Counted from the stretch's first letter, positions 1-63,246 are shown. The stretch is 63,246 nt of DNA from Salinivirgaceae bacterium (GCA_024405635.1 JAKSOL010000015.1:1-63246), one strand, 5' to 3'. A program made the numbers and translations. The notes: generated by a model from the letters alone, not told the origin.

Positions 1-277
1 TGTCATAGAGTTTCACCATATTGTACAGCGAACGCTTGCCGTAGCCTCTGCGTTTCGGATTGTGACGCTTCAGGTAATCAGCCAGTTCGCTCACCACATG
101 ATCGCCCCATTGAGCATTCTTCAATCGGTTGGAAATGTAAGCACCCACTTCCCAATATGTCTGCAATGCCTCAGCATTCACCTTTGCAATGGCAGTATTG
201 GTATGGGCTGTTATCAGCAAGTCAACGTATGCGAACTCTTTCTCTAACTGAATTGTATTCGAGATATCTGTATTCAT
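1..277 (-). CDS. YhcG/DUF1016 family protein, N-terminal part (runs off the window edge)
   Basis: Not in the ORF track. Manual translation from ATG 277: MNTDISNTIQLEKEFAYVDLLITAHTNTAIAKVNAEALQTYWEVGAYISNRLKNAQWGDHVVSELADYLKRHNPKRRGYGKRSLYNMVKLYD, matching the DUF1016_N pattern (YW.IG...WG..V...L...G.....L..M..FY). AAGGAG lies upstream. Confidence 0.85.
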   Translation of the reverse strand, partial: MNTDISNTIQLEKEFAYVDLLITAHTNTAIAKVNAEALQTYWEVGAYISNRLKNAQWGDHVVSELADYLKRHNPKRRGYGKRSLYNMVKLYD

Positions 278-292
278 ATTACTTCTCCTTTC

Positions 293-2989
293 TTATGCTT
301 CAGCAAAACTGGAGAAACCATTGTCGAGGGCTGTCTGCATCATACGCTGAATCTTGTCAGCAGCCTCAGCGAACTTGGCATACTGTTCGGCATTCTCACG
401 TGTGATAGCTTCCGTTTTGTGTTCATCCGTCATGCACAATCCCCAGAGAGCTTTCAAAGCAGGTTCCAGCTTCTTGCGGCTTCCATGCAGCTTTGGTAAC
501 AGTTTCTGCACGATGGCAGCATCCAGAATCTCATCCTCTGTCATGCCCTCTGCACATGCCTTGGCGTTAGCAATAAAACGGTAGATCTCCGTTGCTGAAC
601 GGTAGCCGAACTCAGCATTCACCTTCTTCAGCACCCTGAAGAACTCCAGCAGTGTTTTCTGTGCCAATTCGCTATTATCAATATCTTTGCTAGTAGCCTT
701 TTGTACAAAGTCCTGCCCCATATTGGCGCAAGCACCATCGGCAGCATGCACATCGATGTTCATGTCCTGACCCAGGAATAGTTCCATCTCCGTGTCCGAG
801 ATCTTGAACTCAATAACGTTCGCACGGTCGAGTACCTTGGGAGAGAACATGTAGGTTGTCTCGTCAACATTGATAGTACCAACGATGAAGAGGTTCTTGG
901 GTAAAGCAATGCTTGCATCCACCTCCGAATCGCACTCGTCTGGCTTCTCCCAGAGAGGAATCTTCTGGTTACTCTCCAAAGCCGAAAGGAAATCGGCAAA
1001 GTAACGCTCCACATAGCTCAGGTTCATCTCGTCCAACACGAGGAAGTAAGGCTTCTGTGGATTTCTCAACGCACGCATCATAATCTGCAATGCACCACTC
1101 TCTGGCTGCATGTATTCCCCTTGCTTAAGGGCATTAGGATAACCCAACAACGGTTCACGGTTCGTCCAGTCGGCACCCACAGGCACCACACACAACTGCT
1201 GCTCCACATTCTCGCTCATAGCACGAGCAAAAGCCAGCGCCAGCTGTGTCTTACCAGAACCAGCCAAACCACTCAAAATTACGAAGGGCTTCGTCATCAG
1301 CGAACAAGCATAACGCTGGATGAGCTTGTCTTCATAGAGAAGACCTGTGCGTTTGATAGAGGAAATGAGGGTTGACATGCTGAATGGAACCTGCTCAACG
1401 GTTACCTCAGGGTCGAACAGTCTTTCGAGACGTTCCACCATTTCGGTATAGTCGTTGATGCGAGTGAGTGTCTTCATAGGCAACTTCTTCGGATACTCCC
1501 ATTCGCCTACGTTTGTCCACTCTATGGCGCGACTATTCTTGTATTCGTATCGTTCGGGGTTATAGGTGTAGCCACCCTTCACAACACCACGGCCCACGAT
1601 AAGTGTCATACCTCGTTTCACATAGACAATATCCCCGGGGCGCATTTCTCTGCAGAACTGCCAGATGGCAAGGCTATCGTTGGTGTAGGCATTCTCTGTG
1701 TTGCCATACACCTCTCGCAGACGTTCCACAATGTCCTGACGGGTCTCATAGTCACGGAAGTTATCCATGTCATCCCACCCCAATAGCATCACGCTTTCGT
1801 CTTGACATTCCTGCCATTTGCGAGCACCTTCACCCGGAGAGTATACCCAAATGCTCGGAGTAGTATTTGGCTGCTCTTTCTCTTCCGTGTCTTCTGTTTC
1901 ATCTACATCATTAGTAGATTCCATGTTCAGACGCTTTAGGTCAAGTCGTTTACCTACATAGAAGAAGAAATCGGTGGTTACAACATGACCAGCAGGATCA
2001 GAATAGCAATCCGATTCTTTTGACAGGAGGTCATTTAGGATTGTTTGCAACTCATCATCCGTTTTCAGTCGCTGACTGAGGGTGTCGAGGTACTGAACGC
2101 AACGAGCATAGAAAGCACCACAATCCTTTCTGTCGTTGAATGAGAAGTTATCGCCGAGCACCTCAACAGTCTTCTTCAGTTCTTTAAACTTGTAGAGGTA
2201 ATACTTCTCTGGGTAACGGAACAGCAGGTAAGCGCTAATGGCTCTTTGATCTTGATAGTGGTTTTTCCACTCCGAATCGTGTGTCTTTCGGATAGTTTCT
2301 GACTCATCAATAAAGAAGTTGATACGTTCTGAAAGATCTTTGCTTTCATCGTACAGCACACGAAACATCTTGCGTGTACGTTCTTTGTCAACTTCAGCAA
2401 ACTGAAGAATCATTCCTACAGGATAGTAGTTCATCGAAGCCAACAGGTTTTCGTGCTTCGAAGTGGCATTCTTAAACATCTCGCCAAAGTCTTCAGCATC
2501 GATGTCCCATGTACGTTGGAACTGCTCTACAGCCTTCCACTTGTATTTTTCATCCTTCCAATACTTTGGCAGGTCTTCTTTGTAGAGGGAAAGAGGGGTT
2601 GGAGAATCATTGACTTGTTCTTCGCTAATAATTTCAGATTCTTCCTCAGGCAATCCCGTTCTAAAATAACTTTCTGCTTTCAAGAAACATACATAATGGC
2701 TAATTGCTCCTCTTCGCCAACCTTGGTTGTTATTCTTATCTCGTTCATTGAAATCATCATCCGCAATCAAGTCCAAGAATATGCTTTCTGCTTTCTCAGG
2801 GTCGGTTACTTCATACATATTGACACCTTCCCACTTGCTCGGATTATAGTCGAACAATCGGTCAGGTTCAAGGAAACGAGCATAGTCTTTTGGAGCGTTT
2901 CCTCCAAGTAATAAAGGATTGGATTCTGTTGATCTTGTGCTCTTTACGCAAGTTTGTAAGTATTTAAGAAAACGTTCTTTATTATTCAT
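293..2989 (-). CDS. McrB-like AAA+ NTPase with long multi-domain N-terminus (includes a PUA/EVE-like segment)
   Basis: Walker A GLAGSGKT, Walker B LVLDEMN, TINVDETT and KVLDRAN motifs of McrB-like proteins; WVYSPGEGARKW...GW...MRPGDIVYVKRG segment typical of McrB N-terminal reader domains. Confidence 0.85.
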   Translation of the reverse strand: MNNKERFLKYLQTCVKSTRSTESNPLLLGGNAPKDYARFLEPDRLFDYNPSKWEGVNMYEVTDPEKAESIFLDLIADDDFNERDKNNNQGWRRGAISHYVCFLKAESYFRTGLPEEESEIISEEQVNDSPTPLSLYKEDLPKYWKDEKYKWKAVEQFQRTWDIDAEDFGEMFKNATSKHENLLASMNYYPVGMILQFAEVDKERTRKMFRVLYDESKDLSERINFFIDESETIRKTHDSEWKNHYQDQRAISAYLLFRYPEKYYLYKFKELKKTVEVLGDNFSFNDRKDCGAFYARCVQYLDTLSQRLKTDDELQTILNDLLSKESDCYSDPAGHVVTTDFFFYVGKRLDLKRLNMESTNDVDETEDTEEKEQPNTTPSIWVYSPGEGARKWQECQDESVMLLGWDDMDNFRDYETRQDIVERLREVYGNTENAYTNDSLAIWQFCREMRPGDIVYVKRGMTLIVGRGVVKGGYTYNPERYEYKNSRAIEWTNVGEWEYPKKLPMKTLTRINDYTEMVERLERLFDPEVTVEQVPFSMSTLISSIKRTGLLYEDKLIQRYACSLMTKPFVILSGLAGSGKTQLALAFARAMSENVEQQLCVVPVGADWTNREPLLGYPNALKQGEYMQPESGALQIMMRALRNPQKPYFLVLDEMNLSYVERYFADFLSALESNQKIPLWEKPDECDSEVDASIALPKNLFIVGTINVDETTYMFSPKVLDRANVIEFKISDTEMELFLGQDMNIDVHAADGACANMGQDFVQKATSKDIDNSELAQKTLLEFFRVLKKVNAEFGYRSATEIYRFIANAKACAEGMTEDEILDAAIVQKLLPKLHGSRKKLEPALKALWGLCMTDEHKTEAITRENAEQYAKFAEAADKIQRMMQTALDNGFSSFAEA

Positions 2990-3000
2990 GACAATACTTA

Positions 3001-3951
3001 TTAATTAGATGCTCTTTCCTTTTTTATAACTGCCTGTATGTCTTCAGATACAAAACCTGAGAGATCTATTTTATATGATAAATCTGATATTATATCTGGA
3101 ATCACAGGAAATGGACAAATATCTTTTGCGCTGTAAAGTTTAATATTTTTTATTTGAAAGCGTCTACTCTCTGCTTCTCTTGGAGATATCCTTCGTTTTT
3201 CTGCTTCTAAATTTAATGCAAAAGAAAAACTGTTACAGTATTCTGTATGATTGAGCATTTCCTCTACCAGTTCATTTAACGATTCCCCTGAGTTGTTTTC
3301 TGAAATAGAAACGGCTGCAAGATATGTTTTTGATGTGTTATCGAAGAGTTGAGAATGCTTGAGTTTAAACACAAATAGATTTGAAGGCGTTGTTTTGACT
3401 TCAATACTAATGTATGGAGTAACAATATCAATTTTTGAATTCACACCTTCTGTATGCCAATATAGAGAAAGATCCTCTCTGAAATTTTCAAAGAAAAATT
3501 TGATAACTGAAAGTTCTCCATATAATCCAATGAGATTCTTGTATTGTTGCTCAGGAGGAAGTTGGAATATTTTAACCAGAGAATCGAAAAACGAGATGAA
3601 GTCTATCTCATCTGAATTGACGGCGTACGACACGCATAGGTTAACAAATGCAGAAATATTTTCTACACAGTTGTCTTTCTCGGCTATGAACAACTCGATA
3701 AAGTTGTAATAGCCGTTGCCAAAGGATGGAGTAGATACGTTAAATGCCGAGATATGGGTACTTGTTTGTAGGCGAAGATATTCCGTCTTGATATTCTGCG
3801 AAGTACAAGCCTCAGTATTGGGAACCATATAGAGGAAGTTGCCATTAAGGGCAAAGAATCCTCCTCCGTTAGATATTTTCTCTAACAGATACAGCGTGTC
3901 GTCATGAGGGCACTCCTTGATGCGATATAAAAGATTAGCTGCGTCAATCAT
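3001..3951 (-). CDS. PD-(D/E)XK motif protein (DUF4420-like)
   Basis: GLYGEL ... IDIV ... IEVKTT motifs. Probable start ATG 3951 (MIDAANLL) overlaps the Z1 stop (ATGATTGA). Confidence 0.75.
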   Translation of the reverse strand: MIDAANLLYRIKECPHDDTLYLLEKISNGGGFFALNGNFLYMVPNTEACTSQNIKTEYLRLQTSTHISAFNVSTPSFGNGYYNFIELFIAEKDNCVENISAFVNLCVSYAVNSDEIDFISFFDSLVKIFQLPPEQQYKNLIGLYGELSVIKFFFENFREDLSLYWHTEGVNSKIDIVTPYISIEVKTTPSNLFVFKLKHSQLFDNTSKTYLAAVSISENNSGESLNELVEEMLNHTEYCNSFSFALNLEAEKRRISPREAESRRFQIKNIKLYSAKDICPFPVIPDIISDLSYKIDLSGFVSEDIQAVIKKERASN

Positions 3952-6109
3952 TATCCTTAACAAAATAGGTTTTGTCCTTGGGAAGATAGATAGCAAACAT
4001 ATACTGATCCTTACCAAGACGCTCATTCCTAGTTATGCCTGGAGATATGTGATGTATCTGGATGTTAATCTTGTCTGGATCAACTATAACCTTGTTGTCG
4101 CCCTGATATGTCAGGCGTTCGGTATTGCTTGTGTTTGCGCCTTGGTGGAGCGCCTTGATTCGATCCTTGAAAGCGTCCACAAAAATAGAACGATAGCGTA
4201 TCTCGTTTAAGCCTTCGCCCATGAGGATAACCGGCACTTCGGACGAGCCTACGAGTTCAAGCAGAGCGGTTTTGTTGAACGGTTCGCGATCAAAAGCTGT
4301 TTCGATGGAGCGTATGAGTTCGATCATCTGGTCAGCAGAAAACATCGCATACTTACCGGTAGGCAGGCCTATGACACTACCTTGTGTTGTGGTTTGCCAA
4401 TCCGATATGCTTGATACCAGCCTACGAATGTTTGCATTATTAGTCGCAATCTGGGTGTCGTCAATTACGATAAACTTCTGCTTGATCCAACGATTTTTGA
4501 ACTTAATCTTCTTGTATTTAGCTTTGTTCTTAGCCGTAGGTTTCTGCTTGGTATCTTCTGCCTTGATGATTATATCCTTGATAGCAAGGACGCCATTCTC
4601 TACATCCTCAAACTGTTCCCAAAGATCATCTTCAATATCAGCAAGAGCTGTGAACTCCTTAGCAATCTCATCCGTTGTAAAGATTTTGCAGAGATCAAGG
4701 TATTTGTTACGATAGCCAAACCAACGGGCTCTCTGAAGGGTGGTATCCATGTTACCTCCATTCTTCGCAAAACGAGTAAAATACGACACCAACAGATTGG
4801 GGAAAGTAAGACCGCGCTGCAGTAGATCGCCACCAATGAAGATTTTATGTAGTTTGGTCTTCTCTGATTCCTTAGTTATTTTGTCCTTACCATTCTGCAA
4901 GATAACTCCTGTCTTATGAGCAACTATGCCAAGGTTATCAACAAACGTGTTATCGAAAGGGTATTGTGTCCTTTGTTCGGCTGAAAGAAACTTCTGATGT
5001 GTCTGTTTGAGATAGTTTAAATGGTATTTAAGTTCATCTGGATCATGGTCTCGATTGTCAAACGCAGAACGTATCAGTTTGATTTCACCATCAACACTTG
5101 AATAGAATTTATCATGAGCATGGACAGCACGGTCGGCATGGATAATCATGTCCGATTTCTTCTCCTTTTTCTTCTCGAAAATCATTGCTTTTATTGTACT
5201 GGCAATCAAAAAGTAAAGGACTGCTTCACGGAGACTTTCGGGATATATGTTATCGTCTTCCTCTGCTATGCTCTGAATAATCTCATTCTCGGACAAATGG
5301 TACACGCTGGCGCCATCGTAACCTTCACCCGGTTGAATTAAATGGATAGACTCAGGAATGAGTTTACTAATATCCTCTTGAAAGATATTAGCCTGCGGAG
5401 TGGCCGTAACCGAAAGATAAAGAGGATCACGAAGAACACGCTTCATGTAGCAAATGTTTCTGTAAGTAGGCGTAGCTTCCTCGGCTTTATTCTTAGCAGT
5501 ATTAAGACTGGCCTGATCGCCTTCATCGTCAATAATAAATGGTTTGAGAGATGGGATAGCAGATATCAAGGATGCAACTAACTTATTGACCTTGTTCAAG
5601 GCATAAGGTCGCTTTAGACTGGTAATAATCATGGGTCGGCCTTCCTCTAGTAATTCTTTAGCAAAATCTTCGGTTAGACTGGCCAATGTATTGGATTGGT
5701 TGGTAACTGTATTCGTAGTGAAGACCACCGGCATATCAGAATCTAACAACTCATTCTCAGATGCTGCATCGAAAGTTAGACTAAATCGTTCGGTACATTG
5801 GCAAAGGAGTTCTTTATCATAACCACCATAGATGATGAGAAGATTGTATCCATTATCGAAAGCCAGAGCCGTAAGCAGCTCGAGGTTAGACGTTTTGCCG
5901 GATTGAACCTTTCCAACAAGCAAAGAATTGGGATTAGCAGACTCAGCGAGTTGCTGCATCAGTTTGCTATAGGTAGCACGTACATTCTTAACAATATTGT
6001 CAGCACCTTTCTGATTATATGCTTCTACATGCTTTTGGTGTATGCGCGCAAAGAACTTTCCCTCGTTGATGGGATTCGTTTGGGTATAATCTATCCGATA
6101 TTGTTCCAT
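3944..6109 (-). CDS. Z1-domain protein with SF2 helicase-like motifs
   Basis: GKVQSGKT, IIDDEGDQAS, SVTATPQAN, IGGDLLQRGLT, DTTLQRARWFGYR. Confidence 0.9.
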   Translation of the reverse strand: MEQYRIDYTQTNPINEGKFFARIHQKHVEAYNQKGADNIVKNVRATYSKLMQQLAESANPNSLLVGKVQSGKTSNLELLTALAFDNGYNLLIIYGGYDKELLCQCTERFSLTFDAASENELLDSDMPVVFTTNTVTNQSNTLASLTEDFAKELLEEGRPMIITSLKRPYALNKVNKLVASLISAIPSLKPFIIDDEGDQASLNTAKNKAEEATPTYRNICYMKRVLRDPLYLSVTATPQANIFQEDISKLIPESIHLIQPGEGYDGASVYHLSENEIIQSIAEEDDNIYPESLREAVLYFLIASTIKAMIFEKKKEKKSDMIIHADRAVHAHDKFYSSVDGEIKLIRSAFDNRDHDPDELKYHLNYLKQTHQKFLSAEQRTQYPFDNTFVDNLGIVAHKTGVILQNGKDKITKESEKTKLHKIFIGGDLLQRGLTFPNLLVSYFTRFAKNGGNMDTTLQRARWFGYRNKYLDLCKIFTTDEIAKEFTALADIEDDLWEQFEDVENGVLAIKDIIIKAEDTKQKPTAKNKAKYKKIKFKNRWIKQKFIVIDDTQIATNNANIRRLVSSISDWQTTTQGSVIGLPTGKYAMFSADQMIELIRSIETAFDREPFNKTALLELVGSSEVPVILMGEGLNEIRYRSIFVDAFKDRIKALHQGANTSNTERLTYQGDNKVIVDPDKINIQIHHISPGITRNERLGKDQYMFAIYLPKDKTYFVKDND

Positions 6110-6111
6110 AA

Positions 6112-7665
6112 TTAGCCAGCCAATTTGGTTAAATACTGATTAATAAGATTGCGGAAAGCACCGGGACTGACAGAGCCATCCGGACGGGCATTCTTCTTAA
6201 CCTGAAGTTCAGAAAGAGCAAATGCAAGAGCGAACTTTTCCAATACCTCTTTAAATTTTTCTTGTTCAGAGAACGGTTTGAAGAACGGGTGATTGATATT
6301 TAATTGCACGCTGGCTGTAGTACCGTCTTCTGACGGATCAACCTTAATCCAATATGTTGTAGAATCGCCAAATATCCAGTTGACTGTAATTGTGCACATA
6401 TTTGCGGCATCCAGCGGAACTTTATACTCACGCTTATTGTTGTCTTCCTTATTGGGAAGATTATTCTGCGCCTTCTGATACTCCTTATACCGTATAACGT
6501 CTTCACTCTCACCTTGTGTATCCAGTTCCTCAATCGTTGGGATACAATCAAACAATCCACCGAATGAATCTTGAATCGTCTTCTGTACTTGATCCCGAAT
6601 AGAATGAGAAACCTCCGGAGTACAATCTTCTTCACGAGCTCGTTCCTTATTGGTCAGTTTGGCAATGTCGATATACTCCTTAATATGGCGACGAAGTTCT
6701 GTGACGAACATCTCCTCCAATCCGTCATCCCACACAAAGCCATCTTTGGCCTGATTGATTGGGAAATCGTCCAGATCAAGTTCGCCAAATAATTTGTGTG
6801 CAATTGTACTCTGAGCCTGACCAAAGATTCTATCTGGCTTATAATTCTGCTCTTCACCACCAATCACAACTCGATTGCGGCGAAATAAGGCAAAGCCAGC
6901 ACGGCCGAAACCACCATTCGCCAAAATTCCGACAAAGCCAGTAATGTGATGTTCGATTCCATCAAAATCAAATCTAAAATCGAGATTCTTTTTCCATTCC
7001 TGATTTCGAAATGTGAGACAAGCGTAATCATCAAATAATAACGGATCACTATCGTAATAAATATGAATGAGTCCGCTATTCAAGTCTCGGCGGTACATAC
7101 TTTTCAGTAGGTCAACAATTTTTGTCTTTGTGCGAGGTGCTCCAATCTTTTTCGTTATTTCGCTGATAACAATAGTTGTTCCATGAGTGTTTGGAGAAAC
7201 TTGTGTTCGATGAATAGCAACAGTATTTATGTTCTTTTCTCGCATCTCAGGAATATTGATTTCTGTGTAATATTCATTAGTTGATCCTAACTGTGTAGAA
7301 CGAACAGACCATATATTCCCAAACCATGAAGCTGCTGTTTTGAGCCCCATACCAAACTCGTTGCGTCCATTCTTATCCTCAGGTGGAGAGTCAACCTTAA
7401 CAGCACGTGAAAAATCTGTCAATTCCATACCAAAGGCTGTGTCAGCAATAGTAAGAATATCTTGCTCACTATCGTATTTGATATCAATGATAACATCCTT
7501 AATACCATTCTGTTTTAATTCCTCTTGATGAGAATAGAATGATTGCGTAGAGTTATCAACGAACTCACCAATAGCATACCATGCCTTGTAGTTAAGGCGA
7601 GAAAATACTCCAATAACTCCTGCCTGGGGCTGGATATTCAATTCTATTTCATTCTCATTTCCCAT
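6112..7665 (-). CDS. GHKL (MORC/MutL-like, HATPase_c_3) ATPase
   Basis: Bergerat-fold motifs AIGEFVDNS, IADTAFGM, EFGMGLKTAA, HGTTIVI; C-terminal LNINHPFF motif. Confidence 0.88.
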   Translation of the reverse strand: MGNENEIELNIQPQAGVIGVFSRLNYKAWYAIGEFVDNSTQSFYSHQEELKQNGIKDVIIDIKYDSEQDILTIADTAFGMELTDFSRAVKVDSPPEDKNGRNEFGMGLKTAASWFGNIWSVRSTQLGSTNEYYTEINIPEMREKNINTVAIHRTQVSPNTHGTTIVISEITKKIGAPRTKTKIVDLLKSMYRRDLNSGLIHIYYDSDPLLFDDYACLTFRNQEWKKNLDFRFDFDGIEHHITGFVGILANGGFGRAGFALFRRNRVVIGGEEQNYKPDRIFGQAQSTIAHKLFGELDLDDFPINQAKDGFVWDDGLEEMFVTELRRHIKEYIDIAKLTNKERAREEDCTPEVSHSIRDQVQKTIQDSFGGLFDCIPTIEELDTQGESEDVIRYKEYQKAQNNLPNKEDNNKREYKVPLDAANMCTITVNWIFGDSTTYWIKVDPSEDGTTASVQLNINHPFFKPFSEQEKFKEVLEKFALAFALSELQVKKNARPDGSVSPGAFRNLINQYLTKLAG

Positions 7666-7671
7666 ACTTGC

Positions 7672-8997
7672 TTAACATTCGATAAGTTTATTGGCTATCA
7701 ATCTGACAATTTCAACATTCACAGCATTTCCCAAGGCTTCATAGACTCGACCTTTTGAAAGTCCTGTAAAATCCATATCCTTCATTCCTTGTAAAGAGGC
7801 AGCTTCTCTTACAGTCATATAACGACCTTTTTTAGTGCTGTCAGGAAGTTGTACCCAAGGCAAAATTGGAATTTGTGTTCCAACAAGATTCAAAGCTGGT
7901 GAATATGTAGCTCTCTTTACCCTTATTCCAGAAGCTCTAAATTGGATTATCTTATCTTCCAAAGTAGGAGTATCATTACCACAATTCCACTCTAGCTTTA
8001 AGAAACTATTTGCTTGGTCTTTTACTTTTAAAATCCACTTATCAAGCCACTTCTTATTCTTTTTGTAGAATTCTCTATTCTGCTCGATATATCTTATTTT
8101 CCAATGTGGAAAAACTTCACTTTTATCAGTTTGGGCGTAATTCGGCAGTTGTGCAAGACATGCTTCTTTGGTAAAGCCATTTACTTTCTGGCCTAAATGC
8201 CCCCGTTTCCCTTGCAACTCTTTTAATGACTGGAATGCCGGTGCTTTTTCTTTGAAATCATATGTTGCACCAAATTCCATAGCCCATATCGGGAACCCTG
8301 GAAGAGTACAGCCATTGGCAATAGTTTTGTTTATAAATTCACTCCATAAATCAAGTTGCTTTCTAGTAACATCTCTCAAAGGAATGTAATTAGTGTCGCT
8401 TTCATCTATGAGGGTATGAATTGTTGTACCCTCAGGCATAATAGGCTCTCTAGGAAATACGAATTCAAATTCCTTGTTTTGACCGTTCCTTCTACGACCA
8501 ACTATGTAAATTCTTTTTCGATGTTGTGGTATATTGTATTCATGAGGTGATAGTACTTCTTTCTCAATATCATACCCCAATATATCTAACTTATCTTCAA
8601 TAACACGCCATGTATTTCCCCCATCGTGCCCCATAAGATTTGATACATTTTCAAGGAAAACAAACTTAGGCTTATGCTCTTTTATTATTTCGCAAATGTA
8701 TCCGAACATACTGCCACGCATCTTTTCATCGTCAAACCCTTGACGTTTGCCTGCTTGGCTAAATGGTTGGCAAGGGAAACCTGCACACAAAATATCATGT
8801 GGTGGAATATCTTTTTTTATGTCAACTTTTGTGATGTCACCAAATGGTTTAATCTTGAAGTTTTTTTCATATTGTTTCCGCAAATCTTCCCTCAATTCAG
8901 ACGCAAAAACACATTTACACCCCAACTGCTCAAGAGCAAGATGGAATCCTCCAAGACCCGCAAACAAGTCAATGAAAGTATATTTCTTTTTTGCCAT
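7672..8997 (-). CDS. DNA (cytosine-5)-methyltransferase
   Basis: Motif I DLFAGLGG, motif IV GFPCQPFS, motif VI ENV, motif VIII QHRKRIY, motif X LGNAV. Confidence 0.95.
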   Translation of the reverse strand: MAKKKYTFIDLFAGLGGFHLALEQLGCKCVFASELREDLRKQYEKNFKIKPFGDITKVDIKKDIPPHDILCAGFPCQPFSQAGKRQGFDDEKMRGSMFGYICEIIKEHKPKFVFLENVSNLMGHDGGNTWRVIEDKLDILGYDIEKEVLSPHEYNIPQHRKRIYIVGRRRNGQNKEFEFVFPREPIMPEGTTIHTLIDESDTNYIPLRDVTRKQLDLWSEFINKTIANGCTLPGFPIWAMEFGATYDFKEKAPAFQSLKELQGKRGHLGQKVNGFTKEACLAQLPNYAQTDKSEVFPHWKIRYIEQNREFYKKNKKWLDKWILKVKDQANSFLKLEWNCGNDTPTLEDKIIQFRASGIRVKRATYSPALNLVGTQIPILPWVQLPDSTKKGRYMTVREAASLQGMKDMDFTGLSKGRVYEALGNAVNVEIVRLIANKLIEC

Positions 8998-9020
8998 CAG
9001 TTTATTCTTTCAGTTTCTTG

Positions 9021-10109
9021 TCAAGCTTCTTCGTGCTGTTGTCTGAAAACTTCCTTTTGCAACTCTATCTCACGAACTAATTCTTCTTTAGTTGGGAGAT
9101 AGGTTAGATACTTAGCTTGAAATATTTGCTCGTTGCCGTGCAGCACACTATATCTGGCCATATCTTCACTGGTGTCGGAACATAGAAGCAAGCCAATTGT
9201 AGGATTGTCGCCCTCGGTGCGTTGCAGACTGTCGTACATGCGTACGTACATATCCATCTGACCAACATCCTGATGCGTTATCTGACTAGTTTTTAGATCC
9301 ATGAGGAAGAAGCACTTCAGAATATAGTTGTAGAACACGAGGTCGATGTAGAAATCGCCCATGTCGGTGCGGATATGTTTCTGTCTTGCCACAAACGCAA
9401 AACCTTTGCCCATCTCCATTATGAACTTTTGGATGTGGGTTATGATGCTCTCTTCGAGTTCCGTTTCTGTGAAGTCAGTATTCTGTGACAATCCCAGGAA
9501 GTCTGCAATGACAGGATTCTTTATGAACTCAAGTTTGTCTTGCAGTGGCGCTGTCAGCGATTTCATTTCCGACACGACACTCTCCTTGCTCTGCGATTGC
9601 AGAAGACGATAGTAGTACTGCGAGCCTATATTGCGATGAAGAACCCTGCTGCTCCATGTCTCCCGTAAAGCCTCCTGCGCATACCACTTACGAGCTTCTG
9701 CATCCTCCACACGTATCAGTTCACGGTATAGTGTCCATGGAAGCAATTGTTGACTCACTGCGTCGACTTTCCCAGATTGTTGACTCACTGCGTCAACTAT
9801 TTCAGGGAACATGTTGTAAAAACGCACATAATTGTGCAGTGAAATCTTGTCGAATCCTTTGCCGTATTTATTTGTTAGAGACTTGGATAATTGCTCAATA
9901 ACGTGTTTCCCATATTCAGCTCGACCATCATCATCAAGATGCTCACGAGTAATACGCTCTCCAAGTTTCCAGTTACGCAAAGTGAGTGCTACGTTTACAG
10001 CACGGTAAGCAAACTGACGCGCCTCATCAATAATGACGCACGCATCTTTGTATAGCTCACCATCGAGCACATCACTTTCTCTATATGTCTGAATAACTTT
10101 ATCTTCCAT
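9021..10109 (-). CDS. YhcG/DUF1016 PD-(D/E)XK nuclease-domain protein
   Basis: NWKLGERI, YGKGF, LPWTLY, KNPVIADFL, FYIDLVFY...MDLK, GQMDMYV, NPTIGLLLC. Confidence 0.92.
   Translation of the reverse strand: MEDKVIQTYRESDVLDGELYKDACVIIDEARQFAYRAVNVALTLRNWKLGERITREHLDDDGRAEYGKHVIEQLSKSLTNKYGKGFDKISLHNYVRFYNMFPEIVDAVSQQSGKVDAVSQQLLPWTLYRELIRVEDAEARKWYAQEALRETWSSRVLHRNIGSQYYYRLLQSQSKESVVSEMKSLTAPLQDKLEFIKNPVIADFLGLSQNTDFTETELEESIITHIQKFIMEMGKGFAFVARQKHIRTDMGDFYIDLVFYNYILKCFFLMDLKTSQITHQDVGQMDMYVRMYDSLQRTEGDNPTIGLLLCSDTSEDMARYSVLHGNEQIFQAKYLTYLPTKEELVREIELQKEVFRQQHEEA
9746..9798. repeat. 30-bp-period tandem repeat inside YhcG (VDAVSQQ x2)
   Basis: attgttgactcactgcgtc(g/a)act occurs twice, 30 bp apart. 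Confidence 0.8.
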
Positions 10110-10351
10110 GTCTAAACAATCAATAATCTGGAGTTAAAGTGCGACATAAAAAAACTTACTAAAAGTTTGCGCGCAATTATCCAACTTATATTTGCTTGTA
10201 AAAGTAGTGGTTTTTTGTTGATTTTTTTGCATATTTTGAACATTTATTTTATTGAGGGATAGTGATTTGCAGAGGTCTGGGGCGCTATTGGTGTGATGTT
10301 TAAAGAATTAGTTGTACGATGTTGGAATACGCTATGATGCTTATGTATGCT

Positions 10352-10393
10352 TTATCCTATTACTCTCCTATGGTTATCCTATTACTTTCCTAT
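10352..10393. repeat. 22-bp-period intergenic tandem repeat
   Basis: ttatcctattactctcctat followed by ttatcctattactttcctat. Confidence 0.75.
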
Positions 10394-10484
10394 TTGAAGG
10401 GATGGGGCGGGTGCGAAATCTTTGTTTGATATTTGTATTACACATTTCATAGTATTCGCAAACTTTGCGCTAAATTGGGATATT

Positions 10485-11282
10485 ATGGACTGTGAGGAAA
10501 TAAAGAAACAACGTGGTGGACGGCGTGAGGGGGCTGGGCGGCCTAAGGGCGACAGCAAGCTCTATACGTTTCGTGTGCCTGGCTATATAGCGTCGGACAT
10601 TGATGCGCAGGAGAGTAAGACTGAGTTCATCAAGGAGTGCATCGTGAAGAACATTTTCGCTAAGCATAGCATTGAGGAATTTGGCGATGTCGTTCGTGCA
10701 TCGGAGGTTAAGGATCTGACGCTGCCTTTCTTTGAGAATGTGAGTGTGGTCGCTGGCTTTCCTATTCCGCTCGACAATGACGAGAAGGCGCAGAACATTG
10801 AGCTGCTACAGATGCTCTGTCCGCATCCTGAATCGTGCTATCTGATAAGGGTGCAGGGCAACTCGATGATTGACGCGAACATTTATTCGGGAAACATGAT
10901 GCTATACGCTGCCATGAGCCGACGCATAGTGTCGATACTCAGAAAGAGCATCATGCACGTGGAGAACTACAGCATAGACGAGAGTTTCTGCGACCTGAAC
11001 GGCTACGACAAACATTACAACTTAGAAGAACTGATGCGCGGTGTGGCCGACAAGATAAGGCTATACACCGACGTGCCTGTGAGCGTTGGCATTGCACCGA
11101 CAAAGACGCTGGCCAAGATGGGGAGCAAGTTTGCCAAGCAGTATAAGGGTTATCGTGACGTGTGCGTGATAGACACCGAAGAGAAACGGCGTAAGGCATT
11201 GGAGCTGTTCGACCTTGCCGATGTGTGGGGCGTTGGGCGAAGTGTGTTTCTTCTATGTCGCCTGTTAAAAAGTACTTCCTGA
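10485..11282 (+). pseudogene. Chimeric umuD (S24 peptidase) / umuC (Y-family polymerase) deletion remnant
   Basis: UmuD part (VVAGFP, IRVQGNSMIDA) is joined in frame at about 10890 to a UmuC internal part (NMMLYAAMSRR, YSIDESF, PVSVGIAPTKTLAK, DVWGVGR), then truncated. Confidence 0.85.
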
Positions 11283-11468
11283 TGAACATTATCACCCTAT
11301 CATTGCCGACATTAAGAAAAATCTGAATCTCTAAATTGTCATTGGCAACAAGCCTCTTCTTTCTCGATTTTGACGGAGTGCTATATACCGCTATGATTCA
11401 CGTCCTTGCAATGTGTGAGGACGTGGGTGTAGTGGAAGAAGTTGGTGTTGAGGTTGAAGAAAATATAT

Positions 11469-12331
11469 TCATTCAGTATATATTTCATCCATCTTTCCAA
11501 TCATACCTTTCGCCATCTTCCTAACCTCCATCGGTTCCAACACCTCCACTCTGTCCATATTCCACAATATCTCCTGTAGCAAATCTATCGTCGGACGCAC
11601 AAACATGGTGAATATGCTGTAGTCGTCATTTCTCTCTATCTCCTCCTGCGACTCGTGCAAAGGTAGGCTACGCATATAGTTTGCCTGGTATGCGTCAACT
11701 TTCAGCTTTATGGTTCTTGGCTTGGTGTTCTCGCCGGTTATGCCCCCCAGGTAATAGCGGAAAAACTCCTCGGGTGAGAAGTCTATCGGGTAGTCGAAGG
11801 TGTGGCTCGATGGTCGTATGCCTCTTATTCTGTCGAGGCAGAACACTGTTGTATGACCTGTCCCTGCGTCGTTCCAATGGCGGCCGACCATATACCAGCG
11901 CTGACGGTATAGCTTGACACACAGAGGCATGATGTAGTGCTCGCGCTCTTCGTCGTTGAGATAGCGGCGGTATGTGATATGTAGCATCTGGCTAGCCTTC
12001 ATGGCATCGACAATAGGCTGGAGGTATTCAACGTCACTTGGTATGTTCTCGAGCAGAATTCGGTTTTTGATTGATTTGCAGTCGGCCAAAGCGTTGCTTA
12101 CTGAGAAGGTGTCTAATAGCCATTTGCCCGCAGAGCCGTTCTTTAGGTTTGATGCGTTGGCAATGTAATAGCAATATGTCGATAGGTCACATTCTACATC
12201 GAGGTCGAATGTTTCGCTAATCTTTTCTCTCCATTTGTGGAAAGTGCGTTTGTCGAGTTCCTTGCCGTTGCTCATGTCAACGTTGTTCATCCACTTGCGG
12301 TTGAGTTCCTGCAGGGTTATTCGTCCCGCAT
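11469..12331 (-). pseudogene. WYL-domain transcriptional regulator, 5'-truncated
   Basis: LYRQRWYMVG and FCLDRI WYL motifs, plus LPLHESQ. The frame extends upstream as HAGRITLQELNRKW but reaches a stop with no start codon. Confidence 0.75.
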
Positions 12332-12447
12332 GGGGGTTGCGTAAATGTTTAGTTTAACTGCCAATTAAATAAAAACACGTTGTATAAGTAAATCATTTTC
12401 ATTTCCTTTCGGCATTATTCTTATAATCAACTTCTAAACTTAAAAAA

Positions 12448-13278
12448 ATGAACAAGAGATTATTTATTGTAGCAATGCTTGGTATGATATGCGGTGTTGC
12501 ATGCGCTCAACCTCGATTTGGTGGAGCTCTTGAATCGGCAGTTAAACGAGGTGTAACAAAAGCGGTTACCAAAAAAGCCGAAAGTATTGCCGAGAAAAAA
12601 ACAGAGGCCTTTTTGAATAGAAAATTAGCAGCTTGGGAAAGCAGTGTAAATGCTGAACTTAAAGCAAGTCAACAAGCATTAGCTATGGCGCAAGACTCTA
12701 TGCGTCAGCTTATGGATGTGCCTTTTGATGCTGAATATTCATTTACTACTATTGTTAAAACTGTTACTAAGGTTACCGAAAAGAATGGCGAAACAACTAG
12801 TTCTGATGTTGTGATTTATATGAATCCACAGCGTAGCGATTGTTATGCTTATGGTATTGGCGACTTGATTACCCTTATGGATTACAAAAACAAAGTTCAG
12901 GTTTTGTTCTCGGCTAACGACACAAATAAGGTTTATGTATCGTACCAAATATCTGGTTCAATGCCAAATGGAACTTCTAACGATTCGTACACTAAAATTG
13001 GAACAAAAGATATTTGCGGTTACACATGCCAAGGATATAGTGTTAAAAACGGATATTACAGCGGCGAATCGTGGGTAGCAGAAAGTTCTGATTTTGTTAA
13101 TTGTTACACAAATGCCACCAATCTTTATATGCCTACAGCAGGTTTCCCAATGTTGGCAAAAGGTGTTTTGAATAATGGCGAAAACAAGTTAGACTATATT
13201 TCAGAGGTTACTGAAGTTAAGAAAAATCAGACGTTTATTATTAAAAAGTCCGATTACAAAAGTGCTTTTGAAGAGTAG
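12448..13278 (+). CDS. Secreted hypothetical protein (DUF4412-like)
   Basis: Signal peptide ending ACA|Q; KIGTKDICGYTCQGY motif. Confidence 0.6.
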   Translation: MNKRLFIVAMLGMICGVACAQPRFGGALESAVKRGVTKAVTKKAESIAEKKTEAFLNRKLAAWESSVNAELKASQQALAMAQDSMRQLMDVPFDAEYSFTTIVKTVTKVTEKNGETTSSDVVIYMNPQRSDCYAYGIGDLITLMDYKNKVQVLFSANDTNKVYVSYQISGSMPNGTSNDSYTKIGTKDICGYTCQGYSVKNGYYSGESWVAESSDFVNCYTNATNLYMPTAGFPMLAKGVLNNGENKLDYISEVTEVKKNQTFIIKKSDYKSAFEE

Positions 13279-13345
13279 TTGAATATTGAAAAGCAATAAC
13301 AAAAAGGCGGCAATTATGCAGCCTTTTTTTGTTGGTATTGAAAAT

Positions 13346-13384
13346 AAAAAAGCCTGAACTCTTTTGAAGTTCAGGCTTTTTTTT
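13346..13384. terminator. Bidirectional intrinsic terminator
   Basis: aaaaaa-gcctgaact...agttcaggc-tttttttt between convergent genes; a second hairpin lies at 13301-13330. Confidence 0.8.
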
Positions 13385-13396
13385 AGATTCAAATTA

Positions 13397-14860
13397 TTAA
13401 TTAAAGCGTTGCGAGTCGCCTTTTAATGGAGTTCCCATTGCTGACGATTCTGCATCTTTTTCATCGAGTTTAAACACCATAAAGTTTGGATTCTCGCGAG
13501 TGCATGGAGTCCATTCTCCGTCGGTTGCACCGTTTGGATTGCTGTATTTAGCAAAGTTGGTCCAATAGGTTAGCATTTTCTCCGACAAGTCCCAGTCACC
13601 TTTTGTCCAAGGGCGCCAGCAGTGTTTAAGCGATTTGAATACATACCAAAGGTCTGAAGAGTGGAACGCACCTTTCAAACGTTGAGTAACTTCAGGGTGA
13701 GATCCATCGTCAGGAAGTGGGCGTGCAAATTGGTAAGCATAGCTTTTTTGACCGATACTATCGCGGTTAAAGCAGAATTTTGCAATGCCTTCGCCCATAT
13801 CGCCAAGGTCGTTTAGTGTGTATCCAATCATGTAAGGAACATTGGCAAGAGAACCATCGTATGCGGCCTCGTCAAAACTTTCTTTTGAGCAATAACCATC
13901 AACAACTGGCGCGTAGCGGAACCAAAATCCTTGACCTCCATTAACTTGGTCGTAAATAGTAGCAACGGTGTGCATCACTTCGGTTGAAGTGCGGCGCATC
14001 TTTTCAAGGCTATTGATACCTGCCCAATCAAGAATTTTTTTGTTGTTATTAGCCGATTGTTCAAGAGTCATACCCAAAGCAGGAGCACGGTTGCTAGCTG
14101 TGTTTATACCGCCGGCACTCATAATAACAGCTTTGTGGAACAAACCGCGAGCCAAAGGTGATTCGCAAATAGTGCGAACGCTACCACCACCAGCGCTTTG
14201 TCCAAAGATGGTTACATTGTCAGGGTCGCCACCAAATTGAGCAATGTTTTTCTTAATCCATTTAAGCGATTCAATTTGGTCAAGAATGCCGTAGTTGCCT
14301 GCTGCATTGTTGCCACTTTCGGCCATCAAATCGGGGTGGGTTAAGAATCCAAAAACACCCAAACGATAGTTAATTGTTACTAAAACAACATCTTTGTTAG
14401 CCCATTCTTGTCCATCAAATTCAGGTTCGGTTCCCCAACCTTCGCGGTAGCCTCCTCCGTGAATCCAAAGAGCAACAGGCAGTTTTTTGTCGGTTTTACC
14501 AGCTGCTTTGGTCCATACGTTAAGGTAAAGACAATCTTCGCTATATGGCGACTCGTCTCCGTATCCCCATTCGGTAGTGTAACCACCTTCGTAGTGAACT
14601 GATTGATAGCCAGGGTGCCCGTATTTGTCGGCTTTAAGCACACCTTTCCAAGCAACAACTGGTTGTGGAGCTTTCCAGCGCAAATCGTTGATTGGAGGAG
14701 CGGCATAAGGAATGCCTTTGTACGCAAATACGCCGTCAATTTCGGTTGCAACGCCTTGCACGTCGCCACCTTCAATGCTCAAGATTGGACTCTCTTGAAC
14801 TTGTTTGCATCCTACCAAGGCCATAGCCATTGCAGCAATGCAGATGATTGATCTTTTCAT
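13397..14860 (-). CDS. Type-B carboxylesterase family lipoprotein
   Basis: Lipobox LVGC, GIPYAAPP, SEDCLYLNVW, WIHGGG, nucleophile GQSAGG, GAFH. Confidence 0.92.
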   Translation of the reverse strand: MKRSIICIAAMAMALVGCKQVQESPILSIEGGDVQGVATEIDGVFAYKGIPYAAPPINDLRWKAPQPVVAWKGVLKADKYGHPGYQSVHYEGGYTTEWGYGDESPYSEDCLYLNVWTKAAGKTDKKLPVALWIHGGGYREGWGTEPEFDGQEWANKDVVLVTINYRLGVFGFLTHPDLMAESGNNAAGNYGILDQIESLKWIKKNIAQFGGDPDNVTIFGQSAGGGSVRTICESPLARGLFHKAVIMSAGGINTASNRAPALGMTLEQSANNNKKILDWAGINSLEKMRRTSTEVMHTVATIYDQVNGGQGFWFRYAPVVDGYCSKESFDEAAYDGSLANVPYMIGYTLNDLGDMGEGIAKFCFNRDSIGQKSYAYQFARPLPDDGSHPEVTQRLKGAFHSSDLWYVFKSLKHCWRPWTKGDWDLSEKMLTYWTNFAKYSNPNGATDGEWTPCTRENPNFMVFKLDEKDAESSAMGTPLKGDSQRFN

Positions 14861-15040
14861 TGGATAGTTTTTAATGTGTTATTTATATAAATGACTGACT
14901 TCCAGTCAGATGCTTTTATTCTGCATTGAAAGTCAATAGCAAATTTAGCATAAAAACTATATGAGTTTATGCTGATGCAAAAACTATTATAAAGCGATTG
15001 AGTTTGAAAGGGAGTTTAATATTAAACTTTCTTTCAATGA

Positions 15041-16255
15041 CTATTTTCGACCTTTTAGGAGACAACTATCGCCATAACTTAAAAAGCGAAAATCGTTTTT
15101 AAGTGCAAAATCATAAACTCGATGCCAGTCTTCGCCAATTTGTGCAGCAATAAGAAGCAGCAAAGTGCTTTGAGGCTGATGAAAGTTGGTTATTATATCG
15201 TTAACCACGCGGAATTTGTAGCCGGGAGCAATCATTATTGAAGTTTCGGCCATCAACTCCGTTTTTCCGCTTTGTGCTACGTAGTTGCGTAGTGCTGAAA
15301 AAGCTTGGTTTGCCGACAAATCGCTTTGGAGCGAATATGGTTCCCATTGGCCAATTGACAGAGGATTGCTTAATCCTTGCGCCACTTTTACTCCGCACCA
15401 ATACATACTTTCAAGAGTTCGCACTGTTGTTGTTCCAACTGCAACCAATCGGTTTGAGTTTGTAGCTAAAGGAGCAAGAGTAGTTTCGTTTAACACAAAG
15501 TGCTCGGTGTGCATAGGGTGGCCGCCTATTGTTTCGCTTTGAACTGGCTTAAACGTACCAGCGCCAACGTGTAATGTTACTTCGTGGCGGCTAATGTTGT
15601 GTTTTATAAGCGAGTCAAATACTTGTTGTGTAAAATGTAGGCCCGCTGTTGGGGCCGCCACCGAGCCTTTGAATTTAGAATAAACGGTTTGGTAGCGTTC
15701 GTTGTCGCTCTCTTCCGATTGTCGATTAAGATATGGGGGAATTGGAATTTGTCCCGCCCAGTCAAGTATTTCGCCAAACGATATTTGATTGTTATCCCAT
15801 TGAAACTCAACAATAAACGAATCGCTAACGGCTCCTATGCGAGTGGCCGAAAGTGTGGTAGATTGGTTGCCTATGGTTATTTGTTTGTTTAGCGAACCAT
15901 CTTTCCACTTTTTGCTATTGCCAACATAGCAAAGCCATTGACATTTTTCGGTTTGCACAAACATTTGGGCATATTCGGCAGGCGCAACAGGTTCAAGGCA
16001 GAAAATTTCGATGCGTGCACCCGAGGTCTTGAAAAACTCCATTCGGGCACGAATCACCTTTGTATTGTTTGCTACTAGCAATGCCGGCGATGGCAAATGA
16101 TTTGCAACATTGCGGAACACATCGGTTTCAATTTCTCCATTATCAAAAATCAGCAACTTTGACGAGTCTCGAATTTCAAGTGGGTATTTTGCAATTCTCT
16201 CGTCAGGCAAAGGATAATTGTAATCGGCGATAGATATGTTTACTGGTGCGTTCAT
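15041..16255 (-). CDS. queA: S-adenosylmethionine:tRNA ribosyltransferase-isomerase
   Basis: IPIPPYL, RYQTVY, GSVAAPTAGLHF, TLHVGAGTF, ITNFHQP, FLSYGD. Confidence 0.96.
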   Translation of the reverse strand: MNAPVNISIADYNYPLPDERIAKYPLEIRDSSKLLIFDNGEIETDVFRNVANHLPSPALLVANNTKVIRARMEFFKTSGARIEIFCLEPVAPAEYAQMFVQTEKCQWLCYVGNSKKWKDGSLNKQITIGNQSTTLSATRIGAVSDSFIVEFQWDNNQISFGEILDWAGQIPIPPYLNRQSEESDNERYQTVYSKFKGSVAAPTAGLHFTQQVFDSLIKHNISRHEVTLHVGAGTFKPVQSETIGGHPMHTEHFVLNETTLAPLATNSNRLVAVGTTTVRTLESMYWCGVKVAQGLSNPLSIGQWEPYSLQSDLSANQAFSALRNYVAQSGKTELMAETSIMIAPGYKFRVVNDIITNFHQPQSTLLLLIAAQIGEDWHRVYDFALKNDFRFLSYGDSCLLKGRK

Positions 16256-16333
16256 GTTTCCAAAAATTAAGTCCAAAACAAATGGGTTGGCAAAAATAGT
16301 TAACTTTGATTTTTGATTCTGAAAAACACAACA

Positions 16334-17422
16334 ATGAGTAATATTAAAGTTGGCGACAAAGTTCGCTTTTTGAATGATGTTGGTGGTGGCGTTGTAACAA
16401 AAGTTATTGACAGCAAGCGAGTTATGGTGCTTGGTGATGATGGCTTTGAAATACCATCGTACACAAAAGAATTAGTGGCAGTTGAGACCGATTCGTATAA
16501 CAATCTTAAGAAAGTTGAACCACAAAAAAATGTTTCGCAGCAAAATGCTTCAGATTCAAGATTAACTAGTGTTGACGACCAGCCTTTAGACATGCACGAG
16601 TATTTTTACCCCGATGCAGTTTATTTGCCTAGTAACAAAGATAATTTGAGTCTGTTTTTGGCTTTTGTGCCAAGTAAAAAGGCGGAGAGTAATGGTTTTA
16701 GAGTCTTTTTGATAAACGACAGCAACTATAACACACTTTACAGCATAGCAACAATTGATGCCGAAGAGAAAGTAGAGTCGGAGGCTGTAGGAATGCTTGA
16801 GGCTAATACCAAAGTTCAAGTTTCGTTTTTAAATGTTGAGGACGTGAATGTTGTTCCAACTTATGCTTGCCATTTGGTCTTTTATCGTCAAGGTGAATTC
16901 AAAATGAAGGAACCAGTGAGCAAAACCATTGAGGTTAATCCTGTAAAATTCTTCAAAGAAACGTCGTTCACCACAAACGATTTCTTTAACCAAAATGCAA
17001 TGATTCTGCGCATTATTGATGAAAAAGCCGCTGTCGATTCAATTGAAAACATGTCGCACAAAGACTTTAAGAAATTGGTGTCAGAAAAGAGCGCAAGAGA
17101 CGAGCAACCTCAGTTTAAATCGGCAAAAAGCAAGCAAAAGGAAATAGTGGAAGTTGATTTGCACATGCACGAACTGATTGACGATTTTCGCGGATTAACC
17201 AATGGCGAAATGGTTGAAATTCAGATGAAAAAGTTTCGCGACGAATTGAATAATGCCATGCGTACAGGTGTGAAAAAGATTGTGTTTATTCATGGAGTTG
17301 GTGCCGGCAAACTCAAAGTTGAGATTCGCAAAGAACTCGACCGTATGAAGAAAAAACTTGAGTATCAAGATGCTTCGTTTAAGGAGTATGGATACGGCGC
17401 AACTTTGGTAAGAATATATTAA
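16334..17422 (+). CDS. DUF2027 / Smr-domain protein
   Basis: IKVGDKVRFL N-terminus; C-terminal VDLH...FIHGVGAGKL...YGYGAT Smr motif. Confidence 0.85.
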   Translation: MSNIKVGDKVRFLNDVGGGVVTKVIDSKRVMVLGDDGFEIPSYTKELVAVETDSYNNLKKVEPQKNVSQQNASDSRLTSVDDQPLDMHEYFYPDAVYLPSNKDNLSLFLAFVPSKKAESNGFRVFLINDSNYNTLYSIATIDAEEKVESEAVGMLEANTKVQVSFLNVEDVNVVPTYACHLVFYRQGEFKMKEPVSKTIEVNPVKFFKETSFTTNDFFNQNAMILRIIDEKAAVDSIENMSHKDFKKLVSEKSARDEQPQFKSAKSKQKEIVEVDLHMHELIDDFRGLTNGEMVEIQMKKFRDELNNAMRTGVKKIVFIHGVGAGKLKVEIRKELDRMKKKLEYQDASFKEYGYGATLVRIY

Positions 17423-17456
17423 TGTGTTATATGAAATAGAATTTGATTTAACGCAA

Positions 17457-17495
17457 AACAAAAGGCGAATTGCACAATGCAGTTCGCCTTTTGTT
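17457..17495. terminator. Bidirectional terminator
   Basis: aaaaggcgaattgca-caa-tgcagttcgcctttt between convergent genes. Confidence 0.8.
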
Positions 17496-17515
17496 ATTTT
17501 ATACCAAGTTGGGTA

Positions 17516-19018
17516 TTAACACTGAGGCATGTGCGGTTTGCGCAACAAGTCGTTTACGGTTTTTACTGGATTAAAAGTTGAAGCTGGAACTTCAACAAAT
17601 AATGTTGTCCAATCAGACATGGCACCGTTCCACAATCCAGGCAATTCAAGAGCTTTTATTGCGCGACCTTCAACGCTTTTTGAACTGATAAAACCAGTGT
17701 TGTGATCAACAAAGTGTGTAAGATCGTATTTGTTGCCGCGATAGTCAACTGTAGAGCAAACCAAATCAACAGGGTTAAAGTGAGTTGATTGCGACATTAA
17801 GTCTTTCTTACTTTCTGGAATTTGTGTGCTTTCCAAAATTTGTAGTTGAACTGAACCGTCGGCACTGCGAACCCAAAATGGGCCACCACCAGGTTCGCCT
17901 TCATTTACAACCATTCCGCATACACGAATAGGGCGATCGAGTTTGCCACGTAAGAAACAAATTTTTTGACTTTCGGTATAGTTGTCGTAATCTTCAGGAA
18001 GAACAACCATTAGTTTGTCTTTAACAAAACTTTCAACCTCATGCATTAAATTTAACGAAACGGGACGGCTGTCTAGTTTGGTTAAGTATTGGTCAATCTG
18101 ACGTTTGTAAGTGATAAGCATGCCGCCAAGCGCTTTTTTGTATGTGTAAGTGTCGGCGCGCATTTCATCTTGAACAACATTGTCAATGTTCTTTATAAAG
18201 ATAATGTCAGAATTGATTTGGTTAAGGTTGGCAATGAGTGCACCGTGTCCACCTGGACGGAATTGTAGTCCACCATTTTTTGCTTTAACTGGAACATTGT
18301 TTTCGTCAACGGCAACAGTGTCTGTTTCAGGTTTTTGTACGCTGAATTCAACTTCAAATTTGCATTTGTATAGTTCTTTGTATTTGTCAAGCATTTTATT
18401 CAGTTCAATTGCAAACAAGTCTTTATGTGCATCTGAAACTGTGTAGTGCATGCGAACAACGCCATTGGTTTGGCCATAAACTATACCTTCTTTCATGTGC
18501 TCCTCAAACGGGGTTGCGCAACCGTTTGGTGTGCGGTGAAAACGTAGCAAACCTTTTGGCAAGCTTCCGTAGTTTAGACCTTTATCAGTTAAAACGTAGC
18601 TCAAAAGGGTTGTGATGTCTTTCTTTTCTATCAATTCTTCAATTGAAGTGTTGTCTTTTTTTAGAGCATCTTGCAAGTCGTCGTAAAGAGCAAAATCTTT
18701 AATTCTATTGCAAAATTCATCAACAACAGCCGACGATTTTCCTGAGTTCATTGCTTCAAACAGAGCTTTGAACATGCGAGTAGCAGCGCCTGAAGCGGGA
18801 ACAAACTTCAGTTTTCTAACTTCGGTGGCATTTTCAAATGTTTTTACGTATTCAATTCTTCGCTCGTCCGACAGACATTTGATTCCATTTTTTGCAGTTG
18901 CTGGAGCTACAATGTGAAGAGGTTTAAATCCGTCAACAAATTTTTGTACTTGGTTTTCAACGTCTTTTGGTTCAAGGTTGTGAGCCTTGATTGATGATAA
19001 TTCTTCTTCGCTAAACAT
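17516..19018 (-). CDS. DUF4301 family protein
   Basis: KFVPASGAATRMFK, FRPGGHGAL, FIKNIDNV, GEPGGGPFW, LELPGLWNGAM. Confidence 0.88.
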   Translation of the reverse strand: MFSEEELSSIKAHNLEPKDVENQVQKFVDGFKPLHIVAPATAKNGIKCLSDERRIEYVKTFENATEVRKLKFVPASGAATRMFKALFEAMNSGKSSAVVDEFCNRIKDFALYDDLQDALKKDNTSIEELIEKKDITTLLSYVLTDKGLNYGSLPKGLLRFHRTPNGCATPFEEHMKEGIVYGQTNGVVRMHYTVSDAHKDLFAIELNKMLDKYKELYKCKFEVEFSVQKPETDTVAVDENNVPVKAKNGGLQFRPGGHGALIANLNQINSDIIFIKNIDNVVQDEMRADTYTYKKALGGMLITYKRQIDQYLTKLDSRPVSLNLMHEVESFVKDKLMVVLPEDYDNYTESQKICFLRGKLDRPIRVCGMVVNEGEPGGGPFWVRSADGSVQLQILESTQIPESKKDLMSQSTHFNPVDLVCSTVDYRGNKYDLTHFVDHNTGFISSKSVEGRAIKALELPGLWNGAMSDWTTLFVEVPASTFNPVKTVNDLLRKPHMPQC

Positions 19019-19214
19019 GTTTGTCAAGTTTTAAGTTATATAAAAAACTTTTATGTCTATAAAGTTAGAATTATTAAGAACAATGTGTTGGTATGGCTTA
19101 AATAATTTTTAGCACCTTATATAATTAAGTGGGGGAGGAATAAATATTTAAGATAAGAGCATAAAAAAAGCCGACCCAAAATTGAGCCGGCTTATATTTA
19201 GTTAGGTTTATGGC

Positions 19215-20609
<1,395 letters not shown>

Positions 20610-20919
20610 TTAACGGTGCGAATGTAACCCTATATCATTACACTGAAACTGCCAATTATTTGCTTTACGTAATTTACGTACCACATTTAAGAAAGTATAA
20701 AATATACTCCATAATACGCTGTTAATCACGTTGTTAATTGTCGCTATGCGTGCTAATAATATCTCTATAAAATAAATATGTTAGTGCTTGTTATATAGTT
20801 GTATTATTGGTGCTACAACGGTGGTTGCTTATATTTTTGCCGACCAAAAATGCCACATTAATAAGAAAACATTACTTTTGCCACCCGTTGAAAAAAATAA
20901 CACAATAAAATTAAATATT

Positions 20920-21630
20920 ATGGGACGCGCGTTTGAATACCGTAGAGCAGCTAAAGAAAAACGATGGGGAATGATGTCGAGAATGTTCCCAAAATTGGCT
21001 AAAGCAATTACCGCAGCAGCAAAAGAAGGTGGACCAGATCCTGACATGAACCCAAAATTACGTACTGCCATACAGAACGCAAAGGGCTCAAATATGCCCA
21101 AGGATAACATTGATAACGCTATTAAGCGTGCTGCAGGTAAAGATGCTGAATCGTACACCGAGGTTAATTACGAAGGAAAAGGACCTCACGGAGTTTTGGT
21201 TTTTGTTGAGTGCATGACCGACAACACAACTCGTACCGTTGCTAATGTGAAATCGTATTTCAATAAATTGGGTGGCGGTTTGGTTCCAACTGGTTCTTTG
21301 GAATTTATGTTCAGCCGCAAAGCTGTTTTTGAGTTCGAAAAGAACGATAGCATAGATCTTGAAGAACTAGAGCTTAACCTAATTGATGCAGGTCTTGAAA
21401 CTATTGAGGCTGTTGACGATATGGTTGTTATTTATGCCGATTATACCAATTTTGGTACATTGTCACAAGCTCTTGAGGAGTTGAAGATTGATGTTAAGAA
21501 AGCTGTTCTTCAACGTATTCCAACTAACGCTCTTGAGTTTACTGAAGAGCAAATGGTTGATATTGAAAAACTGATTGATAAACTTGAAGACGACGAAGAC
21601 GTTCAAGCTGTTTACACAAACATTGCATAA
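20920..21630 (+). CDS. yebC: YebC/PmpR family protein
   Basis: MGRAFEYR start, [31 protein letters not shown]. Confidence 0.93.
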
Positions 21631-21651
21631 TACCGATTATTTGTAAATCGA

Positions 21652-21688
21652 TAAAAATCTGGATGACGCAAGTTGTCCAGATTTTTTA
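21652..21688 (+). terminator. Intrinsic terminator after yebC
   Basis: aaaaatctggatgac-gcaa-gttgtccagatttttt. Confidence 0.8.
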
Positions 21689-21750
21689 TCCACAATAAAA
21701 AAGGCTCACAATGATAAGTTGTGAGCCTTTTGGTTTATAAACATTGTTTG

Positions 21751-22083
21751 TTATTGATAGTATTCGCTTTGGGTAGCAATGCTTGGAGCTTCAATAGTTA
21801 CAGCCTTTTGTAGATTTAGGGAAGTGTCGGTTGTGTGTGTGTCGTTGGCTACTGGTGTTTGTTTTTGCTCTGTATGAACAAAAGTGAATATACATAGGGC
21901 AATTACTAATATAGCTGCAATGCTGCCTATGGTAGTGTATAAATTAAACACTCGACCTCGGGGTTGTTGGTGGGCTGCAATGTTGCGTTGTACTTGTTCC
22001 CAAACTTTGGCTTTCATATTGTTGGCTTCGGTTTGACTAGTTTTTTGGCGGAACAATTCGTCAATGGCATTTTGGTTATTCAT
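21751..22083 (-). CDS. Putative single-pass membrane anti-sigma factor
   Basis: Directly downstream of an ECF sigma gene; IDELFRQK...VWEQVQ N-terminus followed by one hydrophobic helix. Confidence 0.65.
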   Translation of the reverse strand: MNNQNAIDELFRQKTSQTEANNMKAKVWEQVQRNIAAHQQPRGRVFNLYTTIGSIAAILVIALCIFTFVHTEQKQTPVANDTHTTDTSLNLQKAVTIEAPSIATQSEYYQ

Positions 22084-22096
22084 GGTATTTGCTTGT

Positions 22097-22675
22097 TTAG
22101 TTAAATTTCCCATAAAGTTTTTCTACTTCATCTTGTAGTATTGCTCTTGCACGGCTTAGGTTTGATTTAGATGCGCCTTCAGTAATGCCAAGCAATTTTG
22201 CAATTTCGTTGTGCTGATAGCCTTCAATGGCATACAACACAAATACTCGGCGGTATTGAGGTGGCAATGTATCAATCAAACGTTGATAAGCGTCGCACTC
22301 AAGTTCTTGAGAGAAATCGGAGTTCTCGTCGGCTACATCGTGAATTTTTTCTTTGCCATCATCATCGGTGTAGTTTATTGATTGCATTGTTTCGCGTTGC
22401 CATTGTGTGTGTTTTAGTTTGTCTAGCAAAGTGTTTTTAACAATACGTCTAATCCAGCCTTCAAACGATCCGTCGAACTTGTATTGGTCGATTTTTGTCA
22501 GCACTTTGGTAAATGCATCTACCATTACGTCGCATTTTTCGCTTTCGTCTAACCCGTTGGCATTTCGTACAACCTCGTGGTACATTTTGTTGTAATACAA
22601 GTTAAAAATTGCCTCTTGAGCAACACTATCGTTGCGCATACAACGTTTTATTAGTTCAACTTCATCGTTTTTCAT
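22097..22675 (-). CDS. ECF RNA polymerase sigma factor
   Basis: Region 2 SFEGWIRRIVKN; region 4 LPPQYRRVF...EIAKLLGITEGASKSNLSRAR. Confidence 0.93.
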   Translation of the reverse strand: MKNDEVELIKRCMRNDSVAQEAIFNLYYNKMYHEVVRNANGLDESEKCDVMVDAFTKVLTKIDQYKFDGSFEGWIRRIVKNTLLDKLKHTQWQRETMQSINYTDDDGKEKIHDVADENSDFSQELECDAYQRLIDTLPPQYRRVFVLYAIEGYQHNEIAKLLGITEGASKSNLSRARAILQDEVEKLYGKFN

Positions 22676-22688
22676 TTCTCTGCTGGTA

Positions 22689-22715
22689 AGATTGTTTTTT
22701 GGGGAAAAAGGTTGC
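22689..22715 (-). promoter_or_regulatory. Putative ECF-type autoregulatory promoter GCAACC-N16-AATCT
   Basis: AAC-containing -35 with a 16-nt spacer directly upstream of the ECF gene; the same geometry occurs at 27152-27178. Confidence 0.5.
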
Positions 22716-22724
22716 GTGGGCTAG

Positions 22725-24155
22725 TTATTTTTTTCGTAGTAATAATAATCCTATAAAAGTAATAATGCCATTAAGCATTAGCAATTCGTAACCTAAACTA
22801 TTGTGTGTCAGTTTGTTTATGACAATGCATATTATTGGTGAAGCAACCGAAACTATCCAAACATAGCGGTCGTGTAATTGAAATTTTGTGAACAATCCAA
22901 AGGCAAACAATCCAAGTAATGGTCCATAGGTGTATCCGGCAATTGTATAAATGGCGCTAATTACACTGCGATCGTTTATCTTGTTGAAAGCTATGATGAT
23001 AAGGGCAACTACAACTGCAATGCATATATGAACAATTTTTCGTGAGCGGATTTTTTTCTCTTCTGGCAAGTTACGCGATTCAATGTCTAAAATGTCAATT
23101 GAAAAAGATGTGGTTAGCGCAGTAAGTGCAGAATCGGCGCTAGAGTATGCTGCCGATACTAAACCAACAATAAATAATACCGAAACAGCCGTTGGTAAGT
23201 ATTGCGATGCCAACAAAGGATACAATTCATCGGTTTTGGCAGGCAGAGCTATGCCTTTGTTTGCTGCAAAGATGTACAACATGGCACCTAATGCCATAAA
23301 TAATAAGTTTATTGGCAAAAATGCAGCGCCATACCAGTACATGTTTTTTTGAGCATCAGCCAAATTACGGCAACTCAAATTCTTTTGCATCATGTCTTGG
23401 TCAAGTCCTGTCATAACTATGGTGATGAATGCACCGCTTAAAAATTGCTTAAAGAAGAAACGTTTGTCGCTTGGATTATCAAAAAACCAAATGCGAGAGT
23501 ATTCTGAATCGCGAATTTGTGTAACCATTTCGCCAACCGATAGGTTAAGCTGATTTTTTACAGCTACAATGGTTATTATGAGTGCACTAATCATGAAAAG
23601 GGTTTGCAACATGTCGGTCCATACAATGGTGCGAATGCCCCCACGGAATGTGTATAACAGAATTAGCAACATGATAATAGTTACTGTAATTTCAAATGGA
23701 ATGCCCCAAGAGTCAAACAAAACAAGTTGTAGCACGCTAGACATTAAAAAAAGTCGGAACGAACATCCAATTATGCGACTTAGCAAAAAGAACGAGGCTC
23801 CAGTTTTGTATGATGTGCGGCCAAATCGATGCTCAAGGTAGGTGTAAATGCTAGTTAACTGCATTTTATAGTAGATGGGAAGCAGCACCTTTGCTATAAA
23901 AAGGTAGCCAAAGAAAAATCCCAACACCATTTGTAAGTAAGAAAATTGGCTTGCGCCAACTTCGCCAGGAACCGAAATGAAGGTAACTCCAGAAATGCTG
24001 GTGCCTATCATTGCAATAGCCACTAAATACCATGGCGACTGCCTGTTGCCAATAAAAAATGACTCGTTATTTGCTCCGCGACTAGTGATGTGCGATATAA
24101 CAAGCAAAGCCACAAAATAAGCCGCAAGCACACCAATAATAATAATTGAATTCAT
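22725..24155 (-). CDS. Sodium:solute symporter family transporter
   Basis: FFIGNR, SISGVTFISVPG, GGIRTIVWTD, GLDQDMMQK, many TM helices. Confidence 0.92.
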   Translation of the reverse strand: MNSIIIIGVLAAYFVALLVISHITSRGANNESFFIGNRQSPWYLVAIAMIGTSISGVTFISVPGEVGASQFSYLQMVLGFFFGYLFIAKVLLPIYYKMQLTSIYTYLEHRFGRTSYKTGASFFLLSRIIGCSFRLFLMSSVLQLVLFDSWGIPFEITVTIIMLLILLYTFRGGIRTIVWTDMLQTLFMISALIITIVAVKNQLNLSVGEMVTQIRDSEYSRIWFFDNPSDKRFFFKQFLSGAFITIVMTGLDQDMMQKNLSCRNLADAQKNMYWYGAAFLPINLLFMALGAMLYIFAANKGIALPAKTDELYPLLASQYLPTAVSVLFIVGLVSAAYSSADSALTALTTSFSIDILDIESRNLPEEKKIRSRKIVHICIAVVVALIIIAFNKINDRSVISAIYTIAGYTYGPLLGLFAFGLFTKFQLHDRYVWIVSVASPIICIVINKLTHNSLGYELLMLNGIITFIGLLLLRKK

Positions 24156-24270
24156 AATGCATTTACTTTGAATGGAGGCAAAGATATGAAGTCAATATTT
24201 ATTTAGTGTTTAAAAACTCTCTTTTAGAATACGGCTATTTGTGCTAAATAGCAAAATGAAGTAAACTTAG

Positions 24271-24876
24271 TTAGTCCTTAATTTCTTCATATTCAATATC
24301 AATAGGTTGGTCGTTGTTTGGGTGATGTTTACCAATTGGAGGATCGTTTTTCGATTTTAAATAGAAACACAATTCGCTTATGCCATAAAATATTAAAGCA
24401 AAGCCAATTAGCATTACAGCCCTATCGGCAACCTTGCTAGGGTTGAAAATGATGAACAAACCTACTATAAGTGGCGCGAGAATAATGATAGTGGACTTCC
24501 ACGATTTTACGCCAAATTGTTGAAAAATAATAAGTGGAAGCAGTTGTGATAAACATCCAAGAACAATCAGCATTCCTATTAGGAAGACAAAAAGAGTGCT
24601 CGATTCTTTGGGCGAGGATACAAGCAAAATACCAATAATAAAATCTACAATTCCCCTAGGAAGCACTATTAAATTAGGACTTTGATTGCGTCGGCGTTGA
24701 CTCAATATAAAACTAATAACACCTTCAGCAATAAACATTAATCCCACAAGTTTTACAATGGTCTCAATAGTAGCACTCGGCCAAAAAACTATAATTAAAC
24801 CAATGATAATGGCGGCTAAAGCGCGTGTTAGTCGTGATGTCAGTTTCTTTTGGAATTTATTGAAAGTTTGAAACAT
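24271..24876 (-). CDS. HdeD/DUF308 family membrane protein
   Basis: Repeated short TM hairpins with G-x-x-I-x-x-x-P patterns. Confidence 0.7.
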   Translation of the reverse strand: MFQTFNKFQKKLTSRLTRALAAIIIGLIIVFWPSATIETIVKLVGLMFIAEGVISFILSQRRRNQSPNLIVLPRGIVDFIIGILLVSSPKESSTLFVFLIGMLIVLGCLSQLLPLIIFQQFGVKSWKSTIIILAPLIVGLFIIFNPSKVADRAVMLIGFALIFYGISELCFYLKSKNDPPIGKHHPNNDQPIDIEYEEIKD

Positions 24877-25115
24877 AATATTTGTGGTTGTTTGTTATGC
24901 TCCAAAAATAGTAACTATCATAGTGTTTTCAAATTAATAAGTAAGTAGTTGTATTGGAGAAAAAGCGTTTCATACGCATAACATTAGTGGGCTGAATCTA
25001 TTATTTTGAGCCATAAGTCAGTTAAAAAGTGTGACGAAATTGTAAAAATCAATCAAAATATTTCCGTGTTTTATCAATTGCATTACTTTTGTTTCCATTA
25101 CAATAATTATTTGGT

Positions 25116-25826
25116 ATGAATTGTATTATAGTTGACGACGACCTACTTAGTAGAAAAATTCTAGAAGGACTAATTGAAAAAAGCGATTCGCTTAACCTTA
25201 TTGGATCATACGATAGCCCACTTGAGGCATTCAAAGTATTTGAAAAAGCCGATCCAGTAGATTTGATTTTTCTTGATGTTGAAATGCCAGAAATGAGCGG
25301 TCTTGAGTTTATTAACACTCTTGACGAGCCACCAATGATTATCATTTGTTCAGGAAAAGAAAAATATGCACTCGAATCGTATGAATACGATGTTGTTGAC
25401 TATTTGTTGAAGCCAGTTTCGTTGCCACGTTTCTTCAAAGCAGTAAACAAGGCACAATCACAATTCCAAGAGCGTGAGTCGGTTTCAAAACTACCAGATG
25501 AGATTTTTATTAAGCGCAAAAACTCAACATTTGTTCGCATCCGTTATGAGGATATTCTTTGGGTTGAGGCTCTTGAAAACTATGTTACAGTAAATACTTT
25601 CAAAGAGAAATTTACCATCCATTTCACAATGAAAGCAATTGAAAACAAAATGCCGATGAATAAATTTAAACGTGTTCATCGTTCGTACATTGTGAATATC
25701 AACAAGATAGACTACATTGAAGAGAATAACGTGGTGATGCATACCGAGCAGGGCGCTAAAATTATTCCAATCGGCAAATCGTACCACGACATTCTGATGG
25801 ATGAGATAAATCTGATATCAAAATAA
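25116..25826 (+). CDS. LytR/AlgR family response regulator (orphan)
   Basis: IVDD, LIFLDVEMP, DYLLKP receiver domain; FKRVHRSYIVN LytTR motif. Confidence 0.95.
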   Translation: MNCIIVDDDLLSRKILEGLIEKSDSLNLIGSYDSPLEAFKVFEKADPVDLIFLDVEMPEMSGLEFINTLDEPPMIIICSGKEKYALESYEYDVVDYLLKPVSLPRFFKAVNKAQSQFQERESVSKLPDEIFIKRKNSTFVRIRYEDILWVEALENYVTVNTFKEKFTIHFTMKAIENKMPMNKFKRVHRSYIVNINKIDYIEENNVVMHTEQGAKIIPIGKSYHDILMDEINLISK

Positions 25827-25880
25827 TTTGCAATAAAGTACGCAACCATTGCGTTTTTGAGTGAAGATTTTGTGTACCCG

Positions 25881-26756
25881 ATGCGTATTAGATATACTAT
25901 CTTCCTTTTGATTTTGTTTTTTGTGACTGCTCCATGTTGTGTTAATGTGGCCAAAGCTAGTCATGCCGATAGTTTGTTTGTAAACAAAGAGTTGCAAATG
26001 GAGTATTTGGCCGACTTGCTAGGACAAACACGTTTTGATGGAGTTGTGCAAGATAGCATCAATGGTCAACTATTGCCAATCGTTGAGCAGACATTAAAGA
26101 TGAAAGGTTCGTTTGATTACGAATTCATAAATCTAAAAAACATAAGTGTAGTAAAATCGAAAGACAGACGTGTGCGAATATTTACATGGTACACGGTTGA
26201 CGATGAAGCTAATTATCGCTATTATGGGTTTATTCAGTACGACAATGGTCAACAACGACTTATTGCATTGAATGACGCCAAGGATAAAATTGTAAATCCA
26301 AATTCAGCATCGCTTACCGAGAAAAACTGGTGGGGGGCGGTTTATTATGGTATAGTTGAAAATTCTACCTCGTCAGGAAAATTATATACGCTTATAGGAT
26401 GGGATGGTAATGGACTTTATTCAACGCGCAAAGTTCTAGAATCGCTTTACTTTACCGACAAAGGACAACCAAGGTTTGGAAAAATGGTGTTTAAAGTGGG
26501 GCGAAAAAAGGAAAAACGTATGATTTTTGAATATAACAAGCGCGCCACCATGATGCTGAATTTTGATGATATGCTTAATATGATAGTGTTTGATCATCTT
26601 GCAGTGTATGGCGACCAAGATGCAAACAATCCGATGTTTTTAGGTCCAGACTCATCGCACGATGGTTTGCGCTTTCAAGACGATGTGTGGATTCACGTTC
26701 CAAATATCGATTACAAGAAACAGGCTCCTGTTCAGAAAAAACGTAGGTTGTTTTAA
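25881..26756 (+). CDS. Conserved secreted hypothetical protein
   Basis: Long ORF with a signal peptide; NWWGAVYY, YTLIGWDG, IVFDHL and GPD motifs. Confidence 0.7.
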   Translation: MRIRYTIFLLILFFVTAPCCVNVAKASHADSLFVNKELQMEYLADLLGQTRFDGVVQDSINGQLLPIVEQTLKMKGSFDYEFINLKNISVVKSKDRRVRIFTWYTVDDEANYRYYGFIQYDNGQQRLIALNDAKDKIVNPNSASLTEKNWWGAVYYGIVENSTSSGKLYTLIGWDGNGLYSTRKVLESLYFTDKGQPRFGKMVFKVGRKKEKRMIFEYNKRATMMLNFDDMLNMIVFDHLAVYGDQDANNPMFLGPDSSHDGLRFQDDVWIHVPNIDYKKQAPVQKKRRLF

Positions 26757-26857
26757 TATATAGTTGGTTTGTGGTGTATTACTACAACAAAACAAGTTGC
26801 ATAAAAAAAGCATCGCCATTATTGACGATGCTTTTCGTTTTTTTTTTCTGTAACTGA

Positions 26858-27058
26858 TTATTCAGCAACTGTAGAATCAGCAGCAACAGAATCGGCTGCA
26901 ACAGAATCAGCAGCACAGCATGCAGCAGAGTCTGCTTTGCAGCATGTTGTGTCGGCTTTTACAGCATTAGCCTCAGATTTTTGATTTGCGTTTCCGCAGC
27001 AAGCGCTAACCATTGCAACCATTGCAACAGCTGCTAAGAACAAATAAGATTTTTTCAT
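26858..27058 (-). CDS. Small Cys/Ala-rich lipoprotein with ADS repeats
   Basis: MKK + hydrophobic core + VSAC lipobox; three CC pairs; (A)ADS repeats; downstream hairpin at 26803-26835. Confidence 0.8.
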   Translation of the reverse strand: MKKSYLFLAAVAMVAMVSACCGNANQKSEANAVKADTTCCKADSAACCAADSVAADSVAADSTVAE

Positions 27059-27151
27059 TTTTTTTAAGTGTTTATATAGGTTTTAACGGCGGCAAAATTA
27101 AACTCATTATCACGTTCTTACAATAAAAAAATGAAAAAATAAATAATTGAC

Positions 27152-27178
27152 GCAACCAAAACATTTTTAGCCTCGTCT
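27152..27178 (+). promoter_or_regulatory. Putative ECF-type promoter GCAACC-N16-CGTCT
   Basis: AAC/CGT ECF geometry upstream of the lipoprotein gene at 27249. Confidence 0.5.
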
Positions 27179-27248
27179 TGCAAACAGAACAATCATTATT
27201 ATTTTTGGTTGTCAATTTGAAATGAAGTTTAATTTAATACATGTAATT

Positions 27249-27800
27249 ATGAAAAAGATTTTGATTTTCAGCGCAGTAGCATTAGCATCGTTAATGTTAG
27301 CAAGTTGTGGCGGCACAAAAGACGTAACTAAAGGTCGTCAAGAAATAACAATTCCTTGTGGCGATAAAGCTACATCAAACAAAGAGTATTTCCGTGCATC
27401 AAGCAGTGCAACAAGCAAAGATATGGCTATGGCTCGCGAAAAAGCACTTACATTGACTAAACAACGTTTGGCTTCGCTAATTGAGAGTACCATGAAATCG
27501 GTTACCGAGCGTTATGCAAACGATATGGATGCTGGTGGCGGTAGCGAGTTTGAGCAAACTTTCCAAAACATGACTAAAGAGGTTATTAACCTTGAACTTC
27601 GTGATGTTGCTGTAACTTGCGAAAAAATGTTTGAGGCACAAGGTGGCGGTTACGAGGTATTTACATCAATTGAGGTAAATAAAGAGACTTTCTATAATGG
27701 AGTTGACAAAGGAATTTCAAAAGACAAAAAACTAGAGGTAATGTATGACCGCGAGAAATTCCGCAAAATTTACGAAGAAGAAATGGCAAAAATGGAGTAA
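27249..27800 (+). CDS. LPP20-like lipoprotein
   Basis: Lipobox LASC; YFRA...MAREKA...AK..LA pattern. Confidence 0.7.
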   Translation: MKKILIFSAVALASLMLASCGGTKDVTKGRQEITIPCGDKATSNKEYFRASSSATSKDMAMAREKALTLTKQRLASLIESTMKSVTERYANDMDAGGGSEFEQTFQNMTKEVINLELRDVAVTCEKMFEAQGGGYEVFTSIEVNKETFYNGVDKGISKDKKLEVMYDREKFRKIYEEEMAKME

Positions 27801-27878
27801 TTCATTAATGCTCAATGATATAAAGGGTTGCCTGAGCGTTTAGGCAACCTTTTTCTTTACTCACCAAAATACAATACA

Positions 27879-28796
27879 ATGAAAAAACTGCTGATGTTGG
27901 CTCTTGCATTAAGCACTTTATTTAATGCTACGGCACAACGTGTAAAAGTTATGGAGGCTCATCCAAAAAAGAAACCTTCGTGGGTTAATAGTTTGGAGAA
28001 GGATTATATTATTGTGGTTGCATCGAGTAACACATTGGAAGACGCACAAATAAAGGCTCTTAATAAAGTTAAAGAGCAAATAATTAGTTCGGTGGCCGAA
28101 AATGTAACCACGTCGTCAGAGTATATACGTACCGATGAAAATGGCGAGGTGGGCGAAGTTTATAATGTTGCCACTCGTACACGTGCCGCTAACATTCCGT
28201 TTATTAAAGGCATCTCGCTAAACCAAATAGATCAATACTATTGGCAAAAAGTTGGTAGCCGAAAAGTTGAGCCAGTGTATAACTATCACATAAAGTATCC
28301 GTTTACCGAAACGCAGTTGCGCAAATTGGTTAGCGAATACAACGCCGCTGACAATAAACTGACTCAGCAATTAAATGATTTGATAGATCTAGTTGATAAT
28401 GCTGAAACCTCAGCAGACCTTGAGCAAACTCGCACTGAATTGCGAGCTATTAAAAATCAATTTTTAGAAACAGATCCTAGAGCCAAGCAAGCAGAGGTTG
28501 CCGCTACTAGAGCTTTTAACTTAATGCGCGATATTAAATTTGAAACCGTTAGTTCTGAATTGGGAAAAGTGCAATTTAAAGTGATAGTTGCGGGAAAATA
28601 TCCTGGCACAAACAAACCAAAAGTAAAATCTAATTGTGCACAAATAACCAACCTTACTCTTAATGGAGATGTGTGGGTTTTGGAGTACAACTATTCTGGT
28701 TGCAACGAAAACGAACAGAATAAAATTTCAGTTGAATATCGTAACAATTGCGGTAAACTAGTAAATGATTTTTACTTCAGCACAAAAGGCAAGTAG
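27879..28796 (+). CDS. Secreted hypothetical protein (LPP20-like N-terminal part)
   Basis: Signal peptide ending ATA|Q; KKPSWV...LEDAQIKAL. Confidence 0.6.
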   Translation: MKKLLMLALALSTLFNATAQRVKVMEAHPKKKPSWVNSLEKDYIIVVASSNTLEDAQIKALNKVKEQIISSVAENVTTSSEYIRTDENGEVGEVYNVATRTRAANIPFIKGISLNQIDQYYWQKVGSRKVEPVYNYHIKYPFTETQLRKLVSEYNAADNKLTQQLNDLIDLVDNAETSADLEQTRTELRAIKNQFLETDPRAKQAEVAATRAFNLMRDIKFETVSSELGKVQFKVIVAGKYPGTNKPKVKSNCAQITNLTLNGDVWVLEYNYSGCNENEQNKISVEYRNNCGKLVNDFYFSTKGK

Positions 28797-28892
28797 CATA
28801 GTTTTTTTAGCAAAAGAGATATTGAGCTGTTGGTGTAATTACTGCCAACGGCTCTTTTTTTTACTTTCGCGATAAATAAAACACTCAGATAA

Positions 28893-29954
28893 ATGCGCAA
28901 ACTAATTTTTATACTAGCGTTGGTTGCATTGGCAACTTCTTGTCAATCGGGGAAAAAAGAGCAGTCAATGCCTACTAAACAAATTGAAACAGGCAGACTT
29001 AAAGTACAGTTAAAATCGGGCAACTCGTTGCAATATGGCGACTCTATAGTAATTGGCTTTGTCTCTTCGGAAAAGATTGACTCGTTGCAAGTGTTTGTAA
29101 ATTCGAAAAAAGAGGATGCAAAAGTTTCGGGTAATAATTTGTGCATAGCAACAAAGCAGATGACGGTTGGGCAAAAAAGCATAACAATTGAAGCTTTTGT
29201 AGGAGCCCAAAAGCGATTGTATGGTTATGCTTTGCTAAATTTAAAATCAGACATTGCGCCTCAAATGTTTAAATATAAGGTTGTAAAACAACAAAAGCAC
29301 AACGAACAATACTACACTCAAGGTTTGGAGTTTGATGGAGCAGATCTTTATGAAGGTACAGGTCTTGAAGGTGTTTCGGCTTTGTATAAAGTTGATGCAA
29401 AAACATACAAGGTGCTAAAAGTAGTGGATTTGCCAAGCAATCTTTTTGGAGAGGGAATTAGCATTATGGGCAATAAAATCTATCAGCTTACATGGCGTTC
29501 GCAAATTGGGTTTATATACAACAAGCAAACATTTGAGCAATTAGGTACATTTAATTATGGAACCGAAGGTTGGGGGTTGACCAATAACGGCAAGCACTTG
29601 ATAATGAGCGACGGAACCGAACATTTGTATTTTATTGATACGGCAACAATGCAAGAAGTTCGACGAATTGAGGTGATGAATAATCAGCAGTCGGTTCAAT
29701 TGCTCAACGAACTTGAATACGTTGATGGGCTGATTTATGCAAATGTTTATTGCTCAAACACAATTGTTGCAATTGACGAAAAAACAGGGCGGGTAATGAA
29801 ACAAATAGATATGAGTGGCTTGTCAGATCAAATGAAAGCCAACAATCGCATCGATGTACTAAATGGTATTGCTTATCGACACGATACAAAACAATGGTTT
29901 GTTACGGGCAAGCTATGGCCCTCAATGTTTGAAGTTGAGTTTGTAAAACAATAG
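28893..29954 (+). CDS. Glutaminyl-peptide cyclotransferase (beta-propeller, plant/bacterial type), lipoprotein
   Basis: YTQGLE, LYEGTG, FGEGI, YQLTW, EGWGL, LNELE, VLNGIA, TGKLW; lipobox ATSC. Confidence 0.93.
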   Translation: MRKLIFILALVALATSCQSGKKEQSMPTKQIETGRLKVQLKSGNSLQYGDSIVIGFVSSEKIDSLQVFVNSKKEDAKVSGNNLCIATKQMTVGQKSITIEAFVGAQKRLYGYALLNLKSDIAPQMFKYKVVKQQKHNEQYYTQGLEFDGADLYEGTGLEGVSALYKVDAKTYKVLKVVDLPSNLFGEGISIMGNKIYQLTWRSQIGFIYNKQTFEQLGTFNYGTEGWGLTNNGKHLIMSDGTEHLYFIDTATMQEVRRIEVMNNQQSVQLLNELEYVDGLIYANVYCSNTIVAIDEKTGRVMKQIDMSGLSDQMKANNRIDVLNGIAYRHDTKQWFVTGKLWPSMFEVEFVKQ

Positions 29955-30294
29955 CCATTGGCGTAAAGTAAACGATTCTTTTTGTTACGATATACAAAGC
30001 CTTACCAAGTTCGGTAGTTTTTTTTTGTGTAATCTTCCCTAAGAGGCAATAATAGAGCCATATCTCGTTTTTTTTCAAAAAAGTGCTGCAAAAATGAAAC
30101 CTAATAGCCTGTCTTTCAGTATAAGAGAGTGTTTTTGTTAAGTTCTATTTAATGGTTATGCATCACGAACACCATAAAGGTGTACCAACCGAGTTTTAAT
30201 AATTGAGCACAATTGAAATCACGGTGGTTAGAGCTGGTTACTCGATGCGGGCTCAGTCCAAAAAAAATACACACATAGCTCCTTTAAATGATTG

Positions 30295-30332
30295 TCCTTA
30301 TTTGCTATAGCAGATGAGGATTTTCTTTTTTT
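30295..30332 (+). terminator. Orphan intrinsic terminator in the 470-bp gap upstream of tgt
   Basis: tccttatttgc-tata-gcagatgagga followed by ttttcttttttt. Confidence 0.7.
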
Positions 30333-30428
30333 AAGAGGTAAATAATAAACCGAATAGTCTTTATCAGACTTGCTTTTTGGCAGAAAAATTCTGCTTTAAT
30401 CTCCTATATTTGCGACATTATTACCGAT

Positions 30429-31559
30429 ATGCAGTACAAACTAATAAAAACCGATACCAAGACAAACGCACGTTTGGGTGAAATTACAACCGATCACGGA
30501 ACTATTCAAACACCCATATTTATGCCAGTTGGAACAGTGGGTTCGGTTAAAGGCATACATCAGCGCGATGTATCCGATGATATTCATGCTCAAATAATAT
30601 TAGGAAATACATATCACTTGTATTTGCGCCCTGGACCGCAGTTGTTGCAACAAGCGGGAGGTTTGCATAAGTTTATGCATTGGGACAAGCCAATTCTTAC
30701 CGATAGTGGAGGGTTTCAGGTTTTTTCGTTGTCGGCAAATCGAAAGTTGACCGAAGAAGGCGCAAAATTCAGTTCGCATATTGATGGCTCAAAGCATTTA
30801 TTTACTCCCGAAAAGGTGGTTGATTTGCAACGCATCATAGGTTCTGACATAATGATGGCCTTTGATGAATGCCCACCGGGCGATTGCGATTATAATTACG
30901 CACGCAAATCGCTTGATCTTACAATGCGATGGTTGCATAGGGGAGTGGAACGCTATAAGCAAACCGAGCCATTATACGGCCACTATCAGTCGTTCTTTCC
31001 TATAGTACAAGGCGCTAGTTTTAAAGAATTGCGCCAACGTTCGGCAACCGAAATAGCAGAACTAGGAATGGATGGCAATGCAATTGGCGGATTGGCAGTT
31101 GGAGAACCTGTTGAGGTGATGTATGCAATGATTGAAGTGGTTAATGAAATATTGCCTACCGATAAACCACGTTACCTTATGGGGGTTGGAACTCCTGCTA
31201 ATATTCTTGAAGGTATTAGTCGTGGTGTTGATATGTTTGACTGTGTTATGCCAACTCGCAATGGCCGTAATGGTATGTTGTTTACAAGCGAAGGCATAAT
31301 GAACATGAAGAACAATAAATGGAAAGACGATTTTTCGCCAATTGATCCATGTGGAGCATCGTTTGTCGACTTGTATTATTCAAAGGCCTATTTGCGTCAC
31401 TTGTTTGTGTCAGAAGAACTTTTGGCGGGACAAATTGCAAGCGCACACAACTTGGCATTCTACTTGTGGTTAGTTGGCGAGGCTCGCAAACATATTGCCG
31501 AAGGTGATTTTGCTGAGTGGAAAGAAATGATGGTGAAAAAAGTGACAACCCGTTTGTAA
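30429..31559 (+). CDS. tgt: tRNA-guanine transglycosylase
   Basis: TPIFMPVGT, GNTYHL, TDSGGFQ, GGLAVGE, PRYLMGVG, DMFDCVMPTRNGRNG. Confidence 0.97.
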   Translation: MQYKLIKTDTKTNARLGEITTDHGTIQTPIFMPVGTVGSVKGIHQRDVSDDIHAQIILGNTYHLYLRPGPQLLQQAGGLHKFMHWDKPILTDSGGFQVFSLSANRKLTEEGAKFSSHIDGSKHLFTPEKVVDLQRIIGSDIMMAFDECPPGDCDYNYARKSLDLTMRWLHRGVERYKQTEPLYGHYQSFFPIVQGASFKELRQRSATEIAELGMDGNAIGGLAVGEPVEVMYAMIEVVNEILPTDKPRYLMGVGTPANILEGISRGVDMFDCVMPTRNGRNGMLFTSEGIMNMKNNKWKDDFSPIDPCGASFVDLYYSKAYLRHLFVSEELLAGQIASAHNLAFYLWLVGEARKHIAEGDFAEWKEMMVKKVTTRL

Positions 31560-31566
31560 TGTAGTT

Positions 31567-32661
31567 ATGCGTATCCCATTTTTAAAAAAAATAGACCTTT
31601 ACATTATTCGCAAATTCTTGGGAACGTTCCTTTTTGCGCTTCTGCTCATCATTCTTATTGTAGTTATTTTTGACATATCGGAAAAAATTGACGATTTTAT
31701 AGCCAAAGGAGCCCCAATAAAAGCTATTGTATTTGATTACTACTGCAATTTTGTCCCATATTTTGCCAATCTTTTCTCCTCAATGTTCATATTCATTGCG
31801 GTTATTTTCTTTACATCAAAAATGGCTGGCGATTCGGAGATTATAGCCATTTTGGCAAGTGGCGTGAGTTTTAAGAGGCTGATGGTTCCATATATAGTTT
31901 CGGCAACATTGTTGGCTGCATTTTCAATGCTTCTTATTAACTGGGTAATCCCACCAGCTAATCAAAAACGCATTGAATTTGAGTCTAAGTACATAAAAAA
32001 TCGTTTTGTTAACACCGACAGAGATATACATCGACAAATTTTGCCTGGCCAATTTGCTTACATGGAGAGCTATAACGCCACTTTTATGATAGGCTATAAA
32101 TTTGCTCTTGAACAATTTGAAGACGGACAATTAAAGTCAAAAATATTGGCAGACTATATACAATGGGACACAACTATAAACAAGTGGAGAATTTCCAATT
32201 GCTTTGTTCGAACATACGATAGCGTTGGAAACGAAACCATTACACAATATCGTAAAATTGATACTACTCTTAATATGGAGCCAGCCGATTATGCTCACCG
32301 CGACAATATTGTTGAAGCAATGAACCGACGCGAGTTGCTTGATTTTATTGCATTAGAGCGGATGCGCGGTTCGGATAATATTGTAGTGTGGGAATTGGAA
32401 CGCCATAGGCGATTTGCGTATGTGTTTTCTACCTTTATTCTTACATTGATAGGAGTATCGCTGTCATCGCGGAAAAGGCGAGGAGGAATAGGCTTTAATA
32501 TCGGTATGGGTATTTTGTTGGCCTTTACATATATATTATTCATGCAAGTGTCAACTGTGCTTTCAACAAATGCCGATTTGCCGCCAATAATTGCAGTTTG
32601 GGTTCCCAATATTATTTACGGACTTGTAGGAATATTTCTTTACAGTCGCGCTCGCAAATAG
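31567..32661 (+). CDS. LptF/LptG family LPS export permease
   Basis: IDLYIIRKF start, SEIIAILASGVS, 3 TM + periplasmic domain + 3 TM, WVPNII. Confidence 0.9.
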   Translation: MRIPFLKKIDLYIIRKFLGTFLFALLLIILIVVIFDISEKIDDFIAKGAPIKAIVFDYYCNFVPYFANLFSSMFIFIAVIFFTSKMAGDSEIIAILASGVSFKRLMVPYIVSATLLAAFSMLLINWVIPPANQKRIEFESKYIKNRFVNTDRDIHRQILPGQFAYMESYNATFMIGYKFALEQFEDGQLKSKILADYIQWDTTINKWRISNCFVRTYDSVGNETITQYRKIDTTLNMEPADYAHRDNIVEAMNRRELLDFIALERMRGSDNIVVWELERHRRFAYVFSTFILTLIGVSLSSRKRRGGIGFNIGMGILLAFTYILFMQVSTVLSTNADLPPIIAVWVPNIIYGLVGIFLYSRARK

Positions 32662-32800
32662 CTGAGTTATACTTGTTTTACGTTAGTGTAGGTATTTTGC
32701 AAATTGTTTTGTCTGCAAATACTAATATATAGTTAGTAAAATGAGGTTTGTTTGGCGTTTTCTTTTTCTTACTTTCGCCCCTCACAACTAATCATATCTA

Positions 32801-34519
32801 ATGCAGAAAAAGTGGATAATAAAAGAACGCCCCGATGATGCGGTGGTTGACTCGTTGGCTAAAGCTATAAACGTTAGCAAGCCAATAGCTCAACTGCTTG
32901 TGCAACGCGGCATTACCACTTTTGATTCAGCTCGCGATTTTTTTCGACCAGACATTAAAAAACTCTATAATCCATTCTTGATGAAAGATATGGATAAGGC
33001 TGTGGCGCGACTAAACAAGGCAATTGTTGAGCGCGAAAATGTGTTGGTGTATGGCGATTATGATGTTGATGGCACTACTGCTGCAGCAATGATGTATGTC
33101 TTTTTGAAAAGCAAGTGCCGTAATGTGTTTTACTACATTCCAGACCGATATAACGAAGGCTACGGTATTTCGTACAAAGGCATCGATTTTGCCGACGAAA
33201 AACAATGTAAACTTATTATTGCGCTCGATTGTGGAATAAAGGCAGTGCAAAAGGTGGAGTACGCCACTTCAAAAGGCATTGAATTTATTATTTGCGACCA
33301 TCACGAAGAGGGAGAATCGTTGCCTCAAGCTGTTGCTGTACTTGATCCAAAGCGTTCCGATTGTAACTATCCGTTTAACGAGCTATCGGGTTGTGGTGTG
33401 GGCTTTAAGCTAATTCAAGCCTATTCTTTGCAATATAAAATACCTTTCTATCAAATTAAGCCATTTCTCGATTTGGTAGTTGTTAGTATAGCCAGCGACA
33501 TTGTTCCAATAGTTGATGAAAATAGGATTTTAGCTTATTACGGGTTGCGCCAATTAAACTCAAATCCTCGCGTGGGGTTGAAGGCCATTATGGACAAGTC
33601 GAAAATGGAACCTGGTAACCTTAAGATAAACGATATTGTTTTTAAAATAGGTCCTCGTATTAATGCGGCTGGTCGTATGGACTTAGGCCAGCATGCTGTC
33701 GATTTGCTTGTTGAGCGTAATGCACAAACAGCCTACGAAATGGCAAGCAAGATTGAGGATGACAATACAGAGCGCAAGACTCACGACCAAAATATCACTC
33801 AAGACGCCCTTACTATTATAAATAGTAGCGATTCTATGAAGGAGCGTAAAACTACTGTTTTGTATAATCCTATGTGGCACAAGGGTGTTATTGGTATTGT
33901 GGCTTCGAGATTGATTGATTATTATTATAGGCCGACTATAATTTGCACAAAATCAAATGGCTATATAACGGGTTCGTGCCGTTCAGTGGCAGGATTTAAC
34001 CTATATTCAGCTATTGAAAGTTGTCAAGAATTGCTTGAAACCTTTGGTGGTCACATGTATGCGGCAGGATTGACAATAAAAGAAGAGAATTTGGAGCGCT
34101 TTGTTACCAAGTTTGAACACGTGGTAAGCGAAATGATTACTCCTGACGAAATGTCGCCACGTATTGATGCCGATTTGGAACTTGATGTTGCAGAAATAAA
34201 CGACCGATTGTATCGTATTCTTGAGCAGTTTGAACCTTTTGGTCCCGGTAACATGTCGCCAGTGTTTGTGAGTCGCAATGTTTGTGATGGAGGTAGTGTT
34301 ATGTGCGTAGGAAAGGATCAAGAACATTTGAAATTCTCGGTTTCAGATGAAAGTATTTTGCATTCAATTCCAGCAATAGCTTTCAGGCAATCGTCGGCGT
34401 ATGAGTTCGTAAAAGATCGTAAGGCGTTTGATGTTTGCTACTCAATAGAGCCAAACTCGTATCGAGGCAAGCGCTCTATTCAGCTTAAGGTATGCGATAT
34501 TAAGGCATACGGTAAGTAA
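32801..34519 (+). CDS. recJ: Single-stranded-DNA-specific exonuclease RecJ
   Basis: YGDYDVDG, PDRYNEGYG, ALDCG, ICDHH, GPRINAAGR, GGHMYAAG, FEPFGPGN. Confidence 0.97.
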   Translation: MQKKWIIKERPDDAVVDSLAKAINVSKPIAQLLVQRGITTFDSARDFFRPDIKKLYNPFLMKDMDKAVARLNKAIVERENVLVYGDYDVDGTTAAAMMYVFLKSKCRNVFYYIPDRYNEGYGISYKGIDFADEKQCKLIIALDCGIKAVQKVEYATSKGIEFIICDHHEEGESLPQAVAVLDPKRSDCNYPFNELSGCGVGFKLIQAYSLQYKIPFYQIKPFLDLVVVSIASDIVPIVDENRILAYYGLRQLNSNPRVGLKAIMDKSKMEPGNLKINDIVFKIGPRINAAGRMDLGQHAVDLLVERNAQTAYEMASKIEDDNTERKTHDQNITQDALTIINSSDSMKERKTTVLYNPMWHKGVIGIVASRLIDYYYRPTIICTKSNGYITGSCRSVAGFNLYSAIESCQELLETFGGHMYAAGLTIKEENLERFVTKFEHVVSEMITPDEMSPRIDADLELDVAEINDRLYRILEQFEPFGPGNMSPVFVSRNVCDGGSVMCVGKDQEHLKFSVSDESILHSIPAIAFRQSSAYEFVKDRKAFDVCYSIEPNSYRGKRSIQLKVCDIKAYGK

Positions 34520-34680
34520 TTTCAGTTGTTGTATTCAATTAAGTAAAGTTGCGAGCATGCAGGCATGCTTTGTTGTGCTTGCGTGTGCCCGAAAATAAAA
34601 AAAGCCCTTTTCGGGCATTGAGGAACGAAACTTAAGGGCAAAAAAATAAGGCTCACGCCTTTTCTTTTTTTTCTCTCTTT

Positions 34681-34712
34681 CTGAAAAGGACACATTCGCG
34701 TGTCCTTTTCAG
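34681..34712 (-). terminator. Long hairpin downstream of the 34737-35393 gene (one of several hairpins at 34550-34712)
   Basis: ctgaaaaggacac-attcgc-gtgtccttttcag perfect 13-bp inverted repeat. Confidence 0.65.
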
Positions 34713-34736
34713 TTTGCTTTCGTGCGATTGTTTTCT

Positions 34737-35393
34737 CTATTTATTTTCCTTTTTGAAATCGAAAGCATAATCATCGCCATCGTAAGCGATTAAAACTTGA
34801 TAGTTGCCACCGTTAAGTTTGCTGAACTCAAGGTTTTTCATCAAGTCGTTCTCCTCAACAGCTGAATAAAGTTCATCACCGTTTGAGTTTACAACTTTAA
34901 GTGAGATTTCTTTACCCTTAATGTTTGGCAATTCAACCATTGCGCGAGTGCCATAGCAGCGGAAGATAGGGTCAACTACTGCGTAACCACCTCTAATTAA
35001 CTCTCCGTCTTTGATAGTGAAGTTGCGCTCAACCGTGTTTGTTTTGCTTTTTGCAGATACGGTGTAAGTTCCATCTTCAAGGTTCAAGAATTCGAATACA
35101 CGAACGCTTTTGCCTGCTTTTTTAACACATTCACTATATAGAACTTCGTTGTCGCTAGTTTTGATGCTAACAATGCAACGGTCGTCAGTTTCGTTTTCAA
35201 ATGCTATAGATGCGCGAGTGCAAGTGATGTAGCGAATTGCTATTTTGTTGTTGCAAACGCTGTCGGTGCTGTTGCCTTTTGCTGATGTGAATATTGGCAT
35301 TAGAATCAGCATGGTTGCCAATAGACTCATGATTACTGCTGTGAAGGCGTCTAATCTCATTAGGTTTCCTTCGTTGTTGCTTAAAAGTTTCAT
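34737..35393 (-). CDS. Secreted hypothetical protein with two tandem DUF3244/T9SS-CTD-like beta-sandwich repeats
   Basis: Signal anchor followed by two repeats of the form I...G..LYS...F..L..G.Y.V. Confidence 0.55.
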   Translation of the reverse strand: MKLLSNNEGNLMRLDAFTAVIMSLLATMLILMPIFTSAKGNSTDSVCNNKIAIRYITCTRASIAFENETDDRCIVSIKTSDNEVLYSECVKKAGKSVRVFEFLNLEDGTYTVSAKSKTNTVERNFTIKDGELIRGGYAVVDPIFRCYGTRAMVELPNIKGKEISLKVVNSNGDELYSAVEENDLMKNLEFSKLNGGNYQVLIAYDGDDYAFDFKKENK

Positions 35394-35836
35394 CTTTTCC
35401 TCTTTTAAATTGTTTTCTTTTTCCTTTTTCGACGATGCAAAAGTATAACGTACTTTTATTGTTGTGTTAAAATTGCAACAAAATAGTGTTATTATGTTTT
35501 CTATTTAACAATAATCAAAATTGTAAATAATTGATAAACAGAAGGTTGCCTTTATGCAAACGTTGCGCATAAAAAGTTGCGTAAATGAAGTAAAATGGCA
35601 GCTTTTTTTTCTTAAAACGGTCATTTTTAAGCTTTTTGGGCTTAAAATTGAGTGTTTTTTAGTGCGAGAGATTTTTAAAAATGCAACTTGTTGATAAATA
35701 GGTAAATGTGCGTTTTTAATGACATATTGCACACATACAATTTGACATTTTAGTATGTTGCGAGCTGCAAATAAAGCAAAACAATAGTAAGCTCCTTTGT
35801 GGGGAGATGCATAGGTTTAATAAAGAAAGTGTTGGG

Positions 35837-37159
35837 TTAGTACATTTTGATAACCAAAACTTGTTTTGTAGTGTCGGTTATCTTGAAACGATTGTCGGGG
35901 CGGTAACCTGCAACCCAAATAATTTGATTGTTGCTAGTAAGAACTAATGCGCTCTCTTTGTCGAGTCGGTTAATCTTGTTGTTTATGAAAAAGTTACTCA
36001 ACTTTTGTTGCTTATTCATTCCAAGAGGGTAGAATGTGTCGCCGTTTTGCCATGAGCGTATTGTTATGGGTAATTCTATCTTTTCAAAGTCGAGGCAAGC
36101 TACGTTAGATAGCTTTATTAGTTCAAAGTTTTCAATATCAACGACTTGCATTTCAAAAGTTGAGCCGTTTGCTTTTGTTGTGCCAATTTGTTCAACCTGA
36201 ACATTTGTTGTTTTATTTGTAGTTGGTTCTATTATTATGTATTGGCGGTCAATTAGCAGTTTGTGGCTGTTGCTAAAAAATAGTTTGCCACTCTCGCCGT
36301 TTATTAGTGACAATATGCGTTTGGTTTGTTCGTTGTTAAATCCGTAATCTGAAAGTATTTCGAACAAAACTGTTTCGGCAAACTGTTCGTTGATAAGCGT
36401 TTGCTTGTCAATTATGGTTTTGCCATTAATGTTTTTTACCATTCGTAGTTTGGCTTGCTCAACGTAAAAGTTGTAAATGTTTGCTGCTTGCGACAGATTG
36501 TTGAGGTTTTGCGCCATTCGTTGCTCAAATTGCTTATTTATCTGCTTAAATGCAGGTACAATGTGGTGTCGAATGTAGTTTCGTTGATAATCGTCGCTGA
36601 GGTTTGAGCTATCGGTGCGAAAGGCTAGTTTGTTGTGTTTGGCAAATTCTTCTATTTCAGTACGAGTTGCAAACAATAGTGGTCTTGCAATGTTACCGAC
36701 AAGTGGTTTTATTCCTGTAATGCCGTTAATTCCTGTCCCACGATTTAGGTTAAGCATCAGTGTTTCAATGTTATCCGAAAGGTGATGCCCTGTTGCAATA
36801 CGTGTAAAATTATTTTCGGCTGAAAGTTGCTCAAACCAATTGTAGCGTAACTCGCGAGCGGCCATCTCAATTGATAGTTTGTGCTCAGCTGCGTATTCTT
36901 TTGTGTTAAATGATTTGCAAAAGAGTTTGACGTTGTATTGTTTGGCTAGTTGTCTCACAAAATCTTCGTCGCCATCAGATTCTTCGTTCCGAAGGTTGAA
37001 ATTGCAGTGAGCAATCTGTGTGTTGTATCCACATTTTACTAATAAATGAAGCAACACAACAGAATCGGCGCCGCCGCTTACTGTTGCAAGAATTTTGTCG
37101 TTCTGGCTAAATAGTCGGTTTTGCTTTATAAATTTTTCAAAAGCGATTTGACTAACCAT
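35837..37159 (-). CDS. tilS: tRNA(Ile)-lysidine synthase
   Basis: SGGADS, AHCNF, EMAARELRY, TGHHLSD, RPLL, DSSN, RNYIRH. Confidence 0.96.
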   Translation of the reverse strand: MVSQIAFEKFIKQNRLFSQNDKILATVSGGADSVVLLHLLVKCGYNTQIAHCNFNLRNEESDGDEDFVRQLAKQYNVKLFCKSFNTKEYAAEHKLSIEMAARELRYNWFEQLSAENNFTRIATGHHLSDNIETLMLNLNRGTGINGITGIKPLVGNIARPLLFATRTEIEEFAKHNKLAFRTDSSNLSDDYQRNYIRHHIVPAFKQINKQFEQRMAQNLNNLSQAANIYNFYVEQAKLRMVKNINGKTIIDKQTLINEQFAETVLFEILSDYGFNNEQTKRILSLINGESGKLFFSNSHKLLIDRQYIIIEPTTNKTTNVQVEQIGTTKANGSTFEMQVVDIENFELIKLSNVACLDFEKIELPITIRSWQNGDTFYPLGMNKQQKLSNFFINNKINRLDKESALVLTSNNQIIWVAGYRPDNRFKITDTTKQVLVIKMY

Positions 37160-38378
37160 TAATATCTCTGTCTCTAAATCCGAGGAAGTAAAGAATGGTG
37201 TCCAAGCCTCCAGCTGAAATTGAATGCTGAGCTGACTCTTTTACTTTAGGTTTAGCATGGAAAGCAATTCCCAAGCCTGCAAGTTTAAGCATAGGCAAGT
37301 CGTTTGATCCGTCGCCTACTGCAATAACTTGTTCCAAGTGAATATCTTCTTTAAAAGCTAAAAGGTTTAGTAGTTCGGCTTTGCGAGCGCCGTCAACAAT
37401 TTCGCCAACATGACGGCCTGTTAGTTTGCCGTTTGCTATTTCAAGTTCGTTGGCAAATACGTAGTCAATGTCTAGCTTGTTTTTTAGATAGTTGCCAAAG
37501 TAGTTAAATCCACCCGAAAGTATGGCTGTGCGGTATCCGTAGCGTTTTAGTGTTTTAAATAAACGCTCGGCACCTTTGGTGAGAGGCAAGTTTTCGGCAA
37601 TGTCGCGCATTACAGATTCGTCAAGACCTTTCAATAACGACACACGTTTAATAAAACTTTGTTTGAAATCAATTTCGCCACGCATGGCCGATTCGGTTAT
37701 TTTGCTCACTTCGTCGCCAACACCTGCACGTTTTGCAAGCTCGTCAATAACTTCGGTTTGGATTAGGGTAGAGTCCATATCGAAGCAAACAAGACGACGA
37801 TTGCGGCGGAATACGCTATCTTCTTGAAACGCAATATCAACACCACCTTCGCGGTTTGAGATGTTGATAAAATCGAGTTTCATTTGCTCAATGTCTTTTG
37901 GTACACCGCGCACCGAAAATTCAACAACTGCGTGCGATTGCTCGTCTTTTGAGTTCATTGACACACGTCCGCTGATACGTTTTATCGAGTCGATGTTTAG
38001 TCCTTGTTCTGCTACAACAGCCGAAACATTTGCCATGTGTTCGGCTTTAAGCACGTGCGATATTAAGGTAACTATGTAGCGTTTTTTACCTTGGTTCGAT
38101 ACCCAATCTTCGTATTTATCGGTTTGGATTGGGGTAAATTTTACGTTAATACCTAGCGAGTATGCTTCGAAAAGCAAGTCTTTTAGAAATGCAGATGAAC
38201 CTGATTTGGCGGGAACTTCAAGCAAAATGCCCAAGTTAAGGTCATCGTGGATAACCGACTGGCCAATGTCGAGAATGTTGATGTCGTATTGCATCAAAAT
38301 CTTTGTAATAGACGCGGTTAATCCGGGTTTGTCGTGTCCCGATACGTTTAACAGTATGATTTCGTTTTTGGTGTTCAT
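37152..38378 (-). CDS. serB: Phosphoserine phosphatase with ACT domains
   Basis: GHDKPG ACT domain, FDMDSTL, LSGGF, GDGSND. Confidence 0.95.
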   Translation of the reverse strand: MNTKNEIILLNVSGHDKPGLTASITKILMQYDINILDIGQSVIHDDLNLGILLEVPAKSGSSAFLKDLLFEAYSLGINVKFTPIQTDKYEDWVSNQGKKRYIVTLISHVLKAEHMANVSAVVAEQGLNIDSIKRISGRVSMNSKDEQSHAVVEFSVRGVPKDIEQMKLDFINISNREGGVDIAFQEDSVFRRNRRLVCFDMDSTLIQTEVIDELAKRAGVGDEVSKITESAMRGEIDFKQSFIKRVSLLKGLDESVMRDIAENLPLTKGAERLFKTLKRYGYRTAILSGGFNYFGNYLKNKLDIDYVFANELEIANGKLTGRHVGEIVDGARKAELLNLLAFKEDIHLEQVIAVGDGSNDLPMLKLAGLGIAFHAKPKVKESAQHSISAGGLDTILYFLGFRDRDING

Positions 38379-38391
38379 GGTATTAACTTGA

Positions 38392-39108
38392 TTATTTAAC
38401 TGTTACGTGTATGCATTTTGTTGCTTTCTCTTGAATTATGTAGCATTTTTCTTGAGCTTGAAGGTCGAGTAAAGTGCGAATTAAAATGTTTCGTAATCGT
38501 TTTGAGTGAAATACTTTGTCGTCGTTCACCTCGTAAAATTCTTCTTCAGGAATATCAAACGATCGTCCGTAGTAGTGCGATGTCATGTTTTTGGTGGCAT
38601 TTACATTTTTTTCGCGCAGTTTGTTTTGGCTTTCTATTGTGCGCAAAACCGATGAAATGCCATATCTATATGGTTGTATGCCAGCCTCTTCAAGATTTTT
38701 TTTGAATTCTTTGCCTAGTGTCGTTAAAAAATCAACTGCATCGCGTTGCATGTATGGAATTGACATGGTCAAACCTTGAAGTTTGTAGTAGTTTGAGTTG
38801 TCGTAAATGCGGCGCAGTTTGTAATCAACTATGTATTGCGATTGGTTGTTGTCAAAGTCGGCTTTTGAGGCAAGTGGCTCGGTCATTCCGCGACTGCGAG
38901 CTACTTCAAGGTGCATCTCGTTTGTGTATTGGTGCATGGCTCTTATCTCTTGTTGGCTTAGTTCGCTAACAGGTACTTGGGTAATTTTTTTAAGATGCGT
39001 TTTGGGGGAGTTTTTGGGTATTATGAATATGATAGCTACTATAATGGCAACAACTACCAAAATAAATCTGATTAGTTTTCTAACGCTTAAATGTCTGCCT
39101 TCAAACAT
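38392..39108 (-). CDS. DUF5715 family (M15 peptidase-like) membrane-anchored protein
   Basis: SVLRT..Q, SHYYGRSFDI, CIHVTV. Confidence 0.75.
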   Translation of the reverse strand: MFEGRHLSVRKLIRFILVVVAIIVAIIFIIPKNSPKTHLKKITQVPVSELSQQEIRAMHQYTNEMHLEVARSRGMTEPLASKADFDNNQSQYIVDYKLRRIYDNSNYYKLQGLTMSIPYMQRDAVDFLTTLGKEFKKNLEEAGIQPYRYGISSVLRTIESQNKLREKNVNATKNMTSHYYGRSFDIPEEEFYEVNDDKVFHSKRLRNILIRTLLDLQAQEKCYIIQEKATKCIHVTVK

Positions 39109-39276
39109 GTGTCCTTTTTTTTAGCAACGCAAAGTTAAAAGATTGAGCCAAAGCAAACCTTGCTCAATGTTCGTTTTTTCTCAAAAATAATAGCTGCTTT
39201 GCTTAGGCGTGCAAAACAGTATCAAATGTATTATCTAGTCTGTGTAAAAAATGATAGTCGGGACGGTGCCGATTAC

Positions 39277-39723
39277 TTATTTGAGACGCACTTTTACCAC
39301 AACTTTTTTCACTGCCGAAGGCTCATCGCATTTCAAACAAGGAAGATGAAGGTCGTCGGGGAAGAAAATTGCAAACATTCCTTCTTTTAGTGTAATTGTC
39401 TCGTAATCGCCTTCAAAGAAAGCAATGTCGCGCTCGTTTGAGTAGGGTATCGATTCGGTTTGGTTGTTGAATTTTGCAACACCAATTTTTTCTTGGCCAG
39501 AAATAATATATTGAATATCAATGTATTCGCGATGGCCTTCAAGTTGGCCGCTACTTTTGGTAATGTAGTCGCTTATTGATGCAAAAATGTCATTGCCGTC
39601 AATTGGGTATTTGCCCTCTTGATACTCCGAAAAGTCGGTTGATTTGAGGTATTCAAACGCGCGTGCAAATAGCGGATGAAGTTCAATGTATTGTGTGTAG
39701 TTGGCAATGTTGTCAATAACCAT
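39277..39723 (-). CDS. YhcH/YjgK/YiaL (DUF386) family protein
   Basis: EGHREYIDIQY, FAIFFPDDLHLP, VKKVVVKV. Confidence 0.92.
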   Translation of the reverse strand: MVIDNIANYTQYIELHPLFARAFEYLKSTDFSEYQEGKYPIDGNDIFASISDYITKSSGQLEGHREYIDIQYIISGQEKIGVAKFNNQTESIPYSNERDIAFFEGDYETITLKEGMFAIFFPDDLHLPCLKCDEPSAVKKVVVKVRLK

Positions 39724-39803
39724 AGTTAGTCGTTTTTTTTGAGCGCGCAAATGTACAAAATAGTTGAGACCGTGGTGGTGGGGCAAATACTTTTTTGTGC
39801 CGA

Positions 39804-41357
39804 TTATTTAAGGTATTCTGCAGCCGATTCAGCGCACCGTTGGCCATCGAGAGCTGACGATACAATGCCACCTGCATAACCTGCCCCCTCACCACATGGA
39901 AATAGTCCTGCTATTTGAATATGCTGTAATGTGTCTTTGTCGCGAGGAATGCGTATTGGCGAACTTGTACGGCTTTCAACGCCTATAAGAGTAGCTTCTG
40001 ATGTATAAAAACCATGCATCTTGCGGTCAAATGCAAGCAATCCCTGTTGCAGGCGTTTGCCAATTTCGGCGGGCATCCACTGGTGCATGGCCGAACTGGC
40101 TATTCCAGGACGGAACGACGATTCGGGCAGTGATGATGAAATTTTGCCTTCCACAAAGTCGGTAACACGCTGTGCTGGCGCTATTTGGCCACCGCCACCA
40201 CTGGCAAACGACAGTTGTTCGTAGTTCATTTGGTAGCGTAGTCCGGCTAAAATGTCGTTTGGCGATTGCATCAGGTCTTCGGCTCTTATTTCAACTACCA
40301 AACCTGAGTTTGCCCAACGTGTGCCGCGAGTTGATGGCGACATTCCGTTAACCACCATTTCGTTTGGCGATGTTGATGCTGGTACTATTATTCCTCCGGG
40401 GCACATGCAAAACGAATATACTCCACGTCCATCAACTTGATGCACAAGGCTATATGCTGCAGCAGGTAGGTATTGGCTACGTGTTTTGCACGAGTATTGT
40501 ATGCTGTCAATTAGTGCTTGTGGATGCTCAATGCGCACGCCCATTGCAAACGATTTTGCTTGAAGCTCAACTCCTTGATTGTAAAGCGATTGGTAAACGT
40601 CGCGAGCCGAGTGCCCTGTGGCTAGTATAACAGCTTTCGATTCAATTTTTGTTCCGTTTGTTAGTTCAACTCCGCAAACTTTGTCGCCGTTAAGCATCAG
40701 TTTAGCAAACTGTGTGTTAAAATGAACTTCGCCGCCATATTCTACAATGGTTTTGCGAATGTTTTCAATAATTCCAGGCAGTTTGTCGGTGCCAATGTGT
40801 GGGTGGGTGTCAACTAAAATGTCGGGTTTTGCACCGTTTGCGTTTAGCACTTGCAACACAAACGATATGTCGCCGCGTTTTTTTGAGCGAGTAAATAATT
40901 TTCCATCGGAGTAAGTGCCAGCACCGCCTTCGCCAAATCCGTAGTTTGAGTTTGGGTCAACACCTTCGTTGCGGTGTATTTGGGCCACGTCAAAGCGACG
41001 CGAGTGCACATCTTTTCCGCGTTCAATTATTATTGGTTTGTATCCAAGTTGCAAAAACCGAAGTGCGGCAAACAATCCACCAGGACCAGCGCCAACTATC
41101 ACAACTGGAGTTTTGTGCTCAACGTTTTGGTAACGAAAATCAATTGGCTGAGGTTTTTCGGGCTGTTGGTTTATGTAAACATCCATCCGCAAACTTATTT
41201 TAACCCGGCCATGTCGAGCGTCAATCGAGCGGTTTTTTAATTGGCAAAATGTTATCTGCTCTTTGCCCACTCCAAGTTGGCGAGCCACTACTGGCAAGTA
41301 ATATTTTTCGTCGGATGCTACTTGCGGGTCAACGGCAATAACCAATTCTTTTACCAT
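39804..41357 (-). CDS. FAD/NAD(P)-dependent oxidoreductase
   Basis: VGAGPGG, FGEGGAGTYSDGKL, FCMCPGG, PCGEGAGYAGGI. Confidence 0.9.
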   Translation of the reverse strand: MVKELVIAVDPQVASDEKYYLPVVARQLGVGKEQITFCQLKNRSIDARHGRVKISLRMDVYINQQPEKPQPIDFRYQNVEHKTPVVIVGAGPGGLFAALRFLQLGYKPIIIERGKDVHSRRFDVAQIHRNEGVDPNSNYGFGEGGAGTYSDGKLFTRSKKRGDISFVLQVLNANGAKPDILVDTHPHIGTDKLPGIIENIRKTIVEYGGEVHFNTQFAKLMLNGDKVCGVELTNGTKIESKAVILATGHSARDVYQSLYNQGVELQAKSFAMGVRIEHPQALIDSIQYSCKTRSQYLPAAAYSLVHQVDGRGVYSFCMCPGGIIVPASTSPNEMVVNGMSPSTRGTRWANSGLVVEIRAEDLMQSPNDILAGLRYQMNYEQLSFASGGGGQIAPAQRVTDFVEGKISSSLPESSFRPGIASSAMHQWMPAEIGKRLQQGLLAFDRKMHGFYTSEATLIGVESRTSSPIRIPRDKDTLQHIQIAGLFPCGEGAGYAGGIVSSALDGQRCAESAAEYLK

Positions 41358-41360
41358 AAC

Positions 41361-42074
41361 TTATTCAAAATGAATTAGTAAAGTGACCATTTTTGACCCA
41401 AGTCGGCTAAATGCTTTGGTGAATTCAGTATTGTCGTTTTTTGCTACATTCATCAGTCCGTAGCTGAATTTAAGCTCGGTTGAGTATTTGAAGTATTTCA
41501 AATAATTGTCTAAACCTACGCTGGCCTCTAGGTAAAGGTCAAACTTGTTAAGGCGAATTTTAGGTTTGTCTTCGGCTTTAATTTTTTTGCGAGCAGCTAG
41601 GTCAAAAACTGGATTAACGCCCAGTGTTACGTAAGGTCGATAGTTGCTTTCGCGAATGGCTCGATATTTAATCAGAGTGGGGAATTGCAGCAGCGTTGTC
41701 TCAATGTTCATATTGTGGGTTCGCAACACTTTTGATGCTACATCGTCGTGAAGCATGTATTTCAACGTACGTTGGCTAAACAAAAGGCCGGGAATGATGC
41801 GTGCGTCTAAATTTTCGGTTAGTTTGGCATTTGCCACCATGCTTGCGCCAAACAAAGCTCCGCCGCTGTATTCAACGCTGTAAACGGTGTCGAGTTTGTT
41901 AAATTCGTCGGAGTGATTTATTACAAAACCCATTCGGCCAAGCGAAAACGAAAACCCAAAATGGTATGGCTCAGCATCGTAAAACGGTTTGTGCCAAGCT
42001 TTTTTCTTTTGCGCGTCGGCGTTGACAAATGCCGATAGCAGAATCAATACTATAAGTGTGATTTTCTTTATCAT
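41361..42074 (-). CDS. porT: PorT family outer-membrane beta-barrel (type IX secretion)
   Basis: YD..PYHFGF, RPY, YLKYFKYSTELKFSYGL, C-terminal HFE. Confidence 0.8.
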   Translation of the reverse strand: MIKKITLIVLILLSAFVNADAQKKKAWHKPFYDAEPYHFGFSFSLGRMGFVINHSDEFNKLDTVYSVEYSGGALFGASMVANAKLTENLDARIIPGLLFSQRTLKYMLHDDVASKVLRTHNMNIETTLLQFPTLIKYRAIRESNYRPYVTLGVNPVFDLAARKKIKAEDKPKIRLNKFDLYLEASVGLDNYLKYFKYSTELKFSYGLMNVAKNDNTEFTKAFSRLGSKMVTLLIHFE

Positions 42075-42202
42075 AAGGCTCGCAAATGTAGAAAAATCAA
42101 TTATGATTTATGAATGTTGTTTAGTGGTTTGTAAATGATTGATTTTTAGAATTGTATGCAATAAACTTTTGTTCACCGCACAAACTCTGTATTTTTGTCG
42201 CT

Positions 42203-42775
42203 ATGATGGAATCGCATCCGCTTGGTTTTTTTATTCCGCAAGATGCTCGTTTGCTGATGCTTGGAAGTTTTCCGCCACCGCACAATCGTTGGTCAATGGA
42301 GTTTTTTTACCCAAATTTTCAGAACGATATGTGGCGCATTTTGGGTCATGTTTTTTTTGCCGATAGAAATCATTTTGTGGTTCAAGGCGAAAAACGATTT
42401 AACTACCAACTAGTGGTCGATTTTGTTACTCAAAAAGGCATTGCGCTTGGCGACACTGCTCAAAAAGTGGTGCGTTTAAAAAACAATGCTTCTGATGCTT
42501 TTTTGCAAATTGAGCAGACTATTGACCTAAACGATGTGCTACAAAGAATGCCGCTTTGCTCGGCTATTGTGGTTACAGGGCAAAAGGCAGCCGAAACGCT
42601 TTGTTCAATAGCGCAAACCGATGTGCCAAGCGTGGGGCAGAGTGTGCCATTTTACTTTTTGGACCGAACTATTCGCATTTATCGCATGCCATCGTCGTCG
42701 CGGGCTTATCCTATGGCGCTTGAACGTAAGGCTGAATTTTACGCTGCTATGTTTGCTGAGGTTGGAATGGTGTAG
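42203..42775 (+). CDS. Uracil-DNA glycosylase superfamily protein
   Basis: HPL, LMLGSFPP, FFYPNFQNDMW, MPSSSRAYP. Confidence 0.85.
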   Translation: MMESHPLGFFIPQDARLLMLGSFPPPHNRWSMEFFYPNFQNDMWRILGHVFFADRNHFVVQGEKRFNYQLVVDFVTQKGIALGDTAQKVVRLKNNASDAFLQIEQTIDLNDVLQRMPLCSAIVVTGQKAAETLCSIAQTDVPSVGQSVPFYFLDRTIRIYRMPSSSRAYPMALERKAEFYAAMFAEVGMV

Positions 42776-42847
42776 GACTTAACTTGTTAAGTTATAGACT
42801 TTTGTAAAGGTTAAATTTCTTTTTTTTTTGTGGTTCATCTCCCAAAC

Positions 42848-43996
42848 CTACTCCTTCTTCCCTTCAAAGAACAAATCTTCCTCAATGCTGTTGATGCGCC
42901 AATCGACGTATGAAAGTATGTTTCTGGTGGTTTTGTTGCGTTCCCAGCCGTAATCTAATATGGTTTTGAGCCATTTTTTCTCTGTTTTGTAATCGTGCAA
43001 CGCGTTGTAAGCCAACGACATTCGGTATTGCGCCTCAAGTGTGGTTTGATAATTTAGGCTGTTTTTCAGCATGCGAATTTGGTTACGCCTACAAGTTGCA
43101 GCCTTAACCGAATCTTCGCGATATTCAAACGCATAACCATCGTAAAACGAGGCTTTGCTGCAATATATTTCGGCCAACGATGCCGAATCGGCTTGACACA
43201 ACTCTATTGCAATATCGGCGTAGGTTAGCGCCTCGTCGCGGTGGCCAGTTGCTCGCAATGCCAAGTTTGAAAGTGCTTGCACTATTGGCAGATGCTCGAA
43301 TCGTGAACCTTCGGCTGCAAGTAGCATAAAGTCAAATGCTTTGTCGAATATGGCGCAGTTTTCGTACGATTTGCCAATAAAGTATAGCGTGCTTGGCGAG
43401 TCGTCGCCATTGGCATTTGTCTCAAGCAGCAAATCGAGTGCGCGGTAGTAGTCGTGTTTTTGATAGCATGCCATTGCTAACTGCTTGTTTACCATTTGGT
43501 TGGTTGGGTCAATTTTGTAGTAAGCGTTGCCGTAATTCACAGCAGAGTCAACCATCTTGTTGTTTCGGCAAAACGAAATTAACTCCGTTACAGCTGCAGC
43601 GTCAAGTTGATTGACAGACACAATTTGACGGGCGCATTCGGTAATAATGCTGTCGGGGGCTGACATTCGTTGCAGACAGTTGAACCGCAACCGCAGATCC
43701 TGGTACTCGTTGGCCGAAAGAAGAAGCGTATCAGCAAGTTGCAAACAGCGTTTATACTGTCCGCGCTTGTAGTAGCATTGTGCCAATCGGCGCACAATGG
43801 TGTCGTTGAAGGTTAATTTGCAAGCTTGTTCGTAGCGCAACATCGAGTTGTAGGTGTCGTTAAGCAACAAACAAGAATCGGCTTGCAACATAAGGCGGCG
43901 CGATTCATCGGTCATCGGTTTAAAATTGGGTTGCGACAAACCACAAAATGGCAGCGCTGCTAACATTATAACTATTGCTCTTTTCATAAAATTCAT
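42848..43996 (-). CDS. Secreted tetratricopeptide-repeat protein
   Basis: Signal peptide; repeated LA.CYY..G.Y..A helical motifs. Confidence 0.75.
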   Translation of the reverse strand: MNFMKRAIVIMLAALPFCGLSQPNFKPMTDESRRLMLQADSCLLLNDTYNSMLRYEQACKLTFNDTIVRRLAQCYYKRGQYKRCLQLADTLLLSANEYQDLRLRFNCLQRMSAPDSIITECARQIVSVNQLDAAAVTELISFCRNNKMVDSAVNYGNAYYKIDPTNQMVNKQLAMACYQKHDYYRALDLLLETNANGDDSPSTLYFIGKSYENCAIFDKAFDFMLLAAEGSRFEHLPIVQALSNLALRATGHRDEALTYADIAIELCQADSASLAEIYCSKASFYDGYAFEYREDSVKAATCRRNQIRMLKNSLNYQTTLEAQYRMSLAYNALHDYKTEKKWLKTILDYGWERNKTTRNILSYVDWRINSIEEDLFFEGKKE

Positions 43997-44066
43997 GCTT
44001 TAGTTGGTAAAACAAAGGCTCGCCGCCGACGAGCCTTTATGCGTTATGCAAAACAATATAAATCAG

Positions 44067-45446
44067 TTAGTTCAATGTAAAGTTGATTGGAATGTTGAAT
44101 GACACATTCACAACTTCGCCGCGCTGACGGCCCGGTGTCCATTGCGGTAGCAAACTTATAACTCGCATGGCCTCGTTATCAAGGCATTCGATACCTGTAC
44201 CTTTTAACAACTTCACATTTCCCACTTTGCCTTCTTTGTCGATTATAAAGGTTACATAAACCTTGCCTTCTTGTTGGTTTTCCTTGGCATCTTCGGGATA
44301 AACAATGTTTTCTGAAATGAAAGCGCGAAGAGCGTCGTCGCCACCAGGGAATTTTGGCATCTCCTCAACAATCATAAACACTTCATCGGTCGAAACCACG
44401 TCAGCATTTTCACCCTTCATAAGCGAAGGTTCTTTCTCTTCATAACTGCCGTCTTTCAGCTTAACAAACACTCTGTTGTCTTTTGATATAAACGTTGCAT
44501 TGGCAGGAATCTTGTCGTAATCGGCCTGCGAGATTCCTAATTCGGACAATGAGGGTTTCATATTTGTGCTATCTTTGCTGCACGATGAGTTGGCAAATGC
44601 AACTACCGCAAATGCCGCAATTGGTAGGACATAAAGCGCCTTGGCCAATGTCCAAACTGATGATTTTTTACGTGACATCATAGTTATTCTATATTTCAGT
44701 TTACTGTGATTAAAGCTGTTGGCAATTGAATACCACTTCCCGCCAGCAGCTTTTTTAATTAATAATATTTGGTATTGTTTTGCATTGATGCCTGAATCAA
44801 GAACGGCCTTGTCGGCCTCGTACTCGTGCAAGGCGCACAACTCTTGGCGCAATAGCCACATGGCCGGATTGTACCACTGCAAGCAGCACAGCACATCGCA
44901 CACCAGTACATCAACCGAGTGCATGCACCTTATGTGGGCCTGCTCGTGGGTTATTATCTCGCGGCTACTATCGTCGTAGTCCTTGCGGTTTATTACTATG
45001 TATTTTATCCAACTGAACGGAGCCTGCTCGTTGTCAACTATCACAAGTGTTGAGCCGTCAGATAGTTTTTGGTGCTCGCCCTGCGCTATTACGCGCACCA
45101 CTCCCACTATCGACAATGCCATGCGGACCAAACAAACCACAATGCCAAGGTAGAACACCACAACCACTGCCATTCGCCAATCGAACTCGGTTGCTGTAGG
45201 GTTTCCAACAATCACCTCCTCAAGCATAATCACTGGCTGCGCTATGGCGTAGGTGGCCGACTTGCCTGTGGAAACGTACTGAAACATCAGTCCGCCAAAC
45301 GGCAACAAAAACGACAACAAAATGCTGCCAAGTACTAAAAAACGGTTGGCACGATGCAGGGTCTCGCGACTCATAAACGAGCGAAACAACAAATAAAAAG
45401 CTATCAGCAAAGCCGACACCTTTAAACTATACACAAGCATTTCCAT
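44067..45446 (-). CDS. BlaR1/M56 peptidase fused to a C-terminal TonB domain
   Basis: APFSW, HEQAH (HExxH), QWYNPAMW, HEYEAD; C-terminal MPKFPGG...YP...EGKVYVTFII...WTPG. Confidence 0.92.
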   Translation of the reverse strand: MEMLVYSLKVSALLIAFYLLFRSFMSRETLHRANRFLVLGSILLSFLLPFGGLMFQYVSTGKSATYAIAQPVIMLEEVIVGNPTATEFDWRMAVVVVFYLGIVVCLVRMALSIVGVVRVIAQGEHQKLSDGSTLVIVDNEQAPFSWIKYIVINRKDYDDSSREIITHEQAHIRCMHSVDVLVCDVLCCLQWYNPAMWLLRQELCALHEYEADKAVLDSGINAKQYQILLIKKAAGGKWYSIANSFNHSKLKYRITMMSRKKSSVWTLAKALYVLPIAAFAVVAFANSSCSKDSTNMKPSLSELGISQADYDKIPANATFISKDNRVFVKLKDGSYEEKEPSLMKGENADVVSTDEVFMIVEEMPKFPGGDDALRAFISENIVYPEDAKENQQEGKVYVTFIIDKEGKVGNVKLLKGTGIECLDNEAMRVISLLPQWTPGRQRGEVVNVSFNIPINFTLN

Positions 45447-45448
45447 GA

Positions 45449-45805
45449 CTATTCCTCCTCAATTTTGCGAATCAGTTCCTTAAGTTCGTCAACCGAAAGA
45501 TCCTCTTCCTTAACCAATGCCGAAACAGCATTCTGGTATGAGTTTTGAAAATACTTGCCAATGATGCCACGCAAAGTGAGTTTGCCAAAATCGGTGCGCG
45601 ACACTTTTGCAAAATACTGATAGGTTGGTCCATACGATTTGTGGTCAACGTAGCCCTTGGCCTCAAGGCCACGCACCATTGTAGATATTGTGTTGAAATG
45701 AGGTTTTGGGTCGGGATAAAGTTCAACCAAGTCGCGGACAAACATTGGCCCATGCTCCCAAAAGAAGTTCATTACTTCCTCTTCCTTTTTTGTAATCTTC
45801 TCCAT
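45449..45805 (-). CDS. BlaI/MecI/CopY family repressor
   Basis: KEEEVM..FW, PHFNTISTMVRGLEAKGYV. Confidence 0.93.
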   Translation of the reverse strand: MEKITKKEEEVMNFFWEHGPMFVRDLVELYPDPKPHFNTISTMVRGLEAKGYVDHKSYGPTYQYFAKVSRTDFGKLTLRGIIGKYFQNSYQNAVSALVKEEDLSVDELKELIRKIEEE

Positions 45806-45838
45806 TGTTGTGATGTGTTTTTGTTGACAATGCTAAAG

Positions 45839-45886
45839 TAACTATAAAAATATTTTGTGCAACTATTTTTTTTAGTTGAGTAACTA
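45839..45886. promoter_or_regulatory. Putative BlaI operator array
   Basis: Palindrome CAACTA-N7-TAGTTG (45860-45878); AACTA half-sites at 45840, 45861 and 45882 (21-bp period) upstream of blaI. Confidence 0.55.
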
Positions 45887-46018
45887 TTTTTTTGATTGTT
45901 TAGACATATTTTGTTTTGCAAAGCAGAAACACTAACATTGTAGCAATAATAAACGACGATAATAAAATCAAGATTTAGAGAGACATAACATATTATTAAC
46001 ATAAGCATTAGCTATTAT

Positions 46019-46217
46019 TCACGTCCAAATCAAAAGCCTCGCAAACTGATGATTTCGGTTATCGGATAAACGCTAATCCACGAGACGCTTTGCGCTCTCG
46101 TATCCCTACCATTAGAGTTAATGCTCACGCCGATTAGGTGTGGGCTAATCTAGGTAGGATACGGGGTTCATGCGAGGCTCCTCGTGGACGTGATAGAGAG
46201 GTCCGCACCTTTCTTTT
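46019..46217 (+). ncRNA. Putative structured cis-regulatory leader RNA upstream of the type II R-M pair
   Basis: Nested long-range helices (46019-27/46185-93; 46035-43/46171-79), UUCG hairpin 46046-46065, long inner hairpin about 46096-46166, terminal hairpin with U-run 46195-46217. Confidence 0.6.
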
Positions 46218-46266
46218 GTCCGTATGTGATTGATAGTTGATTGCTGATAATTAACTATTAATTGAT

Positions 46267-47049
46267 ATGAATATTTACACGGAAAAAAGTATTGAATTGG
46301 CAAATCAACGTAATTATCTTGATTTGCTATTTAAAGTATATCCATTGAGTCCTGACTCTATCAGAGATATTGATGCAACAACTTGGAAGTCTGTAGAAAC
46401 GAACTATAAAAAGGGTAATAATACCGAATTGTTTAAGAGTTTGCTAAAACTGCCATTGTTTCCTGTAAAAGACGGTTATGTTCCTTATTTTAAGCATGAT
46501 TTAAGCGCCGTAGAGCGTAATCCGGATACTGTAGATAGGATTTGTGGAAGAGTCAGGGAGTTGGAATTGGACAAATTATGGGAAAAATGTACTCAACCCA
46601 AAGAGACCAACCGTCAAATGGGACCGTTGTTTCAAAACTGGCTTAACAAAGGTGTTCTTGGTTCATATCCCGTTGATGAAAAAATGTTCTTGTCAAAGAC
46701 CAAAGGAGTTGCCATCCTAGATGGAAGAGATTCGGCATTAGCTGATTTCGCCAATCGTTATCTTGGTTATACAAGAGATAAAGGTCTGGATTTTATAGCA
46801 AGAAAAGGTGATGTATTCATTATTGGAGAAGCAAAATTCATTTCTGATGAAGGTGGTCATCAAAATGACCAATTTCTTGATGCTATTACAACCCTAAATA
46901 CAAAAACGAAAAGGAACGTATTAAAAGTGGCTGTACTAGATGGTATATTGTATATCAAAAGTAAAAAGAAGATGTACCAGACAATCACTTCTAATGATGT
47001 CCCTGTTATGAGTGCCCTATTATTAAGAGATTATTTATACTCACTATGA
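46267..47049 (+). CDS. Type II restriction endonuclease (Tsp45I-family-like)
   Basis: KGLDF...IGEAKF PD-(D/E)XK-like motif; ATGA overlap with the downstream methyltransferase. The family name is recalled from the SIELANQRNYLD...ETNRQMGPLF...GGHQNDQF pattern and needs HMM confirmation. Confidence 0.75.
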   Translation: MNIYTEKSIELANQRNYLDLLFKVYPLSPDSIRDIDATTWKSVETNYKKGNNTELFKSLLKLPLFPVKDGYVPYFKHDLSAVERNPDTVDRICGRVRELELDKLWEKCTQPKETNRQMGPLFQNWLNKGVLGSYPVDEKMFLSKTKGVAILDGRDSALADFANRYLGYTRDKGLDFIARKGDVFIIGEAKFISDEGGHQNDQFLDAITTLNTKTKRNVLKVAVLDGILYIKSKKKMYQTITSNDVPVMSALLLRDYLYSL

Positions 47050-48113
47050 AGAACATTTTGATAAAAGGGGATAATGTTGCCGGTCTTAATTGGCTGATAG
47101 AAAACGGATATCAAGGCAAAGTTGATTTGGTTTATATAGACCCTCCCTTTGCAACTGGTGGTACTTTTTCCGTTGATGATAATGGTCGTGTTGCAACTAT
47201 AAGCAAATCCGAGAAATCTGTAGTTGCGTATAAAGATACATTGCAGGGTACTGAGTTTATTGATTTTTTACGTGAGCGTATCAAGTTAATTTATAAACTT
47301 CTGTCAGAGCAAGGTTCTTTTTATTTGCACATAGATTATAAGATTGGCCATTATGTAAAAGTTATGTTGGACGAAATTTTCGGTGTAGACAACTTCAGAA
47401 ATGATATTACTCGAATTAAGTGTAATCCAAAAAACTTTTCGCGAATCGGTTACGGCAATATTAAGGATATGATCTTATTTTACACCAAAGGAAAGAATCC
47501 AATTTGGAATGAGCCAAGAATTGAACATTCTGAAGAAGATCAAAAAAGATTATATTCGAAAATAGACAAAGACGGCCGAAGATACACTACAGTTCCTATT
47601 CACGCTCCTGGAGAAACAAAGGATGGGAAAACTGCACAAGCATTCAAAGGAATATATCCTCCCAAAGGAAGACATTGGCGTTGCTCAGTAGAAGAACTTG
47701 AAGAGCTCGATAAAAAAGGATTAATAGAGTGGTCGGAAAAAGGCAACCCAAGAAAAATTAATTACGCAGACGAAATGTTGGGTAAAAAAGTGCAAGACAT
47801 TTGGGACTTTAAAGATTCAATGTATCCAGATTATCCGACACAAAAAAATCCTGATATGTTGAGTCTTATCATATCTGCATCTTCTAACGAAAATTCAATA
47901 GTAATGGATTGTTTTTGTGGTTCAGGTTCAACCTTAAAAGTAGCACAAAATATGGGGCGTAACTGGATAGGGATTGACCAATCTGATGTTGCAATAGAAA
48001 TAACAAAGAAAGCCATTTCGCAAGATTTAAGTTTGTTTTCATCAAATGACGGTTTTGACTATTATGAATTACTGCCAAATGCTCTGCCGCGAATGCAACA
48101 GAAGGAAGAGTAG
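47046..48113 (+). CDS. Amino (N6-A/N4-C) DNA methyltransferase, beta class
   Basis: YIDPPF (motif IV) precedes YPTQK and DCFCGSGST (motif I). Confidence 0.93.
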   Translation: MKNILIKGDNVAGLNWLIENGYQGKVDLVYIDPPFATGGTFSVDDNGRVATISKSEKSVVAYKDTLQGTEFIDFLRERIKLIYKLLSEQGSFYLHIDYKIGHYVKVMLDEIFGVDNFRNDITRIKCNPKNFSRIGYGNIKDMILFYTKGKNPIWNEPRIEHSEEDQKRLYSKIDKDGRRYTTVPIHAPGETKDGKTAQAFKGIYPPKGRHWRCSVEELEELDKKGLIEWSEKGNPRKINYADEMLGKKVQDIWDFKDSMYPDYPTQKNPDMLSLIISASSNENSIVMDCFCGSGSTLKVAQNMGRNWIGIDQSDVAIEITKKAISQDLSLFSSNDGFDYYELLPNALPRMQQKEE

Positions 48114-48200
48114 CAAGTAGTTGGTAAGTTATAAGTAGTAGGTTTTACGTTCTACAAATCAACGAATAAACAGTTCAACGCATCAACTGCAGAACCGTGC

Positions 48201-48249
48201 CTTCGACAAGCTCAGGCGCCGCGCGTATTGGTGGCTGAGCCTGTCGAAG
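48201..48249. repeat. REP-like inverted repeat (CTTCGACAAGCTCAG type)
   Basis: cttcgacaagctcag ... ctgagcctgtcgaag, 15-bp arms with one mismatch. Confidence 0.75.
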
Positions 48250-48309
48250 CCACTACCCATTAATCATTGTTATTCGATTCAACAAAAAAATGTAGTGGCT
48301 TTTAAGAAA

Positions 48310-48408
48310 TTGCATTGTCTATAGTGCAATCTTTGGCAGTTATTGCACATTGCATAGTGCAACTTATGCTAAAAACTGCACGCTGCATCGTGCAATTTTA
48401 TATCTTTG
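48310..48408 (+). promoter_or_regulatory. Three TTGCAC-N8-GTGCAA boxes at an exact 33-bp period abutting a TAnnTTTG promoter
   Basis: Boxes at 48310-329, 48343-362 and 48376-395; tatctttg at 48401-408; ATG at 48433. Confidence 0.75.
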
Positions 48409-48432
48409 CGGTATAAAAAACAGAATTAGGAT

Positions 48433-49611
48433 ATGAACACATTAATAGAAACATATAAACTTTTGCTTAATAGAGTTAAGACCGATTTTGTACGATATCT
48501 TCACGATAAGATAAATTGGGAGAATCGATTGGTTGCTATATTGGGAGCTAGAGGTACGGGAAAAACAACTTTGCTACTACAACATATTAAAATGTGCGAT
48601 GAAATTGAAACCTCGCTCTACGTAACGGCAGACGATTTTTACTTTACCACTCACAGATTATTCGATTTGGCAAAGGAATTTTACCAAATAGGAGGAAAGA
48701 AACTCTACATTGACGAGATACATAAATATGAAGGTTGGTCGTTAGAAATAAAAAATATATACGACCTTTTGCCCGACCTTCATGTTGTTTATACAGGTTC
48801 GTCTATTCTTGATTTGGAGCGAGGCGGAGTGGATTTAAGCAGAAGAAAAGTGGAGTATCATTTAATGGGACTATCTTTTCGTGAGTACATCAACATTTCT
48901 CTATTTGAAAACTTTCCCGCTTATTCGTTGGAAGAAGTATTAGTAGGTAAGGTTGATTTTCCGTATGCAAAGTATCGCCCAATAGCGCTTTTTAAGCAAT
49001 ATTTAAAAACGGGCTATTATCCATTTTTTATGGAATCAGACGACTATGCACTTCGGCTTAAAAGTGTATTAAAGCAGGTGGTGGAGTTTGATATACCTAC
49101 GTATGCTAAAATGAATATTACATCAAGTGCAAAACTCAAAAAACTGCTTTATGTGATAGCGCAAAGTGTTCCCTTTAAACCAAACTTTTCCGTCTTGGAA
49201 AAAGAGTTGGGCATATCAAGAAACATTTTGCCCGATTATTTGATGTATTTAGAAAAGGCGCAATTAATTACGTTGGTTCGCGAAAAGGCCACAGGAATAA
49301 AAGTGTTGCAAAAAATAGATAAGATATACTTGAATAATCCCAATATATCATACGTTTTAGCTGATGGCGATACAGACAAAGGAACCGTTAGGGAGAATAT
49401 TTTTATTCAATTTTTTCAAGACTTGCATCCAATTGTTAGTTCACCAACACAAGCCGATTTTGAGGTGAATGGTTACACGTTTGAAGTGGGCGGCAAGAAC
49501 AAAACAGCTCAACAAATCAAAGGAGTGGAAAACTCATACATTGTAAAAGACGACATTGAATATGCCTCTTTGCGCGAGATTCCGCTTTGGATGTTCGGCT
49601 TTTTGTATTGA
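48433..49611 (+). CDS. AAA+ ATPase (AAA_14) with DUF4143 / PD-(D/E)XK-like C-terminus
   Basis: GARGTGKTT, YIDEIH, TGSS, LSRR, GYYP, KIYLNN, ADF...FEVGGK, IPLWMFGFLY. Confidence 0.9.
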   Translation: MNTLIETYKLLLNRVKTDFVRYLHDKINWENRLVAILGARGTGKTTLLLQHIKMCDEIETSLYVTADDFYFTTHRLFDLAKEFYQIGGKKLYIDEIHKYEGWSLEIKNIYDLLPDLHVVYTGSSILDLERGGVDLSRRKVEYHLMGLSFREYINISLFENFPAYSLEEVLVGKVDFPYAKYRPIALFKQYLKTGYYPFFMESDDYALRLKSVLKQVVEFDIPTYAKMNITSSAKLKKLLYVIAQSVPFKPNFSVLEKELGISRNILPDYLMYLEKAQLITLVREKATGIKVLQKIDKIYLNNPNISYVLADGDTDKGTVRENIFIQFFQDLHPIVSSPTQADFEVNGYTFEVGGKNKTAQQIKGVENSYIVKDDIEYASLREIPLWMFGFLY

Positions 49612-49631
49612 TGCTCAAGGTGGTGCAAAAT

Positions 49632-49674
49632 AAAAATCCGCAAGTGGTGCATTAGGCAACCATTTGCGGATTTT
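49632..49674. terminator. Terminator hairpin, copy 1 (near-duplicate of 50472-50516)
   Basis: aaaaatccgcaagtggtgc-attag-gcaaccatttgcggatttt. Confidence 0.8.
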
Positions 49675-49695
49675 GGTTTGTGAAAAGAACTGACG

Positions 49696-50061
49696 TTAGA
49701 CGCCCAAAACTATATGCGCATCAACGTTCATTTTGCGACTAATCTCGCGAGCAAGCTGCAATGTTGGCTCACAACGTCCATTAAAAATATCGCTTATGCG
49801 CGACGAACTTACACCAAGCAATTCTGCAAGTTTTGCCTGATTAAGCCCCATTTCATACATGCGTAGTTTCATCACACTTACAAGCGATGGTTGCTCTATT
49901 GGGAAATGCTCATCTTCGTATTCTTCAACCATTGCCGACAATAAATCTAGTTCTACAGCATTCTTGTTGGTAGGTGGGGTATTGTCGTCAACCAATGGCA
50001 ACAGTTCTTCAATGCGCTCCATTGTTGCCTCATAAGCTACCTTCGATGTTATTCTTGCCAT
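49696..50061 (-). CDS. higA: HigA-type antitoxin (HTH-XRE)
   Basis: YEATMERIEELL...YEDEHFPI N-terminus plus HTH GLNQAKLAELLGVSSSRISDIFNG. Confidence 0.88.
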   Translation of the reverse strand: MARITSKVAYEATMERIEELLPLVDDNTPPTNKNAVELDLLSAMVEEYEDEHFPIEQPSLVSVMKLRMYEMGLNQAKLAELLGVSSSRISDIFNGRCEPTLQLAREISRKMNVDAHIVLGV

Positions 50062-50073
50062 AATTCTCACTAT

Positions 50074-50367
50074 TTAGATTGTTGATGCATCAATTTTTTC
50101 ATATTCAGAATGTGTGCCTATAAAACGAATTAAAATCGTACCTATAGTAAATTTGATAATAACTATCAATCTGTAGTTATTGCCCCGAATATTGAACACG
50201 TAATGCTGATTGCCAACGGCATCAACACTATTAAATGTTTTTTTTATGTCGTCGAAACAAGTCCATTGCGCATTTTTGGTTTTGGTAAACCATTCTTCCA
50301 AAGCAACCTTTGCGTCGGCATGTTCGGTGTAGTATTCTATAATTCTTGAACGAGCAATTATTCTCAT
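50074..50367 (-). CDS. higB: HigB-type toxin (RelE superfamily)
   Basis: MRII, W...DIKKTF, VFNIRGNNYRLI, RFIGTHSEYEKI; toxin-first gene order. Confidence 0.92.
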   Translation of the reverse strand: MRIIARSRIIEYYTEHADAKVALEEWFTKTKNAQWTCFDDIKKTFNSVDAVGNQHYVFNIRGNNYRLIVIIKFTIGTILIRFIGTHSEYEKIDASTI

Positions 50368-50471
50368 TTGCAACTAACAATATTTTACAAAGATGAGTTT
50401 GATTTTTTTGAAATACAAAATTATTTTTTGAATTTCAAGTTTTTGCTATAAACGAAACTCAAACGTTGCAT

Positions 50472-50516
50472 AAAAAATCTGCAAGTGGCGCATGTGCAAC
50501 CATTTGCGGTTTTTTT
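50472..50516. terminator. Terminator hairpin, copy 2, after the duplicated clc 3' end
   Basis: aaaaaatctgcaagtggcgc-atgt-gcaaccatttgcggttttttt. Confidence 0.8.
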
Positions 50517-50535
50517 GTGAAAGACAGATGTCGGT

Positions 50536-50847
50536 TTACTCTTCAGAGAAGTTGAGCAAAGCTTTGCGGTAGGCAGTGTAAATTTTTGATTTTGATATAA
50601 ATCCGTCGTACAAACCATCGTTAATAACAGGAAGGTTCCATGCTCCAGTTTTTTCAAACTTCTCCATCACAACGTCCATAGCATCGGTAGTGCGCACCAC
50701 ATCAACTGGCGCCGATATTAGTTCGTAAATGTATGTAGTGTCGTACATTTCGGGGTTAAACATTATGTGGCGAATATCGTCGAGCAATACAATGCCAACA
50801 AGTTCTTTGTTTTCGTTTATTACAGGAAACAAGTTTCGGCGTGAGTG
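50536..50847 (-). repeat. 312-bp direct-repeat copy of the clc 3' end (54702-55013); CBS-domain gene fragment
   Basis: Read by eye as identical to 54702-55013 except at 50539, 50545 and 50832. Confidence 0.95.
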
Positions 50848-50973
50848 TTTTGGGATAAATTATTTGTAGGAGGCGAAATTTCCATTATGATGGAAAATTG
50901 ATAAGGAAAATCTTTTTGGAAAATAGATGTTGACGAAGTGTGATGGGGTAATTACCCACATTGTTGGTTTCTT

Positions 50974-50988
50974 ATAAATTTTGCTTAT
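50974..50988. promoter_or_regulatory. Putative LysR box (ATAA-N7-TTAT, T-N11-A)
   Basis: Palindromic ataa-attttgc-ttat about 110 bp upstream of the QueD-like gene, which is linked to a LysR gene. Confidence 0.4.
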
Positions 50989-51094
50989 AACAAGTTGCAT
51001 TTATTTGATTAACCACTTGATAAGCAAAGAATTAATAGTCGGCACCTTTGCTTCACAAACAAATAGATTATTCACTATTCTAAATTAAAGTAAC

Positions 51095-51658
51095 ATGAGA
51101 AGCATTGCAAAAATTGAGCTACAGTATGCTCACCGTTTCTATGGCTTCCAAGGCGAAGCCATGTATCTTCACGGTCACACCGGTATTCTTACCATAGAAG
51201 TAGAAGACGATGTAACACCCAAGGTCAATATGGTATTTCCCTGTAACGAAATCAAGAAGATAGCGTGGGATGTACTACGTAATTTTGACCATGCGCTAGT
51301 ACTCCGAGAGGATGATCCACTACTTCCAGCCATTTTAACAGTATACGACAAGCAAGGAATACGCAATGGGCATCCTCTCAACAAAATGAAAGGCGAGGCG
51401 TTTGTCACCCCTCTAGCTACAGCTTATCCTGATTGCCGACTTGTAGTCACCAAAGAAACAATGACAGTTGAGGGTATGATAAAGATAGTTTATGACTTGC
51501 TAAAAGATAAGTTGCCCATAGTAAAGCTCACATTTTCGAGCGGAGTTAATAAAGCCTCGCAGTGCTACGACACTTGTAAGCATTTTGAAAGATGTCCTAT
51601 ATGCGGCGTAGTTCTTGACGAAAGAGGCAAGTGTCCAAAATGTGGGTGGAAAAAATAG
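51095..51658 (+). CDS. 6-pyruvoyl-tetrahydropterin synthase/QueD-like T-fold protein with C-terminal Zn ribbon
   Basis: AHRF...LHGH...FDH...TVE motifs; CPICG...CPKCG tail. Confidence 0.85.
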   Translation: MRSIAKIELQYAHRFYGFQGEAMYLHGHTGILTIEVEDDVTPKVNMVFPCNEIKKIAWDVLRNFDHALVLREDDPLLPAILTVYDKQGIRNGHPLNKMKGEAFVTPLATAYPDCRLVVTKETMTVEGMIKIVYDLLKDKLPIVKLTFSSGVNKASQCYDTCKHFERCPICGVVLDERGKCPKCGWKK

Positions 51659-51735
51659 AATTACTCCCAATATTATATTTCAGTATACCATTTTTTGTGT
51701 TTGTGCCGCCTTCTGTTTATCGGAAGGTGGCTTTA

Positions 51736-52638
51736 TTATAACGACAACAACATTTTAGCCTTAGGGACAGCAATCTCCTTGAACATCTGCAGAAGTTTTT
51801 CTGCTGCCAATTTTCTGTAGGTATCACTAGCAAAAAAGACATACGACTTAATAGGAGACGAAAGTTCCTCAATATCTACGGCCTTCAGAAACGGTCGGGC
51901 TATAATTGATTGTGCTGTAAGGATAGATATCATATCAGTCTCCTGAAGAAGGTTCAGGATAGCGTTAGTATCGTTGATGGTGGCAGCAATGTTAAGTTTT
52001 CCTGTATTGATGCCAATGAAATGTTCAAGACCATTGTGCTCCTTAACATCACCCTCCGGCAATACAAGACGTTGCGATCTCAAGTCGTCGAAAGACAACT
52101 TATCACTATTAGCCAGAGGGTGGCAAGTGCGCATTATAGCGCTCAGCTTATAATCGAGTAGATATTCATAGTCAATGCCATCCAAATTATCAGAAGGCAT
52201 AACAGAGAAGACCATATCCAGTTCGTGAGAGCGCAGTTTCTGCATTAGGTTATCTATAGTAGAGTAGCAGACAGAAGTTCTGATATCCCTATAAGTCCGG
52301 AGAAATTCGATACCAGTCTCGCGAATGAAAGACTCGTGCGAAGCGGTGAGGCCTATTCTAAGATCGCCACAATGAAGGCCGTTCATATCATTCATACGAG
52401 CTGTGCACTCATCGAAAGACTGGAGGGCTACTCTAGCGTACTTTAGCAAATGTTGTCCACTCTCTGTAAGTATTACGTTATGAGTTGTTCTGACAAACAA
52501 CAACGTTCCCAGTTCGTTTTCGAGGGCTTTTATCTGTTGAGACAATGCGCTCTGAGACAAATAAAGGCGACGTCCTGCCTCGGAGAAACTCAATGTTTCT
52601 GCAGTTGTTACGAAATATCTTAACTGGCGTGCTTCCAT
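51736..52638 (-). CDS. LysR family transcriptional regulator
   Basis: LRYF...SFSEAG..LYLSQSALSQQIKALENELG..LFVR...LTESG. Confidence 0.95.
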   Translation of the reverse strand: MEARQLRYFVTTAETLSFSEAGRRLYLSQSALSQQIKALENELGTLLFVRTTHNVILTESGQHLLKYARVALQSFDECTARMNDMNGLHCGDLRIGLTASHESFIRETGIEFLRTYRDIRTSVCYSTIDNLMQKLRSHELDMVFSVMPSDNLDGIDYEYLLDYKLSAIMRTCHPLANSDKLSFDDLRSQRLVLPEGDVKEHNGLEHFIGINTGKLNIAATINDTNAILNLLQETDMISILTAQSIIARPFLKAVDIEELSSPIKSYVFFASDTYRKLAAEKLLQMFKEIAVPKAKMLLSL

Positions 52639-53287
52639 ATTACGAAAGAATTAAGAGGAGTATTGTAGTTGAATTAATAGCAGAATCTGTCTGCCAGGCA
52701 TGTGTTTAGACACAAATGTATACTCTTTCTATCTATGTTGGTATCCGGCATTTTTCATGTGCTTTTTTGATAACATAAAGGCGTTTTACTGCGCTTTGTT
52801 TTTTGACGTTCTAAGAATCTCGCAAATTCGTTGTAACCAGTCAATTGCAAAGCAATGTGGACGCCCCGTTGCGTGTATTCTATGAATTGTTGCAGAAGGC
52901 AATAGCTTTGTTGCTCCAGCTTCGGTTGTCAAGTTAGGTGTAGGGCAAGAACATGGTTTCGGCTATCCGTATTCGGCTGCTCTTTCTCTTGCAATAAACA
53001 AAGTAACTTTTATCTCAATTGGTTATTTTTCATAAAATTAGCAAACAAAAATGACAAATCAACACAAATCCATAACTTTCTTTGCACGACGAAAAAACAT
53101 TTCGGTTGGTACACGTTATGGCCCACCTTCAACCTACATTTGCCCCCGAAACGCACAGAACGACACTGATTTAACTCTTTCTGTACCACTAAAACGGCCG
53201 TTTTTGCATATATTTGCGATATATCACTAAATTTTAGAGATTACAAAACAGACATAGAAATAATTTAAATATAATATAGCAGCATCA

Positions 53288-53527
53288 GACTATCATTGTG
53301 GTCGTCAAAGAAAGGAGCCTAGGAAACTATTTTTCTCTGATAAATACCACATCAATGATGGTTGGCTTTTGGTATTGTAGCCAAAGGAAGAGCCAATCCT
53401 CGTATAAAGGTAGAAATGATGACTTGCACCTATTTGGGTCGTGAGCATCATTCTTATTCAGACGAAGGGTCCATCATTTTCCTACGCTTGTACCCTGGGG
53501 TACCGTAAGAAGGCTTACACCTTTTTT
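53288..53527 (+). ncRNA. Putative structured cis-regulatory leader RNA upstream of the relic helicase/R-M unit
   Basis: tatatttg promoter at 53209-216; helices 53288-298/53353-363 and 53362-396; 53410-421 can pair with 53446-454 or 53472-485; hairpin 53490-503; terminal hairpin with U-run 53507-527. Confidence 0.55.
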
Positions 53528-53617
53528 GTGTTGTTATGTGTTCAGAAAGCCTAATACTAAATTGATTAGATAGTTGTCATAACTGGTTCAGTTAAACGGC
53601 TGCAATTATCTACTCAA

Positions 53618-53940
53618 ATGAATAATACTCTCCTTGACAACAGCCAGAAGTTTCTCATGAGGGACATCTTGCAATAATTTATCGGAAGTGGCAAGTACAA
53701 TCATATATGCATTGCCACAGGTTATTGGGACTTACCAGGAACGTCCCTTGTTTATGACCAGCTAAAAACCTTCCTCGAAAATGGAGGTCGATTAGATATC
53801 CTAATCGGCCAAGAGCCTCAGCTTCGTTCCTACCAGACACACGCCCCAGAACCTGATCAGGAACGGTTCCCCGACTTCTATCTTCAGCGCGACATAAATC
53901 TGTTGACGGAGGAGTATCGACCTACAGCCGAACTCATTCA
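53618..53940 (+). pseudogene. 5' fragment of a PLD-like-domain (SNF2-type) helicase gene with an internal stop
   Basis: MNNTLLDNSQKFLMRDILQ*FIGSGKYNHICIATGYWDLPG...LDILIGQEP...FPDFYLQRDI; TAA at 53675-677. Confidence 0.7.
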
Positions 53941-54117
53941 GCAAGTAAAACTGTTAAACAGTCAATAGAATCACTCGTCGACCACATCCTCTCTGCCAAG
54001 AAATCGAATCCTAAAGCCAACACCTCCGCCGAAGAGCAGAAGATTGACCAGTTGGTATATAAACTCTACAACCTCACTCCAGAGGAGATAGCAATCGTGG
54101 AAGGTAAAAACGAATAA
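53941..54117 (+). pseudogene. 3' fragment of a type IIG (Eco57I/TaqI-C-like) R-M gene
   Basis: IESLVDHILSAKKSNPKANTSAEEQKIDQLVYKLYNLTPEEIAIVEGKNE*, a characteristic type IIG C-terminus. Confidence 0.8.
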
Positions 54118-54130
54118 GAAAGAATCAAAT

Positions 54131-54244
54131 ATGGCAAACAACGAAATACAATTCATCCTGTACAACATGCCTGACGACCATGGCAAAGTACAGGTTGTCA
54201 TAAAAGACGAAACACTATGGTGTACGCAGAAAGATTCCCAATAG
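54131..54244 (+). pseudogene. 5' fragment of a RhuM family gene
   Basis: MANNEIQFILYNMPDDHGKVQVVIKDETLWCTQK, after which similarity is lost and a stop follows. Confidence 0.8.
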
Positions 54245-54432
54245 AATTCAAGATACTGCCTCGTGACCTTTCTGAAGAGTATATCTCATGGCAATGCCAG
54301 TGTGACACTCACGATGATGGACAAGTCCTCTATACATTTGATGACCCTGAACTTATTTGGGACACTATCATTATTGATGGCAAATCATTTGAAGATGTTC
54401 TTGAACGCTCTGAAATAATAACGATTAATTGA
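54233..54432 (+). pseudogene. 3' fragment of an unknown acidic protein fused after the RhuM fragment
   Basis: Open frame ...IWDTIIIDGKSFEDVLERSEIITIN* begins at the RhuM break point. Confidence 0.45.
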
Positions 54433-54701
54433 TTCTTTTGGTGGAAGAAGTCTCTCCCTGACTTCGTCCCCCAATGACTTTGCTGGTTCAAACTAGCAAG
54501 GTCTTGGTGGCTTTTCGACACCCTCTCCCCCGACAGACTTCATTTCTTTCTCGCCGTTGGATTTCTTATAGCTTGTCTCGCTCCCCACGAACATACACAC
54601 CTCGCAGTTCATCTGTCTCTTCTCGGCGCCCGCAGGCGTTCGCTGAGATCGCCAAATCGGCTACTCATTCACTCCGTCATAGTTTCTTCGTTCCCAAGGA
54701 A

Positions 54702-56480
54702 TTATTCTTCCGAGAAGTTGAGCAAAGCTTTGCGGTAGGCAGTGTAAATTTTTGATTTTGATATAAATCCGTCGTACAAACCATCGTTAATAACAGGAAG
54801 GTTCCATGCTCCAGTTTTTTCAAACTTCTCCATCACAACGTCCATAGCATCGGTAGTGCGCACCACATCAACTGGCGCCGATATTAGTTCGTAAATGTAT
54901 GTAGTGTCGTACATTTCGGGGTTAAACATTATGTGGCGAATATCGTCGAGCAATACAATGCCAACAAGTTCTTTGTTTTCGTTTATTACAGGAAACATGT
55001 TTCGGCGTGAGTGAGAAACAGCGCCAACCAAGACGCGTAAAGTTTGTTCGGGTTTAACACTAACAAAATCGCGTTCAATTTCGCGTTCAAGGCGCATCAA
55101 AGTAAGTGCAGCGCGGTCTTTGTTGTGGGTTATAAGGTCACCGCGTTGGGCAAGACGTTTGGTGTAAATGCTATGTGGCTCAAAATACATAATGGTTATG
55201 TACGAACCTATTGAGGCAACAATAAGAGGAACAAAAAGTCCGTATCCGCCGGTGATTTCGGCAATAAGAAAAATTCCGGTAAGAGGAGCGTGCATCAGTG
55301 CCGACATGAAAGCTGCCATGCCAACCAATGCAAAATTCACCTCTGGAACATCGGCAAAACCTAGAGCATTGAGCGAACGTGCTACAAAAAATCCTAGCAC
55401 ACCACCCATAAATAGCGAAGGAGCAAACACACCGCCAATGCCGCCAGCGCCTGTGGTTGCCGAAGTGGCTATAACTTTAAGTAGTAACATTAGTAGCACA
55501 TAAATAAGTACAGTGCCAATGCCACTACCAAACCAACCCACAATGTCTTGGTTTATGATGCGGTCGCCGTTGCCCGATAAAATATTGCGCAAAGCCTCGT
55601 AACCTTCGCCAAATAACGGAGGAAAGAGAAGAATGAGAACACCTAGCGACACTCCGCCAATTAGCAAGCGCATCCATGGCCTTTTTAGCTCTTCGAGCCA
55701 GCGCTCCATAGCCATGTTTATTTCAGTAAAATACCAACCAAACAAACCCGCCAACACACCAAGCAGCAAGTAAAAAGGTATGTTTGAGATGATGAATGGC
55801 GATTGCAGTTGGAACGAAAATAGCGCTTCGCTTTGTCCCAAGCATAAGTACGAAGTTAATGTGCCAGTTACTGCCGAAATAAGCAGTGGAGTAAGTGATG
55901 CAAATGTCATATCAATCATTAGCACCTCAAGAGTAAACACCAAACCGGCAATAGGGGCCTTAAAAATACCAGCAACAGCACCAGCGGCACCGCAGCCGAT
56001 CATTAAAATTACTTGACGATAGTTTAACTTGAATAAACGGGCTAGGGTACTACCAATAGCAGCACCCGATAGCACAATTGGTGCTTCAGCTCCCACTGAA
56101 CCGCCAAAACCAATGGTGATGGTGCTTCCTACTATTCCAGTAAAAGTGTCTTTACTTTTTAGATATCCGTTTTTGCGTGAAATGGCAAAAAGCACGCGGC
56201 TGATACCGTGTGTAATATTTTCTTTTACAAAAAATTTAGTCCAAAGCGAAGTAAGGAAAATACCTATGGCTGGCAGAATGAGGAACATGTAACCTCCCAT
56301 TTCAGAGCCAAAATGTTTTTCAAGAAAAGTGTGAGTAATATATATAGTGTCTTTAAGCACCACTGCAGCTAATCCACTCAACAATCCCACCAACAAACTA
56401 GTAATAATAATTATGCGGCGTTCGTTTAGATGCTTTGTCTTAAAAACCGAAATCCAACTAGTAATTTTGTTCAAACTCAT
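54702..56480 (-). CDS. CLC chloride channel/transporter with CBS domains
   Basis: GGSVGAEAP, GAAGAVAGIFKAP, GGVFAPSL, APLTG, SIYT, tandem CBS domains. Confidence 0.95.
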   Translation of the reverse strand: MSLNKITSWISVFKTKHLNERRIIIITSLLVGLLSGLAAVVLKDTIYITHTFLEKHFGSEMGGYMFLILPAIGIFLTSLWTKFFVKENITHGISRVLFAISRKNGYLKSKDTFTGIVGSTITIGFGGSVGAEAPIVLSGAAIGSTLARLFKLNYRQVILMIGCGAAGAVAGIFKAPIAGLVFTLEVLMIDMTFASLTPLLISAVTGTLTSYLCLGQSEALFSFQLQSPFIISNIPFYLLLGVLAGLFGWYFTEINMAMERWLEELKRPWMRLLIGGVSLGVLILLFPPLFGEGYEALRNILSGNGDRIINQDIVGWFGSGIGTVLIYVLLMLLLKVIATSATTGAGGIGGVFAPSLFMGGVLGFFVARSLNALGFADVPEVNFALVGMAAFMSALMHAPLTGIFLIAEITGGYGLFVPLIVASIGSYITIMYFEPHSIYTKRLAQRGDLITHNKDRAALTLMRLEREIERDFVSVKPEQTLRVLVGAVSHSRRNMFPVINENKELVGIVLLDDIRHIMFNPEMYDTTYIYELISAPVDVVRTTDAMDVVMEKFEKTGAWNLPVINDGLYDGFISKSKIYTAYRKALLNFSEE

Positions 56481-57046
56481 TTTTTCTTCTTTTCAACAGT
56501 CCAGCCAAACTTTCCAATGCGTTGGCCTAGTTTGTAATATTGTCCGTGCGAGTAAGCAATCAACTTAGCTTTTTCAAGGTCAAACTTGCCAGTTTGGTCA
56601 ATCAAATCCTCATCGGCATTAACGGCTACCACGTTAGCAATAAACATATCGTGCGACCCGAGTTTTTTCACATCAACAACCTTACATTCAATGCACATTG
56701 GCGACTCTTTTATCATTGGCGCCGAAACTGTGGTTGCTGCAATTGGAGTAATGCCCATTGCTTCAAACTTATTAACGTCGCGACCCGATTTAACTCCGCA
56801 CCAATCGGTTGCTTTTGCCAATTGTTCGTTTGTGAGGTTAATCACAAACTCGCCAGTTTGCATAATTAATTGGTGAGAGAATCGGCTAGGTCTTACCGAT
56901 ATGTAGCACATTGCGGGGTCGGAACAAATGGTACCAGTCCATGCTACGGTAAGTACATTGGACGATTGTGGAAATTGTCCACAAGTTACCAATACTGCCG
57001 GAACGGGATAAATCATATTACCTGGACGCCAAACAACCTTGCCCAT
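56477..57046 (-). CDS. Flavin reductase-like FMN-binding protein
   Basis: YPVPAVLV, AWTG, GEFVIN, CGVKSGRD, IECKV, LGSHDMFIA. Confidence 0.9.
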   Translation of the reverse strand: MGKVVWRPGNMIYPVPAVLVTCGQFPQSSNVLTVAWTGTICSDPAMCYISVRPSRFSHQLIMQTGEFVINLTNEQLAKATDWCGVKSGRDVNKFEAMGITPIAATTVSAPMIKESPMCIECKVVDVKKLGSHDMFIANVVAVNADEDLIDQTGKFDLEKAKLIAYSHGQYYKLGQRIGKFGWTVEKKKK

Positions 57047-57338
57047 TTAAGCTCTTTTTTATTGCGCTTGCAAATATCAAAAAATACATAAAAGGTGGAA
57101 AAGAAAAAATGAGTAGATACAATATGTATAAAAGCATCATAAAAACTTACAAATCTTGTGGTGTAAAAAATGAAATCGGTATTGCACAAGAAACTATTAT
57201 AGTTTATTATTGCATCGTTTTTCAAGGTTATCGCATTACTAGCGATTGTTTTCAATAACATTTTCCTTATAAACATCTTACCAAAGTTGCCAAACATGTG
57301 TTTGTGTGGCTTGTTTTTCAAATCTTAACTTTTCGCAG

Positions 57339-59138
57339 ATGGATCAATCTGAAAACTCACAAAACAATCAGAATTTTGAAGGCTCACAAGAGTCAAACAA
57401 CCCAGAGAAAAAACATCGTCGTCGTCGTATCGGAAGTCGTATTATGAGTGTTGGCACCGATGGTCATACACAAATGAGCAAGGCCGAAACCGAACGTCGT
57501 CGTAATAACAATTTGCGTAATGCACAAGAAGCGCAATCACGAGCTGAAGTTGTTGAGCCGATAGTAAAACCGGTCGAGGAGGAGGAGATTCGTATGTCGT
57601 TTAATCCTATCGATCGCAAAGTAGAAGTAGAACAGCCTGCAGCAGCTCCAGCAAAACGACGTGGACGCCCTAAAAAGATGAAGGCTGAAGAAGTGGAGAT
57701 GCAATCGCAAGATATTGATAACGAAACAGTTGAGGCTGATGTGGCTTTGCAAGAAATTCCTTTGGTTATTGATGAGGAGCCAGAAATAGTTATGCTGCCA
57801 CAACAAGAAGATGAGGCGCAGGAGGAAGAAACTGAATTGGAAAACGTAAGTGAAAACGGAGTTGAGGTTGTTGATGGACAAAACGATTCGGTTGAAAATC
57901 AAGCAATTGATGATCAGCAATCAGAAACGCAACAAAACCAACGCTTTGAACGTAACCGTCAGTTTGATCGCCATCAGCACCAACAAGAGCCATTGCCACG
58001 ATTTGAGTTTGTTGATCCAATTGAGGCAACTGGTGTTCTTGAGGCTTTGCCAGAAGGTTACGGATTCTTGCGCTCGTCAGACTATAATTATATGCCATCG
58101 CCCGACGATATTTATGTGAGCCAAGCTCAAATTAAATTGTTCGGACTGAAAACAGGAGATACCATTGGTGGATGTGTTCAACCTCCTAAAGAGGGTGAAA
58201 AATATTTCCCTCTAATCAAGGTTAATCGAATAAACGGATTGGAAACATCTGACGTTCGCGACCGCGTTCCTTTTGAGTTTTTAACTCCAGTTTTTCCTGA
58301 AGACAAATTCGACTTAACAAGTCATCGCGAGTGCTCTGTTTCAACGCGTATTATTGACATGTTTACTCCAATAGGAAAAGGTCAACGCGGTTTGATTGTG
58401 GCTCAACCTAAAACAGGTAAAACAATGTTGTTAAAAGAAATAGCAACAGCCATCACCGAAAATCACCCCGAGGTTTACCTAATTGTCCTTTTGATTGACG
58501 AACGTCCTGAAGAGGTTACCGATATGATAGAACATCTAAACTCAAGAGGCGGAGGTGAGGTTATAGCATCAACATTTGATGAGCCAGCAGAAAAGCATGT
58601 TCGCGTATCAACCATAGTGCTTGAAAAAGCAAAACGCCTAGTTGAATGCGGTCACGATGTTGTAATTCTTCTCGATTCAATTACACGTTTGGCCCGAGCA
58701 TATAACACTGTTGCTCCCGCATCGGGCAAGGTACTATCGGGCGGTGTTGATGCTAATGCACTTCAAAAACCTAAGCGATTCTTTGGCGCTGCGCGTAATA
58801 TTATGGGCGGAGGTTCATTAACCATTCTTGCAACAGCGCTTACCGAAACTGGCTCAAAAATGGATGAGGTTATTTTTGAGGAATTTAAGGGCACTGGTAA
58901 CATGGAGCTTCAACTTGATCGTAAACTATCGAACCGTCGTTTGTTCCCTGCTGTCGATTTGAACTTGAGCAGCACTCGTCGCGACGATAAATTGCTTGAT
59001 AAAGAAACACTTGACCGTATGTGGATTTTGCGCAAGCATCTTGCCGATATGACTTCGGTTGAGGCTATGGAATTCTTGCAACAACGTATGGTTGGCACAC
59101 GTAATGCAAAAGAATTCTTTGCAATGATGAATAGTTAA
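57339..59138 (+). CDS. rho: Transcription termination factor Rho with long disordered N-terminal extension
   Basis: [59 protein letters not shown]. Confidence 0.98.
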
Positions 59139-59161
59139 TAAGAAGATTATTAGGTAAATGT

Positions 59162-59196
59162 AAAGCCGCCTTTCTCATCTGGATGGCGGCTTTTTT
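59162..59196 (+). terminator. Intrinsic terminator after rho
   Basis: aaagccgcc...ggcggctttttt. Confidence 0.8.
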
Positions 59197-59347
59197 GTTG
59201 ATAATCAATTTAAATTTACGACAAAGAAGTTAATCTATAATCTTTGGCCAATATTTTTTGTTTGCATTAAAGCAAATCAAAGATATATTTGCACGCTCTA
59301 AAAAATGAGCAGACTAACCATTTGAAGAATATTTAATTTTTATAAAA

Positions 59348-62300
59348 ATGCAAAACAAAGGTGCTATTAAGTTGGTTGCCACTTTGCTTGTGTTGGTATG
59401 TTTTTACCAACTATGGTTTTCGGTGGTAACATCGCGAGAAGAGAAAAAAGCAAACCAGTATGCTTTGAACGAAGATGGTAGCGTTGATAAAGTAAAATAC
59501 AACGCTTATTTGGATTCTTTGTCAAGCACACCAGTTTATGACTTTTTGTTTGTTAAAGATTTTACCTACCGTGAGTGTAAAGAACGTGAATTGAACTTGG
59601 GCTTGGACCTTAAGGGCGGTATGAACGTTATTCTTGAGGTAAGTGTTGTTGATGTTGTTCGTTCACTATCGAACTACAGTACCGATACAACCTTTAACAA
59701 GGCTATTGAAAATGCAAAAAAACGTTTGAAAGAAGGCGGCCAAGTTGGTTTCGTTACATTGTTTGGTCAATGTTTCGCAGAATTGGATCCAAATGCTAGT
59801 CTTGCTGCAATTTTTAATACTGTTCAACTTCGCGACAAAGTTAGTTTCAATTCAAGCAACGATGACGTATTGAAAGTGTTGCGCGACGAAACTGAAGCAG
59901 CAATCAGCAACTCATTTAACGTGTTGCGTACTCGTATCGACCGTTTCGGCGTTGCACAACCAAACATTCAACGTTTGGGTAATACAGGCCGCATCTTGGT
60001 TGAGTTGCCAGGTATTAAAGATTCAGAGCGTGTTCGTAAATTGTTGCAAGGTTCTGCAAACTTGGAGTTCTGGGAGACTTATGACAATAGCGAGATTTAT
60101 CAATTCCTATATGCCGCAAACGCAAGAATTAAAGAGATTAACGATGTTAAAGAGGCGTCTGCTGCAAAAACAGCTACTCCAGTTGAAGAATCAGTAAAAG
60201 CAGAATCGTCAGAGTCTTCTTTGATTGATGCAATTGCAGAGTCGGCTGAGGTTGATTCTTCTAACGTGAACGCAGCAAAAGATTATCCTTTGTTTAGTGT
60301 CCTACAACCATATTTTACTCAAGATGGTCGTCCACGTTCAGGTGCAGCAATCGGTTTTGCTCACTTTAAAGACACTGCAAAAGTTAATGCAATGTTGAAC
60401 GAGACACAAGTTAAGGCTTTGTTCCCTCACAACTTGAAACTTCTTTGGACTGTTAAGTCAATTGATGAAGCAGGCAACTTCTTTGAATTGGTTGCAATTA
60501 AAGTAACTAGCCGTGATGGACAACCAGCACTTTCGGGCGATGTTGTAACAAACGCATCAGACGAATACCAACAAGGTCGTGGTTCGGCTGAGGTTTCAAT
60601 GACAATGAATGCAGAAGGTGCTCGTCAATGGGCTCGCATTACAAAAGAAAACATTGGTAAGAGTGTTGCTATCGTTCTTGACGATTATGTATATTCTTAT
60701 CCAACCGTTCAATCGGAAATTAAAGGCGGTCGTTCTTCAATCACTGGAAACTTTACAGTTTCGGAGGCAAAAGACTTGGCAAATATCTTGAAGTCTGGTA
60801 AAATGGTTGCTCCTGCTCGTATTGAGCAAGAGACAATTGTTGGTCCTTCTCTAGGTCAAGAGTCAATCAACAAAGGCTTGTGGTCGTTTGTTTTGGCTTT
60901 TGTAATTGTGTTGATTTACATGTTGTTCTACTACCGCACAGCAGGTATGGCAGCAAACTTGGCTTTGTTGCTTAATGTGTTCTTCATCTTTGGTGTTCTT
61001 GCTTCACTTGGTGCGGTTCTAACACTTTCAGGTATTGCAGGTATCGTTCTTACTCTTGGTATGGCAGTTGACTCTAACGTACTTATCTACGAGCGCGTTA
61101 AAGAAGAGTTGGCTGGTGGTAAGGCTTTGAAACAAGCAATTAAAGATGGTTATTCAAATGCTTATTCAGCAATCCTTGACTCAAACATCACAACATTGCT
61201 TACTGCGCTTATTCTTGGTAAGTTTGGTGATGGTCCAATTCATGGTTTCGCTGTAACCTTGAGTATAGGTATCCTTGCATCATTGTTCTCGGCAATCTTC
61301 ATTACTCGTTTGGTATTTGAAGGAATGTTGGGTAAGGAGAAAAACATTTCGTTCTCATCAGCACTTACTGCTCGCTTGTACAAAGGCATCAACATCGACT
61401 TTATTGGTAAACGTAAAATTTGCTATGTAATCTCTGGCGTTGTTCTATTATCTGGTATAATTTCACTTTGCACTCGTGGTCTTGACTGGGGTGTAGATTT
61501 TACAGGTGGTCGTACATTTGTTGTGCGTTTCGAAAAACCAGTTAACACAATTGAGGTTCGTGAAGCAATTGCTTCTGTAATTGGAGAATCTCCAGAGGTA
61601 AAAACCTATGGTGACGATAACCAAATTAAAATCACAACAAAATACTTGTATGAGCAAGGTGCTGAAGTGTCAGAAAATGATGTAAAAGAAGCTGCTCAAT
61701 ACACTGATGGCAATGAACCAACAAACGATGATATTGTTGAGGTTAAGTTCTACTTGGCATTGAAGGATAAATTCTTGCCAGAAGGAACAGACTTTAAAAC
61801 ATTTGTTCAAGAATATCGTATGAGTTCAGAAAAAGTAGGAGCTACAATTGCAGAGGATATTAAAACTTCGGCAGGTTGGGCTTTAGGTTTCTCGCTATTG
61901 GTAATCTTCTTGTACATTGCATTCCGTTTCCGTAAATGGCAATTTGGTATTGGTGCTATTGCTGCATTGGTTCACGATACATTGTTTGTTATTGGCATGT
62001 ACTCAATCTTATTCAGCATTATGCCATTCTCAATGTCAATTGACCAATCGTTTGTAGCAGCAATATTGACAGTTATTGGTTACTCAATCAACGATACAGT
62101 GGTTGTGTTTGACCGTATCCGTGAGTTCCAAGCAACTCAAGGTCGTCGACCTTTGGCTGAAGTAATTAACTCTGCTGTTAATAGCACATTGGCTCGTACA
62201 ATCAATACATCAGTTACAACATTGTTGGTATTAATCGTAATCTTCATCTTTGGTGGTGAGGTTATTCGTGGATTTATTTTTGCAATGTTGATTGGTGTTG

Positions 62301-62392
62301 CAGTTGGTACGTATTCTTCATTGTTCGTAGCTGTTCCTTTAACCTACGATTTGCAAATGAAGGAAGCTGATAAAAAAGCAGTAAAAGCTTAA
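59348..62392 (+). CDS. secDF: Protein translocase subunit SecDF (fused)
   Basis: LGLDLKGG, RIDRFGV, VGPSLG, GMAVDSNV, GVDFTGG, IGYSINDTVVVFDRIRE. Confidence 0.97.
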   Translation: MQNKGAIKLVATLLVLVCFYQLWFSVVTSREEKKANQYALNEDGSVDKVKYNAYLDSLSSTPVYDFLFVKDFTYRECKERELNLGLDLKGGMNVILEVSVVDVVRSLSNYSTDTTFNKAIENAKKRLKEGGQVGFVTLFGQCFAELDPNASLAAIFNTVQLRDKVSFNSSNDDVLKVLRDETEAAISNSFNVLRTRIDRFGVAQPNIQRLGNTGRILVELPGIKDSERVRKLLQGSANLEFWETYDNSEIYQFLYAANARIKEINDVKEASAAKTATPVEESVKAESSESSLIDAIAESAEVDSSNVNAAKDYPLFSVLQPYFTQDGRPRSGAAIGFAHFKDTAKVNAMLNETQVKALFPHNLKLLWTVKSIDEAGNFFELVAIKVTSRDGQPALSGDVVTNASDEYQQGRGSAEVSMTMNAEGARQWARITKENIGKSVAIVLDDYVYSYPTVQSEIKGGRSSITGNFTVSEAKDLANILKSGKMVAPARIEQETIVGPSLGQESINKGLWSFVLAFVIVLIYMLFYYRTAGMAANLALLLNVFFIFGVLASLGAVLTLSGIAGIVLTLGMAVDSNVLIYERVKEELAGGKALKQAIKDGYSNAYSAILDSNITTLLTALILGKFGDGPIHGFAVTLSIGILASLFSAIFITRLVFEGMLGKEKNISFSSALTARLYKGINIDFIGKRKICYVISGVVLLSGIISLCTRGLDWGVDFTGGRTFVVRFEKPVNTIEVREAIASVIGESPEVKTYGDDNQIKITTKYLYEQGAEVSENDVKEAAQYTDGNEPTNDDIVEVKFYLALKDKFLPEGTDFKTFVQEYRMSSEKVGATIAEDIKTSAGWALGFSLLVIFLYIAFRFRKWQFGIGAIAALVHDTLFVIGMYSILFSIMPFSMSIDQSFVAAILTVIGYSINDTVVVFDRIREFQATQGRRPLAEVINSAVNSTLARTINTSVTTLLVLIVIFIFGGEVIRGFIFAMLIGVAVGTYSSLFVAVPLTYDLQMKEADKKAVKA

Positions 62393-62412
62393 TATTTTAC
62401 TTTAAATATAAG

Positions 62413-62447
62413 TAGGGGCGTCCAATTAGGGTGCCCCTATTTTTTTT
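62413..62447 (+). terminator. Intrinsic terminator after secDF
   Basis: taggggcgtcc-aatta-gggtgccccta followed by a T run. Confidence 0.8.
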
Positions 62448-62472
62448 ATCTTCACGAGTCTAATAACAGAAT

Positions 62473-63129
62473 ATGATTAAGATTCAAAGCATTCATAAAT
62501 CGTATGGCGATGTGGAAATACTAAAAGGTATTAACCTTGAGGTGAACAATGCCGAAATTGTATCAATTGTTGGTAAAAGTGGAGCAGGAAAGACCACTCT
62601 TTTACAAATTATAGGCACGTTGCTTAAACCTGATGCTGGATTTGTTGAAATAAACGGGACTAATGTTACAAGTCTTAATGAAAGAGATTTGTCTCATTTT
62701 CGAAACCAAAAATTAGGTTTTGTTTTTCAAAATCACCAATTACTGCCAGAATTTACTGCCGTAGAAAATGTGATGTTACCAGCGCTGATTTGTAAAAATT
62801 TAAGTCGTAAACAATGTGAGTCAAGAGCCAAAGAATTGCTCGATTTTTTGAATTTAGGACATAGGTTGAATCATAAACCCGATCAAATGAGTGGTGGTGA
62901 ACAGCAGCGCGTGGCTGTTGCTAGAGCTTTGGTTAATAGTCCTGAAGTTATTTTGGCCGACGAGCCTTCTGGAAATCTTGATACACACAATAAGCAAGAT
63001 TTGCACAATTTGTTTTTCGAGTTGCGCGATAAGTTTAAACAAACATTTGTGATTGTAACTCATGATATGGGATTGGCTCAAATGTCTGATAGGTCTATAA
63101 CAATGCAAGACGGGATGATTGTTAAATAA
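62473..63129 (+). CDS. ABC transporter ATP-binding protein (LolD-like)
   Basis: [41 protein letters not shown]. Confidence 0.92.
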
Positions 63130-63246
63130 CAGACTATTAGATTGTTTTGGTGTAATTGCTTACGTTGCAAAAATTAGTTTTTTATTAGTGTAACCCGTTG
63201 TGCATTAATAAAAATTGAAAAAAGTTATTCATAAAACGAATAAAAA

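Follow-up and report, generated by a model that had tools for sequence, protein, structure and literature searches.

The described modes of restriction-modification control are C proteins, autoregulation by the methyltransferase, antisense RNAs and the RptR repressor. To our knowledge, little is known of the regulation of restriction-modification and other barrier genes, especially in the Bacteroidales, the dominant order of the gut. Leader elements are a familiar feature of surface-structure operons: the JUMPstart/ops elements of the RfaH system and, at Bacteroides capsule loci, the UpxY-dependent 5' UTRs are short signals, in DNA or RNA, through which NusG paralogs are brought to long operons. 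The put element of phage HK022 and the EAR element of the Bacillus eps operons are processive antitermination RNAs, and surface-polysaccharide genes are typically under specialised antitermination. Restriction-modification genes, methyltransferases and LPS glycosyltransferases are also known as phase-variable genes.

RptR is reported to be a protein repressor (PMC12255303), and the FopS RNAs of Bacteroides are described as trans-acting RNAs of 65-70 nt that target susC mRNAs (PMC11697453). Among the restriction-modification control modes found in the literature searched there was no large conserved leader RNA, and the available part of a 2013 review (PMC3874152) has 0 occurrences of "riboswitch" and "leader RNA". 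The same literature yielded no description of an RNA like the one reported here, which supplementary motif lists could hold; those of PMC8040213 are an example, the words "restriction", "methyltransferase" and "methylase" being absent from its main text.

Here, we describe a structured leader found in a Salinivirgaceae bacterium (GCA_024405635.1). It lies in what we call the window, the whole stretch of 63,246 nt that was analysed (JAKSOL010000015.1:1-63246), and has relatives in front of many unrelated genes.

RESULTS

A structured block precedes a restriction-modification pair

A sequence-only reading of the window had proposed, at 46019-46217, a switch-like leader RNA of about 200 nt, thought to be either an attenuator that times endonuclease expression or an ncRNA component of a restriction-modification system. 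Its description of the locus was borne out. The block is GC-richer than its AT-rich surroundings (G+C of 0.47 at 46000-46199 versus 0.25 at 45800-45999 and 0.32 at 46200-46399), and the closing helices, the inner stem, the UUCG-type hairpin (loop UUUCGG) and a competing pairing are all present where they had been placed (Table 1). The acgaga/tctcgt complementarity was also found in the window sequence. Folding of the + strand gave -88.4 kcal/mol (z -7.28), a value equalled by 0 of 200 shuffles, and that of the - strand -75.7 kcal/mol (z -4.32).

Pfam confirmed that the leader precedes a restriction-modification pair, composed of a Tsp45I endonuclease and an N6/N4 methyltransferase. As had been noted, the flanking ORFs scanned (BlaI-type, Tsp45I, methyltransferase and 78-aa ORF) do not include a C-protein-like gene; with no small HTH controller gene among them, C-protein control was ruled against. 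No tRNA or tmRNA was found in the window, and a SAM-I/IV match at 30155-30275 was the only one in the whole-window Rfam search. Upstream, the BlaR/BlaI synteny with the sister genus stops at window position 45893; this comparison does not inform the right border of the cassette.

Table 1. Positions of the leader elements and neighbouring genes in the window
Feature	Position	Strand	Description
BlaI-type repressor gene	45449-45805		Divergent, upstream of leader
BlaR/TonB_C protein gene			Divergent, upstream of leader
78-aa ORF	45772-46008	-	No Pfam match
Promoter candidate (weak)	45907-45913	+	TATTTTG, near-match to Bacteroidetes -7 box; window copy only
Conserved single-stranded 5' segment	45986-46018	+	TAACATATTATTAACATAA then GCATTAGCTATTAT; kept across loci upstream of P1; within covariance model R1
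P0 5' strand (proposed long-range helix)	46007-46026	+	Pairs with 46222-46241; overlaps P1 start; competes with H2
P1	46019-46027 with 46185-46193	+	tcacgtcca with tggacgtga; fold and comparative pairing
Junction before P2	46028-46034	+	A-rich
P2	46035-46043 with 46171-46179	+	agcctcgca with tgcgaggct; fold and comparative pairing
P3 hairpin	46046-46065	+	CUGAUGA/UUAUCGG, loop UUUCGG
Pseudoknot strand / P1 alternative	46077-46084	+	tccacgag; pairs with ctcgtgga at 46181-46188 (linker and start of P1 3' strand)
P4 long hairpin	46098-46165	+	Variable lower stem, conserved tip
P4 tip	46123-46145	+	GCUCACGCC-GAUUA-GGUGUGGGC (gctcacgcc/ggtgtgggc); conserved
P2 3' strand, linker and P1 3' strand	46171-46193	+	P2 strand 46171-79, linker CCUCGU, P1 strand 46185-93
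P5 terminator-like hairpin	46195-46217	+	AGAGAGGU-CCGC-ACCUUUCU (agagaggt/accuuucu, 46195-46214), then UUU
H2 hairpin	46221-46269	+	Core 46228-46263; outer pairs 46221-25 with 46265-69 include the Tsp45I AUG
Tsp45I-type restriction endonuclease	46267-47049	+	Pfam PF06300, 1.7e-109
N6/N4 DNA methyltransferase	47046-48113	+	Pfam PF01555, 5.4e-45
Cargo operon of window copy	46267-48113	+	Tsp45I and methyltransferase
AAA_14/DUF4143 ATPase	48433-49611		Downstream of methyltransferase

The leader belongs to a multi-copy family of the Bacteroidales

A second copy of the leader was present on another contig of the window's own genome (74% identity), and BLAST revealed diverged copies in the sister genus. 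A covariance model was built from 7 copies with helices annotated by hand; RNAalifold on these first 7 sequences missed P2 owing to MAFFT gap placement, and the hand-annotated structure was used. The model found at least 130 copies, 52 in genomes of the same order and at least 78 in Bacteroidales gut metagenome-assembled genomes (MAGs), with 2-7 copies per genome. At family level (E up to 0.01), 16 of 33 genomes had matches, up to 7 each: the window's own genome and 13 of 16 sister-genus genomes, the rest being two weak matches in another genus. The order-wide sample gave matches in 13 of 151 genomes, own included, with strong matches in four other families, and apart from the window's own genome, the phylum-wide sample (151 genomes) had matches in just two genomes, both of a single family of this order.

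When 185,579 species genomes were scanned for an exact pattern, at least 118 stretches were returned. Among the 80 matches listed, 79 are titled as MAGs of Bacteroidales, Bacteroidia or Bacteroidetes, with rumen or herbivore gut as the main source, and 77 have a covariance-model match; the single Pseudoalteromonas record among them has none. The taxa among the matches listed include Paludibacteraceae, Salinivirgaceae, Prevotella/Segatella copri (with a record of a Segatella copri isolate) and Candidatus Colimorpha. As judged from these sequence searches, the family is specific to the order Bacteroidales among the genomes sampled and the matches listed.

The sequence-only reading could not assign the RNA to a known family, and neither did Rfam 15 (4227 models): a local search of the window copy with E up to 10 gave 7 matches, all far below gathering (best E 0.74), and 20 diverse members searched with E up to 0.5 gave tRNA only. 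The leader had no match in phage and plasmid collections. In four gut-metagenome contig sets, the summed depth of the leader bin was several-fold higher (156 vs 27 in one set), and contigs broke inside the leader and carried differing sequences after position 46217, as expected of a multi-copy repeat. The metagenome joints 46039>48071 and 46217>48076 were not trusted, their sides being 24-29 letters long with 85% likeness; no repeat shared by the leader and position 48071 was found.

Covariation and wobble pairs reveal an RNA fold of the + strand

The nested helices of the first set (37 copies) were paired in 93.7% of cells versus 42-54% in shifted controls, with 29 of 38 pairs changed on both sides and a covariation score of 0.465 versus at most 0.106, in alignments that were fitted to the covariance model and thereby favour its own structure. 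The MAG set (78 copies among the matches listed) gave 94.0% versus 38-60%, 27 of 38 pairs and a score of 0.320 versus at most 0.060; in both sets the copies are kin, and shuffle controls therefore overstate significance. P1 was paired in 98.6% of cells in the 37 copies, where 7 of its 8 pairs had changed on both sides, and in 99.5% in the 78 copies among the matches listed. The values for the 37 copies were similarly derived for P2 (99.1%, 6 of 6 modelled pairs changed on both sides), P3 (86.7%, 6 of 7 pairs) and P5 (97.6%), and the P4 tip was paired in 88.2% of cells in this set and in 95.5% in the 78 copies among the matches listed. For P3, the single-sequence fold gives a local hairpin slightly different from the comparative helix. 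Two parts vary in sequence with pairing kept in each copy, namely the P4 lower stem and a small hairpin 3' of the pseudoknot strand.

The G-U/U-G cells outnumbered the A-C/C-A cells by 187 to 20 in the first set and by 296 to 47 in the MAG set (among the matches listed). Such an excess is expected only if the + strand folds. Thus, the covariation together with this bias established an RNA-level structure on the + strand, which the many G-U pairs of the window copy had already suggested. On the evidence of these alignments, the core is a conserved aptamer-like domain backed by covariation.

The core ends in P5, and the terminal hairpin with its U-run had been placed about 50 nt before the endonuclease ATG. 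The distance measured from the end of the hairpin, which UUU follows, to the ATG at 46267 is 52 nt, and both the loop and the arms of P5 are sequence-conserved in the family. The proposal of an attenuator fared less well. An intrinsic terminator requires a G+C-rich hairpin followed by a U-run, and P5 has 3 G-C among its 8 pairs, followed by UUU; a consensus scan of 45400-46700, P5 included, returned 0 terminator-like sites. P5 is thus weak as a terminator, and transcription attenuation at P5 and its U-run is something that may occur, as a possibility of the model.

A complex conserved fold immediately 5' of a terminator-like hairpin could also suggest a processive antitermination RNA like put or EAR, which would modify RNA polymerase and so let it pass P5 and terminators in AT-rich foreign genes. 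The presence of surface-polysaccharide genes among the cargo would suit such a function. Nevertheless, we consider it very unlikely: the operons are short (1-3 genes), no Rfam family similarity was seen, and the hairpin at the start codon and the alternative pairings described below would be left unexplained.

The conserved unit extends to the start codon

The ~200-nt block corresponds to a real structured core (46019-46217), but the conserved unit is longer, spanning ~285 nt from about 45986 to the ATG at 46267-46269. Homology between copies begins about 20-50 nt 5' of P1, with TAACATATTnATTAACA then GCATTAGCTATTATTC, runs past P5 through the H2 hairpin and stops at the ATG. The H2 consensus is composed of GUGAUUGAUAG, a ~10-nt loop with UGC, and CUAUCAAUCAC. 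Its cells were paired in 89.9% of cases versus 18-38% when shifted (103 copies), with 80 G-U/U-G versus 29 A-C/C-A cells, and the gap between H2 and the ATG is 0-8 nt in most copies. In the window, the full leader folded with -107.4 kcal/mol (z -7.31), and in this minimum-energy fold H2 spans 46221-46269 with the AUG paired. Neither an H2 that sequesters the start codon nor a long-range pairing of the 5' leader had been part of the sequence-only reading.

A co-oriented ORF of at least 150 aa begins at most 100 nt downstream in 36 of 37 copies of the first set and in 60 of 71 copies of the MAG set (among the matches listed). The remaining 11 of these 71 comprise four with ORFs of 70-90 aa, four with less than 220 nt of downstream sequence and three without an ORF. 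On the other side of the leader, promoter boxes were searched for with TAnnTTTG, the consensus of the Bacteroidetes -7 box. Of 109 copies, 49 had an exact TAnnTTTG whose end lay 35-85 nt before GCATTA, most often at 60-69 nt, versus 5 on the opposite strand and 3.0 in shuffles. The exact box is absent upstream of the window copy. We infer that each leader copy would be co-transcribed with the gene behind it.

This arrangement bears on whether the RNA could be a free-standing, trans-acting sRNA that ends at P5, the downstream gene being reached by read-through or being a mere neighbour. The hairpin and U-run directly 3' of the structured core and the multi-copy nature of the family would fit such an sRNA, but conservation continues beyond P5 via H2 to the ATG with fixed spacing, the ~50 nt between P5 and the ATG leave no room for a promoter, the orientation of the leader matches that of the downstream ORF, and P5 is a weak terminator. 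We therefore regard this explanation as quite improbable for the family at large. It gains some ground from short relatives of ~160 nt, which the covariance model detects at 27-39 bits in other Bacteroidales families. These keep the 5' motif, P1, P2, the conserved hairpin tip and P5, and are without P3, the pseudoknot strand and H2. They adjoin T9SS-sorted or unknown proteins, sometimes at 340-400 nt, and such a distance to the next ORF fits a free-standing RNA for that subgroup. The short relatives may thus be a simpler or free-standing form.

The cargo is diverse and was exchanged exactly at the start codon

The first genes behind the 37 copies of the first set encode a ~820-aa protein without Pfam, NCBIfam or PADLOC match (12 copies), an EcoRI-type adenine methyltransferase (8), an MmeI-type IIG enzyme (4), the Tsp45I endonuclease with its methyltransferase (2) and a GT25 glycosyltransferase (2). 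Single copies precede a C5 methyltransferase, an N6 methyltransferase / type IIG, a ResIII-HNH helicase (the second copy of the window's own genome), a sulfatase-domain, LtaS-like protein and an SF1 helicase (a weak copy). Three had no family match (L067 and L069, scanned, and L040, unscanned), and one, L057, had no ORF of at least 150 aa. The nearest named ESM Atlas clusters of the ~820-aa protein were Eco57I/N6_Mtase (score 0.96), which is a lead to its function.

Six copies in other families gave a similar picture, with four EcoRI-type methyltransferases, one N6/N4 methyltransferase and one MmeI fragment. The 60 proteins of the MAG set, among the matches listed, comprised 39 EcoRI_methylase, 3 acyltransferase-3, 3 sulfatase, 2 GT2 and 2 DUF2334 proteins, and one each of C5, D12 and N6/N4 methyltransferase, MmeI, Tsp45I and GT25. 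As assigned by sequence family, the cargo is mostly DNA modification and restriction enzymes, with a minority of surface-glycan modifiers. The downstream genes tabulated show that the homologs are tied to defence-type genes and not scattered, in keeping with the sequence-only reading. The two functions that it had offered did not fit this cargo. Timing of endonuclease expression was not supported, as most copies have a methyltransferase or a type IIG fusion enzyme for their first gene and roughly a sixth stand before glycan-modifying enzymes; a role as ncRNA component of the restriction-modification system was set aside because the same RNA precedes unrelated gene families.

The second downstream gene belongs to one cluster in 26 of 53 loci, of which the 3 of 3 representatives scanned were GmrSD_N + HNH nucleases. 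Upstream neighbours fell into 47 clusters among 59 loci, and no recombinase was found among the representatives scanned (YhcG nuclease, AAA_14 ATPase).

An exact ATG-to-stop replacement of the cargo ORF was observed at one syntenic locus of two sister-genus species. The two sequences share 92% identity over 3.3 kb, ending 0-3 nt from the leader's ATG, where a 2.45-kb ORF (815 aa) is swapped for a 0.8-kb GT25 gene (266 aa); homology returns at the stop codon, among G+C-rich REP-like palindromes. Every cargo ORF is fused to the same leader exactly at the ATG, so the leader would double as a homology arm for cargo exchange, and recombination within it would yield an exact swap.

Exchange at the H2/ATG border could instead point to an element acting at the DNA level, namely an invertible promoter, an integron- or dif-like recombination site or a MITE. 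P1 and H2 are inverted repeats, the cargo repertoire resembles that of phase-variable genes, and the leader is a multi-copy repeat that breaks metagenome contigs. We find this explanation scarcely credible. The 52 of 52 same-order matches span model positions 1-212 in a single orientation, as do the MAG matches listed that are uncut by a contig end, with 2 weak exceptions (21-24 bits). No core was inverted relative to its flanks among the at least 130 matches, in assemblies that show the major form only, and an inverton was ruled against on this ground. The four nested covarying helices with their strong G-U over A-C bias are features of RNA, P1 varies freely in sequence, unlike a recombinase core site, and the diverse upstream neighbours include no recombinase among the representatives scanned. 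To its right, the swapped cargo is bordered by a REP-like repeat and not by a second H2, and the phage and plasmid collections gave no match. An integron attI/attC was ruled against by the single copy per locus, the 47 upstream clusters among 59 loci and that REP-like right border. A MITE or IS end, which the sequence-only reading had named as contrary evidence, was ruled against by the abutting co-oriented ATG, the internal covarying helices and the lack of a plasmid or phage match.

Competing helices suggest a switch at the start codon

The competing tccacgag/ctcgtgga pairing noticed in the window is kept across the family above shifted controls. In 52 copies, 72.8% of the cells were paired versus 27-52% when shifted, and the covariation score was 0.189 versus at most 0.066; compensatory examples are CGCGGG/CUUCGCG and GCGUCUAAC/GUUAGACGC. 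Relative to P2, this helix forms a pseudoknot. The linker has a second candidate partner, ACGGGG at 46161-66, whose pairing with CCUCGU was kept in 81.7% of cells, with two shifted controls at 75-85%; given this alternative, the pseudoknot is one possible topology.

P0 is a proposed long-range helix between the 5' leader and the 5' arm of H2. In the window, its duplex energy of -18.1 kcal/mol (z -4.8) was reached by 0 of 1000 shuffled leaders, and no other part of the leader pairs better with the H2 5' arm than the P0 5' strand. In 108 copies, 90.8% of P0 cells were paired versus 18-62% when shifted. The changes were mostly one-sided (e.g., G-U/A-U/G-C at one position), with 4 cells changed on both sides, and cognate and non-cognate leader/H2 duplexes did not differ significantly in energy (p 0.18), so that it is conserved pairing that speaks for P0. 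The sequence backing for the pseudoknot and P0 consists mostly of conservation and one-sided (wobble) changes. A second long-range helix, between the 5' leader and the segment before the pseudoknot strand, was rejected as its duplexes did not surpass those of shuffles (mean z -0.47).

Both P1/H2 and pseudoknot/P0 keep their pairing potential in the family, and the two sets compete. We consider it moderately likely that these RNAs form a multi-copy family of cis-acting structured 5' leaders with two exclusive conformations, P1 with H2 and pseudoknot with P0. The leader is probably a switch of access to the start codon, hidden in one state and exposed in the other. In the first state, P1 would be formed and H2 would pair the last 20 nt upstream of the start codon (and, in the window copy, also the AUG), so that the ribosome could not load. 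In the second state, the 3' strand of P1 and the linker would pair with the internal segment to form the pseudoknot, and the 5' strand of P1 together with the conserved 5' leader would pair with the 5' arm of H2, freeing the start region. A putative effector (small molecule, protein or RNA) bound to the multi-helix core would set the balance, and P5 with its U-run may add partial transcription attenuation. SAM was considered as a ligand since most of the cargo is SAM-dependent, and was judged unlikely because glycosyl-, acyl- and phosphoethanolamine-type transferases have the same leader.

The same observations might come from a constitutive, portable 5' UTR with no switch, which would stabilise the mRNA or fix a low level of translation for costly genes acquired horizontally, and whose conservation would come from travelling with the cargo and aiding its exchange. 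Such a UTR agrees with a leader that is fused at the ATG to unrelated genes, with the one exact ORF swap and with a minimum-energy fold that is a single well-defined structure, and it takes account of the fact that the alternative helices rest mostly on conservation. We regard it as unlikely, however, because a stabiliser needs neither so many conserved unpaired nucleotides nor three exclusive pairings at P1/H2, and with the start codon paired in a hairpin that nothing opens, the gene would simply be silent.

DISCUSSION

The proposed two-state switch is testable on its four helices, and its core is an orphan RNA domain with which ligands or proteins could be sought. As to what it might sense, our suggestion is a speculative one: the RNA could be a sensor, riboswitch-like or protein-bound, that unites anti-phage barrier genes in one regulon and provides a "socket" for cargo at the ATG. 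If this were true, restriction-modification operons, orphan DNA methyltransferases and enzymes that alter phage-receptor surface glycans would respond to a common signal, e.g., phage attack or DNA entry. Any ORF fused at the leader's ATG would gain this control, and strains would swap cargo by recombination within the leader. One RNA family, present 2-7 times per genome across many species of rumen and gut, would then define a phage-barrier regulon.

The ATG-to-stop exchange behind a constant leader suggests a shuffling of defence genes with regulation retained. The covariance model, in turn, flags candidate defence genes without family assignment, such as the ~820-aa protein behind 12 of 37 copies.

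Among known systems, the closest analogy to the leader, by structure and position, is a riboswitch-type leader with an expression platform acting on translation. It has in common with orphan riboswitch candidates a covarying multi-helix domain, many conserved unpaired nucleotides, a co-oriented position in a putative 5' UTR and a predicted expression platform with exclusive helices over the start region. It differs from them in matching none of the 4227 Rfam 15 models, in preceding restriction-modification, methyltransferase and surface-glycan modifier genes that do not form one metabolic pathway, and in a putative switch that would draw on the two strands of the closing helix and on a long-range helix of ~200 nt.

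As in known restriction-modification control, the element stands at the front of the operon, where expression must be limited, but here it is a leader RNA fold common to unrelated enzymes, with no C gene among the flanking ORFs scanned. The 5' conserved segment of class 1 integrons is likewise one leader before many promoterless cargo genes, exchanged at a fixed border beside the start codon. In contrast to integrons, no integrase, attC sites or cassette arrays were seen among the neighbours scanned and at the swapped locus, and exchange seems to proceed by homologous recombination, in the leader on one side and in downstream repeats on the other.

The JUMPstart/ops and UpxY-dependent 5' UTRs are also leader elements common to many horizontally acquired surface-structure operons per genome, whereas the present leader has a ~200-nt covarying fold, short operons and mostly DNA-modification cargo. 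The FopS/GibS RNAs resemble it as multi-copy Bacteroidales RNA families with canonical promoters that act at translation initiation regions; the present leader is set apart from the trans-acting FopS RNAs in being cis-linked and about four times longer. The picture that emerges from these comparisons is that of a structured cis-regulatory leader that is unusual in its cargo, in its copy number and in its role as a fixed junction for cargo exchange.

Neighbourhood of the leader in the window

The Rfam search of the whole window returned a SAM-I/IV riboswitch aptamer as its sole match, with a score barely above the gathering score (41.4 vs. 41.1 bits). Upstream of the window leader lies a gene pair encoding a BlaR1-like peptidase and a BlaI-type repressor. 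The pair is kept in 14 of 16 sister-genus genomes, with ~74% DNA identity, and no leader copy follows it in these 14. Immediately 3′ of the restriction-modification cassette we found a REP-like repeat; a query covering it (48040-48270) gave 18 matches within the window's own genome, part of them in tandem. In the sister genus, the swapped cargo is bounded on its right side by similar repeats (stretches L227/L228).

Coordinates of the features (L-numbers denote stretches from other genomes or contigs)
Feature	Location	Strand	Remarks
SAM-I/IV aptamer	window 30155-30275	+	Rfam
BlaR1-like M56 peptidase fused to TonB C-terminal domain, and BlaI-type repressor	window 44067-45805	-	
REP-like repeat	window 48165-48255		G+C-rich, palindromic; arms 48197-48220 and 48230-48253
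Gene run behind second leader copy	L105:3-6939	-	753-aa ResIII helicase with C-terminal HNH; 172-aa unknown; M48 peptidase/TerB protein; 948-aa Z1-domain protein
tRNA gene	L049:1874-1957	-	~160 nt upstream of leader copy, co-oriented with it
Short relatives	L084:1501-1664; L094:1501-1664; L086:43-201; L090:1271-1427; others		
Methyltransferase + GmrSD_N/HNH module	L125:1475-3649; L115:1030-3219; L109:529-2701	+; +; -	
~820-aa protein family	L104:4395-6866; L103:5603-8071; 10 more loci	-; -	

Other leader copies, their cargo and short relatives

The second leader copy of the window's own genome (L105, contig 33) is followed by a defence-island-like gene run and preceded by a DUF4160/DUF2442 pair. 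The tRNA gene lies at the L049 locus, at which two species differ in the cargo ORF. The covariance model also detected short forms (~160 nt, 27-39 bits) in other Bacteroidales families, which are devoid of P3, the pseudoknot strand and H2. Several of these short forms are found near the ends of short contigs; the genes in their vicinity encode unknown proteins or proteins sorted by the T9SS (Por_Secre_tail).

Recurring behind the leader is a two-gene module in which the gene for an EcoRI-type adenine methyltransferase (PF13651) precedes that for a ~365-aa nuclease with GmrSD_N (DUF262) and HNH domains; in 26 of 53 loci the second gene belongs to a single cluster. The most frequent leader cargo in the sister genus (12/37 copies) is the ~820-aa protein family, which had no match in Pfam, NCBIfam or PADLOC. 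Since its closest named Atlas clusters are Eco57I/N6_Mtase-like, this protein may be a so far unrecognised type IIG-like enzyme.
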